This document shows, piece after piece, positions 1 to 64,000 of a stretch of 64,000 nucleotides of DNA. The notes beneath the pieces are model-generated. The model was given only the letters and a program-made list of their open reading frames with translations. It was not told where the DNA came from and did not search any database. Location of the stretch: the sequence record NC_028957.1. The stretch is one strand, 5' to 3'. Both the position numbers and the translations under genes were made by a program. The stretch's first letter is position 1. Every line of letters starts with the position of its first letter. The stretch comes from Escherichia phage vB_EcoM_VR26.

Positions 1-2
1 TT

Positions 3-191
3 GACCCTGAAAGTTTACAGCCTACAGTTGCATTGTTAGCTCGTTATGCACTGACTGCGAACCCTTATACCGTTGCTAAAGACGATAAAGAAGCTCGCAT
101 TATTGATGGGGCTGATATGGATAAGATGGCTAACCAAAGTCAATTGAGTTCTTATCTTGGTGTTAAACTTCCACCACTGGAAAAAGAATAA
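3..191 (+). CDS. 24: capsid vertex/major capsid family protein (gp24-like), C-terminal fragment; 5' end outside window
   Basis: Open frame from window edge to TAA at 189-191 (…ALLARYALTANPY…); position immediately before rnlB matches T4 gene 24; followed by hairpin terminator. Confidence 0.45.
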   Translation, partial: DPESLQPTVALLARYALTANPYTVAKDDKEARIIDGADMDKMANQSQLSSYLGVKLPPLEKE

Positions 192-210
192 GGGCCTTGC
201 GGCCCTTTTT
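192..210. terminator. rho-independent-type hairpin (gggcc-ttgc-ggccc + T run), between convergent gene 24 fragment and rnlB
   Basis: Perfect 5-bp GC stem with 4-nt loop followed by TTTTT; lies between two convergent stop codons. Confidence 0.55.
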
Positions 211-211
211 A

Positions 212-1216
212 TTAACTAATTAATGCAATCCAAACATGTCTTAATGTATCTCTTACATTTGCAATGAGTTGCTTTTTAACTTCAACAGGATTTTCTGCAT
301 CGGTTAATTCTAATTCTTCACGGGACGCCTCTTCCAAAATATCTTGGGCTGTTAGTCCCATTACCTTTCCGAAATCCTTAGGCGTTACTTCACCAATCTT
401 ACTGATAACATTGTTAATACGGTTAACAGTCACATAATCAGTGAATTGCCACAGCAGGTCCATGTCATCTTGGGACAACACAACAGCAGCCTTGATAGGC
501 TTATCAGACTTTTTCTTTTCGCTAAATTTAGAGTTCTTACATTTAATCGCTACGCGCTCACCATTAGGTAACCAGGCAGGAGTATCAGGTTTAAGAACAT
601 ACCCTTCTGCAGTGAATACTTTACCTTCAACCTTTGCGTCAAAATCGGTGGTATTCGCGGTAGTCAAACCCGCATTATCTACTGTAAAATTGTAATCAGG
701 AACCACAGAATCCAGGTCGTTAGGGAGCTTAATCAAGTCTTCAAAGCTACCCGTAGCCAGGCGTGGGGCAACCTTAAATTTATGGATAATACAGAAGGCT
801 TCCATCAATGAATCAGTCAAAACAGATTCAGAGCCATCTTCCTTAGTAACGCGGATATCAAATACATAGAAATCTTTGTCACCATAATCCACATTCTTCT
901 GGATACCGGCCCCGGCAAACTCACCATAAATTTGGTATGATTGATAATTAATATCCTGTAAAAGTCTCTGCACAGTTTTAATGGAATCTGCATAGTTCTT
1001 GAGTACAATTTCGTAGCCATAGAAATCTTCTGCAGGTGGGATAGGTCCAGTGCGTTTCGCACATGTCACATTGTCTTGTTCAATGATTAATGAAAAGTTG
1101 GTGCCATGAATCTTTTCACGCGCTACCCATTCACCGCTGGTGAAGCCTTGCAGGCGAATCTTTTCAATGAACTTGTTGTTATAGTGATTTTCAAGGCTGT
1201 TGTATTTCTTAAACAT
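212..1216 (-). CDS. rnlB: RNA ligase 2 (Rnl2)
   Basis: 334 aa; N-terminus [19 protein letters not shown]… and adenylation motif EKIHGTN (KxHG) match T4 Rnl2 as recalled; same length as T4 Rnl2. Confidence 0.9.
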
Positions 1217-1235
1217 AATCTCTCACTTTTGATGT

Positions 1236-1243
1236 TATAAATA
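1236..1243 (+). promoter_or_regulatory. T4-type late promoter motif TATAAATA, oriented toward the collagen-like/hoc-like module
   Basis: Exact TATAAATA on + strand; next + strand gene starts at 1947; transcript would be antisense to the two minus-strand small genes 1346-1809. Confidence 0.4.
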
Positions 1244-1345
1244 TCATTATAAATTATACCCTCTATACTTTCTTTCTCTGAAAGGAATTAATCGTATCGG
1301 AAGGTCTAGAACCATTATACCACAATTTTATTTGAAGCAAAAAGG

Positions 1346-1609
1346 TCAGAATTTTACATACAGCATTGGTTTGTTATCTTGCCAGTCATAATTCCAGGTA
1401 AATGATGTAAATTTTTCTGCCCGCAGAAAATCAGATATCTTTGTGCGGTTTCCCTCTTCATACTCTTTTTCAGAAACTGCCATATTAACAGCATCTTTGC
1501 CATTCTCAGCAGCGGCAATAGCCACTTTGCGAAATATAACAATAAAGTCATTTGCAACTTTATCTTGTGATTCTTTAGCCATTTGACGTAGTTCTTCTGC
1601 GAATGTCAT
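1346..1609 (-). CDS. hypothetical protein (24.2-like by position)
   Basis: 87-aa ORF, overlaps next gene by 4 nt (translational coupling), position equivalent to T4 24.2. Confidence 0.55.
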   Translation of the reverse strand: MTFAEELRQMAKESQDKVANDFIVIFRKVAIAAAENGKDAVNMAVSEKEYEEGNRTKISDFLRAEKFTSFTWNYDWQDNKPMLYVKF

Positions 1610-1809
1610 TTCTTCACCTTTTTGTTAAACAACCGCTTGCGGTATACGATTTTCTCTCGTGACTTGAACTTTTCTTTAGCTTGTTCAACATCAACCCATG
1701 CCTTTGCCATTTCTTTAGCGGTCCCGCCTAATACCTTGGCGATTTCAATAAATGTCATACCAGTTTCATGCAGGAAATGTACTTTAACCTTATTCATAAC
1801 CATTCTCAT
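1606..1809 (-). CDS. small helix-turn-helix-like protein (24.3-like by position)
   Basis: 67-aa ORF; segment MTFIEIAKVLGGTAKEMAKAW resembles an HTH DNA-binding motif; basic C-terminus. Confidence 0.5.
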   Translation of the reverse strand: MRMVMNKVKVHFLHETGMTFIEIAKVLGGTAKEMAKAWVDVEQAKEKFKSREKIVYRKRLFNKKVKK

Positions 1810-1946
1810 GTTGAGTTAGTGAAGCTATCTTAACATGGAATTTTTAACTTGTAAACAGGAGTTTTATGCCAGATATTCTTGAACGTAAAGATTTACTTTA
1901 CAACCGTCACTACCTTAATAAATATTAAATTAATAACGGAGGATTT

Positions 1947-3473
1947 ATGACACAAACTACAGGTGAAAAAGAAGGCGTATTTTACGGTTATTCTCTTTAT
2001 GATTTGAATAAAGAAAAACTAATAACTTTTGATGAATTACTTACGGGTATTCAAGGAGAGCCCGGAGAAAATGGCGATATTGGACCAAAAGGCCCTATTG
2101 GTTTAACAGGTCCTCAAGGACCGAAAGGTGATATCGGGTCAAAAGGTATTAAAGGTGATACAGGTCCTCAAGGTATTCAAGGGCCCGCTGGCCCACAAGG
2201 TCCTCAGGGAGAAAAGGGAGTCCAAGGTTTAGCTGGAGTCCAAGGCATTCAAGGACCAGTCGGCCACCAAGGAGTGAAAGGTGATACCGGCCCTCAAGGT
2301 ATTCAAGGACCGAAAGGTGATACAGGAGCACAAGGCCCACAAGGTGACAAAGGCGAAATGGGTCCGGTGGGTCCGGCTGGTCTAACATGGAAAGGAACAT
2401 GGGACGCTGATGTAGAGTATTCTATAAATGAGGCTGTCGGATATGGTGGTTCTTTATATTTCGCCAAAACAAAAGTTCCTAATGGCGAAATACCAACACC
2501 GACTTCTAACTATTGGGGTGTTTTGGCTACCGAGGGTCCACAAGGTCCACAAGGTCAACAAGGTCTTAAAGGTGATACCGGTCCTCAAGGTATTCAAGGA
2601 CCTGTAGGGCCTGTAGGGCCGCAGGGTATTCAGGGACCAAGAGGACTTCAAGGGTCAGAAGGTGAAATAGGACCGCGGGGTATTCAAGGGCTAAAAGGCG
2701 AAACTGGGCCCGCTGGTCCACAGGGTATTCAAGGGCTAAAAGGCGAGGTGGGTGCTCAGGGTCCTTCTGGTTCTCCTGGACTTACAGGACCAGAAGGACC
2801 TCGTGGGTTAACAGGCGAAGCTGGAGCTCAAGGACCTCGTGGTGCTATAGGTCCTATCGGTTTAACAGGTCCTATCGGTTTAACGGGTCCTCAAGGTATT
2901 CAAGGTCCGAAAGGTGATACAGGTCCTCAAGGCTTACAAGGTCCTCAAGGCTTACGAGGTATTCAAGGAGCTCCTGGAGTAAAAGGAGAAGCGGGTGCAC
3001 AAGGTCCGAAAGGTGATACAGGAGCACAAGGTCCTATTGGTTTAACTGGACCTAAAGGTGATACAGGCCCGAGCCCTTATACTGTTTATAATTATTCTAA
3101 TGTTGCAACTGGTTATGCTGAAATGGTTATGCCTGGTGTGTCATCAAACACAGTATTTAGACTTCGTTCAGTTGGAACTAATATAGAATATAGTGTTCTA
3201 AGTAAAGGCGGAGCTAATAGATATGTAGATTGGCACTTTTCAATTCCAAGTGTTTCCGGCAATACAGTAAGTACTAATAGCGGAACTAATACATTAACTC
3301 CTACAGGTAATTTTACTATTGTGGCGACCGCTTATAATGGACTAAGGGGATTTACAATAACATTATGCGAGTGGGGTTCAAGAGCTATTGTTGATATCAC
3401 TGTTTATCATCATGGGCGTTCGGGAGACACAACCAAAGCTGTGGCTATTCGTATGACTACTACAAAATACTAA
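1947..3473 (+). CDS. collagen-like triple-helix repeat fibre protein with C-terminal globular domain
   Basis: 508 aa; two long uninterrupted Gly-X-Y runs (~nt 2052-2390 and 2534-3072) separated by a W/Y-rich knot (LTWKGTWDADVEYSINEAVGYGGSLYFAK…NYWGVLATEG); GGAGG Shine-Dalgarno 8 nt upstream; not part of the T4 gene set as recalled. Confidence 0.8.
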   Translation: MTQTTGEKEGVFYGYSLYDLNKEKLITFDELLTGIQGEPGENGDIGPKGPIGLTGPQGPKGDIGSKGIKGDTGPQGIQGPAGPQGPQGEKGVQGLAGVQGIQGPVGHQGVKGDTGPQGIQGPKGDTGAQGPQGDKGEMGPVGPAGLTWKGTWDADVEYSINEAVGYGGSLYFAKTKVPNGEIPTPTSNYWGVLATEGPQGPQGQQGLKGDTGPQGIQGPVGPVGPQGIQGPRGLQGSEGEIGPRGIQGLKGETGPAGPQGIQGLKGEVGAQGPSGSPGLTGPEGPRGLTGEAGAQGPRGAIGPIGLTGPIGLTGPQGIQGPKGDTGPQGLQGPQGLRGIQGAPGVKGEAGAQGPKGDTGAQGPIGLTGPKGDTGPSPYTVYNYSNVATGYAEMVMPGVSSNTVFRLRSVGTNIEYSVLSKGGANRYVDWHFSIPSVSGNTVSTNSGTNTLTPTGNFTIVATAYNGLRGFTITLCEWGSRAIVDITVYHHGRSGDTTKAVAIRMTTTKY

Positions 3474-3482
3474 GGAGCTTTA

Positions 3483-4346
3483 ATGGAACCGGTTAAAGCT
3501 GTGTTAGAGCCTGATGTAATAGATGTGGAATATGGTAATACATACTCGGCTACTGTAACTCTGTCTCCTATAGAAAATATTCCAGATGGTTCCGTGATAA
3601 GATATGATTGGGTTGTTAATAACAAGTTCGTTGGTACGGGTGAAGCTACTCGTACCACCCAACCATCTCAGACCGGAAATTATGTATTATCATGTAGAGT
3701 ATTCATTACTCCGCCTAATGAAAATACTGTAATGGTAACAACTAATAAATCATATGGGTATGTATATAAAAATTCCGATACAAGTCCAGTAGATGCAGAA
3801 ATATTATATGATAACAAGATATACCAAGTAGGAAGCAAAGTTAGATTATTAGCCGTTGCCAATAACCCAGATACCAACTTTGTTAAAGGTATTATATGGA
3901 AGGATGCTGATGGTAAGATAATAGGTATAGGTCGGGAATATATCCATACAATGCAATCAGAGTATGATATAGTTCGAGCTAAAGTTACAATGGATTCGCC
4001 TATAAGAGATGAATTTAGTAAGAACTTTACTATACATTTGTACGCTATAAATGTTCAAGAAGGAACATGTATAAGATATATTCATCCTTTAGACCACAGG
4101 GATGCAGGATTTATCTGGTGTGGTTGGTGGGTTATGGATGAAATCCAACGAGCGATAAAACTTGGGCTGGATTGGAAAAATCCAAAAGAGCTAGATTTAA
4201 ATTACAAGTGTGATTTAGAGACATTAGCGTTATTGCTCAAGACATATCCTGAAGCCGAAGTTCAAGAATCAAGACACGGATATATAATAACCAGACTACA
4301 AATTGAGACTGGCGGAATATATGAAAAACCATATGAAGTAAAATAA
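3483..4346 (+). CDS. Hoc-like capsid decoration protein paralogue (Ig-like domains + Hoc capsid-binding domain)
   Basis: 287 aa; C-terminus YIHPLDHRDAGFIWCGWWVMDEIQ…DW…YPEAEVQESRHGYIITRLQIETGGIY aligns with the C-terminal capsid-binding domain of the canonical Hoc encoded at 4372-5475; AAGGAG SD; start 9 nt after collagen-like stop. Confidence 0.75.
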   Translation: MEPVKAVLEPDVIDVEYGNTYSATVTLSPIENIPDGSVIRYDWVVNNKFVGTGEATRTTQPSQTGNYVLSCRVFITPPNENTVMVTTNKSYGYVYKNSDTSPVDAEILYDNKIYQVGSKVRLLAVANNPDTNFVKGIIWKDADGKIIGIGREYIHTMQSEYDIVRAKVTMDSPIRDEFSKNFTIHLYAINVQEGTCIRYIHPLDHRDAGFIWCGWWVMDEIQRAIKLGLDWKNPKELDLNYKCDLETLALLLKTYPEAEVQESRHGYIITRLQIETGGIYEKPYEVK

Positions 4347-4349
4347 AAA

Positions 4350-4367
4350 GGGCCGCAAGGCCCTTTT
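4350..4367. terminator. bidirectional hairpin terminator (gggcc-gcaa-ggccc + T run) between convergent hoc-like and hoc
   Basis: GC stem-loop flanked by A run (upstream) and T run (downstream), so usable on both strands. Confidence 0.55.
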
Positions 4368-4371
4368 ATCA

Positions 4372-5475
4372 TTAATAGACGTAATCGTATATAATACCAG
4401 CTTCCAATGCCGAACGGTGGACGATACGACCGTTACGAGATTCCTGTACATCAACTTCCGGGTAATCACTAAGCATTTTGGCTAATACCGCCAGATGACA
4501 ATAATATGGTGTATCCTCTTTAGTGGCTTTTTTCCAATCTGTACTTTCAGATGTTAATTTCTGAATAGCGTCCATAACCCACCAACCACACCAAATATAC
4601 GCAGTATTACGGACAGGAAGTGGATGTACATAAATTAAAGGACATTCTTCTGGAACAACAGGCTCTGCTTCTGTCACCGTAACAGACTTATTACCTGATT
4701 TAACTGAATTTGTAAAGCCTGTTTGTGATGCAGTAACTTCACAAGTATATGACTTCAAGCCTTCAGTGGATTCCGTTATTGCTCTTGTTGCTTCTGTTGA
4801 GTTGTCGTCCCATTTATATGCAAGAGTAGCGCCAGGAATAGCAGGGGACACAGAAGCTGTCAAATTGAATGGAACATCAACCGTTGCAGTAGACGGGCCT
4901 GAAATCTCAACAGTGAACTCAGGGAATGTATTGTTTTCGACCGTAACAACTACTGCATCAGGATTAATAACTTGGTTGTCATAATCTGCAGCAGAAATGG
5001 TAATTTGACAAGTTAAAGAAACCGGCCCTGCAACAGTAGCAGTACGAGTAATATCTTTAGTAATTTCACCAGTAGACCACAAATATGCTATTGTAGCTCC
5101 ACCAGGTTCACCTGTTACATTAGCCGAAGCGTTATATTCCTCGCCAACTTTAACGGTTGGAGTGGAAGTTGTTAATGTTGCAGTTGCAGACATAGTCTTG
5201 TTATTAACTGTAATAGTTGTTTGAGCCTCTGCCGTTTCAGGCTCTCCTTCTTCCGGCGTTGTGGTGGCAACAACTTTAATTACTTTTGAACCTGCTGGGC
5301 CAGCTGCAATATAATCCATAGTAGCAATAACAGAAGCTTGTGGAACCTCATCAACGGTCCATACAAAAGATTCGGTACCAGCGACAGCGGCTCCAGCCCC
5401 AGTAGCAGTAAAATTAGTTGTTGCACCTATAACCGCTGTAGGTGTTAAAGGGGCAATTGATACAGTATAAGCCAT
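4372..5475 (-). CDS. hoc: highly immunogenic outer capsid protein Hoc
   Basis: 367 aa; Ig-like repeat architecture and C-terminal YVHPLPVRNTAYIWCGWWVMDAIQK…YPEVDVQESRNGRIVHRSALEAGIIY match T4 Hoc as recalled. Confidence 0.9.
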   Translation of the reverse strand: MAYTVSIAPLTPTAVIGATTNFTATGAGAAVAGTESFVWTVDEVPQASVIATMDYIAAGPAGSKVIKVVATTTPEEGEPETAEAQTTITVNNKTMSATATLTTSTPTVKVGEEYNASANVTGEPGGATIAYLWSTGEITKDITRTATVAGPVSLTCQITISAADYDNQVINPDAVVVTVENNTFPEFTVEISGPSTATVDVPFNLTASVSPAIPGATLAYKWDDNSTEATRAITESTEGLKSYTCEVTASQTGFTNSVKSGNKSVTVTEAEPVVPEECPLIYVHPLPVRNTAYIWCGWWVMDAIQKLTSESTDWKKATKEDTPYYCHLAVLAKMLSDYPEVDVQESRNGRIVHRSALEAGIIYDYVY

Positions 5476-5503
5476 AAAACCTCCAAGGGCCGAAGCCCTT
5501 TTG

Positions 5504-6184
5504 TTAATTTAAACGAATAAAAGATGAGTTACGTGTTTCACGAATAAGAATGGAACCGTCACGATTGATATAGTAAATCAAACTAAACAATGTTTGGTGT
5601 GCGCTTGCATGAGTAAAAGAAGTAGGGCGTTCTTTCCAGTCTGGGGTCTCTTTAATCCACTGGTAAATCCACCAAGGGAGAGTACAATATCCAGGAGCTT
5701 TGCCCAGCATAAGCAGATTGGGGCTAAAATTTTTAGGCAGTGTAAATTTAGGAGTTTCAGCTTCGATGATTTGAGCGACAGCTTCTTCAAAGTCTTCGGA
5801 AACAAACGGCACTTCAATTTCAACGAGTTTAACTTCTGATTCAGGGACAACTTCCTGGGTAACTTCGACTACTTCAACGGGTGCTTCTGGAGCATCAAAC
5901 AAAAGAACAGCTTCAGGTTTAGCTGATTCTTCACCTTCAAACTTACTACCTGATAATTCATCATCGGCATTAATAAGGTCGGTGATGCTTAAGCCTTCGT
6001 TATCGTCCGGCATAGGCATGTCAGCAAATGCTTTAAGTCCTGCTTCCAGGTCAATCAACATATTATCGAAAGTTTTTGTTTTCTTAACATCAACACCAAG
6101 CGATGATGCATATTCAGCTAATTTTTCTTTGGCTTCTTTTTTCTCGAGGATACGAATTTCCTCAATATAGTTCTTGTCAATCAT
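5504..6184 (-). CDS. inh: Inh-like protein (inhibitor of prohead protease), capsid internal protein
   Basis: 226 aa, acidic Glu/Pro/Val-rich middle; position between hoc and uvsW as in T4. Confidence 0.65.
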   Translation of the reverse strand: MIDKNYIEEIRILEKKEAKEKLAEYASSLGVDVKKTKTFDNMLIDLEAGLKAFADMPMPDDNEGLSITDLINADDELSGSKFEGEESAKPEAVLLFDAPEAPVEVVEVTQEVVPESEVKLVEIEVPFVSEDFEEAVAQIIEAETPKFTLPKNFSPNLLMLGKAPGYCTLPWWIYQWIKETPDWKERPTSFTHASAHQTLFSLIYYINRDGSILIRETRNSSFIRLN

Positions 6185-6202
6185 GATGAACCTCGGTTAG
6201 TA

Positions 6203-6210
6203 TATAAATA
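6203..6210 (+). promoter_or_regulatory. late promoter motif TATAAATA upstream of uvsW
   Basis: Exact TATAAATA 29 nt upstream of uvsW ATG. Confidence 0.5.
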
Positions 6211-6238
6211 TAGATATATTTATTACCTTGGAATCATC

Positions 6239-7738
6239 ATGGATATCAAAATCAACTTTTTAAATTTTAGTCATGTACATGTTGAATGTGAAGATAGTAT
6301 CTTCTATGAACTCCGTGACTATTTCAGTTTTGAAGCCGAAAACTATCGGTTTAACCCTAAATTCAAAGCGGGAGTTTGGGACGGACGTATCCGTCTCCTG
6401 GATTATAACCGTAAATTACCGTACGGCTTAGTTAACCAGATTAAAAAATTCGCTGACCAGTTTGGTTATTCATTTTGGATTGACCCTCAAATCACCGAGA
6501 AAGAGGAAATCTCCCGTGTGGATTTCGATAAATGGGTCGAGTCAAAAGAAATCTATTCAGGCCATACCAAGATTACTCCCCATTGGTACCAAACAGACGC
6601 CGTATACGATGGTCTGGTCAACAGAAGAAAGATATTGAACTTACCTACGTCTGCAGGTAAAAGCCTCATCCAGGCGCTTCTGGCGCGATATTATCTCGAG
6701 AACTATGAAGGCAAGGTTCTTATCCTTGTACCTACAACTGCGCTCGTTGACCAGATGATTAATGACTTTGTTGATTATAGATTGTTCCCTCGAGAAGCTT
6801 GTCTCGGTATCCGTTCCGGAACTAAACGTGATTCGGATGCAATGATTTATGTGTCTACTTATCAGACGGCAGTAAAACAACCTAAAGAATGGTTTTCACA
6901 GTTCGGTCAGTTTATGAATGATGAATGCCATATGGCTACTGGTAAATCTATTTCGACTGTTATCGAAGGCCTGACTAATTGTATGTTTAAATTTGGTCTC
7001 TCTGGTTCTCTCCGTGACGGCAAAGCAAACCTTATGCAATATATGGGTCTGTTTGGTGATATCTTTAAACCAGTATCCACATCCCAATTAATGGATGAAG
7101 GACAAGTTACTGACCTTAAGATAAATAGTATTTTCCTTCGATATCCTGATGAATTCACCGTTAAAATGAAAGGCAAATCTTATCAAGATGAAATCAAGGT
7201 AATTACAAAAGCTACGCGTAGAAATAAATGGGTAACAAACCTTGCACTCAAGCTTGCTAAAAAAGATGAAAACGTCTTTTTGATGTTTAAGAATATCGAG
7301 CACGGTAAATCGATGTTTGAAATGCTTAAGGAAGCTGGTCATGAGAATGTGTATTATGTTTCCGGGGAAGTTGATACAGAAACACGTAACGCATTAAAGG
7401 TCATGGCAGAAAATGGAAAGGGAATTATCGTTGTAGCTTCATACGGTGTATTCTCGACGGGGATTTCCGTTAAAAACCTCCATCATATTATTTTCGCTCA
7501 TCCGGTCAAGTCAAAGGTAATTGTACTCCAGACAATTGGTCGTGTACTTCGAAAACATGAATCCAAATCGACCGCAAACGTGTGGGACATCGTGGACGAC
7601 ATGGGGGTTAAACCCAAATCAGCAAACGCTAAAAAGAAATATGTTCACTTGAACTTTGCACTGAAACATGCATTAGAGCGTATTCAGCGGTATGCAGACG
7701 AAAAATTCAATTATATCATTAAACAGGTGGAAATATAA
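6239..7738 (+). CDS. uvsW: UvsW DNA/RNA helicase (SF2)
   Basis: 499 aa; MDIKINFLNFSHVHVECEDS…; Walker A LPTSAGKS, DECH box (MNDECHMA); near-colinear with T4 UvsW as recalled. Confidence 0.92.
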   Translation: MDIKINFLNFSHVHVECEDSIFYELRDYFSFEAENYRFNPKFKAGVWDGRIRLLDYNRKLPYGLVNQIKKFADQFGYSFWIDPQITEKEEISRVDFDKWVESKEIYSGHTKITPHWYQTDAVYDGLVNRRKILNLPTSAGKSLIQALLARYYLENYEGKVLILVPTTALVDQMINDFVDYRLFPREACLGIRSGTKRDSDAMIYVSTYQTAVKQPKEWFSQFGQFMNDECHMATGKSISTVIEGLTNCMFKFGLSGSLRDGKANLMQYMGLFGDIFKPVSTSQLMDEGQVTDLKINSIFLRYPDEFTVKMKGKSYQDEIKVITKATRRNKWVTNLALKLAKKDENVFLMFKNIEHGKSMFEMLKEAGHENVYYVSGEVDTETRNALKVMAENGKGIIVVASYGVFSTGISVKNLHHIIFAHPVKSKVIVLQTIGRVLRKHESKSTANVWDIVDDMGVKPKSANAKKKYVHLNFALKHALERIQRYADEKFNYIIKQVEI

Positions 7739-7965
7739 TGAAGTCATTTGAAGAAATTATGTATGAAGCGGCAATTGAAAGCTTCATGTCTAAGATAGGT
7801 TCTTGTCAGACCATGGACGGTCTGAAGGAGCTGGAAGGTTATTATAAAAAGCGCAGTAAAGAAGCTGAATTGAAAGATTCCGATGATATCAGTGTTCGCG
7901 ATGCTCTAGCAGGTAAACGTGCCGAGCTTGAAGATATGGACGACGAAGAAGACGAAGATTTCTAA
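7738..7965 (+). CDS. UvsW.1-like small acidic protein
   Basis: 75 aa, ATG overlaps uvsW stop (ATAATG); acidic C-terminus DMDDEEDEDF. Confidence 0.6.
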   Translation: MKSFEEIMYEAAIESFMSKIGSCQTMDGLKELEGYYKKRSKEAELKDSDDISVRDALAGKRAELEDMDDEEDEDF

Positions 7966-8022
7966 ATAAAAAGGCCCCAACCAAAAAGGAAGGGGCAAAA
8001 CCAAAATGGTTAACAACACTAG

Positions 8023-8190
8023 CTAAATTAAAAGTTGGGTCTCGTTCAGTTGCTCTTGAGTATTTTCCGTAACTGGCAAACTCTGAACATAATTATAACA
8101 GGCGCCCGGATGCACCGGACCTTGGTCTGTATCCACAACCAATGCAGAATCGATTGGAGTTTTACAGACAACACAAATCTTATCTGACAT
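8023..8190 (-). CDS. small Cys-containing protein (55 aa), possible zinc ribbon
   Basis: Manually translated minus-strand ORF MSDKICVVCKTPIDSALVVDTDQGPVHPGACYNY…; below the 60-aa cutoff of the ORF track; CxxC…C pattern. Confidence 0.35.
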   Translation of the reverse strand: MSDKICVVCKTPIDSALVVDTDQGPVHPGACYNYVQSLPVTENTQEQLNETQLLI

Positions 8191-8329
8191 GATTGTCTCC
8201 TCAGTTAAACTTACATATCTATTTAGTGCTCTTCATTGCTGTGGCTTTTGCTTTCAATTCATTAACAATTTTGGTTATTCGGTTTGCAGAGATAACCATC
8301 TCGTCAAGAATCTTACTAATATTTTTCAT

Positions 8330-8563
8330 TTAACTTTCCTTAAAGTATCTCATACCAGTATCTATCCCCATATTGTGAGAATAGAATGCATCATCGATGT
8401 ATCCCGCAAATTTACCTTTAACATAGATAACATCTTCACCACAAGGGTGGTCAGCGCAGATACGAATATCTGCACGATTCAATTTCCATTCCTTCATCAT
8501 ATACTTAATTTCTTCTTCGAACTCTTCGTCTTGGTTAAACGCATCGTCGATAGAATATCGCAT
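8330..8563 (-). CDS. hypothetical protein (uvsY.-1/-2-like by position)
   Basis: 77-aa ORF immediately downstream of uvsY with ATG overlapping uvsY stop. Confidence 0.55.
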   Translation of the reverse strand: MRYSIDDAFNQDEEFEEEIKYMMKEWKLNRADIRICADHPCGEDVIYVKGKFAGYIDDAFYSHNMGIDTGMRYFKES

Positions 8564-8997
8564 TACTTGCCTGCCTCGAATTGTCTTATTTCTAACATAT
8601 GTTTAAGCGCGAAACTTCTCGACTTAACACCATCTAATGCAGCGCTACAGAAGTCCTGGAGCAGTGCCCAATATTGAATTGAAGTATCAATCTTAAGCAC
8701 GCTTGAATCTGCGGCCATAACTGTTTTCAATTCTGACTTCTCGTACACATCCATGCATACTTCTTCCCCTGGGTCACCCCTTCCCGTATAATGGTCTAGT
8801 CGTTTTTTCAGTGCAGTTTTCTTCTGAATCTCAAGACGCATTATTTCTTTCTTGCAGTTGGTATACAATCTCAACCATTTGCTATGCAACAAAACGTTGT
8901 TTTGTGTTTCATATTGAATTTGTGTACCATCAATTTTTAAATCTGCATCCAACTCATCCTGAAATACTTCCAACTTATATTCAATCTCTGTTTTCAT
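8563..8997 (-). CDS. uvsY: UvsY recombination mediator protein
   Basis: Matches T4 UvsY as recalled (…LHSKWL…KKEIMRLEIQKK…RGDPGEE…LKHMLEIRQFEAGK). Start set at internal ATG (MKTEIEY…) because the upstream ATG at 9025-9027 lies inside the -10 element of the promoter. Confidence 0.8.
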   Translation of the reverse strand: MKTEIEYKLEVFQDELDADLKIDGTQIQYETQNNVLLHSKWLRLYTNCKKEIMRLEIQKKTALKKRLDHYTGRGDPGEEVCMDVYEKSELKTVMAADSSVLKIDTSIQYWALLQDFCSAALDGVKSRSFALKHMLEIRQFEAGK

Positions 8998-9025
8998 AAT
9001 GTATCCAATGTAAGGGTCTAGAACC

Positions 9026-9050
9026 ATTATACAGCCATAAAATTAAAGCA
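9026..9050 (-). promoter_or_regulatory. MotA-dependent middle-promoter-like element (MotA box TGCTTTA + 12 nt + TATAAT) upstream of uvsY
   Basis: Minus strand reads ttaaTGCTTTAattttatggctgTATAATgg; matches T4 middle promoter consensus (MotA box at about -30, -10 TATAAT). Confidence 0.45.
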
Positions 9051-9440
9051 TTAACCGTTTTGACTTAACTGAATCCTGATTTGTTCGAGGGTGTCAGGGT
9101 CATCAACAATGCTGAACTGAACCGTTACGATGATGGAGTTATCATCATACATAGGGACAACCGCAACCTGCAGATTGCTTATCCTTGGTTCAAAGTTCCG
9201 CACAGCGGAGACGATGTTGCGTTTAATGGTATCTGTGATTAATGGTGTGATATTCTCAAAAAGCTGATTACTTATATCACATCCAAATTCAGGCATAAAA
9301 GGCCTTGACCCTTTTCTTGTGGTGATTATTCCCAGAAGACTGTTCTTAACAGACCTTGCACCAGTTACTTTAGCAACGTCTTTATCCCAACTTGTAGATA
9401 AGTCGGGAGACACATCGCTATACATTTTGTTTATATTCAT
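9051..9440 (-). CDS. 25: baseplate wedge protein gp25 (gpW/lysozyme-like fold)
   Basis: 129 aa; MNINKMYSDVSPD…SLLGIITTRKGSRPFMPEFGCD… matches T4 gp25 as recalled. Confidence 0.9.
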   Translation of the reverse strand: MNINKMYSDVSPDLSTSWDKDVAKVTGARSVKNSLLGIITTRKGSRPFMPEFGCDISNQLFENITPLITDTIKRNIVSAVRNFEPRISNLQVAVVPMYDDNSIIVTVQFSIVDDPDTLEQIRIQLSQNG

Positions 9441-10064
9441 TTACATAAACTTAAAGAATTCTTTAAGCCCCTTAATTACATGGACAGAATGCGCTCCACA
9501 CTCACAAGAGATAGGAATAGCCATTTGGACCTGTGGCTTGAGAAGTTCTTCCGTTAGTGCATTGATATCATCGAGGGTAATTGCATTGTACAGGTCCTCG
9601 ATTTCGGCCTCATTTAAGTCATCAACAACGATGCGCTCGCCGCCTTCCGTGATAATATATTCAATGCAACAAGCAATCATTTTTCCTTTATCACCGTCTT
9701 CAAACAGTCCAGGATAACGGAATTTAATTTTAAACGACCCGAAATCACGAATAACTTCAGACTCGTCCACGATGCTCGCGCGGCTTATTGTCACAGGAAT
9801 GTCTTGTTCCTTTCCGCACTCACATACCCATGTATGCTCGACGTTAACAGCTCCGAGACTATTTGCCCAGAGATTAATAAGAAGCAACTCGGCTTCCTGT
9901 TTGTTTAACCCTTTAGCATCAGTGCATTTATTAAGCAGTTCAATTATTGCAGGTTCCATACGCTTTTCTAATTTTGCCTGAAGCAAATCTTTATATTCGC
10001 GCAAGGTAAAAGCCCTACAATTTATAGTTTTATTTTTAATTTGGACAATAAATTCATAAGTCAT
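9441..10064 (-). CDS. 26: baseplate hub subunit gp26
   Basis: Start chosen at ATG preceded by AAGGAG SD (MTYEFIV…); 207 aa, close to the T4 gp26 length recalled (~208 aa); synteny 25-26-51. Confidence 0.8.
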   Translation of the reverse strand: MTYEFIVQIKNKTINCRAFTLREYKDLLQAKLEKRMEPAIIELLNKCTDAKGLNKQEAELLLINLWANSLGAVNVEHTWVCECGKEQDIPVTISRASIVDESEVIRDFGSFKIKFRYPGLFEDGDKGKMIACCIEYIITEGGERIVVDDLNEAEIEDLYNAITLDDINALTEELLKPQVQMAIPISCECGAHSVHVIKGLKEFFKFM

Positions 10065-10081
10065 AATTTGCTCCTTTACTG

Positions 10082-10093
10082 TATTTATAAATA
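10082..10093. promoter_or_regulatory. divergent late promoters (TATAAATA readable on both strands) between gene 26 and gene 51
   Basis: Sequence tatttataaata contains TATAAATA on + (10086-10093) and on - (10082-10089). Confidence 0.55.
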
Positions 10094-10117
10094 TCAATAA
10101 AGATAAAAGGGGATTCT

Positions 10118-10870
10118 ATGGCCAATATCGTAAGATGTGAAATGCCAGACGGAGTTCATCGTTTCAAACCGTTTACAGTCGCTGATTACCGTGATTTACT
10201 GCTTGTGCGAAACGACATGAACAACAAACCCGTCGAAGAACAAAAACAATTATTAGACGAACTGTTGGAAGATTATTTTGGAGAATATCCGAAAGCATGG
10301 AGACCTTACATATTCCTGAAGGTATTCACTTCCTCTATCGGTAAGACAAAAGTCCCGGTAGCGTTCGAATGTCAAAAATGTAAAAAGACAAAGCAGACTT
10401 TGTTTAACATGAGTCAAGGCCCATTGATAAATCCAACGATGGAAACTGCCGGGATAAAAATACAATTTAAGTTCCCTGAAGTGGAATATAAAGATAAGTC
10501 GGAGCTTGTTCTAAACACCATCCAGACTGTCGAAGACTCGGAACAAAAGTACAATTGGGAAGACCTCCCTGAAGAAACGAAGATGCAAGTTATCGATGCA
10601 ATTGATATAGAAAGTCTCGAAGAGCTCCTTAAGAAAATGCACTCGATTTATCTTCCATTTACATATGGTTGCTGCGAAAAACACAAAACCGAATATACAG
10701 ACTTGATTGATGTCTTTAAGCTTATCCTTAACCCGGATGAAGTCTTTGTATTTTATCAAATTAACCACTTGCTGGTAAAGAACCAATATACGCTGGATAG
10801 CATCATGCACATGATTCCTATTGAACGAGGTATTGCTTTATCACTAGTTGAGAAGGACTTGAAAAAATGA
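10118..10870 (+). CDS. 51: baseplate hub assembly protein gp51
   Basis: 250 aa, position and size match T4 gp51 (~249 aa as recalled); ATG overlaps next gene (ATGA). Confidence 0.8.
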
Positions 10871-12036
10871 CAGTTAAATCTATGCAGCGTGAAGGCTTTC
10901 CTAATATCAGCATCCGCCTTTATGAAGATTATGATGCGTGGCTTGAACACCGTTTTGTAGAACTAGCCGCCACCTTTACAACGTTAACCATGCGTGATTC
11001 CCTTTATGGAAGAAACGAGGGGTTGTTGCAATTCTACGATACGAAAAACCTGCATACAAAAATGAATGGTGAACAGGTTATTCAGATTTCTGTTAAGAAT
11101 GCCAACTCTGACCGAACCCAATCCAGAATATATGGAAGCAAACACTTTGCAGTTTCTGTGGATTCAAAGGGTGATAACATAATTACAATTCAACTGGCAC
11201 CTATTCACGAAATTGAAGACCTGAAATTTAGTCGTATGTTTTACCCGAGTGTACAAGAAACATTAGTCGAAATGACCGGGGTAATTTATCAAGACAGGCC
11301 CTTACTTGCTCCTCCTATAAACGGAATCAACGTTTATGCTCCTAATGTTCCATGGTGTGATTCGATGAACCAATATATGGAATTCATAAGGGAAGTGGGT
11401 CTTGCAGTTGAGTCTGATAAATTTGTATTTGTGTGGGAAGATATTGATGGCATCAGTATCCAGGATTATGAGTGGTTAACTGCACAAGAGCCAATTAACT
11501 TTGTCGTAGGGGAACCTCGATTGATTGGTCAGTTTGTGCAAAACCTCGATGCTCCGTTAGCCTTCGATTTTGAATGGTTAACAAAGGCAAACCAACACAC
11601 AAGAAAACCATATGAAAACGCAACCGTGTATGCGCATTCATTCCTTGACAAGAACGCAACCAGAATAACTTTTGGGGAAGGTCAAAACAGTATTCTGGTA
11701 TCTCGTTCCGGGGGCTATTCGGATTACACGTACCGAAATGGTTTCGAGGAAGCACAACGATTAATAACCATGTCTCAGTATGACGGTTACGCACATTGCA
11801 AAACGTACGGGAACTTTGAATTAACCCCGGGTGATAAGATAAATTTCTTTGACCCTAAGAACCAATTCAAATATGATTTTTACGTAGACGAAGTTATTCA
11901 TGAAGTGAGTAACAATACATCAATTACAAACCTCTATATGTTTACCAATGGTAAGCCTATCGAAGTTGAAGAACCACCGAAGGTTAAAAATGAACTTAAA
12001 ACTGATTCTGCCGACGAAGAAAATACAGCTGGGTGA
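10867..12036 (+). CDS. 27: baseplate hub subunit gp27
   Basis: 389 aa; synteny and size as T4 gp27 (~391 aa as recalled). Confidence 0.88.
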
Positions 12037-12508
12037 TAAAGAGATTCATGTACCCAAGCTTGGGCTTAAGCATCACAATCTGATTAAAAACGAGGCCAAC
12101 CCTTACGCTGCATTAAGAAAGGTTATGCAATCGATATTCCCTAATCTTACAGCAGCCGAATCCGACTTTGTATCCTTACATCTTCTGGAATTCAATGGTA
12201 AGCTAAAAGACAAACGCGAGATTAACGGATTTACATATAAGCTGGATGATGTTTATATCTGTCAACGTCTTGAATTCTCTTATCAAGGAAAGACATTTAA
12301 ATTCCGCTCGAATAAACCGTATGAAGAATTTGGGCCAGTTGACAATCTTCTGGAGACTCTTTATCTCGGGGAAGATGTTCCAGACTTTCTGGATATGCCT
12401 GCTTTTGTTGCTAAGTGGGCAGACGATATCACAAGCACATTAGCAATCCCGGGCCCGAATGGTCCTGTTAAGGGGTTACTGAAAATAATGGAACTCCTAA
12501 ATGAATAA
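11990..12508 (+). CDS. 28: baseplate hub distal subunit gp28
   Basis: Start set at [11 protein letters not shown]… (SD-like aagg 9 nt upstream); overlaps gp27 3' end; ~172 aa versus ~177 aa recalled for T4. Confidence 0.75.
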
Positions 12509-14246
12509 GAACTCCGAACAAACGAGCTTCAGACGCGGTGGACCGAATAAAAAGCTTATCGAAGAATTAGCACCACAAAGGAGGGCGGAAGCCCTCTCTG
12601 CTGAACAGAATGATGAACTATCGAATCTGAATACGACTCTTACAAATACTCAGGCTGCGACCGAACTTGTATCGGAAGCTATTGAGGATAAGGGTAATCA
12701 GATTATCGAGAATATCCAAACCAATAATGGAGTCCTCCAGGATATCAGTGCTGGGGTCGAACTGACGGCTGAAGCCACCGAGAAGACTCAACAAGGGATT
12801 AAAAACCTCACGGATATTCTCTCGGATAAGCTCGACAAACTCAGTGCAATGATAAGCGGTAAAATAGGCGTCACGTCTCCTGTGGCTGGTTCTGAAAGCC
12901 TTAAACCCGTTGAGGATGCATTACCAGAGCCTGAAGAGAATAAGCCTACAGCGAGCGTTCCAGCGCTTATACCACCCGAAGAACAAAAGCCAGATGCAGA
13001 CTTCATACCGGAACCGGAGCAGCCAAAGAATGATGCAGAAGGTAAAGAGACTAACACTTGGTCTCTCGGCGATAAGCTTGACACTCTTTCGAAGATAACC
13101 GAAAAAGGATTTAAGGCATCGGTTTCTGTAGCCGACCGAATCTCAGGGATGTTGTTCAAATACACAATAACTGCGGCAGCTGAAGCAGCTAAATTAATAG
13201 GCGGATTATTGTTGTTGGTATTCGGCATCGATGCAATACGAGTTTACTTCCAGTATTTCATGAAGCAATTCGAAAAAGGATGGGTCGAATTTAATGATAA
13301 GTTCAAAGAATGGGGGCCATTACTCGAAGGATTAATGACTTGGGCGAAGAATGCTGAAGCTATGTTTAGTGAAAGAAATTGGCTTGGCCTGGCAGAAGCT
13401 ATTATCCGTGGAATGGTTAACTTAACGAAGAATATGGCTCAACTTCTTATGCTTGGTATTTCAAAATTAATCTCGGCTATCTTAAGTAAAATCCCCGGGA
13501 TGGGTGACCTAGCAGATAATGTGGAAGCCTCTGCGTTGATGTCTTATCAGCAAAACACGGGCGCAACCCTTGATGATGAAGACCAAACAAAGATAGCTAA
13601 GTATCATGATAAACGTTCGGCCGAAGCAATGAAAACTGCGGAGAAGATGAATAAGAAGTATAAGGATAAACCTGAACTGATTAATCAAGCCGAAAAATAT
13701 GGCAACCTTACCAAGGAACAAGCTGACCAGCTTCGTGCAGGTGGTATTGACACAAGCTTCAGAGACCTTCCAGAAGAAGAACGTCTGGACTATTTCAAGA
13801 AGCGTGATAAAACCCAAGCCGATATTATTCGTTTAACCCAGACTGCAGATAACTTAATGAAGCCAGATGCAACCGATAAAAAGAATGCTGAAGCCTCGTA
13901 TAAAGCAATCCAGGAACAGTTGGCTGACCCGGTTATGTCAAAAGGTGGAGCTCCGAAAGACCTTAATATGCGTGCTCTCCTGGAAAAACTCGATAAGTCT
14001 CTTGAGAAGTTCAAAGACGAACCGAAAGTTAAACCACCTGATGTTAAGACTTCTCCGGACGCACAACAAGCCGCGAAGGTCGACGAAGGCATGAAGGCCA
14101 AAGAAAATAAATACAAGGATGCACCGGCTCAGGCACAAATTAACACGGTCAATAATATTCAGAAGACTTCAAGGACGCAATACAATATGCCTCCTCAAAG
14201 TTCAACCCCTGCCCCTGGCATGAGACAGGCCACGAGAATTAACTAA
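12501..14246 (+). CDS. 29: baseplate hub protein gp29 / tail tube length determinant (tape-measure-like)
   Basis: 581 aa, coiled-coil/Lys-Glu-rich; synteny 28-29-48-54. Confidence 0.85.
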   Translation: MNKNSEQTSFRRGGPNKKLIEELAPQRRAEALSAEQNDELSNLNTTLTNTQAATELVSEAIEDKGNQIIENIQTNNGVLQDISAGVELTAEATEKTQQGIKNLTDILSDKLDKLSAMISGKIGVTSPVAGSESLKPVEDALPEPEENKPTASVPALIPPEEQKPDADFIPEPEQPKNDAEGKETNTWSLGDKLDTLSKITEKGFKASVSVADRISGMLFKYTITAAAEAAKLIGGLLLLVFGIDAIRVYFQYFMKQFEKGWVEFNDKFKEWGPLLEGLMTWAKNAEAMFSERNWLGLAEAIIRGMVNLTKNMAQLLMLGISKLISAILSKIPGMGDLADNVEASALMSYQQNTGATLDDEDQTKIAKYHDKRSAEAMKTAEKMNKKYKDKPELINQAEKYGNLTKEQADQLRAGGIDTSFRDLPEEERLDYFKKRDKTQADIIRLTQTADNLMKPDATDKKNAEASYKAIQEQLADPVMSKGGAPKDLNMRALLEKLDKSLEKFKDEPKVKPPDVKTSPDAQQAAKVDEGMKAKENKYKDAPAQAQINTVNNIQKTSRTQYNMPPQSSTPAPGMRQATRIN

Positions 14247-14254
14247 GGAATAAC

Positions 14255-15355
14255 ATGAAAGTAAAAGAACTCGATTTCGATTTAGATATTGCGGGTTTAT
14301 TTAACGGAGGTTCTAAGACCTCCGCTGGGCAGTCAAAAGCTGCCCAGACTCAAGCTACTATTGTGGCGCAATATCCAGCAGAACGAGCTTCCGGTAATGA
14401 TTCTTCAGATGATATGCGAGTTAATGACCTTTATAAAAATGGTCTGTTATTCACGGCATACAATTTCAGTTCAAGAACATCTCCGGAATTACGCTCAGAC
14501 CGGTCAAGCCAATTGACTTCATTAAAGAAAGTTTCCAATGGTGCTTCATTTAACCCAGTTAAAAGTTTAACATCTTTTGCTAAATCAAAATTAACCGGCT
14601 CCGGTTCAACAGGTAAAAGTTTTGATTCGAACGCTGTTGCAAATATCCTGTTGCCTCGTTCAAAGTCTGATGTAGAATCCGTATCGCATCGATTCAACGA
14701 TGTTGGCGAATCTCTTATTACGAAAGGCGGCGGCTCAGCTACGGGTATTCTTAGTAACATCGCATCGACCGCAGTTTTTGGCGCGCTCGAATCAGTTACA
14801 AACGGTGTAATGGCCGACCATGGCGAACAGATTTACACAACGGCAAGAAGCATGTATGCTGGTCCGGATAACAGGACAAAAGTTTACACATGGGAAATGA
14901 CTCCACGTAGCGCGCAAGACTTAATCCAGATAGTGAAGATATACGAGATTTTCAACTATTATTCTTATGGTGAAACCGGTAAAAGCTCCTTTGCTTCCGA
15001 GCTGAAAGATAAAATCGATACGTGGTATAAATCCACCTTCAAAAAGGAAGCAATCGATAACTTTGACGGTAAGTTGCTCGGTGAAGAGATAACAAGCTTC
15101 TTAACGAACGTTCTGGTGGTCTCTAACCCTACTATCTGGTATATCCGTAACTTCGGTGATACAAGCTCATACGATGGCCGTGGGGAGCTATTTGGGCCAT
15201 GTCAGATTCAGAGCATAAGATTCGATAAATCTCCGGATGGTCATTTCGGTGGATTAGCTATTGCTCCTAACCTGCCATCGACTTTTGTACTTGAAATCAC
15301 TTTCCGTGAAATCATTACGCTTAACCGTGGCTCATTATATGCGGAAGGTTTCTAA
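14255..15355 (+). CDS. 48: baseplate-tail tube junction protein gp48
   Basis: 366 aa; size and position as T4 gp48. Confidence 0.85.
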   Translation: MKVKELDFDLDIAGLFNGGSKTSAGQSKAAQTQATIVAQYPAERASGNDSSDDMRVNDLYKNGLLFTAYNFSSRTSPELRSDRSSQLTSLKKVSNGASFNPVKSLTSFAKSKLTGSGSTGKSFDSNAVANILLPRSKSDVESVSHRFNDVGESLITKGGGSATGILSNIASTAVFGALESVTNGVMADHGEQIYTTARSMYAGPDNRTKVYTWEMTPRSAQDLIQIVKIYEIFNYYSYGETGKSSFASELKDKIDTWYKSTFKKEAIDNFDGKLLGEEITSFLTNVLVVSNPTIWYIRNFGDTSSYDGRGELFGPCQIQSIRFDKSPDGHFGGLAIAPNLPSTFVLEITFREIITLNRGSLYAEGF

Positions 15356-16314
15356 TGTTTACTTTACAAGAATTTCAAACACAAGCGATTAATATCGACT
15401 TGCAGAGGAATAACCTTTTTAGCGTGGTCTTCGCGACCGCGCCTTCCTCTAAATCTCAGAATCTTCTGGACCAGTTCGGTGGTGCATTATTCAGCAACCT
15501 TCCTGTTAACTCGGATTGGTTTGGTTTAACGCAAGGCGACTTAACCCAGGGAATAACAACTCTTGTTACTGCAGGAACTCAAAAGCTTATTCGTAAATCA
15601 GGAATAAGCAAATATCTTATCGGGGCAATGAGTAACCGTGTTGTGCAATCATTATTAGGGGAATTTGAGGTTGGTACTTACCTGCTTGATTTCTTTAATA
15701 TGGCTTATCCAACGGCCGGGCTATTAGTTCACTCCGTTAAGCTTCCGGACAACACATTGAACTACGAAATGGACCTTAACCATAACGCGCCAAATATCAA
15801 GATAACAGGGAGAGAATATTCTCCGTTGGTATTAAGCTTTAGAATGGATTCAGAGGCAGGGAACTTCAGAGCATTTAACGATTGGGTCAACTCTGTACAG
15901 GACCCAGTTACCCAGCTAAGGGCTTTGCCTGAAGATGTTGAAGCAGATATTCAGGTCAACCTTCACTCACGTAATGGATTGCCACACACGGTTGTTATGT
16001 TAACTGGTTGTGTTCCTGTAAGTGTATCTGCACCTGAATTGAGTTATGAAGGGGATAATCAGATAGCTACATTTGATGTGACTTTTGCTTATCGCGTTAT
16101 GTCAACTGGGGCGGTGGGAAGAAATGCTGCATTAGAATGGTTAGAAGATAAGGTTATTAAGGGTGTATCTGGTATTAGTTCAGATAACAACTTGAACGCA
16201 GAAGTTGCCAAATTGAGTCGCCTGTCTGGTGCCCAATCTGGATTAACAAGTCTGTACAATACGTTCACTGGTTCCGGGAGAGCAATCTCTGGTGGAAGTC
16301 AACGTATATTATAA
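15355..16314 (+). CDS. 54: baseplate-tail tube initiator gp54
   Basis: 319 aa; ATG overlaps gp48 stop; size and position as T4 gp54. Confidence 0.85.
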   Translation: MFTLQEFQTQAINIDLQRNNLFSVVFATAPSSKSQNLLDQFGGALFSNLPVNSDWFGLTQGDLTQGITTLVTAGTQKLIRKSGISKYLIGAMSNRVVQSLLGEFEVGTYLLDFFNMAYPTAGLLVHSVKLPDNTLNYEMDLNHNAPNIKITGREYSPLVLSFRMDSEAGNFRAFNDWVNSVQDPVTQLRALPEDVEADIQVNLHSRNGLPHTVVMLTGCVPVSVSAPELSYEGDNQIATFDVTFAYRVMSTGAVGRNAALEWLEDKVIKGVSGISSDNNLNAEVAKLSRLSGAQSGLTSLYNTFTGSGRAISGGSQRIL

Positions 16315-16321
16315 AAAGAAA

Positions 16322-16343
16322 GGGACCCGAAGGTCCCTTTTTT
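16322..16343 (+). terminator. rho-independent terminator after gene 54 (gggacc-cgaa-ggtccc + TTTTTT)
   Basis: 6-bp GC-rich stem, 4-nt loop, 6 T residues. Confidence 0.6.
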
Positions 16344-16632
16344 ATTTGCGGAATGAAATGAAACCTGCTACAGTCATTACAGCTTCTTTCTTAACAAAGA
16401 CTGTAATCGCAATTGGCGCTTCAGATTCAAGCTGTCCAGTTACTATACCATTAAAAATATTTTCTGTTTGTTCAGAATTTACAAAGTTTTCAACAGGGCG
16501 AAGGTCAAACTTCTTATCTTCACCAAACACGCGGCGCAATTCATTACCCACCGCGCTGTCAAACTCTTCTGAAGCTGGGATAACATTCTCAACTACCAGT
16601 TCCTGACCATTAAAGCGAAAAGATGATTTCAT
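16342..16632 (-). CDS. hypothetical early protein
   Basis: Start at ATG preceded by GAGGAAAACAAA leader (MKSSFRFNGQ…); own early promoter upstream. Confidence 0.55.
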   Translation of the reverse strand: MKSSFRFNGQELVVENVIPASEEFDSAVGNELRRVFGEDKKFDLRPVENFVNSEQTENIFNGIVTGQLESEAPIAITVFVKKEAVMTVAGFISFRK

Positions 16633-16663
16633 TTTGTTTTCCTCATGTGCAATTGATATGAAC

Positions 16664-16693
16664 ATTGTATCGCACTTCCTTGTGCTTGTAAAC
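16664..16693 (-). promoter_or_regulatory. T4-type early promoter (GTTTAC–18 nt–TACAAT)
   Basis: Minus strand: GTTTACaagcacaaggaagtgcgaTACAAT, followed by conserved leader cacatgaggaaaacaaaATG. Confidence 0.45.
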
Positions 16694-16695
16694 CC

Positions 16696-18747
16696 CTATG
16701 AAAGGAATTTAGGAGGAATACTTTCCAAATTAATACAACTAGCAAGAATACCAAGACCTTGGTTGACTTTCTTCGTCACCCTGGAGGATGCAAACGATGC
16801 GAAGTCAACAGATTCTTCTGGTTCCTCGCCTTTATAAACGACAAGCTCGCCAGTTTCCATCAACACATCACCATCATAGATAACTGCATTTTCATCCAGT
16901 TGGTCAGTGGTCTGAATGTCAGCTTCCAGCATTTTGACGTTCGCATTTCCTTGATACGACGCATCTGTAATCTTTGTAATCTTAACTATAGTTCCACGAG
17001 GAAGAATAACTTCCTGCTCGGATGGGTTGCCTGACAATTCACCAGGAACAATTACGTTAATTAAGTCCGCTCCAGAAATTTTCCAACCGACATGCATCAT
17101 TACGTGGTCGCGGCGGGCATCCGGCATATCTGGTAAAACAATTTCGTCATCAGCCTGGAAAGATGTCCCATCACGATAGTCCTGATGAACTGCGGCCATA
17201 GCAACGTTCGCCACCCAGCCACCAAAGATAATCGGTTTAAACGACGTTGATACATAGTTCCTGAAATAAAATAATTTAGATTTCTTAATTTTATCAAATG
17301 TAGGAACGTTTAAATATTGACCACGCCAAAGAGTTGTATTAGGCGGCAACTTATGTCCAATTTCAAAGGCCGAATCCAATTCCTTAATTGTTTCGACAAC
17401 TCTGTCTAGATTTAGGAATTCAGCTTCTTCTTCATAATATTTGCCCATCAAATAATTATTAATATCGGCATAGTTTGCTCCACAATAATCTGCAATTGCT
17501 TCTCGCTGGCCATAATGGAAACGGTTGTCAGTATACCCTGCTGTGAAATTAAGAGTATTTTCTGATGCTTCTTCGGCAAAGTCTTTAACTGCAACACGAA
17601 TGGCGCTTGTGTATTCTTTTTCCCAGAGCGTGGCTGCATAAGTGGCTGCATCCAGGTTAGGAGGAGCATCATTCATTTTTCTTTCGATAAATGCGGCTTT
17701 GCGAAGGTTAAGAATCTCTGCACATGATTCGGCAAAAATCTGCATCTGCTTCATACTACCAACTGGAGCACGTTTAAGTTCACGGTGCATACGGTTAAAA
17801 ATTGGGTCAGTATCTTCAACACGAATTTCTTCTTTCCAAACACCATTTGCTCGCATAGCCGTATCTGCTGCGCGCATACGTGCCATAGTATTCGTTTCAG
17901 AAGGCCGAACAAAAATTTCCAGTTCTTCGGCATCATCAATTAATTCAGCAGTTGCAGGTCGACTAAACTTAGCAGCTTCTGCATCAATTTCGTCCCAACC
18001 TTCTGGCACGGAATCACTTGGTGCGTACTGGGCTTGTGCAATAGCTCGGCGACTGATTTTAGTTTTCTGGGCAACAGCAGCGTCGGTCTTTTTGTTTGCT
18101 GCGTCAATCAGAACTTCGGCTGCGATTTCTTGTTTGGAGACTTGAGCACCTGTATCTTTATTGGTGAATACATCGCCAACTTTAGTTTCAACTTTTTGAT
18201 ATTTCTCAGGGACTGGTGGCATACCATCAACCGAAAGCAGGTCAACACCCTTTTTGTACATAATTACATAAGCGTTCTTTTTACCGAGGCCAGAAGCATT
18301 CGGAAGAACATGATAACGCCCGCTGGTTTTCATTTGAATCAGTCGATTCATAATACGAATAACAGCTTGGTCTTGTCCTTTCATCTTTTTGGATGGGAAA
18401 CGGAACAAGACTACATCAGGTTTACCTAGTTTAATGCTTTCCCAGACTGTAACAAAAATCAGGTTAATCGCGTCAAGAGGTTTTTCACCTAGACCACCCT
18501 TCAGAGGAACAGCATGGCCATGTGAAGTCCCGGATAACAGAAATACCTCGGCAATCGCATCACCGCGTTTATATTGTTTAACCGTTTCTTTGCCCGTGAA
18601 TTGCATCAAACGAGCCATAAGAGAATTTGTCCCAGGAACACCGAATTGCCAAACCTGTGGGACCTTGTATTTTGGGTTCATATTAATGACAGGATAACCG
18701 AAGGCTTCGATATATTTGTCAAAGAGTTCATTTAATTGTTCAGACAT
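16696..18747 (-). CDS. alt: Alt ADP-ribosyltransferase (packaged in virion)
   Basis: 683 aa; segment KVGDVFTNKDTGAQVSKQEIAA…KISRRAIAQAQ matches T4 Alt as recalled; ~682 aa recalled for T4. Confidence 0.88.
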   Translation of the reverse strand: MSEQLNELFDKYIEAFGYPVINMNPKYKVPQVWQFGVPGTNSLMARLMQFTGKETVKQYKRGDAIAEVFLLSGTSHGHAVPLKGGLGEKPLDAINLIFVTVWESIKLGKPDVVLFRFPSKKMKGQDQAVIRIMNRLIQMKTSGRYHVLPNASGLGKKNAYVIMYKKGVDLLSVDGMPPVPEKYQKVETKVGDVFTNKDTGAQVSKQEIAAEVLIDAANKKTDAAVAQKTKISRRAIAQAQYAPSDSVPEGWDEIDAEAAKFSRPATAELIDDAEELEIFVRPSETNTMARMRAADTAMRANGVWKEEIRVEDTDPIFNRMHRELKRAPVGSMKQMQIFAESCAEILNLRKAAFIERKMNDAPPNLDAATYAATLWEKEYTSAIRVAVKDFAEEASENTLNFTAGYTDNRFHYGQREAIADYCGANYADINNYLMGKYYEEEAEFLNLDRVVETIKELDSAFEIGHKLPPNTTLWRGQYLNVPTFDKIKKSKLFYFRNYVSTSFKPIIFGGWVANVAMAAVHQDYRDGTSFQADDEIVLPDMPDARRDHVMMHVGWKISGADLINVIVPGELSGNPSEQEVILPRGTIVKITKITDASYQGNANVKMLEADIQTTDQLDENAVIYDGDVLMETGELVVYKGEEPEESVDFASFASSRVTKKVNQGLGILASCINLESIPPKFLS

Positions 18748-18804
18748 AATAGGTTCCTTATAAAATATGATGTATTTATACTAAAAAAGGCCGAAGCCCT
18801 TTTG

Positions 18805-20337
18805 TTATTTTAACCCCGTCTGTGACCAGTCGCCAAATACTTCTTCGAAAGTATCTGCACGGTCTTTATCGAATCTGAACCCTTTGATAATCGGAAGGAA
18901 CAGTTTAACAGTATTATCTTTACGAGTTTCAGAAGTCAACCAACCATTACATTCACAATCAGCAATCATTCCAACTAATTCACCTTTACGAGCCTTAATC
19001 ATAAGAGCTTCGCGGTCCATTTCATGACGCTCATCAATTGGGATAATAGCCCATTTCTTAGTCTTCGGGTCTTTGACTTGTGTTGTATCTTTGAAGCCTG
19101 ACCCACAATTGGTAACAATTTTACCGCAAGAAGATTGAAGCACAACACCACCAATTTTATTTGGGTCTTTCTCGTGCTCATAGAATCCGATAATTTCCAA
19201 AGCGATGTCAATAACTTCTTTGAACTTGTACATATTCTTAGAACGCTTGTTTTCCCAAGGAGCTGCAGTGTTTTTAAGAATAATACCTTCGAGCTTTAAA
19301 GCAATATATTTCTTATAGATGGCTTTGGCTTCTTCGAGGTTATTAACCACGTGGTTTTCAATCAGAATCATGCGGTCGTAGCCATGAAGCACCACGTTAT
19401 CTGCAATCATCTTCTCTAATACCGCGAACCGCACATCATATTTCAGAGGGTTAAGAATTTTAACATCTGAATACACTTCAATCAACGGAACATAATCCCA
19501 GACCTGGAATTTCATGCCAGCTGCTTCAGTCGCAGTGATAGTTCCTTTTAATGATTTGTTCGCTAGACCGTTTGACTTAGTACGAGATTCCGCAGATTCA
19601 ATTTGAGTCTCGGCTTGCTCTGTATCGCCAAAAAGGAAGGCCAAACCGTCATTCTGGGGAGCTACTTTCTGTTCATGGTATACTAACTCGCCATCAATTA
19701 AAACGCCCTCAGGATGTCTCTCACGCGCTTCACGGGTGGCTTCAATCAGTTCCTTTTTAAGGAGGTCAAGCTTGAGGTATTCGTTACCGGCACGGGATAA
19801 CAATCGAACATCATCCAACTCATCACCACGAACTTCTGCAAAACACCTGGCACCATCGGCTTTCAATTGTGCAAAGGCCGGGAACTTAATGTTTTTAGCA
19901 ATACCTGCTTCATCATAAGAAGAAGCAAGCATCTGTGGCTGTTCAGGAATTAAACCTTTCCAAACTTTATTCGCAATCGATACGGATGCCCCACATTCCA
20001 GGTCACGCATCATCACACGGCGCAGGACTTCAACATCTGCTTTTTTACCATCAGCAATATAACCCGATAATTCCTCGATTGCAGCATTACCTGTTAATTT
20101 ACGAGGGGCTAATGTAAATTCGATAAAGTCAAGCATATCACTTATATTCAGCATACCAAAGCTTTGAGTCGTTGTCCCAGGTTTTGGCCATTTCTTGATA
20201 TAGAACTGAATGCCTTTGGAATATGTCAAACGATACACACGTTTAAGCGTTTCATTTTCAGAATACGATTCCAGGATAGCTTGTTTCTCTTTCGTAGAAT
20301 CGGTTGCAGCAATTTCATTTAAAATATCTAAAATCAT
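18805..20337 (-). CDS. 30: ATP-dependent DNA ligase
   Basis: 510 aa; MILDILNEIAATDSTKEKQAILE…; adenylation motif KADGAR; near-colinear with T4 DNA ligase as recalled. Confidence 0.93.
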   Translation of the reverse strand: MILDILNEIAATDSTKEKQAILESYSENETLKRVYRLTYSKGIQFYIKKWPKPGTTTQSFGMLNISDMLDFIEFTLAPRKLTGNAAIEELSGYIADGKKADVEVLRRVMMRDLECGASVSIANKVWKGLIPEQPQMLASSYDEAGIAKNIKFPAFAQLKADGARCFAEVRGDELDDVRLLSRAGNEYLKLDLLKKELIEATREARERHPEGVLIDGELVYHEQKVAPQNDGLAFLFGDTEQAETQIESAESRTKSNGLANKSLKGTITATEAAGMKFQVWDYVPLIEVYSDVKILNPLKYDVRFAVLEKMIADNVVLHGYDRMILIENHVVNNLEEAKAIYKKYIALKLEGIILKNTAAPWENKRSKNMYKFKEVIDIALEIIGFYEHEKDPNKIGGVVLQSSCGKIVTNCGSGFKDTTQVKDPKTKKWAIIPIDERHEMDREALMIKARKGELVGMIADCECNGWLTSETRKDNTVKLFLPIIKGFRFDKDRADTFEEVFGDWSQTGLK

Positions 20338-20347
20338 TAATCACCTC

Positions 20348-20626
20348 TTAGTCGTTGGCTCTATTATATGCCACGTCTTCCAAAAGCAAATCCAGACGCT
20401 TATGATAAGTGAACACAAATTTCGTGGCACCGTCTGGTTTCATTTTAGTCATGAAGTGAACATAAATGAACCCCTGCTCAACACATTCACGCCAAACGGG
20501 ATTATCTTTAGTCGGATTAATATCAAACGAGTAATCATGATTCACATGACGAATAAACTGGTTAACATGACCATAATCCATCGTAGTGGTTGGACCACGG
20601 TCAGAAATAGTATGAACGACAAACAT
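20348..20626 (-). CDS. hypothetical protein (30.1-like by position)
   Basis: ORF 20348-20668 trimmed to internal ATG to avoid 40-nt overlap with the upstream gene; start uncertain. Confidence 0.45.
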   Translation of the reverse strand: MFVVHTISDRGPTTTMDYGHVNQFIRHVNHDYSFDINPTKDNPVWRECVEQGFIYVHFMTKMKPDGATKFVFTYHKRLDLLLEDVAYNRAND

Positions 20627-20627
20627 A

Positions 20628-21446
20628 TTAACCCCTTCCACCAGTTGGTTGATTGTACCAGTATTCAATACCAGTACCTACGCGCTGACCATATTGGTAT
20701 GGATATGCTGGATTATATCCAGGAGTCCATTGTTGACCTGGCTGCCAGCCTTGCTGCATTTGTTGTTGAAGACGCCGAGTTTCACGAAACAGTTCTTCCA
20801 GTTTATGAAGTTCATCTGGTGTGAATTCTGGTTTGGTCGGTTCATCTTTGTGTTTCAGTTTAAGCTGTCCGGCAACATCGTCCCAATTAAAAACTTTGGA
20901 AGCTGTTTTAGGAATAGCATCACGTTCGCCACGAGCCATCCAATAAACTGGAACTGCAAGGATTTCACTCGCATGGTCGCAATGGTGAGCAAGGTCATCA
21001 ATATAACAAATGACATTATATTTGTCTTTTGCCTTCTGGAACAACTCCTCTTTAGAGGCTGTATGACCACACATCATAACTTCTTTAAACGCACCAGGGA
21101 ACAAAGCATTCAGGTTGAATTGACGATTCAGACGAGCATCAATGGAATCGCCCAGGGCTGTAACAGCCACAAAATCATATTGTTCTTTGAGGCTATTAAT
21201 AACCCTTAACGCATCTGCATAAGGAGACAAATAACGAATAAAATCTGAACAGTTATATTTCTCAATCAACTGTGCGCCCAACTCTTCATCACAATTGAAC
21301 AGTTTGCCAGGGGTCACAAATTTTTCATCCTGAATCATCTTAAGGATATGTTCCAGGGGTAAATTGTATTTTTGGGCGAAATAAGGCAAGCCAGACTGCC
21401 ATGACAAACATACGCCATCAATGTCTGTTAAAATAACGGGTTTCAT
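20628..21446 (-). CDS. HAD-superfamily-like hydrolase (30.2-like by position) with Gln/Pro/Tyr-rich tail
   Basis: 272 aa; N-terminal motif I LTDIDGV (DxDG[VT]), downstream VAVTA and CYIDD motifs typical of HAD phosphatases; low-complexity C-terminus QQMQQGWQPGQQWTPGYNPAYPYQYG. Confidence 0.6.
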   Translation of the reverse strand: MKPVILTDIDGVCLSWQSGLPYFAQKYNLPLEHILKMIQDEKFVTPGKLFNCDEELGAQLIEKYNCSDFIRYLSPYADALRVINSLKEQYDFVAVTALGDSIDARLNRQFNLNALFPGAFKEVMMCGHTASKEELFQKAKDKYNVICYIDDLAHHCDHASEILAVPVYWMARGERDAIPKTASKVFNWDDVAGQLKLKHKDEPTKPEFTPDELHKLEELFRETRRLQQQMQQGWQPGQQWTPGYNPAYPYQYGQRVGTGIEYWYNQPTGGRG

Positions 21447-21910
21447 AATGCATCTCTCAATTGGTTAAGTATGTCAATAAATTCTTGTTCAGTCAATATT
21501 GTATCATGAACAGTAAGGTGGCTCGCCATCGAATGCTTTAAAACTTTGCCCTTTGTAGCTTGTAATGCGTCGCGGAATCCTTTGTTTTGGAGAGCTGCTT
21601 CAAAATATGCACTTGTATACAACTCTTTCCATGCTGCAGAGTATCTTGAAAAGGGAATTCCAAGCCAGAAAAGCGTCCCACGGTCCGCAGCTCTTGCATA
21701 AGCTCTTCCAGTTTGTTGTGCGACCAGCCCGGACATCCCAAATATACGTTTTTGTTGTTCATAATTTCTCACCTTGCACCCTTGGAGGAAGCCTTCAAGA
21801 CCTCCAAACTGGATACCATCCATAACAAAAGGCCATTTGGCAAAGTTACTTAATGCACATGATGGCCACGGGAAATTGCTTCTGATTTCTAACTCAGACA
21901 TCTTTGACAC
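21443..21910 (-). CDS. hypothetical protein (30.3-like by position)
   Basis: 155-aa ORF coupled (ATGA overlap) to downstream gene. Confidence 0.6.
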   Translation of the reverse strand: MSKMSELEIRSNFPWPSCALSNFAKWPFVMDGIQFGGLEGFLQGCKVRNYEQQKRIFGMSGLVAQQTGRAYARAADRGTLFWLGIPFSRYSAAWKELYTSAYFEAALQNKGFRDALQATKGKVLKHSMASHLTVHDTILTEQEFIDILNQLRDAL

Positions 21911-22106
21911 TTATAATATCGATATCACACCAATGACCATAACCTGGTAGACGGTCTTCAACAGATAAACCGCTGACATATTTGAGCATCGTTGTTTTCA
22001 TTATAACAGGTTCAATATCTTGACCGCCTGGGCGAACGTCAGTCACGCGATAAGTCACTTCAACCATTTCTGTGCCCAAAATTTTCTGAATCAATTTCTT
22101 AAACAT
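21894..22106 (-). CDS. hypothetical protein
   Basis: 70-aa ORF in early-gene array. Confidence 0.45.
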   Translation of the reverse strand: MFKKLIQKILGTEMVEVTYRVTDVRPGGQDIEPVIMKTTMLKYVSGLSVEDRLPGYGHWCDIDIISVKDV

Positions 22107-22107
22107 A

Positions 22108-22302
22108 TTATCCTCGCTTTAAACATTTGATTACAGACAATTCTTGCCCCATGCGGACGTCTTCAGTTCCATCAACCCACAGGACTGCATAGGCTTCTTT
22201 AATGGAAATATTACCAAATTTGAAAGCAGGCAGGACCTTGGAAATCATTCCAGGAATACCCACACCTTTTAACTGAACAGTTTGTGATAAGAACAATTTC
22301 AT
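22108..22302 (-). CDS. hypothetical protein
   Basis: 64-aa ORF in early-gene array. Confidence 0.45.
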   Translation of the reverse strand: MKLFLSQTVQLKGVGIPGMISKVLPAFKFGNISIKEAYAVLWVDGTEDVRMGQELSVIKCLKRG

Positions 22303-22589
22303 TAAAACCTCGTCTGAAAACCGCGCGATTTAACATTCTTGCCATTGATATCAGAGGAATTAATTTCACGTGCTGCAATTGGGTCAATATCAATGTCGCG
22401 ACTAAGCTTGGTGATTGCTAGAGTATCGCGACCATTTACAGTGCGAAATTCTAGTGGACAAACTACATCAACATAGTTCTTAATGGAATCGCGTGTTGGT
22501 TCACACCCAGCAGGAACATTAGGGCCTTTTTTAGAGAAAACAACTTCACAGAAATTTTTACGAGTATCAAAATAAGTGGTCATAAACAT
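22302..22589 (-). CDS. hypothetical protein
   Basis: Start placed at ATG with GAGGA SD (MFMTTYFDT…); preceded by hairpin ggggcgaaagcccc. Confidence 0.5.
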   Translation of the reverse strand: MFMTTYFDTRKNFCEVVFSKKGPNVPAGCEPTRDSIKNYVDVVCPLEFRTVNGRDTLAITKLSRDIDIDPIAAREINSSDINGKNVKSRGFQTRF

Positions 22590-22625
22590 AATATTTTCCT
22601 CAAGGGGCTTTCGCCCCATTTAAGA

Positions 22626-22991
22626 TTAGATATCAAATTCATTAAGAACTACATCAAAGATTGCTTCCAGGTGTGCAGGTTTTGCTTTGTTGCTCAGAAT
22701 ATGGCGAATCCAAGTTTTAACCAGAAGCTTACGATTAACACCATTCCAGCAAGGATGAGTACCTAAATCACGTTCACGGAAATCATCATCCAGAGCGATT
22801 TTAAAGTTGGAACCTTCCATTGTGATTGAAAGAGTGATACCATTTTCAAATCGCATATAAACATAGTTGGGAGTCATATACTGTTCAATTTCACACACTG
22901 AACCATTTTTATGTTTCCATAAACAAATAACTTCAGAAGAACCTGGGATACAGTTGGAAACATATTTGCGTTCAAAGTTGATGTAGTTCAT
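22626..22991 (-). CDS. hypothetical protein
   Basis: 121-aa ORF. Confidence 0.5.
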   Translation of the reverse strand: MNYINFERKYVSNCIPGSSEVICLWKHKNGSVCEIEQYMTPNYVYMRFENGITLSITMEGSNFKIALDDDFRERDLGTHPCWNGVNRKLLVKTWIRHILSNKAKPAHLEAIFDVVLNEFDI

Positions 22992-23062
22992 TTTATTCTC
23001 CAGTTATTTTCATTTGTTGGTACAGGTTTATAATATCATAACCTGTACCAAAGTAAACTGTT

Positions 23063-23431
23063 TTATGCGACTTTAATCCAATTATCTAAATTTAATTCAC
23101 CCTTAGCTTTCATTTTTTCAATCAGAAGGTCTGCAGTGGTGCGACCATTTTGATACCATGTAACATCTTCAGAATAACCAGTTTCTTCATCTTCATAGGT
23201 CTTACAACGAATCTTACCAAGAATCAAAGTTTTCAGTTCGTAGGTATCACCAGTAAAAAAGTTTGTTACCAAAATTTTCCAGGAGAAGTCATCAGAAGGA
23301 CCTTCAGGAGTCATGCAACCAACAAATTCAAACTGTTCTTTATGCAAGTGCCATTGGAGTTCTTTAGTTTCAATGGCTTTATAACCGTCGTGGTCTTTAC
23401 CTTTGATGTATGAGTTAAGATTGATTTTCAT
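23063..23431 (-). CDS. hypothetical protein
   Basis: 122-aa ORF directly downstream of an early promoter. Confidence 0.55.
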   Translation of the reverse strand: MKINLNSYIKGKDHDGYKAIETKELQWHLHKEQFEFVGCMTPEGPSDDFSWKILVTNFFTGDTYELKTLILGKIRCKTYEDEETGYSEDVTWYQNGRTTADLLIEKMKAKGELNLDNWIKVA

Positions 23432-23472
23432 TTTATTCTCCAGTGTTTTATTGTGTAACTCAGTATGGAATC

Positions 23473-23502
23473 ATTATGCACTGGTCAAACCCTGTTGTAA
23501 AC
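23473..23502 (-). promoter_or_regulatory. T4-type early promoter (GTTTAC–18 nt–CATAAT)
   Basis: Minus strand GTTTACaacagggtttgaccagtgCATAATgattccatactgagttacac; shares the 22-nt taactcagtatggaatcattat cassette found at three other sites. Confidence 0.5.
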
Positions 23503-23514
23503 CTTTTTATGGAA

Positions 23515-23540
23515 ATAAAAAAGGGACTCCGAAGAGTCCC
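23515..23540 (-). terminator. rho-independent terminator (gggactc-cgaa-gagtccc + U run on minus strand)
   Basis: 7-bp stem; on the minus strand the hairpin is followed by TTTTTTAT; located 6 nt after the stop of the 53-aa ORF. Confidence 0.6.
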
Positions 23541-23545
23541 TGAAC

Positions 23546-23707
23546 TTATGCTTTCGGCTTACCAAAGCAAGCTGCATCGGCACGCAATACCGCACGAGCA
23601 CGAGCCTGAAGTTTATCAGTCACCTGATTGATTCGCTTGTTGGACGCACGCTTGTAACCAGCGCGTTTGGAGGAGCCATCAACAACTTTAACTTCTTTCT
23701 TAGCCAT
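23546..23707 (-). CDS. small basic protein (53 aa)
   Basis: Manually translated: MAKKEVKVVDGSSKRAGYKRASNKRINQVTDKLQARARAVLRADAACFGKPKA; below ORF-track cutoff; followed by strong terminator. Confidence 0.4.
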   Translation of the reverse strand: MAKKEVKVVDGSSKRAGYKRASNKRINQVTDKLQARARAVLRADAACFGKPKA

Positions 23708-24105
23708 ATTAAATTCTCTTTAAAATAGAATGCAGGACTTATTGACATTGCCCGCGCAAGCCCTCGAAGGGAACATTAGGTTTCGGATATTTAACGGCAG
23801 GATAACCATAAACCTCGCCATCATACCTTATAGCTCTTATCTGTTGCACACCGTTAGCTTAAAGGTTCCGGGTTCGATTACTCGAGGATAAGATATATAC
23901 TGATGGATATATAGGCCTTGAGGCGTACTCCCGATTGGCCATCACCTCGGGGTAGCATGCACTTGCCGCTATAAAATAACATTCAAGAGGTACACCATAA
24001 AACTGCCGAGGTCTTAAAACTATAATGATTCGCAAATCATTAATCAGACAGTTCGATGGCTCCTCGATTTTCTAGCCGCACTTAAGGTAGCGAATCACCT
24101 AAAAC

Positions 24106-24360
24106 TTACTTCAGAGTAACGACAAAATGGCGAACAGCTTTGCGAGCTGCAGATGCCAGCGGCTTAGCAAATTTCAGTTCATCTTTAGCTTCGAGCACAG
24201 CGCGAAGGTCGGTTTGTACCGGGTTAAGATGTTTGAAATACTGCAGAATTTCCAGTGCTTCGGCTTCAACATCAATAGATGCGCCGTAGTTTTCGTGACC
24301 GTTATTCCATGCAGTGCGTTGCAGTTCAAGAGCGTGTTGTAATTGTTTGTTTAAAGACAT
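24106..24360 (-). CDS. rIII: rIII lysis-inhibition accessory protein
   Basis: Internal start MSLNKQLQHALELQRTAWNNGHENYGASIDVEAEALEILQYFKHLNP…KAVRHFVVTLK matches T4 rIII as recalled; GAGG SD upstream of this ATG. Confidence 0.8.
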   Translation of the reverse strand: MSLNKQLQHALELQRTAWNNGHENYGASIDVEAEALEILQYFKHLNPVQTDLRAVLEAKDELKFAKPLASAARKAVRHFVVTLK

Positions 24361-24500
24361 TTTAGAAGCCTCAATATGAGGTGAATATTTGGTGGACACG
24401 TTCTTCTGAATTTCACTTCCTTTCGGCAAGTCTCTCAGTTGTAGTCCACCGTTTAGGATTCTCCGGGTAACTAACTGGTCCGGCAGCCAATCCATATTAT

Positions 24501-24508
24501 TATTTATA
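24501..24508 (-). promoter_or_regulatory. late promoter motif TATAAATA (minus strand) upstream of rIII
   Basis: + strand TATTTATA = minus TATAAATA, ~140 nt upstream of rIII ATG. Confidence 0.4.
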
Positions 24509-24517
24509 ACGCTAATT

Positions 24518-24841
24518 TTACTTATAAAGGCAAGGAACAGCTTTATAATGACAGGTCACAAATTTCTGCTTAACTTCTTTAGCCTGCTTAAGTCCCAAGG
24601 CAACCAGAGGATGTGGAACGTTTGCAATCTTGCCAACCGGAAGAGGAGTCAAATCACCTACTTCACAGAAGCCTTCAGGAACATCTGAACCAATCGAAAA
24701 TACTTCACACATCTCGGGAATTTCACCCTGATGAAGTTTTCCGATAACGATACCTGATGCCGTAGTTTCTTCGTCACCAGCTTGCTTTGGCTCAGAAACC
24801 AAAATAATATATTCACCTACTGCTTTAATTGGTAATTCCAT
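24518..24841 (-). CDS. 31: co-chaperonin gp31 (GroES analogue for capsid protein folding)
   Basis: …[32 protein letters not shown]…[26 protein letters not shown]…[15 protein letters not shown] matches T4 gp31 as recalled; start at second ATG. Confidence 0.85.
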
Positions 24842-24896
24842 ATTTAATCCATGTTGTTTGGTCATGTATTAATAATAACACGCGTTGTTTGAAGCA

Positions 24897-25196
24897 TTAA
24901 AGGACGAGCAGAGTCTCGGTCTGTAATCCATTCACAGAAATCAATTTATTGAAACAGAATGAACGCCACTCATTAAGCTTGGTATCAAATACCCTGATAT
25001 AGCTAACCGGTTCTTTACTAGCTTCTGGTCCAGGGGCCTGGATTTCTTTATACGGCAACAGGTCCAGGTCGCGAGTACAAGTCATACGACGGATGCTGCC
25101 ATCTGCTTTTTCAAACAGAACTTCGTGAAAGCCAACAGACAAGATAGTCTTGACTTTTTCACGGAGGCGAATTGTTTCTTGTTCAGTTAAAATCAT
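24897..25196 (-). CDS. hypothetical protein (31.1-like by position)
   Basis: 99-aa ORF between cd and 31. Confidence 0.55.
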   Translation of the reverse strand: MILTEQETIRLREKVKTILSVGFHEVLFEKADGSIRRMTCTRDLDLLPYKEIQAPGPEASKEPVSYIRVFDTKLNEWRSFCFNKLISVNGLQTETLLVL

Positions 25197-25198
25197 AA

Positions 25199-25432
25199 TT
25201 ATTCCAAAACAGTTTTAATGGTGGTTGTACCGCGCGATTTTAAAGCGCTCAACAGGTTTTTACATTTTTCAAAAACTGGGTCCGTTTTATACTTAATGCT
25301 TTCATCAATCCATTCGGATTTATAGTAAGACTTCCAGCGAGAGAAAAAGTTCTTTTTGTATTCTACTGAAAAAGCAATTATACCAGTTCCTCTTGAACTA
25401 AGCCCGGATATTTTAACCATACGAAATTTCAT
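25199..25432 (-). CDS. hypothetical protein (31.2-like by position)
   Basis: 77-aa ORF, ATG overlaps cd stop. Confidence 0.5.
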   Translation of the reverse strand: MKFRMVKISGLSSRGTGIIAFSVEYKKNFFSRWKSYYKSEWIDESIKYKTDPVFEKCKNLLSALKSRGTTTIKTVLE

Positions 25433-26013
25433 TATTCACCACAAAATTCGTTAATGTTTTCCCAGTTCAATTTGTCTAGACTACGCTTAGGCACATTGAA
25501 CACCTCAATTCCTGCATTCTTTAGGATATCATCCCAACCGGGAATATTCTTGTCATACGTTTCACAGTAAACCAATTTCTTGATTCCTGATTGAGAAATT
25601 GCCTTTGCACAATCAGGGCAAGGAGAAAGCGTCACGTACATAGTCGCTCCCTCAATTGACGACCCCATCCTTGCTGCGAACAAAATCGCATTAAGTTCTG
25701 CGTGGATTTCGTTGTTCTTTGACCATGCAGAATGTTCTTCACGATGAGCTTTCGCCAATACAAAACGGTCAACCTTACTGAATCTCACACATTCTGGCTT
25801 GTGGCCAGGGACGAGAACAGGTTTAGGTTTATTCAGTAACCAACCTTGCTCCTCTGCATGCTCGCAACAGTTAACCCCACCTGCAGGGGAACCATTATAC
25901 CCTGTAGAAATAATGCGACCATTCTTTTCAATAACAGCTCCCACTTTCCAGGAGCAGCATTTTGATTCTTGAGATACAAGGTACGCGATTTGCAGAACAG
26001 TAGTTGGTTTCAT
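25432..26013 (-). CDS. cd: dCMP deaminase
   Basis: 193 aa; zinc-binding motifs HAEEQ and PCPDCAK characteristic of deoxycytidylate deaminases. Confidence 0.92.
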   Translation of the reverse strand: MKPTTVLQIAYLVSQESKCCSWKVGAVIEKNGRIISTGYNGSPAGGVNCCEHAEEQGWLLNKPKPVLVPGHKPECVRFSKVDRFVLAKAHREEHSAWSKNNEIHAELNAILFAARMGSSIEGATMYVTLSPCPDCAKAISQSGIKKLVYCETYDKNIPGWDDILKNAGIEVFNVPKRSLDKLNWENINEFCGE

Positions 26014-26349
26014 TTACATCACCACGAGATAATTGGTTTTAATAGTTTCAACACGATATAATTCATGTCGCAATTTAGTAATGCTCTTAACATGTGTTGT
26101 AATTATACTATCACCATCACTGAAGCGTTTTTTCTTATCATCAAAAATCACCCCAAACATTCGCTCACCAATTTCTACAGGAGCTTCTGTGATAACAACC
26201 GCATCATAATTACTTGGGTGAATACTTTTAAACAGAGCATCATTCGCAAGCGTTACTTTAATAAATGCAGTTGTCTCCGGGTCCAACTTACGATGGTCAC
26301 CCAAATCATTTTTAAGTGCTTCCTGGAAAATATCCATCAAATTCATCAT
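26014..26349 (-). CDS. hypothetical protein (cd.1-like)
   Basis: 111-aa ORF. Confidence 0.55.
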   Translation of the reverse strand: MMNLMDIFQEALKNDLGDHRKLDPETTAFIKVTLANDALFKSIHPSNYDAVVITEAPVEIGERMFGVIFDDKKKRFSDGDSIITTHVKSITKLRHELYRVETIKTNYLVVM

Positions 26350-26579
26350 TGAATGTACACTCGCTGCGCTTCAACCAGACCATCAGAACCCAATTTCAAT
26401 TGAGTAAGCTGGTCACCATCTTTTGGATTAATGACAATCATAAAACTGCGTGCAGATTCCTGAATAACTTGCAAAGTCGCATTAGGGAATCGCTCTGATA
26501 CGCGGTTAATCATCGTTTGAGCAAATGCCTTCACTTTTTCGTGGAACTCTTCAACAGTAATTGGGGTTTCGCTAAGCAT
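26346..26579 (-). CDS. hypothetical protein (cd.2-like)
   Basis: 77-aa ORF. Confidence 0.5.
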   Translation of the reverse strand: MLSETPITVEEFHEKVKAFAQTMINRVSERFPNATLQVIQESARSFMIVINPKDGDQLTQLKLGSDGLVEAQRVYIQ

Positions 26580-27121
26580 CAGATTGTCTCCTGTTTTACT
26601 TGTTTAACGATAGAAGCTTTTGTGATATCGCCCTTGATAATATAGCAATCTTCTGCAGTACCACGGTTTAATAGGCGCTCTGCTTCGTCTTCCGCATATT
26701 CTTTTGATGTATGACGAGAGTTAATCTCAATCTTGCCATTTTTAACCACGAGTAATTTCCAAACTGATGCAAGTTTCACCGGTACAGGCTCAACTTCTGG
26801 CTTAACACCAACTTCCGCCTGGATGAAATAATCAAATTCATCAGACAATGGACCAGCAGAAACAAACATTGCTCCATGATGCCTGTTCTGTGTGCTAGAT
26901 ATTTTTGCCAAATCCACAAAATCATTTTCATCAATCAAACGAATCTCACAAACTTTTTTACCGCCGCTGATAGCATCAGGTACAATCTTAACTTCAAACG
27001 GAGTCATGCCGATGTATCCAGCAATTTGGTAATTAGCTGCCCAGCCTCCGGCAATAAATTGTTTTTTGGCATTTTCAGACGTGAATTTGTAAAACTTACC
27101 TTCTTCAAAGAAATTGCTCAT
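26579..27121 (-). CDS. hypothetical protein with N-terminal GKFY…AKKQFIAGG domain (paralogue of 40065-40433)
   Basis: 180 aa; N-terminus EEGKFYKFTSENAKKQFIAGGWAANY resembles METGKFYTLDPAAKKQFIAGSPDD of the ORF at 40065-40433; own early promoter and conserved leader. Confidence 0.6.
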   Translation of the reverse strand: MSNFFEEGKFYKFTSENAKKQFIAGGWAANYQIAGYIGMTPFEVKIVPDAISGGKKVCEIRLIDENDFVDLAKISSTQNRHHGAMFVSAGPLSDEFDYFIQAEVGVKPEVEPVPVKLASVWKLLVVKNGKIEINSRHTSKEYAEDEAERLLNRGTAEDCYIIKGDITKASIVKQVKQETI

Positions 27122-27150
27122 TTTGTTTTCCTCATGTGTTGATGAAATTC

Positions 27151-27179
27151 ATTATACACCATCCGTGGTGAAAGTAAAC
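27151..27179 (-). promoter_or_regulatory. T4-type early promoter (GTTTAC–17 nt–TATAAT)
   Basis: Minus strand GTTTACtttcaccacggatggtgTATAAT followed by leader cacatgaggaaaacaaaATG. Confidence 0.5.
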
Positions 27180-27181
27180 AC

Positions 27182-27493
27182 TTAAATTGCTTCGACAACT
27201 ACCGTTTGTTTCTGGAAGTCCATTTTGCATGAAATGGCCAAAATGCGGTTATCAATTTTAAACGGAACAATTGCAAATGCTGCACCAGGCGTGAGTTGAA
27301 CAGTGATTGCATCAACTGCATCCGGGAACATGATTTCCAGAATAGCAGACAAACGACCATGCACCTTTAGTTCAGTCGACACGTCGACGCTTTCGTATAG
27401 ATAATCAGATACAATCTGACTAAAAACTACTTTAACAATTTCAGAATACGTAGGAAACATTTTCTTTTCTCGCTTAGTTATTGGGGTATCCAA
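27182..27493 (-). CDS. hypothetical protein
   Basis: 103-aa ORF. Confidence 0.45.
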   Translation of the reverse strand: MDTPITKREKKMFPTYSEIVKVVFSQIVSDYLYESVDVSTELKVHGRLSAILEIMFPDAVDAITVQLTPGAAFAIVPFKIDNRILAISCKMDFQKQTVVVEAI

Positions 27494-27532
27494 AGGACCT
27501 AGACCCCATTATAACATAAAATTTTTAAAGCG

Positions 27533-27748
27533 TTAATGAACGGTATGCACCTTGACATTAACGATAAATCGGTCAATGACTTCAGTCAGCGGAACAAACT
27601 CAACATAGTACTCGCCTTTGTAACGTTCATTGAGGTCATTACGAAGGGCCGCTAGCGAGTTAATGAGGGCAGGAGACATATTCTGCCCTACCAGTTTCTG
27701 AAGCTCTTTATAAGCTTCTTCTTCAACTTCATGGTGTTTGTTATACAT
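27533..27748 (-). CDS. hypothetical protein
   Basis: ORF 27533-27817 trimmed to internal ATG to resolve overlap; start uncertain. Confidence 0.35.
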   Translation of the reverse strand: MYNKHHEVEEEAYKELQKLVGQNMSPALINSLAALRNDLNERYKGEYYVEFVPLTEVIDRFIVNVKVHTVH

Positions 27749-27937
27749 AATGTTCTTCCAAGAAGGCCAAGAGTTCTGGAGCGGATTTAAAAATACCACC
27801 ATCGACCTTGTCTTCATCTTTATAGTCCATCACATCCAGGCCAATACGTCCATCAGTTAAAGGCCATACGCCGAAGAAAAAGCATTTACGTTTTTCAATT
27901 TCTTCGATTGTACGAAAAATCTTTTCGATATTATTCA

Positions 27938-27938
<1 letters not shown>
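27741..27938 (-). CDS. hypothetical protein
   Basis: ORF 27741-27968 trimmed to ATG overlapping pseT stop; start uncertain. Confidence 0.35.
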
Positions 27939-29156
<1,218 letters not shown>

Positions 29157-29160
<4 letters not shown>

Positions 29161-29639
29161 ACACCAAGCTCCTTATAAAGTTCTTCGCGACAGGTTTTAA
29201 GGATTTTACCAGTTTCATAAGCTGCACTTTCAGAAACATCACCAAGTGCAGCGGCAGATTGCATTTGTCCATGGCGTTTAGCTGCATATTCAAAACTTTT
29301 TACTAGCTCACGAATACGTTCTTTTTCATTGTATTCTTCAATGAATTCAGGATATTCCCAAACTGGGCGCATCATACGATACCAATGCTGAATAGTAATA
29401 TAATTACTTCCATCCAGATTAATAATTTGCGAAGGCTTAATAGCGCCCGGAGCATAAAAAGTTACCTGTCTTACTACATCAATACCGTCCACAATAGCCC
29501 AAGCAAAATCGAAAGTGGCCTTCTTTTCAATTGGCGTGCTCGCACAAGACCCTAACTTTAAGAGCTTTTGTAATACAGGAGATTTAACTCCTGAAATGTA
29601 CACAGGATTAGCTACAAAGCTGTTATCACGTAATGACAT
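29157..29639 (-). CDS. hypothetical protein
   Basis: Start placed at ATG with GAGGA SD (MSLRDNSF…) because an early promoter lies inside the longer ORF. Confidence 0.45.
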
Positions 29640-29675
29640 AATAGTTTCCTCAAATATTTTATAATCCGTAGGAGC

Positions 29676-29704
29676 ATTATACTCTGCTCCCGTGAGTTTG
29701 TATA
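29676..29704 (-). promoter_or_regulatory. T4-type early promoter (TATACA–17 nt–TATAAT)
   Basis: Member of the repeated cassette family cattatactctg…ccc..gagtttgta(c/t)act. Confidence 0.45.
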
Positions 29705-29808
29705 CTACTTTCCGAAAAGACCTTGAACACATAAAGTGGCCGCAATCCCAAAACAAAAACAGAATGCACCAAATCTAACAATATCCCAACCAAGGCTACA
29801 GGTCTCTA

Positions 29809-30099
29809 TCATTTGCAACGTTCCTCTTTTAGTTCAGAACGATAATAACATAACATACCTTTTTGGTCATGTACATATCTTTTTACATCATTCATCCAAA
29901 TCCTGAATTCTTGCGATGCTTCAAAAGGCATACCAACCCAGGCTTGACCCTCAATTACCTTCACTTCCCATTGCTGCTTATAATCAGCCAATGCAACAGG
30001 CCAATTAGGATGAACTTGGATTGTGGGCTCCACAACGGGCTTCTGGGCACATGAAACGAGTCCGATAGCCAAACATACTGCCATGATAGATTTCATCAT
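29809..30099 (-). CDS. o-spanin (outer-membrane lipoprotein, Rz1 equivalent; T4 PseT.2-like)
   Basis: 96 aa; signal peptide with lipobox LVSC; ATG overlaps upstream i-spanin stop; T4 spanins are known to be pseT.3/pseT.2. Confidence 0.72.
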   Translation of the reverse strand: MMKSIMAVCLAIGLVSCAQKPVVEPTIQVHPNWPVALADYKQQWEVKVIEGQAWVGMPFEASQEFRIWMNDVKRYVHDQKGMLCYYRSELKEERCK

Positions 30100-30449
30100 T
30101 TGGTGAGCTCCTGGAAGTCCTGGGCAAACTTATCAAAGGACTGATTAATCTGTTTTTCAACTAATTTAGGCTTAGCTGCCACAACCTTAGTACGTTTTGC
30201 ATCTGCGCGAAGTTTATCATTTTCCTTCTGCAGAAGTTCAACATATTCCTGGCGCTCCTGGTCAAGGAGATTAATTTGATTAACCTGGTCTTTTATTGAT
30301 TGCAGATTTTTTGCGTTATCTTCTGCAACTTTGGTGACCGCAGCCACCTCTGTCTTGAGATTATCCACTTTTGCTTTTAGATAGAAACCACTACCAGCAG
30401 TTACTACCAGGGCAAGCATAAGCCCTGCGGTCAGATTACTTATTTGCAT
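30096..30449 (-). CDS. i-spanin (inner-membrane, Rz equivalent; T4 PseT.3-like)
   Basis: 117 aa; N-terminal TM helix LTAGLMLALVVTAGSGFYL followed by coiled-coil-prone region. Confidence 0.72.
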   Translation of the reverse strand: MQISNLTAGLMLALVVTAGSGFYLKAKVDNLKTEVAAVTKVAEDNAKNLQSIKDQVNQINLLDQERQEYVELLQKENDKLRADAKRTKVVAAKPKLVEKQINQSFDKFAQDFQELTK

Positions 30450-30943
30450 AACTTGATGATTACCTCAACAATATCATCCTGGGATAAACCATTCAGGAGG
30501 ATGTGATTTGTACTGTCAGATGCTGAAATGCGGAACTGATTACCAACTTCATCCGCCATATCATCCTGGGTTAACACTGGGTGTTTAATTCCCAGGCGGT
30601 GTTGAAGTGTCAGGGGTTCAACCACAACATAACAAACACATCCATTGATATGCACATTAGGTTGGGTCTGATTGATGAACACTTCTGCATCATATTTAAC
30701 CAAATGGTTCTTTAAGAAGTCAACCATTTCTGGAACAGATTCATGAAGGGCTTCTTTCCGCTCTTCTGATTTCTTATTGCGATATTCCTTCTGTTTGGTC
30801 TTCAACTTATTATCAGACGCCAGTTTCTTTCTTAAGTCAGTAAGGAACCCAACATTTTTGGAACCTTTATAAACATAGATTCCGTCATGGCGGTCACCAT
30901 ATACATCAACAATCATATCATTTGAAATCAGTTGCATATTCAT
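30440..30943 (-). CDS. alc: Alc-like protein (host transcription shut-off), by position and size
   Basis: Internal start MNMQLISNDMIVDVYGDRHDGIYVYKG… gives 167 aa, the length recalled for T4 Alc; located between spanins and rnlA as in T4. Confidence 0.5.
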   Translation of the reverse strand: MNMQLISNDMIVDVYGDRHDGIYVYKGSKNVGFLTDLRKKLASDNKLKTKQKEYRNKKSEERKEALHESVPEMVDFLKNHLVKYDAEVFINQTQPNVHINGCVCYVVVEPLTLQHRLGIKHPVLTQDDMADEVGNQFRISASDSTNHILLNGLSQDDIVEVIIKLCK

Positions 30944-30953
30944 AATATTTTCC

Positions 30954-31187
30954 TCAATAGCGGTTATAACCTCTAGGACCAAAAGAGTTTGCACCCAGGC
31001 GCTCATCTTTCTTTTTAGCTCTTGCTCTAAACCCAGAATCACCTGTTTGGTCTTTCAGTTCTTTTAACAATTTGGCCTTCAGGTCAGTAATGAAACCAAT
31101 CCGGCGGTCTCCCTTGTAGACATAGATTCCATCATTTCTGTCGCCATATGCCTTTGTAACTCTGTCATTTGAAATTAAGTTTAACAT
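30954..31187 (-). CDS. paralogue of the Alc-like N-terminal domain
   Basis: MLNLISNDRVTKAYGDRNDGIYVYKGDRRIGFITDLKAKL… parallels MNMQLISNDMIVDVYGDRHDGIYVYKGSKNVGFLTDLRKKL of the downstream gene. Confidence 0.5.
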   Translation of the reverse strand: MLNLISNDRVTKAYGDRNDGIYVYKGDRRIGFITDLKAKLLKELKDQTGDSGFRARAKKKDERLGANSFGPRGYNRY

Positions 31188-31218
31188 GTTTTGGTCCTCA
31201 TCAGTAGTTGATGGAACC

Positions 31219-31247
31219 ATTATGTATAGAAAGAAGGGGCTTGTACA
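31219..31247 (-). promoter_or_regulatory. T4-type early promoter (TGTACA–17 nt–CATAAT) overlapping a GC hairpin
   Basis: Minus strand …ggggTGTACAagccccttctttctataCATAATggttcc. Confidence 0.45.
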
Positions 31248-31258
31248 CCCCTTTTTTA

Positions 31259-32395
31259 TTATTCAGGCAGGATTACATCCGCTTGGTAGTCCGCTGGGAT
31301 GTAAAGTTTATGATTTTTAAGGAAAACATTATTGATTTGAGCGATAGTTTGCTCTGTTTCCTGGGGACGTTGATAGGTGTTCATTAATACAGAGAACAAA
31401 CCCGGATATGGTTTACACAGTTCTTGACCTTTAATCGCAAACTCGCGTCGGTCTTTTCCTGCCAACTGTTTCTGGGCATCAAGCAACAGTCCCAGGGTAT
31501 TGGACAGATAATCCAGATGGGTCAAAGTAAAGGCATTAACTTTTTCACGAGCATACTCATCGCCAGTAAACATGGCAATAACATCATCTGCACCGCCTGC
31601 AACAACAACTTCAAAAAGACGCTGGTTATTGTTAACAGAATCCTTTGTATGGTGTAAAGCACAATACCATTCTGTCTTAACTTTAAATTTGCGACCATCG
31701 ACCAGCTCATAGACAAAGCCTTCAATCTCTTTCATATCACGGACGTTTTCAATTGTAGCCGGGTCATATGCTTCAACCAGGAATGGACGAAGCGCTGCAT
31801 CTTTAAACAAATCCTGATAAGGGATATATTCACCAGTTTCATTATGGCGAACGTTCAGTAAAATCAGGTCACGTTCCTGGTAAGGCAAAACAATGCGGTT
31901 GGTTGGCGCAACATATTCCATATTGCATGTATAACCAGCTTCAGTAATTTCAGTTACGCGCTCACGGAAAGCTATACGGTGTTCTTGTTTGAATACCTGC
32001 AGCGCTTCTGCAGCCTGGGAGCTTTTGATTGACCCTTTGGATTTAAAAGCAATATTGGTCTGGTCCATATAAGTGGAGACAAGAGAGCCATCGGCCTTGG
32101 TCATGACCAGCGCAACTTCATCCATATTGATATCCATGGTCAACGGATTTTCGCCTAAGTTAAAGAACTTTTCCATAGGACGAGCCGCAATACGAACTGG
32201 ACCATCTGCATCCATTTCAAACATAATGCCGCGGCACTCTAATGCATCATCAAGGAGCCAATCACTATAGGAAGCATAGTTATAGCTAAAGATGCGGAAC
32301 TTGGTTTCAAATGGAGAAACGAAATCAGTATAGAAAAACTTACCTTTTTCAGATTCAGCACACAGCTTCATTAAGTTGTCATATAATTCAATCAT
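31259..32395 (-). CDS. rnlA: RNA ligase 1
   Basis: 378 aa; …YRIFSYNYASYSDWLLDDALECRGIMFEMD…MTKADGSLVSTY… matches T4 Rnl1 as recalled, including the ligase lysine motif K(A/E)DGSL. Confidence 0.92.
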   Translation of the reverse strand: MIELYDNLMKLCAESEKGKFFYTDFVSPFETKFRIFSYNYASYSDWLLDDALECRGIMFEMDADGPVRIAARPMEKFFNLGENPLTMDINMDEVALVMTKADGSLVSTYMDQTNIAFKSKGSIKSSQAAEALQVFKQEHRIAFRERVTEITEAGYTCNMEYVAPTNRIVLPYQERDLILLNVRHNETGEYIPYQDLFKDAALRPFLVEAYDPATIENVRDMKEIEGFVYELVDGRKFKVKTEWYCALHHTKDSVNNNQRLFEVVVAGGADDVIAMFTGDEYAREKVNAFTLTHLDYLSNTLGLLLDAQKQLAGKDRREFAIKGQELCKPYPGLFSVLMNTYQRPQETEQTIAQINNVFLKNHKLYIPADYQADVILPE

Positions 32396-32808
32396 TTCTT
32401 CACCTTATGTTGGTAGTTCCACGGGGGATTAAAAAGCTTTATGAACATCGGCTCTTCCAGAGACATAGTTTCGACTGACATCGTACCAAGTTCATTGGTC
32501 ATTGATAGATTGAAACATTGTCGTGCATAGAATACCACCTTTTGACCTGCATGTAAAGCTTCATGTATCATCCGGGATTTGTTTGAATCACTCGTTTGTT
32601 CTATACGATTGATTGCAGTCCGGTAATAATTGATTCGCTTCTTCAGGTTGTTCGTCTTACCAATATACACTAGTTCGTCGTCAACTGAAATAGCGTAGAT
32701 AACATTTTTCTTGTTCGCGAGTGTAAGGGTAGGGATTTTACCATCGACTAACTCTAACTCCGCATATTTTATAAAACTGTATTCGTCAGCGATTTGTTTC
32801 ATAGACAA
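32392..32808 (-). CDS. denA: endonuclease II (GIY-YIG family)
   Basis: 138 aa; GIY-YIG-like motifs VIYAIS…VYIGKTNNLKKRINYY; position between nrdB and rnlA as in T4. Confidence 0.82.
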   Translation of the reverse strand: MSMKQIADEYSFIKYAELELVDGKIPTLTLANKKNVIYAISVDDELVYIGKTNNLKKRINYYRTAINRIEQTSDSNKSRMIHEALHAGQKVVFYARQCFNLSMTNELGTMSVETMSLEEPMFIKLFNPPWNYQHKVKK

Positions 32809-32828
32809 AAAGGGCCGAAGCCCTTTCC

Positions 32829-34007
32829 TTATAGATATTTACGGAAACCAGCAAGAACATTCTCATCGACGTCATTGTCAATCTGGGCTACCAGGTAAGC
32901 GGACAACTCAACTTCTTGTGGCGCAGATTGCACATTATCAGAATTGAGATATTCGCGAATCCATGGAATCGGGTGCTTAGTAGATTCTAACACGATTTCA
33001 CAAGGGAGACCGCATTGCTTCATACGAGAAACTGTCAGGTAATCGATGAACCGGTTAAGAATCTCGACGCTCAGCCCGGGGAGTCCACCATCTTTAAACA
33101 GATGCACAGCCCATTCTTTTTCCTGGCGATTGACTTCCATAAAAATGGCTGCGGCTTCTGCTTCGCATTCTTGAGCGATTTTAACCCATTCGTCACCGTC
33201 AACACCGGTCTGCAGCTGACGAAGAATATATTGGGTCCCCTTAAGGTGGAGCTGTTCATCACGGGCGATGAACTTCATTATCTTCGCATTGCCTTCCATG
33301 ATTTCCATGTTCTTATGGAAGTTGAAAGTACAAGCAAAAGATACATAAAAACGAATGGCTTCCAGCGCATTAATGACATGAAGGCAGAGATAAAGAGACT
33401 TCATCAATGCTCGTTTGGCAATAGCTTCTTGTGTGATAGCTCGTTCCAAACGTTGGTCCGCTTCGGGAGTTTCTTTGGCTAGTTCAATAAAAGCAATCTG
33501 GTTTTGCCATTGACGAGTTTTATTCAGAACGTCGTCATAATAATGTCCGATGGATTCGGCTCGCTTCATGATTGCATCATCTAACAGGATTTCGTCGAAT
33601 ACCTTCGCCGGGTCTGTATAGAGATTTCGCATGATGTGTGTATAAGAACGAGAGTGAATTGTCTCGCTGAATGTCCAGGTCTGAATCCATGTATCAAGAC
33701 TTGGGTCAGAAACTAATGCGGCTAATGCTGCAGCTGGAGCACGGCCCTGGATACTATCCAGAAGTGATTGGTATTTCAGGTTATTGGTAAAAATATTTTG
33801 TTGATGTTCAGGAAGCTTATTAAATTGAGCCCCGTCCATCATCAGGTTTACTTCCTCGGGTCGCCAGAAAAAACTCAACTGCTTTTCACAAAGCTCTTCA
33901 AAAACTTTATGACGCTGGATATCATACCGGGCGATGCCCAATCCAGAACCAAAGAACATCGGCTCGGCTAAAACATCCACCGGAGTGGTATTAAAAACTG
34001 TACTCAT
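32829..34007 (-). CDS. nrdB: ribonucleotide reductase small subunit (class Ia beta)
   Basis: 392 aa, uninterrupted; diiron/tyrosyl radical protein family; no intron-sized insertion. Confidence 0.92.
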   Translation of the reverse strand: MSTVFNTTPVDVLAEPMFFGSGLGIARYDIQRHKVFEELCEKQLSFFWRPEEVNLMMDGAQFNKLPEHQQNIFTNNLKYQSLLDSIQGRAPAAALAALVSDPSLDTWIQTWTFSETIHSRSYTHIMRNLYTDPAKVFDEILLDDAIMKRAESIGHYYDDVLNKTRQWQNQIAFIELAKETPEADQRLERAITQEAIAKRALMKSLYLCLHVINALEAIRFYVSFACTFNFHKNMEIMEGNAKIMKFIARDEQLHLKGTQYILRQLQTGVDGDEWVKIAQECEAEAAAIFMEVNRQEKEWAVHLFKDGGLPGLSVEILNRFIDYLTVSRMKQCGLPCEIVLESTKHPIPWIREYLNSDNVQSAPQEVELSAYLVAQIDNDVDENVLAGFRKYL

Positions 34008-34045
34008 TTTATTTCCTCAATAGCTCATCCATGAGCATAATTATA

Positions 34046-36301
34046 TCAAAGTTTACATGCGGAGCAGTCTTCTGCTTTAGGAGCTTCGATTTCGTAATCG
34101 TCTGTTCCGGAACCGTCTCTAGTGTTATGATAATAAAGGTTTTTTCCACCAAAATACCAGAAGTACATCAAGTCGTCAAGCATAACTGACATCGGAACTT
34201 TTCCTTTCGGATAATTCTGCGGGTCATAATATGTGTTTGCTGATGCTGACTGACAAATCCATTTCAACATAATTGCGACTTGAGTCAGATAAGGTTTGTT
34301 ACCTTGCTTAGCCAGCACCCATGCGTAATCGTACAATCCTTTATTATGTTCGATATTAGGAACAACCTGGTTAAAGGAACCTTCTTTACTTTCCTTGATA
34401 CTTACTGGTCCACGCGGAGGTTCGATACCGTTTGTACTGTTAGAAACTTGGGAAGATGACTCACACGGCATAAGTGCTGATAATGTGCTATTACGGATGC
34501 CATGTGCAACCAGGTCTTCCCGCAGCTGCGCCCAGTCACAAACGTAGTTTGGAGCTGCGATTTGGTCAATCTTTTTATTGTACCAGTCGATAGGTAATTC
34601 GCCTCGAGCCCAACGAGTGTCTGAATAATATTCGCAAGGTCCTTTTTCTTTGGCGAGCTTGATTGACGCTCGGATAAGGCCATATTGTAATCTCTCAAAT
34701 AATTCATGGGTTAAATCGTTTGCATCAGCGTAAGAAGCGAAATTGCTTGCCAGCCATGCAGCATAGTTAGTAACCCCAACACCCAGGTTGCGGCGTTTTT
34801 TGGCTTTCAGAGCTTCTTTAACCGGATAACCCTGGTAGTCCAACAGGTTATCAAGAGCACGAACTTGAACTTCGGCCAGCTCGTTAATCTTATCTTGGTC
34901 CTGCCAGTCAAAACTATCCAGAACAAATGCAGAGAGGGTGCACAATCCGATTTCAGCGTCTTCGCTGTTCACATCAGTGGTCGGGATTGCAATTTCACAA
35001 CATAAATTCGATTGACGAATCGGAGCCTTATCGCGGATGAACGGAGTATAGTCATTCACGTTATCAACGAACTGTGGATAAACCCTGGCTGTACCGGAAC
35101 GTTCAGTCATGAATAATTCGAACAGGTCTTTTGCTTTGATGCGCTTCTTACGAACTGTCGGGTCTTTTTCCAAGGCTTCGTATAACTCACGGAATTTATC
35201 CGGGTTATCAAAATATGAATAATACAATTCACCACCAGCTTCATGTGGACTAAACAGAGTGATGTAATCATTCTTAGCCAGACGTTCCATCATCAAGTTA
35301 TTCAACTGGACGCCATAGTCCATATGTCTGATGCGGTTTTCTTCAACGCCCTTGTTGTTCTTCAGAACGAGCAAATTTTCAACTTCCAAATGCCATAAAG
35401 GATAATAAGCAGTAGCAGCGCCGCCCCGGATTCCACCTTGTGAACAGGATTTAACAGCCGTTTGGAAATGTTTCCAGAACGGAATAACACCAGTATGACG
35501 AACTTCACCCATACCGATTTTCGAACCTTCAGCACGAATCATACCAACGTTGATGCCGATACCCGCACGCTTACTGATATATTCGATGATTGAATTGGCA
35601 GTCTTATTGATTGACTTCAGGGAGTCTGCAGCTTCGATAACCACGCAGGAACTGAACTGCCGGGTAGGTGTTCTGGCGCCCGCCATGATAGGTGTGGGCA
35701 ACGAAACCTGTCTTGTGGATACTGCATCATAAAAACGGCAAACGTGCTTCAGACGGTCCGTTGGTTCATCCTGGTGCAGTGCCATGCCGATAGCCATGAT
35801 AGCGAATTGTGGAGTCTCGTAGATTTTACCAGTGGTTTTATCTTTAACCAGGTATTTCTCTTTAAGCTGCATCGCGCCTGCATAAGTCAGGTCAAAATCA
35901 CGTTCGTGCTTGATACGAGATTCCAGATAAGTAATCTCTTCGGCGGAGTAGCTTGACAACAGCTCTGGGTCATATTTGCCTTCATTAACACAATAAGAAA
36001 TCTGGTCAATAAAAGAACGTGGCTCGAATTGCCCATAAACATCTTTACGCAGAGCAAACATCGTAGCCTTCGCTGCAACATATTGATAATCCGGTTCTTC
36101 GACCGAGATAAGCCCAGCAGACACTTTGATGATAACCGTCTGAATATCGCGGGTAGTCATACCATCGCGCAGATGTGGTTTGATTGTTTCGTATAATTCA
36201 TACGGGTCGATATTAGTTCCTTCGCATGACCAGGAAAGAACTTTAATAATTTTCTGGCCATCAAAATCTTGAGAGACACCACTACTTTTTTGTACTTGCA
36301 T
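34046..36301 (-). CDS. nrdA: ribonucleotide reductase large subunit (class Ia alpha)
   Basis: 751 aa; N-terminal ATP-cone region, active-site NLCCEI motif and C-terminal redox cysteine pair DCSACKL. Confidence 0.95.
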   Translation of the reverse strand: MQVQKSSGVSQDFDGQKIIKVLSWSCEGTNIDPYELYETIKPHLRDGMTTRDIQTVIIKVSAGLISVEEPDYQYVAAKATMFALRKDVYGQFEPRSFIDQISYCVNEGKYDPELLSSYSAEEITYLESRIKHERDFDLTYAGAMQLKEKYLVKDKTTGKIYETPQFAIMAIGMALHQDEPTDRLKHVCRFYDAVSTRQVSLPTPIMAGARTPTRQFSSCVVIEAADSLKSINKTANSIIEYISKRAGIGINVGMIRAEGSKIGMGEVRHTGVIPFWKHFQTAVKSCSQGGIRGGAATAYYPLWHLEVENLLVLKNNKGVEENRIRHMDYGVQLNNLMMERLAKNDYITLFSPHEAGGELYYSYFDNPDKFRELYEALEKDPTVRKKRIKAKDLFELFMTERSGTARVYPQFVDNVNDYTPFIRDKAPIRQSNLCCEIAIPTTDVNSEDAEIGLCTLSAFVLDSFDWQDQDKINELAEVQVRALDNLLDYQGYPVKEALKAKKRRNLGVGVTNYAAWLASNFASYADANDLTHELFERLQYGLIRASIKLAKEKGPCEYYSDTRWARGELPIDWYNKKIDQIAAPNYVCDWAQLREDLVAHGIRNSTLSALMPCESSSQVSNSTNGIEPPRGPVSIKESKEGSFNQVVPNIEHNKGLYDYAWVLAKQGNKPYLTQVAIMLKWICQSASANTYYDPQNYPKGKVPMSVMLDDLMYFWYFGGKNLYYHNTRDGSGTDDYEIEAPKAEDCSACKL

Positions 36302-36334
36302 GTTTTCCTCTATAGTTCAAAAGGGTTGGGAACC

Positions 36335-36580
36335 TTAAATTGACTCTGGCAGTTCCGAAGACATTTCATCATTATATTCTTCTTCTGACTGGACGGTGAT
36401 GTCAAAATATGATTGGACGTCACCGGCTGCATCATGACAGTAGACACGTTCATGACGTTTGGCCAGAAATTTGATTCCGTCAATAGTGATATAAGAATTT
36501 GGTGCCGGTAAATCCTGTTCGGTAAATTGCAGCATTTCAAAAATGACTTCGCCGGTCTGGCGTTTAAATCGTAAATTCAT
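36335..36580 (-). CDS. hypothetical protein (nrdA.1-like)
   Basis: 81-aa acidic ORF. Confidence 0.5.
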   Translation of the reverse strand: MNLRFKRQTGEVIFEMLQFTEQDLPAPNSYITIDGIKFLAKRHERVYCHDAAGDVQSYFDITVQSEEEYNDEMSSELPESI

Positions 36581-36606
36581 AATTTCCTCTCATTAAATTT
36601 TAAATA

Positions 36607-36629
36607 ATTATATCACAGTGCCCTGAAGC
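36607..36629 (-). promoter_or_regulatory. possible middle promoter (GCTTCA MotA-box-like + 11 nt + TATAAT)
   Basis: Minus strand cgCTTCAgggcactgtgaTATAATtat upstream of 36335-36580. Confidence 0.3.
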
Positions 36630-36639
36630 GGAATCGTAT

Positions 36640-36939
36640 TTATGTTCCCAAATCCTCGAGCGAAAAGGTATCTTTGAAAAGTTTGTTAACGACCAGGGCG
36701 ATAACATCGCCATGGCATGCTTTTGGTTTGCATGTACAGGCCAATCGCATTCCGCGTAGGGTTTCTAGGTGTTCTCTTTTGATTTCGCCCGATTTAATCT
36801 TTGCTATGAAATATTCTTTAAAGTTCTTTATGTTTTCTTCTCGGGTACCATCTTTATATGGGTTTCCCCACATGGTACCCCGTTGAATATTCACATCAAA
36901 GTCGGATTGATATTTGTTAACAACCCGACAGGCTTTCAT
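36640..36939 (-). CDS. hypothetical protein, possibly DUF4326-type
   Basis: 99 aa; motifs GNPYKDGTREE…LACTCKPKACHGDVI resemble the DUF4326 signature as recalled; unverified. Confidence 0.45.
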   Translation of the reverse strand: MKACRVVNKYQSDFDVNIQRGTMWGNPYKDGTREENIKNFKEYFIAKIKSGEIKREHLETLRGMRLACTCKPKACHGDVIALVVNKLFKDTFSLEDLGT

Positions 36940-37000
36940 AGTAGGAAGTTAAGTCCGACCATTACGACCAGAAATAAAATACCGGCAATTTGAATTTTCA

Positions 37001-37203
37001 TTAGACCTCGACAATAAACCAGATAGACTGGTGTTGGGTTAAATCGTGATATTCATATGATTTAATCACACGCATAACATAAAGTTCTTTGTTCTGGACA
37101 AAAATCGTTGTTTTCTCTTTAGGCAGCTCATCGAGACTTATATTCATTTTTTCAAACAGCACCTCACGGGTGCCGTATCTATTGTTTACTATACGAATAT
37201 TCA

Positions 37204-37204
<1 letters not shown>
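37001..37204 (-). CDS. hypothetical protein
   Basis: 67-aa ORF. Confidence 0.4.
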
Positions 37205-38862
<1,658 letters not shown>

Positions 38863-38866
<4 letters not shown>

Positions 38867-39204
38867 TTTAATTCCTTAACTGCCTTTTTGATGGCAGTAA
38901 AATCTTTGCGAATATCGAGAACCAATTTGTAAAGATGTTTAATTGTATCTGTATCAAAATATGATACCGCGCAACGTGATTGGCGAATATCTTCTAATGA
39001 ATACTTGCTTTCACCTGCGCCATATCCAATGATACCACTAATGCACTTGTCATTAAGCGTATACTTCTGGGGGACATCAATAATATTTTTAGGATAGATG
39101 TAAAGACTCCAATCAAATTTTTGTTCAAGCGTATCAACCTTAACTTCAAGAACCAGTTCAGGATGCGCATCATCTTTAGCAAAACAAGTGTATTCAGCAA
39201 GCAT
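38863..39204 (-). CDS. hypothetical protein
   Basis: Start at ATG with GAGGA SD (MLAEYTCFAKDD…). Confidence 0.45.
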
Positions 39205-39214
39205 TATATTTTCC

Positions 39215-39454
39215 TCACGCTTTCTTAGCGATTTTCCAGTCAGCTTTAAATTGGTCAACATCAGAGTGGTGAATCCAGAAACCAGATGAGCTACCATCTT
39301 CATAAAGAGGGCAACCATCACACTCATCTTTCCAACCCATTGTACACAAAGTTTCTTCTGCTTTTTCCAGAGCTTCAGGATTGTTACCTTGGATTGTGAA
39401 GTACCATTTGCCTTTAACTTCTGAATCTTTGATGCTCTCACGTTTTAATTTCAT
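39215..39454 (-). CDS. hypothetical protein
   Basis: 79-aa ORF. Confidence 0.45.
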   Translation of the reverse strand: MKLKRESIKDSEVKGKWYFTIQGNNPEALEKAEETLCTMGWKDECDGCPLYEDGSSSGFWIHHSDVDQFKADWKIAKKA

Positions 39455-39512
39455 TTTATTCTCCTCAAGTTGGTAAGGCTATAGTATCATTACCATAGCC
39501 TGTTGTAAACAT

Positions 39513-39740
39513 TTATTTTTGGATTAAGCCCATATAAAATTCAGCATCTTCAACATGCATACCATCACAATACTCGTCAGTCATAAAACGAGTAAGGTCT
39601 TCAAGAGGACCTTGGATTTCAATTTGGATACTGAAGAATTGAGTATCTTTAATATAAGTCATACTCAAAGAAGGATAACGATTACGGATAACTTCGTAAG
39701 TGTATTCAAAATCAACAATATCAATATTAACTTTAGCCAT
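39513..39740 (-). CDS. hypothetical protein
   Basis: 75-aa ORF. Confidence 0.45.
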
Positions 39741-39808
39741 TTTATTTTCCTCACTTATTAGTTGATAGGTCTATAATAACATAATCATAGACATTGTATA
39801 CTACTTTT

Positions 39809-40075
39809 TTAAATTTTATCAAGCCATTTGCCAAGTTTAGTCATTTCTTTAGTAGCTTTTTCTAGACTTCTGAACTTGACTAACAAAGGATGAGTGTCTA
39901 CGCCCATGACTAAAGTGGTTACAAGACTATGCTCGCCTACAAGCCATAGAGAATACGTTTGAACATCAAGTCCGTAATTTCGGTCTTTATGAACACGTAC
40001 ACCCATCACTTCAAACTGTTCGCTGGCTTTTTCTACTGCATCCAGGAAATCATCTTTAGTCATATTAAATTCCAA
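39809..40075 (-). CDS. hypothetical protein
   Basis: 88-aa ORF. Confidence 0.45.
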   Translation of the reverse strand: MEFNMTKDDFLDAVEKASEQFEVMGVRVHKDRNYGLDVQTYSLWLVGEHSLVTTLVMGVDTHPLLVKFRSLEKATKEMTKLGKWLDKI

Positions 40076-40433
40076 AGGTAGCTTTAATCAGGGCAATGAC
40101 TTCAGCAGCATTTTTGTGATTAACTTGTACATGAATGGTTTGCGTGTCAACAACAGGAGCATCTTCATCAACTTCCAGGAAGTGACGGAATTCCCACTCA
40201 GCGAGTTCAAAGTACTCATCAGCACCATCCATACTATCCAGGATGGTGCCATCTTTCATTTCAACTTTTTCGACAAAATAATCGCCATCAATATAGCACA
40301 TATCCAGGACTTTGAAGGAACTGCCATGTTGTTCCATCAGCTTAATCATACGCGAATTGTCATCAGGACTACCAGCGATGAATTGTTTTTTGGCAGCAGG
40401 GTCTAATGTATAAAATTTACCAGTTTCCATCAT
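40065..40433 (-). CDS. hypothetical protein with N-terminal GKFY…AKKQFIAG domain
   Basis: 122 aa; N-terminus paralogous to 26579-27121. Confidence 0.5.
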   Translation of the reverse strand: MMETGKFYTLDPAAKKQFIAGSPDDNSRMIKLMEQHGSSFKVLDMCYIDGDYFVEKVEMKDGTILDSMDGADEYFELAEWEFRHFLEVDEDAPVVDTQTIHVQVNHKNAAEVIALIKATFGI

Positions 40434-40476
40434 TTTAATTTCCTCGGTTGTTTATCGTGTAACTCAGTATGGAATC

Positions 40477-40505
40477 ATTATGCCTTAGCTCAAAGGACTT
40501 GTACA
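40477..40505 (-). promoter_or_regulatory. T4-type early promoter (TGTACA–17 nt–CATAAT)
   Basis: Carries the repeated cassette gtgtaactcagtatggaatcattatgc. Confidence 0.5.
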
Positions 40506-40520
40506 CTACTTTTTGAAAAT

Positions 40521-40542
40521 AAAAAAGGGACCCGAAGGTCCC
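40521..40542 (-). terminator. rho-independent terminator after gene 32 (gggacc-cgaa-ggtccc; U run on minus strand)
   Basis: 6-bp stem preceded on + strand by AAAAAA; begins 7 nt after gp32 stop. Confidence 0.65.
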
Positions 40543-40548
40543 CTTATA

Positions 40549-41466
40549 TTAAAGGCCAGCCAGAAGGTCGTCAAGACCATCATCAGAAGGCTCTGGAGTG
40601 CTTGGAGCAGTCGCAGTGCGTTCAGACTTAGCAGGTTTACTGGAAGTGAAATCTTCCATATCTTTATCAAAATCGTCCAGGTCAGCGCCCAGTTTATCAG
40701 CTTGTGCAGCAGCTTTAGAAGCAGCGCCGCCGAGAGCAGCCGTACCCATTACTTTAGAGAATTTCTTCTGATTCTCTTCAAGGGATTTAAACACCAGCAA
40801 TTCATTCAGGTCAGACATTTCGTCCCAAAGTTTTTTCTGGAACGCTTCATCATTGATGCCAGCGATTTCAGACTGGTTCATGAATTTGGAATCATCGTAG
40901 TTTTTATAACCGGAAACCATTTTAGATTTCAGTACGAAGTTTGCACCTTCAAAAGGACAAGTTACATCAATAGCTGTTTCGCCCATGTCAACATCGACTT
41001 CAACCATCTGGTTGATTTTGTCCATGATTTTCTTACCGAAGCGGTATTTGAATACTTGGCCTTCGTTAGACGGAACAGCAGGGTCTTTAATGACCAGGAT
41101 GTTAGCCCAGTAAGAAGTATTACGCTTCAGTTTACGATATTCGGATTCGTTTGTATTGTACAGGTCATTCTTATTCATGTACGAACACACAGGGCAGTTT
41201 TCATAGTCGCCGTGAGTAGAAGTACAGTTTTCAATATACCATTGACCAGCATTTTTAAAGCCGTGGTTAACCAACTTAATGAACGGAGATGGATTTTCTT
41301 CATTCTTAGAAGGCAGGAAACGAATAACCGCAGAGCCGACGCCATCAGTATCTTTCAGTTTCCATTCTTTTTTATCGTCAGAAGAGAAACCAGAACCACC
41401 TTTAAGTGCATTCAGGGAAGCGGCGAGGTCAGCTGGGTTTTTACGTTTAAACATAGACATAGACAT
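40549..41466 (-). CDS. 32: single-stranded DNA-binding protein gp32
   Basis: 305 aa; …[36 protein letters not shown]…[14 protein letters not shown]… matches T4 gp32 as recalled; zinc-binding Cys/His cluster, acidic C-terminus; N-terminus has an ATGTCTATGTCTATG repeat, so the start could be M1 or M5. Confidence 0.92.
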
Positions 41467-41517
41467 AGTGATTTCCTTAGATTATTTGATTTTAACAGTT
41501 GTTTTGATTACGTATTA

Positions 41518-41541
41518 ATTATACTTCAGAGTGATTGAAGC
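41518..41541 (-). promoter_or_regulatory. possible middle promoter for gene 32 (GCTTCA + 12 nt + TATAAT) inside the 3' end of gene 59
   Basis: Minus strand aacGCTTCAatcactctgaagTATAAT. Confidence 0.3.
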
Positions 41542-42194
41542 GTTATTTGACAGTTTTTAACCGTCTCAATGAAAAGCTTACGAGCTTCAAGAGCATCTAT
41601 ATTTAAGATTTTCTTATAAGCATTTAGTTTGGTTGAATACTTGTCCCAAACCAAATCGTTAGTCTGTTCATCATGTTTATTTATTATATGCAAAAATGAG
41701 TCAAGCAAACAAAACGTTTCAAATGAAATAACATTCGATTGGAGAAGTTTGAAAATATAACTTGTGTTCACTTTAGTATTATACTCGAAAATCTCTTGAA
41801 GCGATTTGACTTCGACTTTCTTACTGAAGTAATAGATGTTCTTTATATCATCTTCGTATACTTGTTTAATTCTTTTAAGTCTGCCGATGTATTCCCTATA
41901 AAATATCAGAGCATCGGCATCACTTATATCACCTATCCATGCATCCTGGTTCGCGACCAGGTTTGACATGAATATTAACGTTAATTCTTTGAGAGTGTAC
42001 TTATCGCTAAGCTTTTCGAAAAAATACTTGTCACGACGTTTTTGATAAGCACTATCGGAGATTCGCATGGTCCAGTTATATTTGATAATATCATAACGAC
42101 CCGAAAAATGCTGTTTGATGGATAAGTACAGTTGATATACTGATTTACCATTTATGTATCGGTTGTTATTTGGAGGCATGCGAATCGTAATCAT
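41526..42194 (-). CDS. 59: helicase loader gp59
   Basis: 222 aa; …YINGKSVYQLYLSIKQHFSGRYDIIKYNWTMRISDSAYQKRRDKYFF…ANQDAWIGDISDADAL… matches T4 gp59 as recalled. Confidence 0.9.
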   Translation of the reverse strand: MITIRMPPNNNRYINGKSVYQLYLSIKQHFSGRYDIIKYNWTMRISDSAYQKRRDKYFFEKLSDKYTLKELTLIFMSNLVANQDAWIGDISDADALIFYREYIGRLKRIKQVYEDDIKNIYYFSKKVEVKSLQEIFEYNTKVNTSYIFKLLQSNVISFETFCLLDSFLHIINKHDEQTNDLVWDKYSTKLNAYKKILNIDALEARKLFIETVKNCQITLQSL

Positions 42195-42511
42195 AACAAA
42201 AAGTCCAGCGTATTAGTTTTCTGTGTACGAGACATACTCGGACGAAGCAGGTTATCATCATATGCTTCATTCATAATCTTATCAATGATCCCCGCGGGGA
42301 TATATCGCGCAAAATTACCCTCAGGAACACCACGTTCTTCCAACCAGGCAGTCGTAGCTTCCAGATAAGACATTTCAGTTGACTCAACCATGGCTTCAAT
42401 ATCAAGCCCGTTTTGCTGCTTACTAATCGCCCCGGAAGGTGATTCAGTTTTCTGTGTATCAAAATTAACTAAAGAGGACATCATAGAGCTCCACAGCTTC
42501 GGTTTTTTCAT
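42191..42511 (-). CDS. 33: late transcription co-activator gp33 (start uncertain)
   Basis: Position between dsbA and 59 as in T4; alternative ATGs at 42580, 42511, 42484/42481; overlaps dsbA 3' end. Confidence 0.55.
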   Translation of the reverse strand: MKKPKLWSSMMSSLVNFDTQKTESPSGAISKQQNGLDIEAMVESTEMSYLEATTAWLEERGVPEGNFARYIPAGIIDKIMNEAYDDNLLRPSMSRTQKTNTLDFLL

Positions 42512-42734
42512 CTTCAAAACGCTCACGAGTACCTTTATGATACAAGCCGAGCTGTGTATTGAACATCTTACCGTCAACACCTAATTCAGTTTTTGCCTTA
42601 TCTTTAAGGTCTTTAATTTCGTCCGCGTATGCTTCCATTTTTAATTTAGTATCGGAAGCAGCTTTAATCAGTTTGGCCAGTTCAGCGCCGTGAGTATCAG
42701 GACAAAATTCAACTTTCACTTTTTTCTCTTTCAT
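42465..42734 (-). CDS. dsbA: DsbA double-stranded DNA-binding protein (late transcription enhancer)
   Basis: 89 aa, same length as T4 DsbA as recalled; position between rnh and 33. Confidence 0.7.
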   Translation of the reverse strand: MKEKKVKVEFCPDTHGAELAKLIKAASDTKLKMEAYADEIKDLKDKAKTELGVDGKMFNTQLGLYHKGTRERFEDEKTEAVELYDVLFS

Positions 42735-42742
42735 AATATACC

Positions 42743-43687
42743 TTAATAAAATTCAGCAATATTTGCAGTTAGTTTAGACAGACCAGACTTAACAAAGTAA
42801 GGATAAACTTTACTTTTGGCTGGGATAGTGTAGTTATTATATCGTTCTAAGATTGAAGCGGATATTTCTGTTGGGATAAAGTCCATATCAATCAACAATT
42901 GGTTTTCACAGAATCTATTATATTGCTCTTCTGTTAAAAGCGTTTTCAGGACGTCATGGTCGTAATAGTTGAGCGCAATTTGTTCAAGCTCAGCAGCACG
43001 GGTCGGTGGAGTACGTTCCCCTTCTTCGTGAGTGTAATAAAAATCACCACGAACTTTGATGCTTGACACGTTATCTTTTTTGTCGCCTTTAACAACTTTT
43101 GTCACGCAATCCATAAGGGCATCGCCAGATTTTGTTTTTACATATTTTTTCTGCATCGGGGACCATTGTTTTACCCCAGGGAATTTATGCAACTGGGTAA
43201 AGTCGCCATCCGAAGAAACAATCATAACCGGATGTCCGAGACCGGTGAGCAACTTCGTTAAGACTGCAATATGGTCGTCTGCCTCAACTTTATCCATATT
43301 CATCACGATGTACGGCATGTATTTTTCCATTTCATCAATGATGATGTGCATGGCAGCATGTAGACCTTCCCAATCGAATTGAGACTCTTCACGAGCTTTC
43401 GCACGGTTTTTCTTATAATAATAAGATTTCGTTCGACGCCAATAACCATTCTTCGAGTTATCAACACAAATAATTGGAATCGTATAACCGAGCTTCTTGA
43501 ACTGCACAATATTTTTTCTGATGGAGTTCAGAACCAGGTGCCGGGTCATTGCGGTTGTTACCTTTGGATAACCAGCGTCTTTGCCGAATTCCTGGAAGGC
43601 TGCAGCCATGATGAGCTGACTAAAATCGAGTAACTGAAAACCATCTTTTTGACGGTCTTCTTCAGGGAGTAAGAAATCTAAATTCAT
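42743..43687 (-). CDS. rnh: RNase H / 5'-3' exonuclease (FEN-1 family)
   Basis: 314 aa; …DNSKNGYWRR…YYKKNRAKAREESQFDWEG…EADDHIAVL…VSSDGDFTQLHK…KKDNVSSIKVRGDF… matches T4 RNase H as recalled. Confidence 0.9.
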   Translation of the reverse strand: MNLDFLLPEEDRQKDGFQLLDFSQLIMAAAFQEFGKDAGYPKVTTAMTRHLVLNSIRKNIVQFKKLGYTIPIICVDNSKNGYWRRTKSYYYKKNRAKAREESQFDWEGLHAAMHIIIDEMEKYMPYIVMNMDKVEADDHIAVLTKLLTGLGHPVMIVSSDGDFTQLHKFPGVKQWSPMQKKYVKTKSGDALMDCVTKVVKGDKKDNVSSIKVRGDFYYTHEEGERTPPTRAAELEQIALNYYDHDVLKTLLTEEQYNRFCENQLLIDMDFIPTEISASILERYNNYTIPAKSKVYPYFVKSGLSKLTANIAEFY

Positions 43688-43744
43688 ATGTACCTCTGTA
43701 CAAGTAGTTAACTCAATTATATTAGCATAAAAATTTTAAAGCAA

Positions 43745-43752
43745 TATAAATA
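43745..43752 (+). promoter_or_regulatory. late promoter motif TATAAATA upstream of gene 34
   Basis: Exact TATAAATA 32 nt upstream of ATG. Confidence 0.5.
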
Positions 43753-43783
43753 CACATATACCAAATCAATAAGGATAAAGCAC

Positions 43784-46700
43784 ATGGCCGATATTTTAAA
43801 ACCAGCATTCAGAGCAACATCCGGTCTCGATGCTGCTGGTGAGAAAGTCATTAATGTCGCGAAAGCTGATTACTCAGTTTTGTCAGACGGCGTTAACGTA
43901 GATTTCTTTATAGAAGAAAACACAGTTCAACAATATGATGCAACGCGTGGATACAAAAAGAACTTCGCAGTTATTAATGATAACCGTATTTGGGTTGCTC
44001 AACGTGATATTGATGCTCCTGCTGGAGCATTTACCCCTCAGTATTGGTTAGCAACTCGTACTGACCCTAAATGGGAAACTGTTGCATCTCCGACTCGTCA
44101 GCTTAATTCGGGTGAATTTATCGCAGTTGACTCTGCTGCAAGCTTTACCACATTTACATTGCCTACAAACCCGGTCGATGGCGATACCATCGTTATTAAA
44201 GATATCGGCGGCAATGTTGGTTACAACGAAATTAAAGTGCAGTCAAGCAACGTACCAGGCGGCGGTAACCAAAAGATTGTTCGTTTTGGTAATCAGTATT
44301 CAGAAGTTTTAATTACCAAACCGTTCTCTTATAATATGCTTATCTTCTCGAATCGCTTATGGCAATTCTGGGAAGCTGGCAACGAAGAACGTGGCATCAG
44401 AGTAGAACCATCAACTGGTCGTTTCCATGCGCAAGCCGGCGACTTTATTATGCGTCGTTATACAACCGGTGCACCGATTACTTTCATTCTTCCTAAGTAT
44501 GCGAACCAGGGCGATATTGTCAAATCTGTTGATATCGATGGCCTGGGGCCAACATTCCACCTGATGGTTGAAACCTTTGACTCCAGTTCCAGTCTTGGTA
44601 AAGCTGGACAGCATCAAATGGAATTCCGCACCACGGGCGATGGCTTCTTTGTTTATAATGCCGCCGAAAAACTCTGGTATGTTTGGGACGGTGATTTTAA
44701 AACTCGTCTTCGCGTTATTCGCGATAACGTTAAACTTTTACCGAACGAAAGTGTCATTGTATTTGGTGAAGATAACTCAACTCCAGCGACGATTAATATC
44801 GATTTGCCAACGGATGTTTTGCAAGGTGACATTGTTAAAATTGCACTGAACTATCTCCGCAAATCACAGACTGTTAATATAAGAGCTGCTGCTGGTGATA
44901 AGATTGCATCTGACATTAAATTGTTGCAATTTCCTAAACGCTCCGAGTATCCACCAGATTCAACTTGGGTATTGGTTGATTCATTGACCTTTAATGGTAA
45001 CATCAGTTATACTCCAGTTATTGAATTGTCTTATGCCGAAGATAAATTGTCTGGAACAAGTTATTGGGTTGTTGCTCAAAACGTTCCGACTGTTGAGCGA
45101 GTTGACTCATTAAATGATTCCACGCGTGCTCGTCTTGGTGTTATTGCTCTGGCAAACCAGACTCAGGCAAACGTTGACCATGAAAATAACCCAGAAAAAG
45201 AACTCGCAATTACTCCTCAGACTTTGGCTAACCGTGTTGCTAAAGAGAACCAACGAGGCATTGCCAGAATCGCAACGACTGCCCAAGTAAATCAGAACAG
45301 TGATTTTGCATTTGTTGATGATGTAATTATTTCTCCGAAAAAACTCAATGAACGTACGGCAACAGAAACGAGACGTGGGCTCGCAGAACTCGCCACACAG
45401 CAAGAAACTGATGCAGGTGTAGATGATACCACAATTATCACTCCAAAGAAACTGCAAGCGCGTCAGGGCTCAGAATCGCTGTCCGGTATCGTGACTTACG
45501 TCCCGACCACTGGTGCAACTCCAGCTACTTCGCGTGAATTAAATGGTACAAACGTTTATAATAAAAATACCACTAATCTGGTAATTTCTCCGAAAGCTCT
45601 TGACCAATACAAAGCTACTTACACTCAGCAAGGCGCAGTTATTCTGGCCGTTGAAAGTGAAGTAATTGCAGGTACATCGCAATCTGGCTGGCCAAACGCT
45701 GTTGTTACTCCGGAGATGTTGCATCGTAAAACAGCTCTTGATTCCCGTATCGGTTTAATCGAAATTGCTACTCAGACAGAAACAAATGCAGGAACCGATT
45801 ATACCAGAGCCGTGACTCCTAAAACGTTAAATGACCGTAAAGCATCAGAAACGTTAACCGGCATAGCCGAGATTGCTACGCAATCAGAATTTGATACTGG
45901 AACTGATGATACTCGTATCTCAACTCCATTAAAAGTTAAAACTAGATTTAATAATACTGCTCGTACTTCTGTTAATGCATTAAGTGGTTTAGTAGAAACA
46001 GGGACGCTCTGGGACCATTATAACCTGAATATTCTTGAAGCAAATGAGACACAACGTGGTACGGCAAGATTAGCAACTCAGGGTGAAGTTAATACCGGTA
46101 CTGACGATAAAACAATCGTTACTCCGCTTAAATTGATGTCGAAAAAAGCCACTGAAAATGCCGAAGGTATTGTTCGCATTGCGACAAACGCAGAAGCGAC
46201 TGCCGGTACATCGAAAGTTCTGGCCATCAGTCCGTCTGCGCTGAAATATATTGCACAAACGGAAACAACCTGGGAAGCATCTGAAACACTGCGTGGATTT
46301 GTTCGTTTATCTTCTGGCACAGCTACTTCGGCCGCAACTACAACGACTGGTGCAGGATTTACATATGAGAATGGTGTATATACCCCGGACCCAAGTAAAC
46401 TGGTTAACTACGTAAAATCTGGCTATGCAGTTTCGCCTTACGAATTAAACCGCGTATTGCAAAACTTCTTACCGATAAATGCGATGGCTGTTAATGCCGA
46501 AAAACTTGATAGCCTCGATTCAACCCAGTTTATTCGTCGTGATATTGCTCAGACTGTTGAAGGTGTGTTAACTCTCACCAAACAGACAAATTTATCCGCT
46601 CCGGTTGTATCGACGAGCACTGCAGTGTTTACTGATGTAACGGCTGGCACTTCGACGTTCGGAACTGTGAATGTTGTTAATGGAACCAACAAGTGGAAAA

Positions 46701-47797
46701 TCACTGCTCCTTCCACCGGAACGACAATGACTATTGGCGATACGACTAACGTATTGACATTAAACACTGCCTCGGGCAATGTTGCTGTATTGAACAACCT
46801 TAGTGCCGGAAACGATGTTCAAGCCAAAAATAATTACGTTCTAAACGGTCGTACTATTGCAACCACGACGGGTGAAGCTTCTGGTGCAACTCTGGCCCTG
46901 GGTGATAACTCGCAGAATTTAGTGCTCAAAACTCTTGATGCTGGTAATATCATAGCAAATGGTGGCGGTGCATTTAAAGTCCTGACCGAGAAAAACGCTG
47001 TTGAGATTGTTGATAGAAACTTTGTTAACCAAGCGGGCGATACAATGTCTGGTATGCTCCGTGTGAATGCTCCGGTCCGTGTATTCGGTACGAAACCAAG
47101 TCTTATCGCACAAGCCCCAACTGCGGAAACTGTTGGCTTCTGGTCTGTTGATATTAATGATGAACCGACTTACAGTCAGTTCCCCGGTTATTGGACAATG
47201 ATTTTAAAACGTCAAATAAACATTGATACCGTTCAAACTAAACCGGCCGGTATGTCCGATGAAGTTTGGAATAGTTCTGGTTGGTTAACAGAAAACGGCA
47301 AGAATGGTAAATTACCCGGTGGACAAGAATTGGGTCCCGATGGACAACCGATTACACCACAGCCTCCGGTTGTACCAATTCATTATCGTAAACCAGATGG
47401 AACTTTAGGTGACCCAGTTAGTACACCAGAGGCTCCTATACGTGGTACATGGTTTGACTATTCAGTTCGTGACAAACAAATTAAATATCCTGGTACATTG
47501 ACTCAGTTTGGTAATACGCTGGATTCATGCTATCAAGATTGGGTTTGCTATCCTACTGGATTAAACGGTGGTACTATTCGTTATACTCGCACATGGCAGA
47601 AAAATAAATCAGCCTGGACGACTTTCGCAATGGTTTACACCGCGGATAACCCTCCGTCTGCAGAGGATGTTGGTGCATTACCGGCGGACAACACAACAAT
47701 GGGGAACTTGACCATTCTTGATTGGTTACGTATCGGTAACGTGCGTATCATCCCAGACCCGACCACTAAATCCGTTAAGTTTGAATGGGTTGAATAA
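43784..47797 (+). CDS. 34: long tail fibre proximal subunit gp34
   Basis: 1337 aa; repetitive fibre protein; synteny 34-35-36-37. Confidence 0.9.
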   Translation: MADILKPAFRATSGLDAAGEKVINVAKADYSVLSDGVNVDFFIEENTVQQYDATRGYKKNFAVINDNRIWVAQRDIDAPAGAFTPQYWLATRTDPKWETVASPTRQLNSGEFIAVDSAASFTTFTLPTNPVDGDTIVIKDIGGNVGYNEIKVQSSNVPGGGNQKIVRFGNQYSEVLITKPFSYNMLIFSNRLWQFWEAGNEERGIRVEPSTGRFHAQAGDFIMRRYTTGAPITFILPKYANQGDIVKSVDIDGLGPTFHLMVETFDSSSSLGKAGQHQMEFRTTGDGFFVYNAAEKLWYVWDGDFKTRLRVIRDNVKLLPNESVIVFGEDNSTPATINIDLPTDVLQGDIVKIALNYLRKSQTVNIRAAAGDKIASDIKLLQFPKRSEYPPDSTWVLVDSLTFNGNISYTPVIELSYAEDKLSGTSYWVVAQNVPTVERVDSLNDSTRARLGVIALANQTQANVDHENNPEKELAITPQTLANRVAKENQRGIARIATTAQVNQNSDFAFVDDVIISPKKLNERTATETRRGLAELATQQETDAGVDDTTIITPKKLQARQGSESLSGIVTYVPTTGATPATSRELNGTNVYNKNTTNLVISPKALDQYKATYTQQGAVILAVESEVIAGTSQSGWPNAVVTPEMLHRKTALDSRIGLIEIATQTETNAGTDYTRAVTPKTLNDRKASETLTGIAEIATQSEFDTGTDDTRISTPLKVKTRFNNTARTSVNALSGLVETGTLWDHYNLNILEANETQRGTARLATQGEVNTGTDDKTIVTPLKLMSKKATENAEGIVRIATNAEATAGTSKVLAISPSALKYIAQTETTWEASETLRGFVRLSSGTATSAATTTTGAGFTYENGVYTPDPSKLVNYVKSGYAVSPYELNRVLQNFLPINAMAVNAEKLDSLDSTQFIRRDIAQTVEGVLTLTKQTNLSAPVVSTSTAVFTDVTAGTSTFGTVNVVNGTNKWKITAPSTGTTMTIGDTTNVLTLNTASGNVAVLNNLSAGNDVQAKNNYVLNGRTIATTTGEASGATLALGDNSQNLVLKTLDAGNIIANGGGAFKVLTEKNAVEIVDRNFVNQAGDTMSGMLRVNAPVRVFGTKPSLIAQAPTAETVGFWSVDINDEPTYSQFPGYWTMILKRQINIDTVQTKPAGMSDEVWNSSGWLTENGKNGKLPGGQELGPDGQPITPQPPVVPIHYRKPDGTLGDPVSTPEAPIRGTWFDYSVRDKQIKYPGTLTQFGNTLDSCYQDWVCYPTGLNGGTIRYTRTWQKNKSAWTTFAMVYTADNPPSAEDVGALPADNTTMGNLTILDWLRIGNVRIIPDPTTKSVKFEWVE

Positions 47798-47805
47798 GAG
47801 GTAAT

Positions 47806-48936
47806 ATGGAAAAATTTATGGCAGAGTTTGGACAAGGATACGTCCAAACGCCAGTTATATCAGAAAATAATGCCGTTAAATTTAAAATGAGTATAGCAGG
47901 GAGCTGTACTCTTTCCACGGTGAAATCGTATATCAAATTTCAGGACGAACGAATCGGGCCAACTACTTTTGGTAATGGTCTGACTCTATTGGAAATTGAT
48001 ACAACTACGAATAAAATTGTTAACACGAAAAACTATTCATTAACCAGCACACACGATGCAATCAGTCAGGCATTAATTACCTTTGTGGAATCTGTTCCAG
48101 CCGGAAGATTAATTGCATTTATTTCTTCCGGTAAGCTAAATGCTTCACAGACATTAATTGACTGGATGCGATTAAAGGGGTCAAAGGCATTCCCTGAAAA
48201 ATGGCTAATCGACAAAGTTGACACATCTTACTCGGCATTCTATATCTCTGGTCGAAATGTAATCGTCTCCGAGCATGTAAAATATAACGATGGCAAATTT
48301 GTTGAAGATGTATCCACCCCATTAGAAGTTGTTTATGATACCTTTAGTGATATAGGAGCAACAGGCTATCCTGTGCGCATAACGGAAGACGAGAGCACGT
48401 ATTCATCAACAGGTGATGGAACACCAGCCACAATTAAAAGGTTCCCTAGAGAGGACCTGGTGACTCCTATGGCTGGCTACAACCTTTTGCCTTTGGATAT
48501 GCTTTATCTGAAGTTTCAGATGTCATTTGATGCTGCTCTGAAAGCCGCTGGGACTGTAAGGACTTCGGTTCGATTCTTTAAAAGCCCCAGCACCTCTCCT
48601 ATATCAAATACAAACATCGATATTGCAACAAACGTTCCAGCCGGTGCATGGGCGAGTTTTGAAAGATATGTCGAGATTCCAGCAGGTGCCGATGGTTTTA
48701 CAGTAGTAACGTCAAGAACTGTAGCTGTGGGAACTGGGTCAATACGTAATATTGTTATTGGTGAGATAACCAGAGACGACTCTGCGTTCAAACCAGCTGA
48801 ATTTGGTGTCAACGGCATAAGGATGTCATATGCAAACGATGCAACAAATACAGGCAATACAATTGTAACATTCCCTGATGCACAAGCTCCGCGTGCAGGC
48901 AAGATTTATGCAGCCGAACTTCGAGAAAAACAATAA
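47806..48936 (+). CDS. 35: long tail fibre hinge connector gp35
   Basis: 376 aa; size and position as T4 gp35. Confidence 0.85.
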   Translation: MEKFMAEFGQGYVQTPVISENNAVKFKMSIAGSCTLSTVKSYIKFQDERIGPTTFGNGLTLLEIDTTTNKIVNTKNYSLTSTHDAISQALITFVESVPAGRLIAFISSGKLNASQTLIDWMRLKGSKAFPEKWLIDKVDTSYSAFYISGRNVIVSEHVKYNDGKFVEDVSTPLEVVYDTFSDIGATGYPVRITEDESTYSSTGDGTPATIKRFPREDLVTPMAGYNLLPLDMLYLKFQMSFDAALKAAGTVRTSVRFFKSPSTSPISNTNIDIATNVPAGAWASFERYVEIPAGADGFTVVTSRTVAVGTGSIRNIVIGEITRDDSAFKPAEFGVNGIRMSYANDATNTGNTIVTFPDAQAPRAGKIYAAELREKQ

Positions 48937-48957
48937 GGACCTTCGGGTCCTTTTTTC
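48937..48957 (+). terminator. rho-independent terminator after gene 35 (ggacc-ttcg-ggtcc + TTTTTT)
   Basis: Hairpin immediately 3' of gp35 stop followed by T run. Confidence 0.6.
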
Positions 48958-48959
48958 GT

Positions 48960-48967
48960 TATAAATA
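48960..48967 (+). promoter_or_regulatory. late promoter motif TATAAATA upstream of gene 36
   Basis: Exact TATAAATA 37 nt upstream of ATG. Confidence 0.5.
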
Positions 48968-49003
48968 TTGAATAATGAATAAGCTGACCGAAGAGGATTT
49001 GAA

Positions 49004-49651
49004 ATGGCTGATTTAAAATTAGGTTCAACCGCCGGAGGTTCAGTCCTTTGGCATCAGGGTAATTTCCCTTTAACACCAGTTAGTAATGATGTATATTACA
49101 AAACTTATAAAATTTATTCCGAATATAATAAGCCACAGGCAGTAGATAATGATTTCGTTTCTAAAGCTCTTGGTGGTAATTATAAAGCAAACGTATATTT
49201 CGAACAAGGTCTGACCTTTAACGATTCAAATGGTTATGGCATTAAACTCGGAGCAAGAACAGGCGGTGCACCATTTACAGCTTCATTCCGTATAAAAGGT
49301 CCGTTTGGTTTCGAAACCGAAACAGGCACGCCATTTGTTATTTTTGACCCCGATACTACAACCGGAGCAAAACGTTTTACTGTTATGGGTGATACGCTGG
49401 CTCGTCAAGTTTATGATGATTCGGGTCGTGTATTTTCCCCAGGGAACACTCCGTCGAAAGCTCAAGTTGGTTTAGGAAACGTAACTAACCAGCAACAGGT
49501 AGAACTAAATAATAGTACATTACAATCAATGACAGGAAACTTGTCAGCGCCCAATTTTTTCTCTAGGAACCCTGCATCAGACCCGGCTCACGTGCCTCGT
49601 TTTGACCAAATCGTTCTTAAAGACTCCGTACAAGACTTTGGATATTATTAA
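49004..49651 (+). CDS. 36: long tail fibre distal subunit connector gp36
   Basis: 215 aa; size and position as T4 gp36. Confidence 0.85.
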   Translation: MADLKLGSTAGGSVLWHQGNFPLTPVSNDVYYKTYKIYSEYNKPQAVDNDFVSKALGGNYKANVYFEQGLTFNDSNGYGIKLGARTGGAPFTASFRIKGPFGFETETGTPFVIFDPDTTTGAKRFTVMGDTLARQVYDDSGRVFSPGNTPSKAQVGLGNVTNQQQVELNNSTLQSMTGNLSAPNFFSRNPASDPAHVPRFDQIVLKDSVQDFGYY

Positions 49652-49659
49652 GAGGCATT

Positions 49660-52600
49660 ATGGCTACTTTAAAACAAATACAATTTAAAAGAAGTAAAAT
49701 TGCTGGTGTCCGCCCAACCCCAACTGTATTGGCTGAAGGTGAACTCGCAATTAACTTGAAAGACCGCTTGTTATTCACAAAGGATGATACCGGAGCTATT
49801 ATTGACCTTGGTTTTGCTAAAGGTGGCAATATCGATGGTAACGTTATCCATAAAGGCAATTACAACCAAACGGGCGATTATACCCTCAATGGCACATTTA
49901 CCCAGACAGGTAATTTTAATTTAACCGGAATTGCTCGTGTAACTCGTGATATTATTGCTGCAGGTCAGATAATGACTGAAGGTGGCGAACTGATTTCTAA
50001 GAGCGCTTCTACTTCACACCTTCGTTTCTTTGATGGCGATGACCGAGAACGCGGTATTATCTTTTCGCCAAATAATGCGGGTCTTACCAATCAAGTAGTT
50101 AATATTCGTGTCCAAGACTACGCCGCTGGTAGCGAAAGCACCTACGCGTTTTCAGGCAGTGGCCTATTTACTTCACCAGAAGTATCAGCATGGAAATCTA
50201 TTTCTTCGCCACAAATTCTTACCGATAAAGTTATTACCAACGGCAAGAAGGCAGACGATTATGACATCTATTCGTTGGCTGACAACACTCCTTTAACCGA
50301 AAGCGAAACAGCAATTAATCATCTTCGTGTCATGCGTAATGCCGTTGGTTCTGGTATTTTCCATGAAGTTAAAGATAATGATGGAATAACTTGGTATGCT
50401 GGTGATGGGCTAGAGGCCTATCTATGGTCGTTTACATGGTCTGGTGGATTGAAAGCGGGTCATTCCATTTCTATAGGCACCCCAGGCGGCCCCAAAGGAT
50501 ATTCCGAATTAGGAACGGCTTCAATTGCCCTCGGTGATAATGGCACCGGATTTAAATGGCATCAAGATGGATATTTTTTTACGGTAAACAACGGTACAAA
50601 AACTTTCCTTTCCGGTCCGGCGGAAACTACTAGTCTTAGAAAAATGGTTATGGGTTATTCTGTAAATGGTACTGATTTGACAACGCCGCCGGAAGAAAAC
50701 TATGCCCTGGCAACTGTAGTTACTTACCATGATAATAACGCCTTTGGTGATGGTCAAACCCTTTTAGGATATTATCAAGGTGGTAATTACCATCACTATT
50801 TCCGTGGTAAAGGTACTACAAACATTAACACCGCCGGCGGATTGTTAGTTACTCCAGGTAATATTGATGTTGTTGGTGGTTCGGTTAATATCGACGGACG
50901 TAGTAATGCTTCTACTGTGCTTTTTAAAGGAAATACTATAGGACATAGTTCAGTTGATAATATAGAGCTCAAAGTTTGGGGCGATACTTTTGCTACTGTA
51001 GGTGGTACTCGCAAAAACGTAATGGAAACATCTGATGCTACCGGCTGGATGCAGTATATTCAGCGAACTACAGCAGGTAAAGTCGAATCTTATTTAAACG
51101 GCGCGATGAACATCGTCGAAGGATTAAATGTAGGTCAAGATGCATCCTTAAAACGCAATCTGTACGTTTCCAATGAAATTAAAGTTCGCGGTTCTAGTGG
51201 ACTTCGTATTTGGAACGATAAGTACGGCGTTATTTTCAGGAATTCAGAAGACCAACTACATATTATTCCAACTAATATTAACCAAGGCGAAAGTGGCGGA
51301 TTAGGTCCATTACGTCCATTGAGTATTACATTAGACACTGGTCTGGTTAAAATTCCCAATTTGGCAGCTGGCCAGGTTTCTTTTAGTAGTACAGGCGTAT
51401 TGGAATTTCCCGCCGGTAATGGCGGCTCTTATGCCAACCAGAACACGGCTAAAGCCCCACTGTATCAAACATTAGGTTCGTCGTCGGCTCAAGCATTCTA
51501 TCCTATTACTAAGCAGAAAAATACTGTTTCGAATGTAACTGTTACTCAAGGTATGGACCGAACTACAAGTGAATACCGAATTGTTGCTCAAGGCGATTTG
51601 CTTGGTGATGGTGATGCTACTGGATTAAAATACTGGCGCTTTACTAAAGAAGGTCACTTCATAACTCAGAGCCGCTTATATGCTGGTACAGCATTCTTGA
51701 ACACTGACGGTAACATTGCTGGTTCTATCTGGAACAAATATTCTGGTTCCACTAACCTTGATGCAGCAGTGAGTACTCGTGTCGGTAAAAGCGGTGATAC
51801 AATGACCGGAAAATTGACTATTGAGGCTCCGGGTGATGCATTAGTATTGAGAACAACCACAGGTAATAGCTCGCATATCCGTTCTGATGTAGGTGGTACA
51901 GGTAACTGGTATATAGGCAAAGGCGGCGACGACAATGGTCTAGGTTTCTACAGTTACGCTACACAAGGTGCTATATACATAACAAATAATGGCGAAATAT
52001 CTCTCTCTCCTCAAGGTCAAGGAACATTTAATTTTAACAAAGACCGTATTCATATAAACGGTACACAATGGACTGCACACCAGGGTGGTGACTGGGCCAG
52101 TCAATGGCGTCAAGAAGCTCCTGTGTTTGTGGATTTTGGTAATGTCGGTAATGATAGTTATTATCCTATTATTAAAGGAAAATCTGGTATTACTAATGAA
52201 GGTTATATATCTGGTGTAGATTTTGGTATGCGCCGTATCACTAATACATGGGCCCAAGCTATTATCCGTGTTGGTAACCAGGAAAACGGTCATGACCCAC
52301 AAGCTGTCTACGAATTCCACCATAGTGGTACTTTTTATGCCCCTGGGTTGCTCAAGAGTAGCAGGGTATCAGCAGGTGGTGGTGACCCCGCCTGGTTAGG
52401 GCCGTGTATTGTTCTTGGCGATAATGACACAGGTCTAGTTTGGGAATCTGATGGTGTCTACAACCTTTATGCAAATGGGCAAGGTGTATTCAGTATTCGT
52501 GCTGGACTGGCACAAACATATGCTAACGTAGCGTTAAACGTCAACGCTGGGATGTATGTTCGAGATAACATTGATGTTAACGACGTTTATATCCGTTCTG

Positions 52601-52917
52601 ATATTCGTTGTAAGTCAGAAATTAAGCTTATTAAGAACGCTCAAGAGAAATCTAAACTCTTAGGCGGCTATACTTATCTGCTTAAAAACTCTGTTACAGA
52701 CGAAGTTAAACCATCTGCAGGTTTAATTGCTCAGGAAGTTCAAGAAGTATTACCTGAACTTGTTTCTGAAGATAAAGAGACCGGCTTGCTTCGTTTGAAC
52801 TATAACGGTATTATCGGTTTAAATACTGCTACTATCAACGAGCATACTGACGAAATCAAGGAATTGAAATCTGAAATTGCCGAATTGAAAGCATTAATTA
52901 AATCATTGATAAAATAA
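49660..52917 (+). CDS. 37: long tail fibre distal subunit gp37 with C-terminal intramolecular chaperone (peptidase S74-like) domain
   Basis: 1085 aa; last ~109 aa (YIRSDIRCKSEIK…GLIAQEVQEVLPELV…LNYNGIIGL…, nt 52588-52914) match the auto-cleaving intramolecular chaperone signature. Confidence 0.9.
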   Translation: MATLKQIQFKRSKIAGVRPTPTVLAEGELAINLKDRLLFTKDDTGAIIDLGFAKGGNIDGNVIHKGNYNQTGDYTLNGTFTQTGNFNLTGIARVTRDIIAAGQIMTEGGELISKSASTSHLRFFDGDDRERGIIFSPNNAGLTNQVVNIRVQDYAAGSESTYAFSGSGLFTSPEVSAWKSISSPQILTDKVITNGKKADDYDIYSLADNTPLTESETAINHLRVMRNAVGSGIFHEVKDNDGITWYAGDGLEAYLWSFTWSGGLKAGHSISIGTPGGPKGYSELGTASIALGDNGTGFKWHQDGYFFTVNNGTKTFLSGPAETTSLRKMVMGYSVNGTDLTTPPEENYALATVVTYHDNNAFGDGQTLLGYYQGGNYHHYFRGKGTTNINTAGGLLVTPGNIDVVGGSVNIDGRSNASTVLFKGNTIGHSSVDNIELKVWGDTFATVGGTRKNVMETSDATGWMQYIQRTTAGKVESYLNGAMNIVEGLNVGQDASLKRNLYVSNEIKVRGSSGLRIWNDKYGVIFRNSEDQLHIIPTNINQGESGGLGPLRPLSITLDTGLVKIPNLAAGQVSFSSTGVLEFPAGNGGSYANQNTAKAPLYQTLGSSSAQAFYPITKQKNTVSNVTVTQGMDRTTSEYRIVAQGDLLGDGDATGLKYWRFTKEGHFITQSRLYAGTAFLNTDGNIAGSIWNKYSGSTNLDAAVSTRVGKSGDTMTGKLTIEAPGDALVLRTTTGNSSHIRSDVGGTGNWYIGKGGDDNGLGFYSYATQGAIYITNNGEISLSPQGQGTFNFNKDRIHINGTQWTAHQGGDWASQWRQEAPVFVDFGNVGNDSYYPIIKGKSGITNEGYISGVDFGMRRITNTWAQAIIRVGNQENGHDPQAVYEFHHSGTFYAPGLLKSSRVSAGGGDPAWLGPCIVLGDNDTGLVWESDGVYNLYANGQGVFSIRAGLAQTYANVALNVNAGMYVRDNIDVNDVYIRSDIRCKSEIKLIKNAQEKSKLLGGYTYLLKNSVTDEVKPSAGLIAQEVQEVLPELVSEDKETGLLRLNYNGIIGLNTATINEHTDEIKELKSEIAELKALIKSLIK

Positions 52918-52947
52918 TAAAAGGGCCTTCGGGCCCTGGAGGTTTAT

Positions 52948-53748
52948 ATGGCAGTAGTAGGAATTCCTGGTTGGATTGGGACTTCAGCCGTCGCTGAAAC
53001 CGGGCAAAGATGGATGTCAGCCGCTTCGAGGGAACTTCGTTTAGGAAACCCTTCATGGATGTCTCAATTCGCCGGCCGCTCAAGAGAAATTATTCACACA
53101 CTCGGAGCAGACCATAACTTTAACGGGCAGTGGTTTAGAGACCGTTGCTTTGAAGCCGGTGGCGCACCTATTGTGTTTAACATCACAGGTGATTTAGTGT
53201 CTTATAACAGGGACGTTGCGTTATTCTTTATGAATGGAGATACTCCTAACGAATATGTTACTTTGAATATTCATGGTGGAGTTCACATGTGGGGACGCGG
53301 TGGACATGGAGGTTGGACCCACTCCGGCGGCGACGGCAACGGGCAGTGGGGTGGTGATTGTATTGTTAACCATATAGGCACCCGTTTACGTATATGGAAC
53401 TATGGTGTTATCTGTGGTGGTGGTGGCGGCGGTGGCGGTATCGCTTATCGTCCTCACTCCGGCGCTAACTGGCAGGATATTGGTGGCGGTGGTGGAAGAC
53501 CATTTGGCCCAGGCGGAGGTGGTGCTTATTCAGGAGGTGCCGCTTCTTATGGGGGCCCGGGTGGTGGATATAACTACGGTAACGCTCACTCTGGGCAGGG
53601 TGGCGATGCTGGTGCAGCCGGACAAAACGCCTGGTCTGATGGCGGGAAAGTGCTTAAAGTGGGTGTTGGAGGTGGTTCTGGTGCAGCTGTTGCAGTAACA
53701 GCTCCTGCATGGGGAGCAACAGGTACTATCTATGGACCATGGCTATAA
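52948..53748 (+). CDS. 38: tail fibre adhesin gp38, T2-type with glycine-rich motifs
   Basis: 266 aa; conserved N-terminal gp37-attachment region [24 protein letters not shown]…[46 protein letters not shown]; poly-Gly motifs separating variable segments. Confidence 0.88.
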
Positions 53749-53759
53749 TACTTTTGCGC

Positions 53760-53767
53760 TATAAATA
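53760..53767 (+). promoter_or_regulatory. late promoter motif TATAAATA upstream of holin gene t
   Basis: Exact TATAAATA 19 nt upstream of ATG. Confidence 0.5.
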
Positions 53768-53785
53768 TCTTTAAAGGAGAAAAGT

Positions 53786-54439
53786 ATGGAACCAAAAGTA
53801 GGAATCTCAATACCCGACCTACTTTTTGGACTTCTTGATAGAATTTTTAAAGATAATGCGACCGGGAAAGTTGTCTTTTCCCGGGTACTAGTTATTGTTC
53901 TATTATTTTTAATGGCGGTAATCTGGTATAAAGGTGATGCAATTTTAGATGCGTATAGGGATGCTTCATATGCCTCGTACACGGAAATGATAAGGCAAGA
54001 CCAAGATAACAGATTTAAAATTGCAGCTATCGAGCAAATCCAGATAGTCCATTCATCAAGCGGAGCAGACTTTACAGCGATATATTCCTTCAGACCTACC
54101 AACCTTAACTACTTTGTGGATATGGTTGGCTACGAAGGGAGATTGCCTGATACAGTTGACGAGAAAAATTTGGGTGGGTTTCCAATAGATAAGACTTCAG
54201 CGGAATATTTGGCGGGGGTTAATGGTAATTATTTTGAATCCAGTAATGAATTTGTATTCTTACCAACAAAGAAAAAAAGCAGCTTCGCATATATGTTCAG
54301 CTGCCCATTCTTTAATCTAGAGAACGTTTACGCAGGTACAGTTTCTTTGTATTGGTACGTTCAGAAACCAGACCTTGGTTTTGATAGGCTTTCTGCTATG
54401 TGTGGACAAGCAGGTCGTACGCTCGGGCGTACACGTTAG
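53786..54439 (+). CDS. t: holin T
   Basis: 217 aa; …DLLFGLLDRIFKDNATGKVVFSRVLVIVLLFLMAVIWYKGD… single TM near N-terminus and large periplasmic domain; matches T4 T as recalled. Confidence 0.9.
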   Translation: MEPKVGISIPDLLFGLLDRIFKDNATGKVVFSRVLVIVLLFLMAVIWYKGDAILDAYRDASYASYTEMIRQDQDNRFKIAAIEQIQIVHSSSGADFTAIYSFRPTNLNYFVDMVGYEGRLPDTVDEKNLGGFPIDKTSAEYLAGVNGNYFESSNEFVFLPTKKKSSFAYMFSCPFFNLENVYAGTVSLYWYVQKPDLGFDRLSAMCGQAGRTLGRTR

Positions 54440-54711
54440 AATCCGGAGGTATACATCATAAGATATCGGTGTATATCTTCGAATCCTTCGTTAAATTGTT
54501 CAATGATTTGTTCAATTTCATCTTCAGATAAACTTTTAAACAACTTGTTAAACGATACATTGTTTAACTCATTCCCATTCTCATTCCTCAATCCCAACTC
54601 ATTCAAAAACGCGATAAACACATCACGCTTCATCGTAATATCTTCCCGGTCGGTTTTAATCAAAATTGAAGTAACGGTAACAATTTCAGAAACGATTTCA
54701 AATTTAGTCAT
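54436..54711 (-). CDS. asiA: anti-sigma-70 factor AsiA
   Basis: 91 aa; …EIVTVTSILIKTDREDI…FIAFLNELGL…FNEGFEDIHRYLMMYT matches T4 AsiA as recalled. Confidence 0.8.
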   Translation of the reverse strand: MTKFEIVSEIVTVTSILIKTDREDITMKRDVFIAFLNELGLRNENGNELNNVSFNKLFKSLSEDEIEQIIEQFNEGFEDIHRYLMMYTSGF

Positions 54712-55023
54712 TTTATTTTACTCAAGTATTCAATAAGACATTCAATTATTCAGTAAGGATATTGTACTATTATTCCTCTGGGTTGTACACATGATTTTCC
54801 ATCTGTACAACATATGTCTGATACATATCTTCAATTGGTTCCTGGAACTTAAAATCAGCTCCAAGGAATTCCTCAAAGCAAGCCTGCTCGTGCGTACGCT
54901 GACCAGTGATGGTGTTCTCTAAGTTATGACTCATAGCCTTTACCCTTATGTTTCTGTTTGCGATTGGATTCTTTAAAGTTTTTCTTCTTGTCCTTATGGA
55001 CAGACGCCTTATTGAAATCGTGC

Positions 55024-55305
55024 TTAGCTACCAGATTGTTCATCATGCAATTTCCTTAATTGATATTCTAAAGAGCTAATAATTTCTTTATTAGTTGCTA
55101 TATACATATCACGCAGGAATGGCTTCAGGCCTTCTCTAACTCTATATGTGTTATCACTAATATCCTTTATATATTCATGCTCTAAAGCATCCCATGCCGG
55201 TTGGTTAACATAAGTTCCCCAGTTTTCTTCCATCATAGTATTCAAACGTTTGATATGATTAATATGGACTTCGATTGCATCAATCTGGAGTTGTTTAAGG
55301 TTCAT
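55024..55305 (-). CDS. hypothetical protein (arn-region)
   Basis: 93-aa ORF between asiA and motA; size close to T4 Arn (~92 aa as recalled) but identity unverified. Confidence 0.45.
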   Translation of the reverse strand: MNLKQLQIDAIEVHINHIKRLNTMMEENWGTYVNQPAWDALEHEYIKDISDNTYRVREGLKPFLRDMYIATNKEIISSLEYQLRKLHDEQSGS

Positions 55306-55772
55306 TAGTAAAGGTCCTCTGAATAAAGTTCTTTCTCACTACCGCCGCGTTCAATACGCACCTGATTTGCATAAGTCGCAATAATCATTGCTTCTTCACG
55401 AGTCCAGTAATTGCTGTACTGGTCAATGAATCCTTGATTATCACCACAAACATGGTCTGACACAAGTTTATCACTTACCTGGTCAAGCACTTCTGCCATA
55501 TCTTTTGAATAATGTCTGGCTCCAGGAATAACCAGAGTCCCACCATCTTTTAGCTTAAAGCGGTTAGCTGCACATACAATCCTGCGCTGATATTTTTCAT
55601 TATTGTTCCAATGAGCAATCTGCCAACAGATTTCCGGGACTTCATTCAAAACATCTTGTTCGGAATATTCGGTGTAGTCACCATAGGCCTGTAATTTAGC
55701 AGCAAGACTCTCTGGAGTCTCACGCGATAAAGCCAGGTCTAATAGTTCAAGGCGTTCTTTGAAGGTTTTCAT
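55305..55772 (-). CDS. hypothetical protein (arn-region)
   Basis: 155-aa ORF with conserved-looking core RIVCAANRF…[12 protein letters not shown]…[21 protein letters not shown]; function unknown. Confidence 0.55.
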
Positions 55773-56116
55773 TTGATAATCACCTTATAACCATTATATT
55801 TCACGAATTCATGAATTTTATCACCAATACCAATCAGCTCGCCTTTGTCAGAAGAAGCTAATTTGATATCAACTGTTTGACATACACCAAACGAAGTTAT
55901 GGATACTTTTTCTATAGTAATAATCTCAAGAAAACGTGATAACTGCATACCAAACTCAAGAGGAACATTATCAATCTGGAGATGAAGGTTATAAATTACC
56001 TTAATACCATTCACCAGGGCACAGCGCTCATCCCAAGCATTACGTTGTTCTTCAATCAATTTAAGGGAATGGCCTTCGCCATCCCAATTTAGTTCCATAG
56101 GAATCATTTGAACCAA
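55769..56116 (-). CDS. hypothetical protein (arn-region)
   Basis: 115-aa ORF. Confidence 0.45.
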
Positions 56117-56436
56117 CCTTTAACACGTTGCCACAGACTTTTCTGTTGAGCTTTATTAACACCAATTGAGCGAATAACTGGTTGTGATTCCTGATATTCT
56201 TTGTAGTCAGCTTTATAGACTTCATATGCCGCTGGAACAAAGGCACCAATTGCCGCCATGAAGTTCTTGCGAACACCAAACGGAGCTGCTGCATCATCTT
56301 GGCGATGGATAAGATATTGACCAGCTTTGACCTTGACAATAGTTCCAAGGTAAGCGCCATGATACCAAACATCCCAACCCTCTTGAGTAGGTTCTACACA
56401 AGCACGCAGTTCATTAACAATATTCAGCTTATTCAT
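56104..56436 (-). CDS. hypothetical protein (motA.1-like by position)
   Basis: 110-aa ORF. Confidence 0.45.
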   Translation of the reverse strand: MNKLNIVNELRACVEPTQEGWDVWYHGAYLGTIVKVKAGQYLIHRQDDAAAPFGVRKNFMAAIGAFVPAAYEVYKADYKEYQESQPVIRSIGVNKAQQKSLWQRVKGWFK

Positions 56437-56443
56437 AATTTCC

Positions 56444-57052
56444 TCACTTTAAGATGTTAATAACATGTTGAATGTTTTCAGTTGACATATGATTGTCAAT
56501 GTAGGTATTCAATCCACCTACTTTAACGCTAAATCCCACGTCTGTAAACTGTTTTACTATCTTTTGTTCAGTATTATACGCATGCACGCGAATCTGACCA
56601 TCACGTCGCACATCAATCTGTTTTAATGTCTTGACACGCTTGAACTTCACAATCAAATTACTGCGGTCTTCTGAAATGCTCTTAAAGTCAATACCAATGG
56701 ACAACAATTGCTCTTTGATATATTCTGCAGTCGCTTCCATTTCATCAGTCACACCGCGTTTTGTTCTTGTCTTCTTTACTTCCAGAAGGTCAGGATTATT
56801 TTCATTTGCCCAAAGTTCAGCTGCATCCAGAATAAGGTCAACACCCTTTTCTGTAATCATCAAACCATCACCAGAAGCTTCAACATAGTTGTTATTCAAC
56901 AATGTCTGTACGCTATCAATTGATGTGTTCTGCTGGTCTAAAACAACCTCAGGACGAACAAAGTTGTTTTTGTATACAAACACCAGAGCATTAACATCAG
57001 TCTCGTGTAGAGCGTTCTGGGAGCATTTAACGATATAATTTAACTTGTTCAT
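56444..57052 (-). CDS. motA: MotA-like middle transcription activator
   Basis: 202 aa (T4 MotA ~211 as recalled); shared segment …ASGDGLMITEKG… and position between asiA-region and gene 52. Confidence 0.7.
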   Translation of the reverse strand: MNKLNYIVKCSQNALHETDVNALVFVYKNNFVRPEVVLDQQNTSIDSVQTLLNNNYVEASGDGLMITEKGVDLILDAAELWANENNPDLLEVKKTRTKRGVTDEMEATAEYIKEQLLSIGIDFKSISEDRSNLIVKFKRVKTLKQIDVRRDGQIRVHAYNTEQKIVKQFTDVGFSVKVGGLNTYIDNHMSTENIQHVINILK

Positions 57053-57054
57053 AA

Positions 57055-57282
57055 TTATCCCTTAATAGATTTCATGTAATTGGATGCATATGATTGTACC
57101 ACAGTACGCTTCATATGGGAAGTAGAAACAATAACATCAATCGCTTGTTTACGTTCTTCTTTAGAATTTGCCAGTTTGAACATGTCAAAGTAGTAATAGC
57201 AAGCTTCTTTGTTAGATTTGAATTTAGCGTTGATGTATTCTTGACCTTCATTCTGTTGTGCAGTAAACATTTTATTCTCCAA
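57055..57282 (-). CDS. hypothetical protein (52.1-like by position)
   Basis: 75-aa ORF. Confidence 0.45.
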   Translation of the reverse strand: MENKMFTAQQNEGQEYINAKFKSNKEACYYYFDMFKLANSKEERKQAIDVIVSTSHMKRTVVQSYASNYMKSIKG

Positions 57283-57319
57283 AGTTTTTGTGATTCAGTG
57301 TGTAACTCAGTATGGAATC

Positions 57320-57348
57320 ATTATGCATCCGGTCAAGGGGATTGTACA
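57320..57348 (-). promoter_or_regulatory. T4-type early promoter (TGTACA–17 nt–CATAAT)
   Basis: Carries the repeated cassette gtgtaactcagtatggaatcattatgc; follows terminator. Confidence 0.5.
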
Positions 57349-57362
57349 CTACTTTTTAAAAT

Positions 57363-57384
57363 AAAAAAGGACCCCGAAGGGTCC
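57363..57384 (-). terminator. rho-independent terminator downstream of gene 52 (ggaccc-cgaa-gggtcc; U run on minus)
   Basis: 6-bp stem, 4-nt loop, preceded on + strand by AAAAAA. Confidence 0.6.
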
Positions 57385-57390
57385 TAGTTT

Positions 57391-57480
57391 TTAAGAATCA
57401 ATCACTTTGCCAATAACCCAGGCAATCAACAGGCCAGCTACAGCAGCACAAATCACTGCGTATTCATTTTCTATGCTCAT
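57391..57480 (-). CDS. candidate 29-aa hydrophobic peptide coupled to gene 52
   Basis: Manually translated MSIENEYAVICAAVAGLLIAWVIGKVIDS; ATG overlaps gp52 stop (ATGA). Confidence 0.3.
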   Translation of the reverse strand: MSIENEYAVICAAVAGLLIAWVIGKVIDS

Positions 57481-58808
57481 AGAGCCTCCAAGTCATTAAG
57501 GTATTCAGTTTTAACATCAGTTGCCTTCCAGTACTCATGCTCAGCTTTCTTAGCCTTTGCTTCGTCTGCAAGCTTCTTGGCTTCGTCAGAGGTCATATGG
57601 TAGATGTTCATCGCCACTAACTTTTCTGCAAACTCACCATAGATTTCACTTTCTTGCAATTCTTCAATCAACTTCTTACGAGGTTTCCCCTGGATAACAA
57701 CCTTGCCGTCAATCACTTCTTTAATAAAGAAGACTTTCGCCCGGGCCAGTTTAAATGCTGCTTCAGTTTCTTTAATCTTGCTATCAATTCGCACTTGGAC
57801 ATAAGTCTTACGGACATCAACGAAATCGCGAATCAGGTCAAGAGTGTTGGTATATTCAGCCAGTTTGCCTTTGTGATTAAGCACTGTTAAGTTCTGGGAG
57901 AGCTTTTCAATCAGACCAAAGTCTTTCATGATTTTCTCATGGTTCTCTTCTTCAGTTCCATCCAGCTTGTATTCTTTACGGAATTTAATCTTAAATCCAA
58001 AACCATGCTCGCCGCAGTTGTCTTTCCAGGTTATAAAACCTTTCTCTTCCAGCGGGTCCAGGATTTTACTTGTATACTTTTCCAGGTTCCATTGGACTGG
58101 GATTTCAGTAATTTCCATTTGAGTTCTGGAAGTCATTTTGTACGTGCCATGAAGTTCATACTTACCAGGCTCTTCCAGCTCAACAACTTTACCACGGAAT
58201 TCTGGATATTTTACTTTCGGAGCAACCGGCTCACGACCTTCCACGATAGCTTTAACAGCTTCCTTGACGTCCTGGAACGAATGAGGAAGAATATCAGTAG
58301 CGAAGCCAACAGCAATCCCAGAAGTGGCGTTAAGTAATACAGTAGGAATAACAGGAAGATAAAAAGCAGGAGGCTTATGTTCTTCATCAGGATGGACCGG
58401 AGCATATTCTGTATCCTTAAACAGGTTGTAAAAGTTTTTTGAAACCCTTGCGAATACATAACGAGCTGATGATGCTTCTGGCACCATTCTGGAACCAAAG
58501 TTGCCCTGTCCATCAAACATAGGGTATTCATTTTTATATGTTGCGACCAAACCAGAAGTTGCTTCTTCAGCTGATGCTTCACCATGGTGATAACCATAAT
58601 CAGCTACGCCACCTGCGATGGATGCAACCTTATGGAATTTATTCTTATCACCACGAGCCAGGTCTAATGCTCTCGCCATAACAAATCTGTGAACTGGTTT
58701 AAAACCATCAATCATGTTTGGAATGGCGCGACCTTCCACAGTGTAGATAGCATATGACAATGCTTCCACGTCAATAATGTCTTTTAAATCACGTTTATTC
58801 AGTTGCAT
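57477..58808 (-). CDS. 52: DNA topoisomerase II medium subunit gp52
   Basis: 443 aa; GyrA-like N-terminal region …AIPNMIDGFKPVHRFVMARAL…; size as T4 gp52 (~442 aa as recalled). Confidence 0.92.
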   Translation of the reverse strand: MQLNKRDLKDIIDVEALSYAIYTVEGRAIPNMIDGFKPVHRFVMARALDLARGDKNKFHKVASIAGGVADYGYHHGEASAEEATSGLVATYKNEYPMFDGQGNFGSRMVPEASSARYVFARVSKNFYNLFKDTEYAPVHPDEEHKPPAFYLPVIPTVLLNATSGIAVGFATDILPHSFQDVKEAVKAIVEGREPVAPKVKYPEFRGKVVELEEPGKYELHGTYKMTSRTQMEITEIPVQWNLEKYTSKILDPLEEKGFITWKDNCGEHGFGFKIKFRKEYKLDGTEEENHEKIMKDFGLIEKLSQNLTVLNHKGKLAEYTNTLDLIRDFVDVRKTYVQVRIDSKIKETEAAFKLARAKVFFIKEVIDGKVVIQGKPRKKLIEELQESEIYGEFAEKLVAMNIYHMTSDEAKKLADEAKAKKAEHEYWKATDVKTEYLNDLEAL

Positions 58809-58812
58809 ATTT

Positions 58813-58953
58813 TTACCATATCAGTGAATGTACTGCCATTATAGCATCAGAAATAAAAAGCACAACCTGCACTAATGCAAACATAACTCCATAATACAAC
58901 GCTACCAATAAGGCAGCAAGGGCCAACGAGTAGCCCAAGATTTTCTTAATCAT
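58813..58953 (-). CDS. candidate 46-aa small membrane protein (ac/stp region)
   Basis: Manually translated [36 protein letters not shown]…; ATG overlaps upstream stop; ends 5 nt before gp52 ATG. Confidence 0.35.
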   Translation of the reverse strand: MIKKILGYSLALAALLVALYYGVMFALVQVVLFISDAIMAVHSLIW

Positions 58954-59135
58954 TTATTAATAGCCGATTCAAGAAATTTGACTAAGGCATCCAGTACAAA
59001 CCATGTGCAAATAAATCCTGCAAAAAGAGTACTTGGGACCCATACACCTGTAGCAAAAAGAGTCACAGCAACGATAACAGCTACGAGCCAGATAAAAGTA
59101 AAAACTGTTTGCATATTTTCCTCAAGGGCGTCCAA
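58950..59135 (-). CDS. small membrane protein (ac/stp region)
   Basis: 61 aa; two predicted TM helices ([21 protein letters not shown]…[11 protein letters not shown]). Confidence 0.5.
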
Positions 59136-59203
59136 AGACGCCAGTTAATTTCAGATTATGACGATGCCATTGCATCACATGTTCGTTATGGAAATTACTC
59201 ATA

Positions 59204-59653
59204 TTAATAGCTCTGTAGAATGAATTTAAAGTTATCAGCAAGCATGCGATTCATTTCTGAAAGGGTCTGGCAATCAGAACTATGCGAGCGAGTGAACGCC
59301 ATCGCAATTTGACCTTTACCATAACCAGTTGTCAGAGGTTTCATTTTAGAAACCGGGACAAACAGGACTTCATAGATAACCCCATTGTTCGCCATTGTGC
59401 GAGACAGTTGAGAACGCTGTTTGCGGATGTGACTTAATACAGTGTCAAACCCTTGTTGTGAACGTTGGTTACCAACATAAAAACGTGCGGCAACAATACG
59501 TGATTCGCCTTCACCTTTGACCACGAAATAAAAACCTGGTTGGGTAATAGCTTCTTTAGTTGGACGACCTGCAACATAATTACCATTATGGATGTAAGCA
59601 ACAGTGGTAGCGCCAGCATTCAGTACGTCACGACGAGTCATGTAAGTAGTCAT
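59204..59653 (-). CDS. ndd: nucleoid disruption protein Ndd
   Basis: 149 aa; …[35 protein letters not shown]…[19 protein letters not shown]…[17 protein letters not shown] matches T4 Ndd as recalled. Confidence 0.85.
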
Positions 59654-59697
59654 ATTAATTTCCTCAGTAAGTTAAAGTTTTGTGCTCCAGTGGGGTC

Positions 59698-59726
59698 ATT
59701 ATACTCTGACCCCAAGAGTTTGTACA
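59698..59726 (-). promoter_or_regulatory. T4-type early promoter (TGTACA–17 nt–TATAAT)
   Basis: Family-2 cassette cattatactctgaccccaagagtttgtacactat. Confidence 0.5.
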
Positions 59727-60071
59727 CTATTTTTGAAGTTGTTCTAAAATAAATCCGCTGGTGTAAAGGCTTGCATTATACAGGCGGTCAAGAGACAATG
59801 AATCCAATCCATAAGCTTCACGAATTGCATTTATAACACTTTCATAACTTGTATAATAAACATCGCGATAATCACGGTCCATAGTCATACGGAACTTAAT
59901 AAATTTATAGAAACCAGTTTCAGGGTCCTGATAGAATGCAAATTCTGCAGACATCAAATTTTTAAGGTGAACAACTTTTGTGCCACCTGAATAACTTAAA
60001 TCAAATGCTTCTGATACGCTAATCTGTTTAAAGAACATAATGTTGCGATTACCAAAAAATACTTTAGACAT
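59727..60071 (-). CDS. hypothetical protein
   Basis: 114-aa ORF. Confidence 0.45.
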   Translation of the reverse strand: MSKVFFGNRNIMFFKQISVSEAFDLSYSGGTKVVHLKNLMSAEFAFYQDPETGFYKFIKFRMTMDRDYRDVYYTSYESVINAIREAYGLDSLSLDRLYNASLYTSGFILEQLQK

Positions 60072-60109
60072 AATATTTTCCTCAATTAAATTTTATTATC
60101 CACGGGAAC

Positions 60110-60138
60110 ATTATACTCTGCTCCCAAGAGTTTGTACA
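60110..60138 (-). promoter_or_regulatory. T4-type early promoter (TGTACA–17 nt–TATAAT)
   Basis: Family-2 cassette cattatactctgctcccaagagtttgtacactat. Confidence 0.5.
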
Positions 60139-60384
60139 CTATTCTACATCTACCGCGCCATCCCACAAGTCAACTTCTTCTGATGATTCCATCAGTTCAT
60201 CAACTGTGAAGCACTCAGTATTATTTTCAATTGCAAAACGCTTCTGATAAAAAGGATAATCCAAACAGTTTTCAGTGCGCACAGGGCGCTCGCTGTTATC
60301 CATTAAAGGCGAAATGCGAATCAGTTGTTGACCATTACCAAGGACAAATTTTTCACCAACTGCAATGTCTTTAAAAAGTTTCAT
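60139..60384 (-). CDS. hypothetical protein
   Basis: 81-aa ORF. Confidence 0.45.
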   Translation of the reverse strand: MKLFKDIAVGEKFVLGNGQQLIRISPLMDNSERPVRTENCLDYPFYQKRFAIENNTECFTVDELMESSEEVDLWDGAVDVE

Positions 60385-60587
60385 TGCTTAGCTCCATTCC
60401 AAATTACATCAACAACAGACTTCAAACCATTATCCTGGATTTGTGTGAACACTTCAGCAGCAATCCAGACCTGGAAACCAATCATTGCAATGGCACCAAT
60501 GAAAATCAGGATAATCATCGCCACGATAAACTTGAACATAAAGTCAAAGCGACGATTGGATTTCTGAAATTGTGAATTGTAATTCAT
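60381..60587 (-). CDS. small membrane protein
   Basis: 68 aa with hydrophobic core FIVAMIILIFIGAIAMIGFQVWIAA. Confidence 0.5.
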   Translation of the reverse strand: MNYNSQFQKSNRRFDFMFKFIVAMIILIFIGAIAMIGFQVWIAAEVFTQIQDNGLKSVVDVIWNGAKQ

Positions 60588-60597
60588 AATATTATCC

Positions 60598-60744
60598 TCA
60601 GTTAAATTTAGTCATTCCACGAAGGCACCAAATGTGTGCATAGTTTAAATTATCAAAAGAAAAGACGCTTAATGAATGAATAGAATCAATCTTTTTGCCA
60701 CATTCATAGCAATGATATTCTTTAAACTTTTTCATAACTATCAT
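60598..60744 (-). CDS. small zinc-ribbon-like protein
   Basis: Start at ATG with GAGGA SD (MIVMKKFKEYHCYECGKK…HIWC); CxxC…H..C. Confidence 0.4.
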   Translation of the reverse strand: MIVMKKFKEYHCYECGKKIDSIHSLSVFSFDNLNYAHIWCLRGMTKFN

Positions 60745-60754
60745 AATATTATCC

Positions 60755-60871
60755 TCAAAAGAAATAGTTAAAGTAAACACGTACATGGTCAATCATAAAA
60801 ACGATTGGGAAAATGCTCAGGACGACAAACAGTACAAACATGTTCCAAATGGCTTTAAGTAACTTTTTCAT
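60755..60871 (-). CDS. candidate 38-aa hydrophobic peptide
   Basis: Manually translated MKKLLKAIWNMFVLFVVLSIFPIVFMIDHVRVYFNYFF. Confidence 0.3.
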   Translation of the reverse strand: MKKLLKAIWNMFVLFVVLSIFPIVFMIDHVRVYFNYFF

Positions 60872-60897
60872 AATCATCTCCAGTAGTTGATAGGTTC

Positions 60898-60925
60898 ATT
60901 ATACTACATCCACCGGAGATGTACA
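60898..60925 (-). promoter_or_regulatory. T4-type early promoter (TGTACA–16 nt–TATAAT)
   Basis: Minus strand TGTACAtctccggtggatgtagTATAAT. Confidence 0.45.
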
Positions 60926-61010
60926 CTCTTTTATGCTGTTATTAATAAACTAAAACACACACAAATCATTGGAATGGATAATACCCAGATAAGACACCAA
61001 TTTTTGCTGC

Positions 61011-61277
61011 TCAAAATACCACCTCTTTAATTTCAATCAATCCATCAGACAATGCAGTGCGGAGGTCATAAAGAATATCTATACCATCAATATTGTCCAG
61101 CTTACCATCAATAAGCTTTTTTAAATCACGCTTTGATGCAACCAATGGGCGAAGAAATTTACAATCAGAAAGAGATAACTCTGTAGTAACATCATCACCA
61201 TCACCTGACGCATCATACATAGCGGCAACAACCATACCTGTAACTTTGTGTTTGGCGTAGTATAATTTAATATCCAT
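61011..61277 (-). CDS. hypothetical protein
   Basis: Start at ATG with GAGGAAAA SD (MDIKLYYAKHK…). Confidence 0.45.
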   Translation of the reverse strand: MDIKLYYAKHKVTGMVVAAMYDASGDGDDVTTELSLSDCKFLRPLVASKRDLKKLIDGKLDNIDGIDILYDLRTALSDGLIEIKEVVF

Positions 61278-61287
61278 TTTATTTTCC

Positions 61288-61494
61288 TCAATAATCAGCA
61301 AGTAAATCAACAATAGAATCACGAAGGCATTTGTTCGCAATACGTTTAAGAGCAATTTCAGTTTCTGGAGCATTTTGAATAATCATTGAATTCAATTCAG
61401 CTTCAGCAAATTGCAATTCTTTAACTAATTCAGCTTTATGCTTGCCTTCACCTGGTTTTGCTTTAGCACGTTTTAATTCAGCAGTAGTAAACAT
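61288..61494 (-). CDS. hypothetical protein
   Basis: 68-aa ORF. Confidence 0.45.
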   Translation of the reverse strand: MFTTAELKRAKAKPGEGKHKAELVKELQFAEAELNSMIIQNAPETEIALKRIANKCLRDSIVDLLADY

Positions 61495-61529
61495 TTTGTT
61501 TCTCCAGTTTGGTAACTCAGTATGGAATC

Positions 61530-61558
61530 ATTATACATAGACTCCATACTGATGTACA
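61530..61558 (-). promoter_or_regulatory. T4-type early promoter (TGTACA–17 nt–TATAAT)
   Basis: Carries the repeated cassette ggtaactcagtatggaatcattatac. Confidence 0.5.
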
Positions 61559-61569
61559 CTATTTTTTAA

Positions 61570-61845
61570 TTAATTGTGCATTTGTTCTTTAACTTCTTTG
61601 TATGCACCAACTGCATTCACGACCCCAGTAAAATCTGCAGTCCCACGATAGAGATAGAAAGCAATTTCAGTCAGGTGGTAGACTTCAAATTCTGAAAGAT
61701 AAACGATAACGTCATAATAGGCAACTTGACCCTGGACTTCGTTGAATACCACATCAAAAATTTCATGGGTTGGAAAATTGATGTTGTTGTTTTTGAGTGC
61801 TTGAATGAGAATTTGTTTGATGTGGTGAGTAGTAATGTGTTCCAT
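61570..61845 (-). CDS. hypothetical protein
   Basis: Start at ATG with GAGGA SD (MEHITTHHIKQ…). Confidence 0.45.
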   Translation of the reverse strand: MEHITTHHIKQILIQALKNNNINFPTHEIFDVVFNEVQGQVAYYDVIVYLSEFEVYHLTEIAFYLYRGTADFTGVVNAVGAYKEVKEQMHN

Positions 61846-61892
61846 GATAATGTCCTCATTTGTTGGCGTGAGGACATTATTACACAGTTGGT

Positions 61893-62486
61893 TCAGCTTG
61901 TAAACCGGTGATAGGGAAATTTTTCTTCTGAACAAGAACGGAGGTACCAACCATCCCCTTGTGACTTCTGTACAAGTCCAGACTCAGGAACGAAAGCACC
62001 AGGTCCAGCAAGGAATTTTGGTTTAAATCTATAACCTTTGATAGTCTCTTTAACATTGAACATAATCATAAGGTCAGCAAGCTTGTGCTGCATAAAGGGT
62101 CCAAGATTAACCCCATAACCATGTGGATAATCACCCTGGTGGCCAGTATGAACGGATATCCATTTGGAACCAGACTGATGAGTCTTGACTTCGATTCTTA
62201 CCCCTTCTTTCGAAACTACATCAAATGCAAAGGAATAAGGATTATCGTAATCTTCATCACCACCACACAAGAAACCGGAGGTCCATTTGGCGATAGCTTG
62301 TTCGGCCATTGTGGCCACCATACATCTTTGCATGACTTGCTCACGGTCCTGGCCTGGGTCTTTACGCAATGAATACCTGGCAGTGTCTACAATCTTTTGC
62401 AGGGATTCGGGGGTTAAGTCTTCCTTTGTATAAAGAAAGGAGGGCATCTTTTTCAGATGCTCCCATGTTTTACTCTTCTGAATCAT
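61893..62486 (-). CDS. denB: endonuclease IV DenB-like
   Basis: Start at MIQKSKTWEHLKK…; …DPGQDREQV…GGDEDYDNPYSFAFDVVSKEGVRIEVKTHQSGSKWISVHTGHQGDYPHGYGVNLGPF… resembles T4 DenB as recalled; adjacent to rIIB. Confidence 0.75.
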   Translation of the reverse strand: MIQKSKTWEHLKKMPSFLYTKEDLTPESLQKIVDTARYSLRKDPGQDREQVMQRCMVATMAEQAIAKWTSGFLCGGDEDYDNPYSFAFDVVSKEGVRIEVKTHQSGSKWISVHTGHQGDYPHGYGVNLGPFMQHKLADLMIMFNVKETIKGYRFKPKFLAGPGAFVPESGLVQKSQGDGWYLRSCSEEKFPYHRFTS

Positions 62487-62490
62487 AATG

Positions 62491-62811
62491 TCATCCTTTA
62501 AAATACATATCGGATTTTTCGACAATATCTAAAGAATTTTGCTCAGCTTGCTCTTGATAATCGCTGCCAATATAAACTTTGTCCACATGAACGACGCCAT
62601 AATAAATTCTGGCACTTTCGGCTAGTGTAGAATGGTCCAGACTACGAAGTTCTTCTTTCGTTGCAAGAATGATGTCCCTCGCATATAACCGCCCAGTTGA
62701 CTTTGTAGAAGCATAATGACAATCCACACAATAAACAATATCCGCAACATGATTACCATGCAACCGGATTTCGTTAATAGATTCATCGCCAACGTTCATA
62801 TAGTTAATCAT
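62491..62811 (-). CDS. hypothetical protein
   Basis: 106-aa ORF. Confidence 0.45.
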   Translation of the reverse strand: MINYMNVGDESINEIRLHGNHVADIVYCVDCHYASTKSTGRLYARDIILATKEELRSLDHSTLAESARIYYGVVHVDKVYIGSDYQEQAEQNSLDIVEKSDMYFKG

Positions 62812-62814
62812 AAT

Positions 62815-63012
62815 TTATTCACCAAAATAAGAGATACGGATTGCCAGTACATGAGCATATGCGCCCATCGCATCCAGTTGGGCAATCAAAAGACCTTGTT
62901 GACGGATATCAAGAGTTTCAAAAACACCACCCTTAATAAACTCTTCAAGAGCATTGATTTTCAAAACCAGCTGGTCATATTCTTCAACTACACGTGCTTG
63001 GAAACCTAACAT
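62815..63012 (-). CDS. hypothetical protein
   Basis: 65-aa ORF immediately downstream of rIIB. Confidence 0.45.
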   Translation of the reverse strand: MLGFQARVVEEYDQLVLKINALEEFIKGGVFETLDIRQQGLLIAQLDAMGAYAHVLAIRISYFGE

Positions 63013-63045
63013 AAAGCCTCATTAGGGGCCGAAGCCCCGATTAAT

Positions 63046-63999
63046 TTAGAATTGTTCAGTTACGTCATCAAGGACCAGATAACCACAGACCCTCATCTTA
63101 CTATCCCCGTAATCCACCGGGATACTTACAACATCACGCGGGTGAACTTTACAGGATACGATACGGCCATCACCATGACCAAAACCGCTTCCAATATAAC
63201 CTTTAGAGCAAACATGCAGTCCGGTTGAACAGGTCTGTTCGTCATTGTCATTTACACGAGAGCGCGGCATTTTAACATATTGACCAGGGCTGTTGTCGAA
63301 TGTATTTGAGTGACAATCTTTGTAGGTTGAACGAACCATTTTCCATGCAATGAAATGACCGTCTTCGGTGATTTCGATATCGTTTGCAACCAGGAAGTCA
63401 AACAAACGCTGTACTGCTTTCTCGCTTGGGTTCTCAAGGAGATTCTCAAGGAAAGGCAGATAGAATTCAAAGTCTTCGCCATTTTGCATTGAATTGATGA
63501 TACGAGTAACCAAACCAGAGCGCAGTTCAATTCCCTGATAGAACAGACTACCACCTTCAATACGCACATCGCCTTTCACATATTTTTGCACTGCAGCTTT
63601 GATAGAAATAAACTCGATAGCATCATCAAAACGAGATTCTTTGAGTGCCTGGATAATAGCATCAAAGTGTTTATGGTCTTTCGTTGCATTCCAGACTGTA
63701 CGACCTTCAGTAATGGAAACGAATTTGCTTGATGCATTCCATACGATTTCCGGTCGGCTTCCACCAATTGTATCAGTAACTGGGACCACTTGAGGTTCAT
63801 TAGGAACCGTTACTGTAATATTTCTGGTAATAACTACTTCAGAAGGCTTAAATTCTTTATCATTTTTCAAAACGCGACGAATGGTATCAACTGAAATATT
63901 GTACCAGTCAGCTAGTTCCTGCTGTGTATAGTTACCTGAAGCATACAGAGAAACAATTTGTTTTTGTTCGTATTCAGAGACGCATTTAATATTGTACAT
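63046..63999 (-). CDS. rIIB: rIIB membrane-associated protector from prophage-induced early lysis
   Basis: 317 aa; MYNIKCVSEYEQKQIVSLYASGNYTQQELADW…SVDTIRRVLKN…FYLPFLENLLENPS…RLFDFLVANDIEITEDG…HPRDVVSIP…DDVTEQF matches T4 rIIB as recalled. Confidence 0.9.
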   Translation of the reverse strand: MYNIKCVSEYEQKQIVSLYASGNYTQQELADWYNISVDTIRRVLKNDKEFKPSEVVITRNITVTVPNEPQVVPVTDTIGGSRPEIVWNASSKFVSITEGRTVWNATKDHKHFDAIIQALKESRFDDAIEFISIKAAVQKYVKGDVRIEGGSLFYQGIELRSGLVTRIINSMQNGEDFEFYLPFLENLLENPSEKAVQRLFDFLVANDIEITEDGHFIAWKMVRSTYKDCHSNTFDNSPGQYVKMPRSRVNDNDEQTCSTGLHVCSKGYIGSGFGHGDGRIVSCKVHPRDVVSIPVDYGDSKMRVCGYLVLDDVTEQF

Positions 64000-64000
64000 A

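Follow-up and report, generated by a model that had tools for sequence, protein, structure and literature searches.

Gene 30.9 of phage T4 (NP_049823.1, UniProt P17310, 58 aa, 130364-130540; synonym ORF 31.-2) is the closest described counterpart of the locus analyzed here. We found no functional study of it when searching the literature for gp30.9, P17310 and 31.-2, and a CRISPRi-ART screen gives T4 30.9 as a gene of unknown function (PMC11879866 supplement). The cistron upstream of it, rIII, encodes an S1-binding protein and is served by early, middle and late promoters (PMC9409239). Parts of the locus also resemble PeSLs, which are the terminator/promoter cassettes of T4-like phages (as defined by Comeau et al. 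2014, PMC4122927), the ARM RNA-binding peptides (lambda, P22 and phi21 N), and autoregulated RNA-binding proteins, represented by ribosomal-protein leaders and the operators of T4 gp32, gp43 and RegA.

Here, we followed up a short minus-strand open reading frame (ORF) of Escherichia phage vB_EcoM_VR26 within the window, i.e., the whole 64,000-nt stretch of record NC_028957.1 that was analyzed. The original prediction had regarded this ORF as unannotated, a view that could not be upheld since the gene is the catalogued T4 gene 30.9. As a gene call nothing changes, with 30.9 present in every T-even annotation and belonging to the many conserved T4 genes of unknown function: the small basic ORF is an ordinary, already catalogued early gene, and the folded RNA upstream of it is more interesting. 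What is added is a clear demonstration of the translated-type character of the 30.9 frame and of its invariant motif of seven residues (RAGYKR..R), a reason why proteomics misses gp30.9, and the position of 30.9 behind a ~400-nt leader of covarying RNA helices that has no Rfam match. This leader, with its possible link to gp30.9 and RIII, offers a testable entry into T-even post-transcriptional control.

Assignment of the VR26 reading frame to T4 gene 30.9

The ORF occupies positions 23546-23707 of the minus strand. It opens with an ATG at 23707, the earliest start codon past an in-frame stop, closes with TAA (23548-23546) and encodes 53 aa plus stop with exactly the translation originally quoted, MAKKEVKVVDGSSKRAGYKRASNKRINQVTDKLQARARAVLRADAACFGKPKA. 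The 5.8-kDa product indeed has the Lys/Arg-rich, nucleic-acid-binding-like composition ascribed to it, with 15 K+R vs 4 D+E, a pI of 10.8 and a net charge of +11. Phages VR7 and SP18 encode exactly the VR26 protein (100% identity), annotated there as “gp30.9 conserved hypothetical protein”, and it matches PHROG 1427 (function unknown) across residues 1-53 with an E-value of 2.9e-26. This full-length match, together with genomic position, places the ORF in the T4 gp30.9/PHROG 1427 family. Its description as unannotated was true only of the ORF track from which the original prediction was made, as gp30.9 is listed in the T4, RB69, VR7 and SP18 records and in PHROG 1427.

The VR26 and T4 proteins, which occupy the same genomic slot, share the SKRAGYKRxSNxRI and RARAVLR segments and about 70% identity over residues 11-53, and their genes are followed by a similar terminator and early promoter. 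They differ in the Lys/Ala-rich N tail, which is five residues shorter in VR26 (53 vs 58 aa), and in helix residues 28-47 (QVTDKLQARARAVLRADAAC in VR26 vs QTVEKIMRRARAVLRDDASR in T4). The leader upstream of the gene also differs, as it holds a 138-nt RNA module in VR26 that T4 lacks. Overall, the VR26 ORF is almost certainly the ortholog of T4 30.9 and translated.

VR26 is a Gaprivervirus-type T-even phage, and the 1.6 kb around 30.9 is 95-97% identical to the corresponding region of Gaprivervirus phages MN01, SP18, VR20, VR25 and VR7. The local gene order is cd, 31.2, 31.1, 31, rIII, 30.9, 30.8 and 30.7. All 12 genera examined (Tequatrovirus, Mosigvirus, Gaprivervirus, Dhakavirus, Jiaodavirus, Marfavirus, Kanagawavirus, Karamvirus, Gelderlandvirus, Winklervirus, Moonvirus and Roskildevirus) keep the order gene 31, rIII, 30.9, terminator, early promoter, 30.8 on the same strand. 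Annotation of the order 31-rIII-30.9-30.8 was found in VR7, MN01, T4, RB69 and fPS-90, as well as in Klebsiella, Salmonella, Serratia, Enterobacter, Citrobacter and Erwinia phages. The 30.9 frame was detected by tblastn in 971 phage records. When 1.84 billion representative proteins were searched with a profile, 14 matches were returned, all small phage proteins of the same family. More distant members are few and include those of Erwinia phage Cronus and Pseudomonas phage PspYZU05. The homolog of the T4-like phage PspYZU05 (L052:2477-2755) is the most distant, with 92 aa and a histone-H1-like, AKKA-rich C-terminal tail. It sits between gene 31 and ligase without rIII upstream, has its own GTTTAC...TATTAT early promoter, and lacks both the structured leader and the downstream terminator.

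A terminator-like hairpin and an early promoter downstream of 30.9

A predicted intrinsic terminator (23512-23541, minus strand) follows the 30.9 stop codon. Its core is a 7-bp stem, GGGACUC/GAGUCCC (23540-23534/23529-23523), that closes a UUCG loop and begins 5 nt past the stop. An extra A-U pair, after which UUUUUUAUUU follows, extends the stem to 8 bp (23541-23522), five of them G-C, and the complete element reads as this stem and loop and then UUUUUAUUU. The 7-bp GC stem and U-run were thus as originally described, and the distance from the stop codon had been given as 6 nt instead of 5 nt.

A terminator scan identified this hairpin as the sole terminator-like site in 22900-25000, a result that by itself is not above chance (1 observed vs 1.9 in shuffles); the ORF by itself is likewise not above chance, as 56 ORFs reach 30 aa or more within 4.5 kb. 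However, a perfectly paired, GC-rich hairpin with a T-run is found 3-11 nt after the 30.9 stop in 49/50 loci, the only locus without it being that of a Pseudomonas phage. The 21 distinct hairpins are all perfectly paired, and their cores differ by compensatory changes (e.g., GGGACUC/GAGUCCC, GGGAGAC/GUCUCCC, GGGAACC/GGUUCCC and GGGGCUCC/GGAGCCCC). It is this conservation, i.e., the frame in 971 records, its dN/dS values (see below) and the compensatory stem changes across 49/50 loci, that raises both the ORF and the hairpin above chance. With a GC hairpin, a U-run and compensatory changes, the element belongs with intrinsic terminators and is very probably functional, in agreement with the strong terminator originally proposed, and 30.9 is the last cistron before it.

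A T4-early-type promoter for 30.8 (GTTTACA-17-CATAAT, 10/12 match; 23473-23502, minus strand) lies ~20 nt beyond the hairpin. GTTTAC follows the hairpin in most loci, and the fPS-90 record carries a “terminator” and a “predicted early promoter” at the corresponding places. Together, the terminator and the 30.8 promoter form a PeSL-type composite cassette. As in PeSLs (Arbiol et al. 2010, PMC2839356; PMC4122927), a GC stem-loop with a U-run is joined within ~20 nt to an early promoter of the GTTTAC...TATAAT type, and the cassette lies between small accessory genes in a variable region. Unlike in PeSLs, the hairpin and its neighbor genes are stably syntenic at the 30.9/30.8 junction. Gene 30.8 (23063-23431, minus strand) is much more divergent than 30.9 (57-69% vs 67-88% nucleotide identity), and Enterobacter phage EnC07 has an extra ORF inserted after the cassette; both observations are consistent with the cassette (23473-23541, minus strand) being a module boundary.

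A structured leader between rIII and 30.9

The 398-nt spacer (23708-24105, minus strand) between 30.9 and rIII (24106-24360, minus strand; annotated in VR7 and MN01) forms the 5' leader of 30.9 and, based on identity and covariation, is a mosaic of structured RNA modules. It is the most conserved sequence of the 31-30.8 region. When compared to Tequatrovirus fPS-90, identity within the spacer is 96% for module B, 99% for the 138-nt module and 89% for the 3' part, vs 75% for gene 31, 81% for rIII, 69% for 30.9 and 58% for 30.8. Spacer variation is centered on compensatory pairs, and the order of the modules varies among genera. The spacer is considered non-coding because its alignment contains indels, some of a single base, and coding on either strand was ruled out by frame shifts together with these indels. 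Rfam returned nothing relevant, either for the whole region or for the spacer by itself (E up to 1 and up to 10), and the structured leader is apparently undescribed so far.

A scan for promoter-like (sigma-70-like) and terminator-like sites between rIII and 30.9 found none, and no properly spaced MotA box or late TATAAATA box was seen by eye in the spacer. Because no promoter- or terminator-like site separates them, rIII and 30.9 are probably co-transcribed as a single unit; a promoter of its own for 30.9 was rejected since the spacer has no sigma-70-like site. Transcripts from the rIII/31 promoters would then reach 30.9 by reading through the 398-nt structured leader, and the bicistron would end at the hairpin.

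Module B (23980-24070, minus strand), a ~80-nt helix, encloses an invariant hairpin, UAAUGAUU-UGCG-AAUCAUUA, which at the DNA level is a 20-bp perfect palindrome (TAATGATT-TGCG-AATCATTA). Identity between VR26 and fPS-90, RB69 or EcoM005 is 93-96% in this module, with variation falling mainly at paired positions and five pairs changing on both sides. The module begins directly downstream of rIII with AAAUCGAGGAGCC, which contains GGAG, the cleavage motif of RegB. The rIII product has been reported to inhibit RegB activation.

The 138-nt RNA (23833-23970, minus strand; GGCAAGUGCAUG ... CUAACGGUGUGCAACAGAUAAGAG) is present as a single copy in 401 phage records, mainly with 90-99% identity between genera; T4, RB69 and VR7 lack it. 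A covariance model of this RNA matched in 23/49 sources. In total, 98.3% of cells were paired vs 28-43% with slid partners, 16 pairs showed double changes, and the observed values were reached by 0/500 shuffles. Frequent G-U pairs indicate that the structure lies on the gene-sense strand. A bacterial origin was considered and rejected, as an 18-mer scan of contigs gave 16 matches in unrelated phyla, which is about the chance expectation, and none of the 16 fit the covariance model. A diverged copy of the 138-nt RNA (103 bits) is located in the uvsY-uvsW spacer of Yersinia phage JC221 (L015:602-746), where it is accompanied by GGUGAnnnGCUACC..AGUGC and GUACCCUUUGGGG motifs. This ~800-nt stretch contains only short ORFs (≤58 aa), mostly unannotated, and no 30.9-like ORF is found nearby, which argues that the RNA modules are not strictly tied to 30.9.

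The helices proximal to 30.9 were read by eye from alignments. Hairpin D (~23785-23826, minus strand) is preceded by AUGAUG and followed by GUUAAAUAUCC. The loop is conserved, and the stem reads GGC/GCC in VR26, GAC/GUC in VR7 and T4, GUGGA/UCCAC in phages of Klebsiella and Salmonella, and GUC/GAC in one further phage. The part of the leader closest to 30.9 begins with the motif GUUCCCUUCGAGGGCUUG (23757-23774, minus strand), a short CCC..GGG hairpin with fixed flanks that has one exact copy in the 64-kb window and is found upstream of 30.9 in nearly all genera, as well as in the JC221 uvsY-uvsW spacer. Helix X (23732-23755, minus strand) pairs GCGGG (23755-23751) with CCUGC (23736-23732) and closes the conserved loop CAAUGUCAAUAAGU. 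At its position, other phages have six different, fully complementary stems (GCAGG/CCUGC, GGGAGC/GCUCCC, GGGAAC/GUUCCC, GGGAG/CUCCC, GGUGGAG/CUCCAC and GAACUGG/CCAGUUC), and E. coli and Salmonella types retain the loop CAAUGYCAAUAAG.

The last helix of the leader (23713-23731, minus strand) pairs AUUCU (23731-23727) with AGAAU (23717-23713) around a 9-nt loop. It overlaps a weak Shine-Dalgarno-like AAGAG (23720-23716), located 8 nt before the 30.9 ATG. Other lineages maintain the pairing with different sequences, namely AUUUUC/GAGAAU (T4 and RB69), CCUC/GAGG (Erwinia IT22) or UCC/GGA (Klebsiella/Salmonella types), and at the RNAalifold pair 73-80, 6 sequences have CG and 5 have UA. This final hairpin is predicted to occlude the 30.9 ribosome-binding site. 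The leader resembles those of autoregulated RNA-binding proteins in being structured and conserved, in directly preceding a small basic protein gene, and in having one hairpin that covers the ribosome-binding site. It differs in that its modules also occur away from 30.9, in JC221; moreover, the Rfam ribosomal-protein leaders gave no match to it.

Architecture of gp30.9 and homology searches

gp30.9 consists of a Lys/Val-rich N tail (residues 1-12), the segment SKRAGYKRxSNxRI (13-26), an amphipathic helix (~25-47) and an FGKPKA tail. Across 16 diverse members, those of Erwinia and Pseudomonas phages among them, R15, A16, G17, Y18, K19, R20 and R25 are invariant, and S13, K14, N23 and R38 are almost invariant. 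Residues 25-42 form an amphipathic stretch (hydrophobic moment 0.53). Using a shallow 14-sequence alignment as input, AlphaFold2 modeled a disordered N terminus and a single helix (14-48) with a mean pLDDT of 69. The Salmonella and Serratia phage versions have a proline at position 28, which suggests that the modeled long helix may be two segments, with the basic motif and the amphipathic helix separate. Distant members have histone-H1-like AKKA/KPKAKKA tails.

No family was found for gp30.9 in Pfam (E up to 10), NCBIfam returned noise only, and Foldseek analysis of the model against the PDB produced one uninformative match (E 6.4). Profile searches against PDB sequences (177,635 sequences) using two gp30.9 alignments found only one helix of SlmA, the nucleoid-occlusion factor of the host, and this match was not significant (E 0.16-0.35). 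The match pairs gp30.9 residues 25-50 (23558-23635) with SlmA 122-147 (138-163 in the 212-residue 3nxc_A), such that SlmA RINQLFERIEAQLRQVLRE aligns with gp30.9 RINQ..RARAVLR. Against T4 gp30.9, about 12/26 residues of the SlmA helix are identical in a by-eye count, again a non-significant likeness. Membership of the SlmA/TetR family was rejected, as a single helix was matched at these E-values.

Similarity to ribosomal proteins was found in none of the Pfam, NCBIfam and PDB-sequence searches, and membership among the small ribosomal or ribosome-associated proteins (bS21, bL34, Sra, RMF) was rejected as no Pfam or PDB ribosomal-chain match was obtained. Pfam, NCBIfam, PDB and Foldseek searches also showed no similarity to ARM antiterminators, ribbon-helix-helix proteins or other families. 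None of these searches thus backed a particular family for the DNA/RNA-binding regulator or ribosome-associated factor suggested by the original prediction. Like the ARM peptides of the lambda, P22 and phi21 N type, gp30.9 is a small, very basic, largely disordered early phage protein; its basic segment KRAGYKRASNKRI is ARM-like in composition, its transcript contains conserved, fixed-loop RNA hairpins, and the gene is followed by a strong terminator. In contrast to a true family relationship, sequence similarity was undetectable, Pfam and PDB gave no match, and no nut-like boxA/boxB arrangement or NusA-binding region was noticed; the resemblance is one of kind and composition only, and these searches did not support membership of the lambda-N-type ARM antiterminators. 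To our knowledge, T4 does not use N-type antitermination.

Expression and phenotype of gene 30.9

In vivo expression of rIII and 30.9 was reportedly the subject of a 2003 paper. PMC9697503 (Table S2) places the T4 30.9 transcript in the early class and lists the protein as undetected. This non-detection is expected, as trypsin would release only one peptide of 6 aa or more from T4 gp30.9. Knock-down of T4 30.9 by CRISPRi-ART was scored “Not Fit” (score 0.04, p 0.26; PMC11879866 supplement), and there is consequently no phenotype to guide the assignment of gp30.9. We infer that 30.9 is dispensable in laboratory E. coli.

Possible roles of gp30.9

The best overall explanation is that the VR26 ORF is a terminator-ended 30.9 ortholog whose product is a nucleic-acid-binding accessory modulator of early infection, to which we assign a probability of roughly 0.45. 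According to this explanation, the flexible Lys/Ala/Val-rich tail, the S-K-R-A-G-Y-K-R-x-S-N-x-R-I segment and the amphipathic helix would together bind nucleic acid, and gp30.9 would have an accessory role in modulating gene expression during early infection; the RNA targets considered are its own leader, other phage or host mRNA, and rRNA. A basic composition by itself does not establish nucleic-acid binding, and composition and architecture taken together suggest such binding with about even odds. RNA is preferred over DNA because of the ARM-like basic segment, the transcript shared with RIII and the structured leader that would occlude the ribosome-binding site. RNA as the target is a tentative and somewhat doubtful assignment, with DNA binding and protein targeting as serious rivals.

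As a small DNA-binding protein, either nucleoid-associated (histone-like) or a mini basic-region-plus-zipper dimer, gp30.9 would coat or bend the DNA of the host or phage at an early stage of infection, as T4 MotB or Ndd do. We consider this unlikely, although it would fit the Lys/Ala-rich tails, the H1-like AKKA/KPKAKKA C-terminal tails of distant members, and the succession of a basic segment and an amphipathic helix with hydrophobic residues at two adjacent heptad positions. The 20-bp palindrome of module B could in principle serve as an operator; however, it caps a longer helix in which the outer pairs show covariation through G-U intermediates, an indication of RNA rather than DNA. In addition, gp30.9 matches no DNA-binding family in Pfam, PDB or NCBIfam.

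Alternatively, gp30.9 may target a host protein as an inhibitor or decoy (e.g., a counter-defense or host-takeover peptide), with the invariant RAGYKR docking onto a host target that is acidic or an enzyme. Among the small, early, non-essential proteins of T-even phages, many have proved to be inhibitors of this kind. With seven residues, the invariant motif has a specificity beyond that of generic charge, and the neutral knock-down was obtained in a laboratory strain without most defense systems. The weak local likeness to one helix of SlmA, a division inhibitor of the host, points in the same direction but is non-significant (E 0.16-0.35) and limited to that helix. With no known partner, and with 30.9 being widespread at a fixed position whereas many counter-defense genes are patchy, host targeting is likewise an unlikely role.

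A narrower form of RNA binding, in which gp30.9 is the protein partner of the conserved structured leader, seems improbable. Here, the RAGYKR arm would recognize the fixed loops presented on covarying stems (e.g., CAAUGYCAAUAAG or the loop of hairpin D), and the outcome could be translational feedback via the hairpin at the ribosome-binding site, a stable phage ribonucleoprotein or an N-like antitermination complex. The JC221 modules that occur without 30.9 and the Pseudomonas homolog that occurs without the leader argue against an obligatory partnership. If true, a gp30.9-leader complex would provide a target and function in T-even infection never described before.

Coding constraint on the 30.9 frame

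Conservation in related phages had been proposed as a check on the original prediction, which it passed: the frame is kept across the 12 genera examined, with synonymous changes in excess. Pairwise dN/dS values (Nei-Gojobori) range from 0.06 to 0.64, and synonymous vs non-synonymous changes number 15 vs 4 between VR26 and Dhakavirus EcoM005, 12.5 vs 3.5 between T4 and Enterobacter phage Q7622, and 19 vs 9 between Salmonella CGG4-1 and Serratia CBH8. Variation in the length of the N tail is in frame throughout. This substitution pattern indicates that 30.9 is a real protein-coding gene under purifying selection. It is highly improbable that the frame is incidental and untranslated, the conserved entity being an RNA or DNA element that extends the structured spacer: the adjoining spacer does prove strong nucleotide-level constraint at the locus and the T4 proteome contained no gp30.9 peptide, but the latter is accounted for by the tryptic map, nucleotide identity of the ORF (67-88%) is below that of the spacer (86-99%), its differences are mainly synonymous and its N-tail indels in frame, and the amino-acid motif is invariant although codons differ.

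Longer forms of the protein have been annotated through N-terminal extensions, namely a 72-aa T4 ORF 31.-2, a 97-aa “putative 11.1 kDa protein” and a 68-aa Klebsiella form. These extensions were rejected as part of the protein because they fall in another frame in VR26 and because the spacer alignment contains indels, some of 1 nt. Several public records mislabel 30.9 orthologs as “1,4-alpha-glucan (glycogen) branching enzyme, GH-13-type”, and others give them N-terminal extensions that are out of frame in VR26; mislabeled or extended records include PP658200.1, MT884007.2, OR539217.1 and OR352949.1, as well as MN895437.1 and M37882.1.

Follow-up and report, generated by a model that had tools for sequence, protein, structure and literature searches.

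A ToxI-like unit and a covarying structured RNA between genes rIII and 30.9 of the T4-like Escherichia phage vB_EcoM_VR26

Phage-borne antitoxin-like RNAs and the rIII–30.9 gap

[quoted passage not shown] Phages encode structured RNAs as well; RNA C and RNA D of T4 (rnaC and rnaD, ~120–140 nt) lie inside the tRNA array. ToxN is freed when the phage shuts off host transcription and ToxI decays (cited in PMC10853763 and PMC9391042), and additional ToxI-like RNA made by a phage suppresses the toxin (PMC3475682). The only published phage mimic of ToxI that we found is the pseudo-ToxI of PhiTE. One over-expressed pseudo-ToxI repeat failed to neutralise ToxN and escape of PhiTE needed expansion of the repeats (PMC3475682). 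T4 is restricted by plasmid-borne toxIN and relies on the protein TifA; the publications on the interplay of T4 with ToxIN deal with this protein and contain no mention of an RNA from the rIII–30.9 locus (PMC9391042, PMC10853763). A review from 2010 remarked that T4 was still without a characterised riboswitch or trans-acting small RNA (PMC3014915).

The window analysed here is a stretch of 64,000 nucleotides of phage vB_EcoM_VR26 (NC_028957.1), a T4-like phage which groups with SP18 and VR7 (Gaprivervirus) with 96–98% identity across the region. On the minus strand the local gene order is cd, 31.2, 31.1, 31, rIII, gap, gp30.9, terminator and gene 30.8. The gap extends from the stop codon of rIII to the start of gp30.9 and comprises 398 bp (23708–24105), with everything on the minus strand. 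Upstream lies rIII (24106–24360, minus strand) for the lysis inhibition accessory protein, assigned by PHROG 1457 (E=2.4e-42) and by the annotations of relatives. When read from an ATG further upstream, its reading frame comprises 129 codons (24106–24495, minus strand), and SP18 is annotated with this long version, which is probably an annotation artefact; the 84-aa version starting at 24360 (MSLNKQ...) fits most relatives and the PHROG profile. Downstream lies gp30.9 (23546–23707, minus strand), a basic protein of 53 aa recognised by PHROG 1427 (E=2.9e-26) and the annotation of SP18, for which no Pfam family was matched. A strong intrinsic terminator (23522–23541, minus strand) 3′ of 30.9 closes the unit of rIII, the gap and 30.9. 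It is the sole terminator-like site in 23300–24600, and a terminator is annotated at the equivalent place in NBG1, NBG2, and Merlin. As the same scan revealed neither a promoter-like nor a terminator-like site within the gap, its RNAs would most simply be co-transcribed with rIII and 30.9.

The initial annotation, made from the sequence alone, had described the interval as a comparatively GC-rich non-coding island of ~400 bp. Its non-coding character is confirmed, as all open reading frames inside the gap are short (≤58 aa), none of them matches a PHROG family, and no frame is conserved. The elevation in GC content is only marginal, with 0.405–0.45 in the gap versus 0.29–0.47 in the flanks (200-bp windows). 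The folding energy of the whole gap does not surpass that of shuffled sequence (z = −0.31 on the minus strand and −0.14 on the plus strand). Taken alone, composition and thermodynamics do not mark the region as special. ARAGORN found no tRNA or tmRNA in the window, and Rfam 15 gave no match in the gap, neither at the gathering score nor at E≤10. The interval is matched in ~1000 phage records by blastn; in T4 the gap between rIII and 30.9 measures 244 bp. When the minus strands of relatives are aligned, blocks of the gap are present, absent or reordered independently of each other. The interval had been taken as a single element but is composed of at least four modules, each with its own distribution; they are here called A1, A2, B, and C in the direction of transcription. 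We found no prior description of A1 or B in T4-like phages in the literature, within a coverage that includes subscription journals in part.

The ToxI-like unit A1 and its relatives

Module A1 (24070–24104, minus strand) is a single 36-nt ToxI-like unit, UUUUAGGUGAUUCGCUACCUUAAGUGCGGCUAGAA, identified by a covariance model and by blastn. The covariance model R2 was built from plasmid ToxI repeats alone (E. coli pTA113-2 and P. atrosepticum pPA21A) and finds on the 64-kb window this single site with 53 bits (E=3.7e-11); the runner-up scores 10.9 bits, and there is no second ToxI-like unit elsewhere in the window. In a blastn comparison of the gap with complete E. coli genomes and plasmids the matches are confined to nucleotides 1–44 of the gap, while the rest of the gap including B yields no match even at E≤10. 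Nearly all matches to A1 are on plasmids, usually several per record, and represent tandem arrays that immediately precede annotated ToxN/AbiQ toxin genes. Plasmid pTA113-2 contains 5.6 copies of AGGTGATTTGCTACCTTTAAGTGCAGCTAGAAATTT and pPA21A 13 copies of AGGTGATTCGCTACCTT(T)AAGTGCGGGACGAAAATCC; the second repeat type is also present in the E. coli IncX4 plasmid pU90-1 and in a Lelliottia plasmid. Since Rfam misses a genuine ToxI array as well, its silence is uninformative for A1.

Compared to the canonical E. coli unit, A1 has the changes U9C and A25G, UU instead of UUU, and one additional A at the 3′ end. The U9C/A25G pair has been described as compensatory in the pseudoknot (Blower 2012, PMC3475682), and C27 and U28, both required for antitoxin activity of ToxI (PMC3475682), are retained. 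From the second natural ToxI cluster (pU90-1, pPA21A, Lelliottia) A1 differs at nucleotides 27–29 only. The sequence AAUCG follows A1 at 24069–24065, which gives a 3′ junction GAAAAUC identical to the junction of the pPA21A and pU90-1 arrays. By inspection of a small sample, the pair U9–A25 is replaced by C9–G25 in A1 and G10–C24 by A10–U24 in the allele found in T4 (stem of nucleotides 8–11 with 23–26), and GGU/ACC is kept in A1. A1 thus has in common with bacterial ToxI arrays the unit of 36–37 nt, the backbone, the stem of nucleotides 8–11 and 23–26, and the potential for the GGU/ACC pseudoknot. Judged from these sequence features, the identity of A1 as a ToxI homologue is solid.

Unlike the bacterial arrays, A1 is present as a single copy, as it is in the other T4-like records among the matches listed. 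It has rIII and gp30.9 rather than toxN as neighbours and has no dedicated promoter or terminator. In addition, the 5′ side of A1 reads UAAGUUUUAGG and contains neither AAAU nor GAAAU. As ToxN cleaves at the motif GAAAU (AA^AU; PMC8860590), ToxN alone would probably not release the 36-nt unit.

Without a tandem array and without an adjacent toxN gene, A1 is best filed with the pseudo-ToxI of PhiTE. Both are orphan ToxI-like sequences in lytic phages devoid of toxN and both are oriented in the sense of local transcription (PMC3475682), which for A1 is the direction of rIII and 30.9. In addition, both have the U9C/A25G pair, UU in place of UUU, and the extra 3′ A. Nevertheless, there are clear differences. 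A1 lies between two genes, rIII and 30.9, of a T4-like phage, whereas PhiTE is an rV5-like phage; A1 is one full unit, whereas PhiTE has 1.5 out-of-phase repeats; A1 has C27 and U28, whereas PhiTE has G27 and A28; and A1 is embedded among other structured RNA modules, unlike the pseudo-ToxI. For PhiTE escape by copy-number expansion has been demonstrated, whereas A1 is known here from its sequence. A1 is therefore best regarded as the same kind of element in a new host group, at a new locus, and with a more canonical sequence. With TifA, A1 has in common the presumed target ToxIN and the occurrence in T4-like phages (PMC9391042, PMC10853763), but TifA is a protein whose gene neighbours dmd, and the element in the gap is an RNA. 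We also considered gp30.9 as a TifA-like ToxN inhibitor and found no similarity.

A second allele of A1 is present at the equivalent position in T4, SP18, NBG2, and S16 and in the corresponding block of phi92; its stem is kept through changed pairs. In T4 this allele is degenerate and scores 6.5 bits with the strict model. The near-canonical form is found in the source phage, VR5, and pEC-M719, although the close relative SP18 has the T4 type, and the occurrence of different alleles in very close relatives suggests allelic replacement. Thus a near-canonical ToxI unit occupies a fixed and conserved locus in the best-studied phage family, of which T4 itself holds a degenerate allele.

ToxI-like units are found in other phages as well; a query of two ToxI units matched 248 phage records. 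Grimontviridae, T5-like, and Certrevirus phages have one to three ToxI-like units each. SE131 (Grimontviridae) has an exact single ToxI unit between two protein genes, with AAAU on both flanks and a terminator behind it, and FH3 has a similar single unit. In T5-like and Certrevirus phages the units lie inside tRNA arrays on the tRNA strand: two in the T5-like pKMKP103 and three in the PhiTE-like Certrevirus DU_PP_I, here between tRNA-Gly and tRNA-Gln. The rV5-like phage phi92 has a T4-type A1, A2, and C block between tRNA-Gly and tRNA-Gln, again on the tRNA strand. With representatives in Grimontviridae, T5-like, and rV5-like phages, mimicry of antitoxin RNA may be common and extend beyond PhiTE as the single described phage.

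The phi92 block (L006 2407–2837, minus strand) looks like a captured, circularly permuted copy of the T4 rIII–30.9 locus. Its gp113, annotated as ‘putative rIII’, is a chimeric ORF of 42 aa in which the start region of 30.9 is fused to the last 26 codons of rIII. The site of capture is where PhiTE-like phages carry their ToxI repeats. A further observation concerns the pPA21A cluster (L068 1497–1972; also L076 and L077), whose 13 repeats of 36–37 nt have G27, A28, and the extra A. These changes match position by position those of the ‘inactive’ pseudo-ToxI of PhiTE, so that the PhiTE mimic may be an antitoxin of the cognate type, directed at a second lineage of ToxN, and not a defective copy.

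Module B and the mosaic of the gap

Module B (23835–23969, minus strand) is a multi-helix RNA of 135 nt, delimited with RNAalifold and by covariation. In the RNAalifold structure the predicted and invariant helix P0 joins the downstream GCC to the 5′ GGC and closes P1, a helix of 10 bp that contains a bulged A; P2 forms a hairpin; and P3 closes P4, a hairpin with a GNRA loop (GAAA or GUAA), and P5, whose stem of 5 bp carries a conserved loop of ~22 nt, GAACCUUUAAGCUAA. Two additional pairings were discarded: a pseudoknot of GGCC in the P1 loop with the downstream GGCC is not retained in EcS1 or K41P2, and a GGU/ACC-type pseudoknot within B has zero covariation.

Seventeen sequences were aligned independently with MAFFT; in this alignment, 96.8% of the cells at paired positions are paired and 14 of the 39 pairs are changed on both sides, compared to 5.6 in shuffled alignments (a value reached in none of 500) and at most 5 pairs in slid controls. 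An alignment of 24 distinct sequences, which was guided by the model and for this reason leans towards it, has 98.9% paired cells and 24 of 39 compensatory pairs, versus at most 7 in slid controls. Moreover, ~53 G–U cells stand against ~10 non-standard cells, which points to an RNA on the minus strand. Across the B homologues no reading frame stays open. On this comparative evidence B is shown to be a real structured RNA which is kept by selection on its fold, and the functional strand of the gap is the minus strand.

A structured non-coding RNA had been among the candidates proposed for the interval and is backed by this strong and strand-specific covariation: the comparison with related phages reveals a conserved, co-varying RNA on the minus strand. 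Not all of the smaller features that had been pointed out fare equally well. The inverted repeat ccctcgaaggg (23761–23771) is a genuine conserved hairpin, C2 of module C. The repeat ggccttgagg/cctcgggg does lie inside B, but covariation backs the pairing CCCCGA/UCGGG and not GAGG/CCUC. The proposed helix gattcgc…gcgaatc would link the apex of the A2 hairpin to the ToxI-like unit and has zero covariation support. Finally, the T-loop-like GGTTCGATT is complementary to the 3′ side of helix P4, where the bases co-vary with their partners; the resemblance to a tRNA is fortuitous and lies on the wrong strand.

B matches no described RNA family, as even at E≤10 no Rfam family was hit. The covariance model R1 of B identifies one copy on the window (163.7 bits; next 12 bits) and no second copy elsewhere in it. 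An anchored pattern of B had zero matches in bacteria, with one genome per species scanned. Among known phage RNAs, rnaC and rnaD of T4 are similar to B in size, and the A1, A2, and C block of phi92 as well as PhiTE- and T5-like ToxI units are also placed in tRNA arrays. Nevertheless, blastn gave only chance matches of 8–15 nt between rnaC or rnaD and the gap, R1 found nothing in the T4 tRNA region, and the genomic position is different, the window having no tRNA genes. B belongs to the best-supported unannotated RNA structures conceivable in a T4-like genome, and it is a concrete candidate where neither a riboswitch nor a trans-acting small RNA had been characterised for T4 (PMC3014915).

B is present in 405 phage records from many genera. 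In Klebsiella phages it is ~94% identical although the flanks cannot be aligned, and divergent copies are found in Karamvirus, a Serratia phage, EcS1, and Slopekvirus. In Slopekvirus B occupies another locus downstream of uvsY.-2 and is missing at the corresponding site of KP15. PKM.Lu.22.1, a phage of 76 kb from the Grimontviridae, has B inserted just ahead of a ToxI-like unit and a terminator, whereas SE131, whose flanking genes correspond to those of PKM.Lu.22.1 (81% protein identity), has the ToxI unit alone without B. The copy in PKM.Lu.22.1 implies that B is mobile across phage families. A metagenome scan for B returned mostly chance matches and a few extra Klebsiella-phage copies; the IMG/VR match L018 was rejected as a high-GC chance match.

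Next to ToxI-like units B occurs in three arrangements: A1-A2-B in the source phage, A1-B in Klebsiella phages, and B-A1-terminator in PKM.Lu.22.1. On the other hand, it is found without a nearby ToxI-like unit in Moonvirus, Karamvirus, and EcS1, and in Slopekvirus at the different locus, so that the link between B and ToxIN is circumstantial only. Most B variants have ToxI words in common, namely AAGUGCA, UGCUACC, AGGUGAU, and ACCUUUAAG. The variants contain three to seven ToxI 7-mers, enriched in 15 of 17 (p 0.0007–0.05 versus dinucleotide shuffles), with no shared 7-mers in the B copies of EnC15 and EcS1; noticed after the fact, this enrichment is a lead and not evidence of function.

Module A2 (23987–24065, minus strand) is predicted by MFE folding as an extended hairpin of 79 nt, GAGG...CCUC, with an apical stem–loop AAUGAUU-UGCG-AAUCAUU. 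Among close relatives RNAalifold reveals two compensatory pairs, GCCAU/AUGGU versus GCCGU/ACGGU and CUGUC/GGCAG versus UUGUC/GGCAA. A2 is found in T4, phi92, SP18, and NBG2, is shortened in S16, and is absent in Merlin, the Klebsiella phages, and NBG1. Module C (23708–23834, minus strand) consists of three hairpins and runs into the ribosome-binding site of 30.9. In C1 (23796–23819, minus strand) GAC/GUC versus GGC/GCC is compensatory; C2 (23761–23771, minus strand), CCC-UUCGA-GGG, is almost invariant; and in C3 (23732–23755, minus strand) GCAGG/CCUGC is replaced in a compensatory way by GAACUGG/CCAGUUC in S16. C is kept in all T4-like relatives examined and is the most invariant part of the gap. 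Ending in the ribosome-binding site of 30.9, it may also serve as a leader.

The modules are arranged differently from phage to phage. The order A1-A2-B-C of the source phage compares to A1-A2-C in T4 and phi92, B-C′ in Merlin, C1′-A1-B-C2 in Klebsiella Jiaodavirus, and C2-B-C1′ in EnC15 (Karamvirus), while in NBG1 (Mosigvirus) C is preceded by a short stretch that cannot be aligned to A or B. Several minor observations belong here. A C2-type hairpin, GUACCC-(4–5 nt)-GGGGCUUG, is encountered repeatedly in the non-coding DNA of many T4-like genomes (L004, L019, L021, L033, L067), in several genera often directly before or after B, and also in the uvsY–uvsW gap of Slopekvirus. In EnC15 it is followed by TTGACA. 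The idea that the C2 hairpin and CTTG form an early or middle promoter (PeSL) was given up, as the spacing of the hexamers does not fit in the source phage and in T4. In the Slopekvirus K41P2 the divergent B (L033 1102–1240; L064 803–943; compare L067 for KP15) is part of a non-coding stretch of ~300 nt between uvsY.-2 and a bidirectional terminator before uvsW.1. Other conserved hairpins are present in this stretch, which thus resembles a second region of non-coding RNA.

Possible roles of the gap RNAs

In our reading the gap is probably an RNA counter-defence locus which would share a transcript with rIII and 30.9 and in which A1 would serve as a ToxN decoy in the manner of the PhiTE pseudo-ToxI. 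The rIII–30.9 message from the minus strand would include the RNA modules and would end at the terminator after 30.9. During infection the shut-off of host transcription by the phage would lead to decay of the unstable host ToxI and thus liberate ToxN; the phage transcript would supply a look-alike RNA; and this RNA would occupy ToxN, so that cleavage of phage RNA would be delayed or prevented. Given that both the release of ToxN and its suppression by phage-made ToxI-like RNA have been published, a ToxN decoy appears by analogy as the most likely role of A1. B might be a second decoy or a companion RNA in the same locus, which we treat as a working guess, and A2 and C might be stabilising or leader hairpins. 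The single copy, the missing 5′ cleavage site, the failure of a single PhiTE repeat, and the sensitivity of T4 all speak against a strong activity of A1. In a weaker version of the proposal A1 would be a poised locus that expands or recombines under selection. As the arms race between T4 and ToxIN has so far been explained by TifA alone, an RNA decoy would be a testable addition.

A further-reaching form of this proposal is conceivable, if doubtful: the gap would be a counter-defence island made of RNA only, and B a class of mobile decoy RNA directed against variants of ToxN or other RNA-dependent defences, acting alone or with a ToxI-like unit. It goes with the equally tentative notion that B moves from one phage family to another, unrelated one and is preferentially inserted next to ToxI-like units.

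It is also possible, but on balance we rather doubt it, that B and perhaps A2 and C have an RNA function unrelated to ToxIN, for example, as a ribozyme, as an aptamer for a ligand or protein, or as a stable RNA like RNA C and RNA D of T4, and B would then be located here only because the gap tolerates insertions. Many unpaired junction and loop nucleotides of B are invariant (GGCAAGNGCAUG, AUGGCCUAU, GCUAACNGUGUGCAAC), a feature typical of catalytic or ligand- and protein-binding RNAs, and this reading would equally accommodate the occurrence of B without a ToxI-like unit in several genera, its placement downstream of uvsY.-2 in Slopekvirus, and its lack of a counterpart in bacteria and plasmids. 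On the contrary, B resembles neither an Rfam family nor rnaC and rnaD, and it both adjoins ToxI-like units repeatedly and is enriched in ToxI 7-mers.

We consider it unlikely that A1 is a relic which an ancestral phage captured from a toxIN plasmid and which now is neutral filler or part of the 3′ untranslated region of rIII or of the 30.9 leader; the equally improbable corollary is that the region would just stabilise the mRNA or tune translation of 30.9. The allele of T4 is indeed badly diverged and T4 is sensitive to ToxIN without TifA (PMC9391042). The solitary A1 with its missing 5′ cleavage site, a gap devoid of promoter and terminator, and the highly conserved C leading directly into the ribosome-binding site of 30.9 would all suit a passive element. 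However, in the source phage A1 is near-canonical, has kept its pseudoknot pairs by compensatory changes, and retains C27 and U28, and the distribution of the alleles, with the T4 type in SP18 and the near-canonical type in the source phage, VR5, and pEC-M719, looks like ongoing replacement and not like decay. Moreover, ToxI-like units recur in unrelated phage families at highly transcribed places, and A1, A2, and B are found without 30.9 downstream in phi92, PKM.Lu.22.1, and K41P2.

An element acting at the level of DNA, that is, a replication origin, a packaging site, a recombination hotspot, or a degenerate intron or homing-endonuclease gene, is very unlikely. The initial annotation had offered an intron or homing-element remnant and a replication or packaging cis element as candidates, and in fact the shuffling of modules between genomes and the seemingly permuted copy in phi92 indicate recombination at or near these sequences. 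However, the pairing in B tolerates G–U and not A–C, so that selection acts on one RNA strand and not on DNA; no Rfam intron family and no remnant of an endonuclease is found in the gap; and the composition profile has no skew switch there. In the T4 record oriA is annotated inside gene 56 (L078, position 764), far from rIII, which is consistent with the rIII–30.9 gap not being among the known replication origins of T4.

That the gap encodes one or more very small proteins is hardly credible, since, despite the two or three ‘hypothetical proteins’ or the ‘1,4-alpha-glucan branching enzyme’ that some GenBank records have across it, its ORFs match no PHROG family, all frames of B contain stop codons whose number and position vary between homologues, B has indels of 1, 2, 4, and 7 nt, and substitutions in B occur as base-paired couples. 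The protein annotations over the RNA modules are almost certainly spurious, and the assignment of the gap to RNA corrects the many GenBank records which place such small proteins there.

Follow-up and report, generated by a model that had tools for sequence, protein, structure and literature searches.

The C-terminal 106 residues of gp37, the distal subunit of the long tail fibre of the T-even-type Escherichia phage vB_EcoM_VR26, are a genuine Peptidase_S74-type intramolecular chaperone (IMC) domain. We propose, with a probability of roughly 0.9, that the gp37 precursor is registered by this domain, cleaves itself at Arg979-Ser980 and is then capped at its tip by gp38. Gene 37 lies in a window of 64,000 nucleotides (the whole stretch of DNA that was analysed; sequence record NC_028957.1), within a gp34-gp35-gp36-gp37-gp38-holin arrangement. 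Its product matched PHROG 1699 ('long tail fiber protein distal subunit') with 1062 bits and carried the Pfam domains Gp34_trimer, gp37_trimer and Peptidase_S74, and an NCBIfam search gave no match for either gp37 or gp38. A scan of positions 52400-54600 found promoter and terminator sites no more numerous than in shuffled controls. The gp37 features are as follows:

49660..52917, plus strand: gene 37, long tail fibre distal subunit precursor (ORF; 1085 aa, 116.7 kDa)
49660..52596, plus strand: predicted mature gp37, aa 1-979, ending ...NDVYIR (from the position of SDIRCK; computed mass 104.9 kDa)
52402..52596, plus strand: gp37 distal tip, aa 915-979, a homologue of the tip region in S16 gp37 with its gp38 docking pockets (phmmer to 6F45_A)
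52597..52914, plus strand: IMC, aa 980-1085, the 106-aa piece (11.8 kDa) predicted to be released (PF13884, PDB profile matches, AF2/Foldseek, PHROGs)
52597..52599, plus strand: Ser980 codon, putative nucleophile, which would open the released fragment (Pfam S74 match begins here; invariant column; read from sequence)
52612..52614, plus strand: Lys985 codon, predicted general base, five residues past the Ser (invariant alignment column)
52801..52911, plus strand: long C-terminal alpha-helix, aa 1048-1084, presumed trimeric coiled coil (model helix 74-110, pLDDT 90-97; heptad pattern)

When whole gp37 was searched, the Pfam Peptidase_S74 model (PF13884) matched aa 980-1035 (E 7.7e-12) with 45.8 bits, more than double its curated cut-off of 22 bits. 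An earlier note, made from the DNA letters, had proposed such a domain and named a Peptidase_S74 HMM search as a check; with the C-terminal fragment alone, the match was indeed significant (E 1.4e-13, 51.3 bits). The peptide quoted there is the exact translation of 52588-52917, the C-terminus of the 1085-aa ORF, and its C-terminal placement of the domain stands. The start at Tyr977 (nt 52588) and the length of ~109 aa do not: both the domain and the fragment predicted to be freed begin at Ser980 (nt 52597) and, therefore, the released piece would be 106 aa and YIR would be part of the mature tip.

The domain occupies aa 980-1085 of 1085, at the extreme C-terminus of a tail-fibre protein, and 33 tail-fibre PHROGs were matched by it at their C-terminal end, over the last ~100 positions of the profile. 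Homologues were present in 1681 phage records, the 126-aa C-terminus found 14 matches in a word-indexed protein search, and a deposited coliphage genome carries an identical IMC sequence. In the PDB, the C-terminal 171 aa of gp37 matched 6F45_A by phmmer (E 3.2e-31) from aa 915 across the predicted cleavage site. The domain profile matched 6F45, the MyRF ICA (7DC3; 3e-10) and the 8JOV tail fibre (5e-8), and the neck appendage IMC 3GUD weakly (0.54). Weak spurious Pfam matches (CDC37_C, TMF_TATA_bd) on the C-terminal helix indicate compositional bias in that region, which would suit a chance or low-complexity (coiled-coil) similarity with no IMC domain behind it. The probability of this is negligible, since it is aa 980-1035, upstream of the helix, that match S74 (E 1e-13), and the PDB sequence matches, fold search, 1681 phage records and 33 PHROG families agree independently. 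Hence, chance coiled-coil similarity was refuted by the Pfam, PDB profile, PHROG and Foldseek results, and the assignment as an IMC domain was retained.

The AF2 monomer model of the IMC domain (pLDDT 83.5) consists of a small mixed alpha/beta unit and, after it, a long helix at the C-terminus. When this model was compared with the PDB by Foldseek, the top seven matches were all IMC structures (7DC3, 3GW6 and 3GUD), with probabilities of 0.94-1.00. TM-scores to solved IMCs were moderate (0.46-0.59) and the rmsd was high, since the comparison set a monomer model against chains from intertwined trimers. The C-terminal helix has hydrophobic residues at 8/10 a/d positions in its best heptad register, and the IMCs of T5 and K1F have a trimeric coiled coil at their centre (PMC4690869). 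Another AF2 monomer model, which covered the tip and the IMC together (aa 877-1085), had a mean pLDDT of only 50 and was set aside for the fold search; this low value is expected for a single chain of an interdigitated trimer and a 14-sequence alignment.

The Ser/Lys dyad that the earlier note had read in the context SDIRCK was borne out by alignment. S980 and K985 are invariant when SDIRCK is aligned with SNGERK of the K1F endosialidase, SDIRLK of T5-like pb1, SDIRLK of T2 gp37 and SDRRIK of S16 gp37, and are nearly invariant among 14 database homologues. Based on this pair, the scissile bond is predicted to be DVYIR979|S980, which would give a 979-aa mature fibre subunit (104.9 kDa) and an 11.8-kDa fragment. 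Ahead of the cut, T5 and K1F have a folding sensor made up of an Arg from the neighbouring chain and an Asp (Arg1250 and Asp1239 in T5). R968, D969, D972 and D975 of gp37 are candidates for such upstream residues, and the stretch ahead of the cut is poorly conserved among gp37 here, T2 and S16. The T5 counterpart of Ser980 is Ser1264, and that of Lys985 is Lys1269, the activator of Ser1264 (PMC4690869). The DVYIR^SD cleavage motif of the Yersinia fPS phages was described on the basis of an alignment to DLNVS^SDRRIKK, the site in S16 (PMC7917993). In the literature, autoproteolytic release is given for K1F, T5 and S16, and processing for T2 (PMC7917993, PMC3157838, PMC7289586, PMC4690869). By homology with T2, S16, T5 and K1F, we infer that gp37 of this phage also cleaves itself.

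Given that cleavage in the phage studied rests on homology, the IMC-like domain might instead stay uncleaved, as a permanent trimerisation coiled coil on the mature fibre with gp38 bound elsewhere or alongside; a coiled coil is strongly predicted for the C-terminal helix, which might in principle serve as a stable tag for trimerisation. We regard this as very improbable. The catalytic pair is intact and invariant, the close homologues in T2 and S16 are cleaved (PMC3157838, PMC7917993), the gp38 docking surface of S16 is exposed only once the IMC is gone (PMC7917993), and the Trp prongs of gp38 are kept in the phage studied. It is just as improbable that the gp37 C-terminus is cut by a separate phage or host protease, with the S74-like segment serving as a folding module only. 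The 1986 T2 work would allow for this, as PMC3157838 cites it only as 'proteolytic processing'. However, changing the conserved Ser to Ala blocks T5 pb1 cleavage in E. coli, and the same change was earlier described as inhibiting cleavage of a similar IMC domain (PMC4690869). Moreover, wild-type T5 pb1 is cleaved when expressed alone in E. coli, which speaks against a separate phage protease in the T5 case, and gp37 here has the same geometry of Ser and Lys at +5. Self-cleavage at Arg979-Ser980 remains the preferred reading.

The predicted partner of the processed tip is encoded immediately downstream, by a gene that starts 30 nt past the gp37 stop:

52948..53748, plus strand: gene 38, T2/S16-type receptor-binding adhesin, 266 aa, predicted to cap the processed gp37 tip (Pfam, PDB and PHROG matches)
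52948..53073, plus strand: N-terminal attachment domain of gp38, aa 1-42, bearing Trp9, Trp22 and Trp37 (Pfam Gp38_N; Trp alignment with S16)

The gp38 protein matched Pfam GP38 (PF05268; E 1.1e-64) and Gp38_N (PF21721; E 1.6e-20), PHROG 2056 (E 3.5e-107) and the PDB entries 9V85 (E 6.7e-60) and 6F45_D (E 2.2e-49), whereas a comparison with the T4 gp38 chaperone revealed no similarity (E 4.2). In agreement with what had been proposed from the sequence, the separately encoded gp38 is therefore an adhesin and not a T4-style chaperone. Its W9, W22 and W37 align with all three Trp of S16 gp38, which are inserted into pockets on the gp37 base (PMC6851490).

Likewise, gp37 here is not of the T4 type, which is marked by C-terminal needle domains that bind the receptor and by a gp38 chaperone of the T4 kind. 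In a control search, T4 gp37, a user of the gp38 chaperone, was found to have Collar and Phage_fiber domains and no Peptidase_S74, whereas Pfam found neither Collar nor Phage_fiber (needle) domains in gp37 here. The C-terminal 407 aa of T4 gp37 and the C-terminal 385 aa here had no significant similarity. Common to T4 and this phage are the gene order (34-35-36-37-38-t) and, in gp37, homology of the N-terminal and shaft region (Gp34_trimer). A need for the general fibre chaperone gp57A may persist even though a T4-style gp38 chaperone is absent.

The domain identity and position, Ser/Lys pair, fold, gp38 type and conserved Trp residues, all obtained by computation, are consistent with a maturation pathway modelled on T2, S16, T5 and K1F. 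The IMC would align three gp37 precursor chains in register, with the long C-terminal helices forming a trimeric coiled coil that seeds the folding of the beta-helical tip of the fibre, starting at its C-terminal end. When the trimer has folded correctly, Lys985 would activate Ser980 for attack on the Arg979-Ser980 bond in each chain. The 11.8-kDa IMC fragment would then dissociate, and its removal would expose a blunt tip of ...DVYIR strands. One gp38 monomer may dock on this tip via its N-terminal three-helix domain, with Trp9, Trp22 and Trp37 entering three symmetry-related pockets, and the glycine-rich C-terminal domain of gp38 would display the receptor-binding loops. The 6F45 structure contains three gp37 chains and one gp38 chain. 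The cut, its exact bond, the order of these events and a 3:1 stoichiometry are all predicted by analogy with the four characterised systems.

The S16 gp37-gp38 tip (6F45; Dunne et al. 2018, as cited in PMC7917993 and PMC6851490) shares the gp37 tip plus IMC and a separate downstream gp38. The likeness covers the C-terminal 171 aa of gp37 (E 3e-31), gp38 (E 2e-49), the Ser/Lys motif and the three gp38 Trp. In contrast, S16 has DLNVS^S at the cut where DVYIR^S is found here, its IMC is ~50% identical to the one here, its released fragment is 113 aa rather than 106 aa, and its gp38 hypervariable loops are unlike those here. In a T2 control, Peptidase_S74 lay at aa 1243-1300 of gp37, directly after NVYIR. 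C-terminal processing of phage T2 gp37 was reportedly described by Drexler, Riede and Henning in 1986. For T2 and T6, PMC3157838 (citing Drexler et al. 1986) gives C-terminal cleavage of gp37, followed by the gp38 cap. The T2 IMC is ~36% identical to the one here and is without the terminal 'AELKALIKSLIK' helix extension (99 aa released in T2, 106 aa here), and the fibre shafts diverge (gp37 overall identity 34.8%). The Yersinia phages fPS-2, -65 and -90 have DVYIR^SDGRLKI, with the same five-residue tip strand as here (PMC7917993). In T2 and the fPS phages, as here, gp37 is followed by a GP38-family adhesin.

The K1F endosialidase (endoNF, 3GW6) and T5 pb1 (4UW8) belong to the same MEROPS/Pfam family S74, with Ser and Lys at +5, and also have a trimeric fibre or spike with the IMC at its extreme C-terminus. 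The gp37 IMC model matched 3GW6 with a Foldseek probability of 0.94-0.97, but the IMC here is much shorter, at 106 aa compared with 154 aa in K1F (which has a large insertion) and 133 aa in T5. The mature tip of K1F and T5 acts as the enzyme or receptor binder itself, whereas the processed tip here would be a docking platform for gp38. T5 pb1 itself (4UW7/4UW8) was not found by phmmer or hmmsearch against the PDB, nor by Foldseek; the T5-type link therefore rests on the pb1 proteins of T5-like Epseptimavirus phages, which match the gp37 domain at ~41% identity, and on the shared Pfam family. The best structural match was the MyRF ICA (7DC3; Foldseek E 3.7e-5, TMq 0.59), with a profile match of E 3e-10 and (A)DLRAK aligned to SDIRCK. 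MyRF is a eukaryotic membrane-bound transcription factor, in which cleavage frees the N-terminal transcription factor and does not serve fibre maturation.

The arrangement described here is the ordinary, already described T2/S16 type, and contains no new biology. Indeed, the earlier note had mentioned C-terminal gp37 processing in T2-type phages as possibly known biology, and PMC3157838 shows this to be correct. The prior record, as found in PMC3157838 and PMC7917993, comprises T2 gp37 processing (1986), the S16 tip structure (6F45) and the Yersinia DVYIR^SD motif (2021). For annotation, the mature fibre subunit is predicted to end at Arg979, the receptor binder is gp38 and not gp37, and the last 106 codons of gp37 would encode a disposable folding module. 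For host-range engineering and recombinant fibre production, constructs would need to keep the IMC and to co-express gp38.

A DNA block that is 96-100% identical to a Tequatrovirus begins almost exactly at the predicted cleavage site, and spans the IMC, the intergenic spacer and the start of gene 38. There is a slim chance that the released IMC trimer has a second role (e.g. timing or licensing gp38 loading) or that the IMC and gp38 attachment domain form an exchangeable cassette. The cassette idea draws support from this shared block, because it runs from the cleavage site into gene 38; any function of the IMC after cleavage is purely speculative. Exchange of IMCs between fibres is plausible and in part already documented, with mosaicism noted in PMC7917993 and a lock-and-key pairing of the gp37 C-terminus with the gp38 N-terminus in PMC3157838.

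The fibre genes of vB_EcoM_VR26 follow the canonical T-even long-tail-fibre order (gp34-gp35-gp36-gp37-gp38-holin t):

gp34, 43784-47797, long-tail-fibre cluster
gp35, 47806-48936, hinge protein of the long-tail-fibre cluster
gp36, 49004-49651, long-tail-fibre cluster
gp37, 49660-52917, plus strand, 1085-aa ORF of the long-tail-fibre cluster
gp38, 52948-53748, 266-aa product, long-tail-fibre cluster
holin t, 53786-54439, last gene of this order

Within the cluster, gp35 aa 57-127 weakly matched the Pfam family ILEI (interleukin-like EMT inducer / FAM3 fold; 26.1 bits, cut-off 27), and gene 37 ends in two tandem in-frame TAA stops (52915-52920).

The earlier note placed an intramolecular chaperone (IMC) domain at 52588-52917. 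The peptide it quoted is the exact translation of this interval, the C-terminus of the gp37 ORF, and the domain is indeed located there (aa 980-1085); only the start, three codons too early, required correction. The Peptidase_S74 HMM check proposed for gp37 was positive. This Pfam family ('Chaperone of endosialidase', PF13884) covers aa 980-1035 and scored 45.8 bits for whole gp37 (E 7.7e-12) and 51.3 bits for the C-terminal fragment (E 1.4e-13), against a curated cut-off of 22 bits. In a PDB sequence search, the last 209 aa matched 6F45_A, the S16 long-tail-fibre distal subunit construct (E 3.2e-31), in an alignment that includes the entire IMC as well as the tip preceding the cut. A profile of 11 homologues found the MyRF ICA domain (7DC3; 3.3e-10) and a tail fibre in 8JOV (5.2e-8); its hit to the IMC of a neck appendage, 3GUD, was weak (0.54). 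The S-D-x-R-x-K motif was aligned in all three. By tblastn, homologues were present in 1681 phage records, among them T-even-like gp37, cyanophage fibres and T5-like pb1 (∼41% identity, E 2e-16).

Structure prediction gave a concordant result. The AF2 model of aa 975-1085 (mean pLDDT 83.5) places a 37-residue helix after a small alpha/beta unit, and its first seven Foldseek matches in the PDB were all solved intramolecular chaperones (probability 0.94-1.00), namely 7DC3, 3GW6 (the endoNF IMC) and 3GUD, with unrelated noise from rank 8 onward. Heptad repeats are clear in the helix (8/10 a/d positions hydrophobic), consistent with the T5 IMC, for which a trimeric coiled coil has been described (PMC4690869). 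The control proteins also behaved as expected: K1F endosialidase (E 7e-9) and T5-like pb1 (E 1e-10) were S74-positive, as was T2 gp37, the classical case of C-terminal processing (aa 1243-1300, E 3.3e-15). T4 gp37 relies on the T4 gp38 chaperone to fold; in Pfam it has Collar and Phage_fiber domains in place of S74, and its last 407 aa showed no significant similarity to the last 385 aa of the VR26 protein. Several independent lines agree that the gp37 C-terminus is an IMC domain.

A 121-aa NCBI 'tail fiber domain-containing protein [Escherichia coli]' (P0001) matches the gp37 C-terminus at 100% identity. It lies on a 166-kb contig that appears to be a phage genome deposited as E. coli, with the IMC called as a separate short ORF; gene 37 may be split or frameshifted there, or the short ORF may be an artefact of annotation.

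The proposed Ser/Lys dyad was upheld by alignment, with Ser980 and Lys985 invariant across all five proteins:

Window gp37, SDIRCK
T2 gp37, SDIRLK
T5-like pb1, SDIRLK
K1F endosialidase, SNGERK
S16 gp37, SDRRIK

In T5, Ser1264 is both scissile and catalytic and is activated by Lys1269, five residues on; S1264A blocks cleavage (PMC4690869). Because gp37 carries a DVYIR^SD sequence identical to the cleavage motif described in 2021 (PMC7917993), we place the predicted cut between Arg979 and Ser980 (nt 52596/52597). The predicted products are a 979-aa mature subunit (computed mass 104.9 kDa) and a 106-aa fragment (11.8 kDa).

Gene 38 begins 30 nt downstream of gene 37. Its product matched GP38 (E 1.1e-64) and Gp38_N (E 1.6e-20) in Pfam, PHROG 2056 ('tail fiber protein; host specificity'; E 3.5e-107) and the solved adhesins 9V85 (E 6.7e-60) and 6F45_D (E 2.2e-49), and is unrelated to T4 gp38 (E 4.2). 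These results bear out the suggestion of a separately encoded adhesin rather than a T4-style chaperone. In alignment, Trp9, Trp22 and Trp37 correspond to the three tryptophans of S16 gp38, which the authors of the S16 structure describe as inserting at 120-degree intervals into hydrophobic pockets in the base of the gp37 trimer (PMC6851490); in 6F45, gp37 is present as three chains and gp38 as one.

The 30-nt spacer holds a GC-rich hairpin of the C(UUCG)G tetraloop type (GGGCC-UUCG-GGCCC; 52922-52937), with the GGAGG Shine-Dalgarno of gene 38 directly 3′ of it. Hairpins of this kind are common between the genes of T4-type phages, and the scan flagged this one only as a minus-strand terminator-like site.

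In the best-supported account, the IMC would trimerise via its coiled coil and serve as a template on which the fibre tip folds. With a correct trimer in place, the Ser/Lys pair would cut at R979/S980 and the IMC dissociate, allowing one gp38 monomer onto the exposed DVYIR tip for receptor recognition. The present analysis shows what the domain is, its residues and fold, and the type of its partner; cleavage, its timing and stoichiometry are inferred from S16, T2, T5 and K1F. A need for the general chaperone gp57A would be compatible with this scheme.

The earlier note was correct that C-terminal processing of T2-type gp37 had been reported: Trojet et al. (PMC3157838) cite Drexler, Riede and Henning 1986 for it. 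The S16 gp37-gp38 tip complex has also been solved (6F45) and its IMC reported as autocleaved (PMC7917993, PMC7289586), the DVYIR^SD motif has been described, and a 100% identical IMC protein sequence has been deposited for phage vB-Eco-KMB39. The observation is therefore correct but not new: the gp37 IMC with gp38 belongs to textbook T2-type fibre biology. The value of the observation lies in annotation and practical fibre engineering.

The backbone most resembles that of Escherichia virus TH15 (95.7% identity across 95% of 25 kb, 30000-54900). Against TH15, the gp37-gp38 segment (49660-53748) is more diverged (87.5% over 77%), and no phage record covered at least 80% of it, marking the distal fibre genes as the local divergence hot-spot. 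Against KMB39 (OR539219), a Tequatrovirus, DNA identity is 96-100% from ∼52600 to 53000, a mosaic block that takes in the IMC, the spacer and ∼50 nt at the start of gene 38, compared with 75-81% directly upstream and ∼50% in the gp38 C-terminal half. Protein identity is 100% for gp37 aa 1001-1085 and 97.5-100% for gp38 aa 1-80, but only 18-28% for gp37 aa 601-700. This profile, and a left edge that falls where cleavage is predicted (nt 52597), suggest that the IMC, spacer and gene 38 5′ end form an exchangeable module.

Follow-up and report, generated by a model that had tools for sequence, protein, structure and literature searches.

[quoted passage not shown] In the explanation preferred here, to which we assign a probability of about 0.9, a gp38 monomer caps the tip of gp37 and acts as an Ox2-like adhesin directed at OmpA, and its gene is a mosaic. 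The gene was analysed within a window of 64,000 nucleotides (64 kb) of the genome NC_028957, in which gp35, gp37, gp38 and the holin are each identical, by exact look-up, to the annotated VR26 protein. VR26 gp38 is already public and annotated (AIZ02902.1 / YP_009214102.1), with the RefSeq label "tail fiber protein; host specificity" on YP_009214102.1; it is a member of a thoroughly characterised family, and its identification is no discovery.

Domain architecture and fold of gp38

The open reading frame of gene 38 runs on the plus strand from an ATG start to a TAA stop and specifies 266 residues plus stop. Two overlapping open reading frames, at 53402-53698 (plus strand, 98 residues, rich in valine and alanine) and 53221-53373 (minus strand), were taken to be by-products of the GGN repeats read in other frames. 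In a megablast search of a phage collection, gene 38 matched 103 records, none of them at more than 95% identity, and the nearest genome among the listed matches was that of Gaprivervirus TH15 (94.8% nucleotide identity over 16 kb). The tblastn alignments ended at residue 178, the low-complexity filter masking the glycine-rich half of the protein; full-length comparisons were built from individual phage loci and a protein search. The coordinates of all features are collected in Table 1.

The N-terminal attachment domain, composed of residues 1-42, is recognised by the Pfam family Gp38_N (PF21721; E-value of 1.6e-20, 73.2 bits with a cut-off of 25), and residues 47-266 match the full profile, positions 1-218, of the family GP38 (PF05268; E-value of 1.1e-64, 218.7 bits with a cut-off of 25). 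The attachment domain retains the tryptophans W9, W22 and W37, the first two of which are conserved in at least 90% of 61 sequences; three such tryptophans, including their role in docking on the gp37 tip, have been described for S16 gp38 (PMC6851490). A conserved N-terminal attachment region had been proposed in a preliminary description of this DNA, made from the nucleotide sequence alone, and the profile match and the tryptophans bear it out.

Only two proteins of solved structure match gp38 by sequence, namely the receptor-binding domain of PP01 gp38 (PDB entry 9V85, E-value of 6.7e-60) and S16 gp38 in the gp37-gp38 tip complex (PDB entry 6F45_D, E-value of 2.2e-49). The AlphaFold2 model, built with 61 sequences, has a mean pLDDT of 86.7 and a pTM of 0.80. 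Low confidence is confined to the first ~17 residues, which, by analogy, would normally pack against gp37. A Foldseek search of the PDB with the model retrieved the same two structures, 9v85 (E-value of 1.5e-25, TM-score of 0.87 normalised to the target) and 6f45_D (E-value of 4.9e-23, TM-score of 0.81 normalised to the target), and no other match at an E-value below 2.8. DSSP assigns coil throughout the glycine-rich parts of the model. The fold is predicted with good confidence to comprise a β-helix and a polyglycine-II (PGII) sandwich, in agreement with both crystal structures.

S16 gp38, which was solved together with gp37 (PDB entry 6F45; Dunne et al. 2018), likewise possesses three domains, comprising an attachment domain with three tryptophans, a β-helix and a PGII sandwich, and VR26 gp37 is homologous to S16 gp37 in its tip and S74 domain. 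The two gp38 proteins are 43% identical overall. Their loops differ and are longer in VR26, in which two glycine-rich excursions leave the β-helix (residues 116-136 and 157-245, with 50 glycines in 110 residues); these comprise 21 and 89 residues, as against 18 and 77 in S16 gp38. The PP01 receptor-binding domain (PMC12892980) is the best structural match, with 57% sequence identity. Its loops A-E map one to one onto VR26 gp38, in which A, B and E exceed their PP01 counterparts in length.

Glycine accounts for 26% of the whole protein and for 36% of residues 117-266. The per-column entropy over 123 homologues resolves conserved glycine blocks at residues 116-122, 135-136, 157-164, 179-190, 205-207, 216-219 and 241-245, with hypervariable stretches between them at residues 123-134, 165-178, 191-204, 208-215 and 226-240. 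Glycine tracts separating variable segments had been described beforehand, and the tracts then quoted are present: a run of eight glycines (G8), a 14-residue motif and a GPGGG motif. The alternation is far beyond chance and is no accidental low-complexity run, as is evident from the E-values for Pfam GP38 (1.1e-64) and for the two PDB sequence matches (6.7e-60 and 2.2e-49). A mismatch with the architecture of characterised gp38 proteins, which the preliminary description had named as a point that would count against its own assignment, was looked for, and the architecture agrees with that of S16 and PP01 gp38.

Residues G116, R117, G118, G119 and G121 of the first motif, and G182, G183, P185, G187 and G190 of the 14-residue motif, do not vary among 61 sequences. 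PGII helix 3 of S16 gp38 (151-GGGGGGGG-158) is the exact counterpart of the G8 tract in the alignment, and the longest glycine run in this zone measures 7-9 residues in 106 of the 123 homologues; a run of five glycines (G5) precedes RPFG in 111 of the 123. Loop A, which in PP01 corresponds to W119-I124 (PMC12892980), is 3-5 residues longer in VR26 gp38 than in the T6, PP01 and T2 types. Mapping from PP01 places loop C at approximately residues 190-195 and loop D at approximately residues 208-215.

Table 1 Features of gene 38 and its surroundings, numbered from the first nucleotide of the window
Feature	Residues or codons	Nucleotides	Strand	Basis
Gene 37, distal long-tail-fibre subunit	1085 aa	49660..52917	+	Pfam Peptidase_S74
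Intercistronic hairpin AGGGCC-UUCG-GGCCCU		52922..52937	+	Between g37 stop and g38 Shine-Dalgarno
Gene 38, receptor-recognising adhesin gp38		52948..53748	+	ORF, Pfam GP38 and Gp38_N
N-terminal gp37-attachment domain	aa 1-42	52948..53073	+	Pfam PF21721
Recombinant core of g38 (by sequence comparison)	codons 43-254	53073..53709	+	Identity to TH15, Fisher p = 1.5e-28
β-helix and PGII sandwich, receptor-binding region (predicted)	aa 47-266	53086..53745	+	PF05268, AlphaFold2 model, Foldseek
First conserved glycine-rich motif (GRM1), GRGGHGG	aa 116-122	53293..53313	+	Invariant columns, entropy
Variable segment / distal loop A	aa 123-134 (mapped loop A ~122-134)	53314..53349	+	PP01 mapping, entropy, indel map
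G8 tract	aa 157-164	53416..53439	+	Codons GGT GGT GGT GGC GGC GGT GGC GGT
Variable segment / loop B	aa 165-178	53440..53481	+	PP01 mapping; near-invariant in Ox2-like clade
Conserved 14-residue motif	aa 179-192	53482..53523	+	Invariant columns
Variable segments / loops C and D	aa 193-215	53524..53592	+	Entropy, PP01 mapping
GPGGG motif interrupting loops C/D	aa 203-207	53554-53568	+	Sequence
Variable segment / loop E	aa 226-240	53623..53667	+	Entropy, PP01 mapping
Holin gene t		53786..54439	+	Pfam Phage_holin_T 1.7e-67

Fibre locus and tip assembly

The gene order around gp38 is the canonical g35-g36-g37-g38-t. The S74 intramolecular chaperone domain of gp37 comprises residues 980-1035 (nucleotides 52597-52764; Pfam Peptidase_S74 E-value of 7.7e-12), and an alignment with the S16 gp37 tip (6f45_A, E-value of 6.5e-31) covers the C-terminal 171 residues of gp37. 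With the profile, the fold, the alternation of glycine-rich and variable segments and the g37/t context all in place, the initial assignment of gene 38 to the T2-type adhesins is correct. The hinge connector gp35 (47806-48936) shows a sub-threshold match to the Pfam family ILEI (26.1 bits with a cut-off of 27), and its homologue in one related phage record is labelled 'ILEI domain-containing protein'.

The gene name and the genomic slot after g37 are common to VR26 gp38 and T4 gp38, a tail-fibre assembly chaperone that is described as unrelated in sequence to the adhesin gp38 and as no component of the virion (PMC6851490, PMC3157838). Several records of close homologues carry the label 'distal long tail fiber assembly catalyst', as would suit a T4-type gp38 that assists gp37 assembly, is absent from the virion and has no adhesin function. 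These labels are carried over from T4, and such an identity for VR26 gp38 is almost inconceivable: the protein matches the adhesin families PF05268/PF21721 and the virion-tip structures 6f45 and 9v85, VR26 gp37 has an S74 intramolecular chaperone of its own, and the sequence of S16-type gp38 is described as unrelated to that of T4 gp38 (PMC6851490).

For gp38 as a tip adhesin, the structural mechanism is drawn from the work on S16 and PP01 (PMC6851490, PMC12892980) and from Trojet et al. (PMC3157838). The C-terminal S74 chaperone of gp37 (about 106 residues) would aid trimerisation and would then be cut off, as in the rest of the family. Each long tail fibre would carry one gp38 monomer on its trimeric gp37 tip, a 3:1 stoichiometry taken from homologues, with the three-helix N-terminal domain and its tryptophans (W9, W22 and W37) plugging into the gp37 tip in the manner of the S16 structure. 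The two glycine-rich excursions would pack as PGII helices into a rigid sandwich, the far end of which would display the five variable loops as the receptor-binding face. This face would first make reversible contact with OmpA of E. coli, at its extracellular loops, and LPS would be engaged afterwards by the short fibres (gp12). Adsorption by way of VR26 gp38 is proposed by analogy with its homologues.

The hairpin between g37 and g38 is followed directly on its 3' side by the g38 Shine-Dalgarno sequence GGAGG (52938-52942). Of the other T-even-type phages that were checked, among them Ox2, RB32, MX01, IME540, P479, AV111 and T2, 10 of 10 have a hairpin at the corresponding position; because the stem sequences differ from phage to phage, the pairing is maintained by covariation. 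Folded in a 56-nucleotide context the hairpin has an unremarkable z-score of -1.2, so that its conservation stands out and its energy does not. It scores terminator-like on the minus strand, and may be an element of mRNA stability or processing.

The motif TATAAATA, the T4 late-promoter consensus, occurs at 48960-48967, ~37 nucleotides before g36, and at 53760-53767, ~19 nucleotides before t. The motif search found no TATAAATA before g38, which suggests that g38 is co-transcribed with g36-g37. The motif count in the 64-kb window is nine, with 4.8 expected. No tRNA genes were found in the window by ARAGORN.

Receptor prediction from the specificity domain

The variable segments had been put forward as the place to look for host-range prediction, through their alignment with adhesins of known receptor specificity, and this alignment gives a clear answer by singling out the Ox2-like OmpA clade. 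Over the specificity domain, taken as residues 117-266, VR26 gp38 is 84.7% identical to the adhesin of LHE83 (receptor OmpA), 82.0% to that of RB32 (OmpA and LPS), 80.7% to that of AV119 (OmpA, type 1), and 80.0% to those of both Ox2 (OmpA) and FL08 (OmpA, type 1). The OmpA dependence of these five phages was established by experiment (PMC3157838, PMC10987938, PMC12032242). Identity is only 45% with PP01 (OmpC, of O157) and likewise 45% with S16 (Salmonella OmpC), 42% with M1 (OmpA) and T6 (Tsx), and 40% with Bp7 (LamB/OmpC), T2 (FadL/OmpF) and FL18 (OmpA, type 2); the adhesins for Tsx, OmpC, OmpF/FadL, LamB and "type 2" OmpA are all at most 53% identical to VR26 over this domain. Over residues 157-266 the homologues are either at least 74% or at most 52% identical to it, and because of this gap the membership of VR26 gp38 in the Ox2-like ('type 1') OmpA clade, judged by sequence identity, is unambiguous.

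The gp38 proteins of Ox2 (X05675; Henning's group), FL08/AV119, RB32 and LHE83 belong to the same length class as that of VR26 (263-267 residues), share its glycine-rich motifs and have a nearly identical loop B, IAYR[PV]HSGA[NK]WQDI. They differ from it in the attachment domain, which is 50-80% identical to that of VR26 in Ox2, RB32, FL08 and AV119 and 100% identical in the Dhakavirus LHE83. About 25-30 substitutions in residues 117-266 separate VR26 gp38 from the Ox2-type adhesins of labelled receptor, and its C-terminus reads GPWL rather than GPRV.

The type 1 residues predicted to contact OmpA are R165, H167-A170, R181 and D217 in FL08/AV119 (Lutz et al. 2025, PMC12032242), and these are kept in VR26 gp38 as R168, H170-A173, R184 and D220. 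FL08 V166 corresponds to P169 in VR26, as it does in the OmpA users Ox2 and RB32, and the predicted FL08 contact R262 corresponds to W265, a position at which the OmpA user LHE83 also has tryptophan. Every residue of the VR26 specificity domain, those of the loops included, also occurs in another of the 45 members of the Ox2-like clade. OmpA is the predicted primary receptor of VR26 gp38 and probably the correct one, on the grounds of clade membership, the kept contact residues and the lack of any clade-unique specificity residue.

Retargeting of the adhesin by a few loop substitutions would lead to a different receptor, or to OmpA together with another, with Tsx, OmpC, OmpF, FadL, OmpW, LamB or LPS as the candidates. 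One loop substitution can indeed switch the receptor, as exemplified by RB68 Q206L, the Ox2 host-range mutants and the pair PST and T6 (PMC3157838; bioRxiv 10.64898/2026.04.02.716166). In RB51/RB68 gp38, Q206L moves porin usage from OmpF to OmpW (bioRxiv 10.64898/2026.04.02.716166), and the Ox2 mutants are known to have an altered receptor specificity (cited in PMC12892980). VR26 differs from every labelled OmpA user at 15-20% of the specificity domain. RB32 is also LPS-dependent. Adsorption of LHE83 is still about 50% on a BL21 ompA deletion, which suggests that a second receptor may serve some of the Ox2-like adhesins. Against this, OmpA is the receptor of all five characterised clade members, loop B is conserved along with the predicted contact residues, identity to every non-OmpA type is at most 53%, and the specificity domain holds no residue peculiar to VR26 among the 45 clade members; we therefore regard a receptor other than OmpA, or additional to it, as unlikely.

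The published record was consulted for direct information on the receptor. The paper on biocontrol with VR26 (PMC8307508) makes no mention of receptor, adsorption, gp38, OmpA or tail fiber, and neither the VR phages nor Ox2 appear in the main text of a preprint reporting a receptor screen of 255 phages. A search for literature on the gp38 receptors of WG01/QL01/MX01 gave nothing useful.

Residue 91 (nucleotides 53218-53220) is alanine in place of proline, changing DVPLFF to DVALFF. All 44 remaining members of the Ox2-like clade have P91, as does more than 90% of the family, and A91 is the sole residue of VR26 gp38 that no other clade member has; either a real adaptation or a sequencing error could account for it. 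The core of the VR26 gene as a whole is common to no sequenced phage, the best match having 94% amino-acid identity (ABTNLS3), with 82-98% nucleotide identity per patch. That the mosaic of loop alleles, together with P91A in the β-helix, gives VR26 a receptor range unlike that of the characterised Ox2-type adhesins is distinctly improbable. Such a range might involve OmpA loop variants (STEC O26:H11), a second receptor, or efficient adsorption at the low growth temperatures of VR26.

Mosaic structure of gene 38 and host range

The DNA identity between VR26 and TH15 is 96.4% over the 3' end of g37 and codons 1-42 of g38, falls to 82.4% over codons 43-254, and rises to 97.9% downstream through t (Fisher test on core versus flanks, p = 1.5e-28). 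The gp38 proteins of the two phages are still 92.9% identical, and many of the differences in the core are synonymous, which favours replacement of the core by a related allele over local divergence. At informative sites the core is TH15-like at codons 90-116, resembles the Mosigvirus AV111 at codons 84-89 and 144-149 and over most of codons ~156-238, and is unlike either at codons 43-78 and 250-254.

The attachment domain has a different distribution. It is 100% identical to that of TH15, LHE83, ABTNLS3, PSD2001 and UGJNEcP4, which share the 3' end of g37, and 50-56% identical to that of AV111/P0002. Nucleotides 52548-52870 of g37 show 90-100% identity in TH15, LHE83 and ABTNLS3, which have the identical gp38 N-terminus, and 30-60% identity in Ox2, RB32, MX01, IME540 and P479, which have the other N-terminal type. 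Among Gapriverviruses with the identical N-terminal domain three cores are found: Ox2-like (VR26 and TH15), PP01-like (PSD2001) and Bp7-like (UGJNEcP4). On these comparisons gene 38 is a recombination mosaic, in which the 3' end of g37 and the attachment domain of g38 appear to travel as one unit and the receptor-binding core as another, the latter evidently exchanged among Gaprivervirus, Dhakavirus, Mosigvirus and Tequatrovirus. The modular design of g37/g38 was described by Trojet et al. (PMC3157838), and the exchange is no new phenomenon.

Other patches of divergence from TH15 were observed in the window. In g37, positions 50150-52550 have 42-87% DNA identity to TH15 with flanks of 97-100%, and VR26 gp37 is a singleton in protein clustering at 90%; this is a second, larger recombinant or divergent patch of the fibre locus. 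Two further patches, at 47148-47547 and 58948-59147, have 67-72% identity to TH15 amid sequence of 97-100%.

The runs of GGN codons had been suggested in advance as candidate sites of recombination, and the proposal that the coding runs of glycine-rich motifs are preferred crossover points, at which single variable segments are shuffled, is an old one (Tetart et al., cited in PMC3157838). In its favour, the nearest relative of the core alternates between TH15-like, AV111-like and unique, and some of the switches lie near the first glycine-rich motif (codons 116-122) and the G8 tract, which is suggestive. The placement of these internal switch points is unreliable, given that it depends on two or three reference sequences and is subject to wobble noise at GGN codons. 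Relative to TH15, the two sharpest boundaries fall where the attachment domain ends, at codon ~42, and in the conserved C-terminal end, at codons ~255-263, with the whole specificity domain lying between them. The laboratory chimeras of Trojet et al. agree with this, the entire set of hypervariable segments (HVS) having been exchanged in 14 of 14 cases (PMC3157838). The suggestion may hold for some internal switches near two of the glycine tracts and fails for the two main exchange points; mini-recombination sites at the motifs are a tentative and rather doubtful explanation of the mosaic.

A second suggestion concerning the same runs was slippage, by which the GGN tracts would generate length variants of the adhesin in the manner of a contingency locus. 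Underlying the G8 tract is an imperfect triplet repeat, which Tandem Repeats Finder reports weakly (period 3, 8.7 copies, 82% matches, score 31); the longest perfect run of one unit is (GTG)4. Synonymous glycine codons, however, occur in a mixture (GGT/GGC/GGA/GGG = 30/16/16/7), and no homopolymer exceeds G5. The specificity domain comprises 150 residues in 44 of the 45 sequences of the Ox2-like clade, with no gaps in glycine runs, and the differences in glycine-run length across the family are substitutions of glycine by alanine or serine within segments of fixed length. Insertions and deletions between clades fall in loops (residues 126-130, 168-173 and 230-232, and insertions after residues 190, 199 and 210), outside the G8 and G5 runs. 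Moreover, deletion of the glycine-rich motifs GRM2, GRM3 or GRM4 from T6 gp38 gave no viable phage (PMC3157838). Slippage at the glycine-codon runs was rejected on these comparative data, namely the fixed lengths within the clade and the location of indels in loops, and as a source of adhesin diversity it is extremely improbable.

Gp38 is the primary host-range determinant of VR26, whose use in the biocontrol of STEC O26:H11 at low temperature has been proposed (PMC8307508). The prediction of OmpA from sequence is useful for composing cocktails of phages with different receptors, for anticipating resistance by loss of ompA, and for engineering. Knowledge of gp38 adhesins in general is unchanged by the analysis of VR26, which adds only the prediction of an OmpA (type 1/Ox2-like) receptor, the description of the mosaic and the negative result on slippage. 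The fibre locus of VR26 is a clean textbook example of modular exchange.
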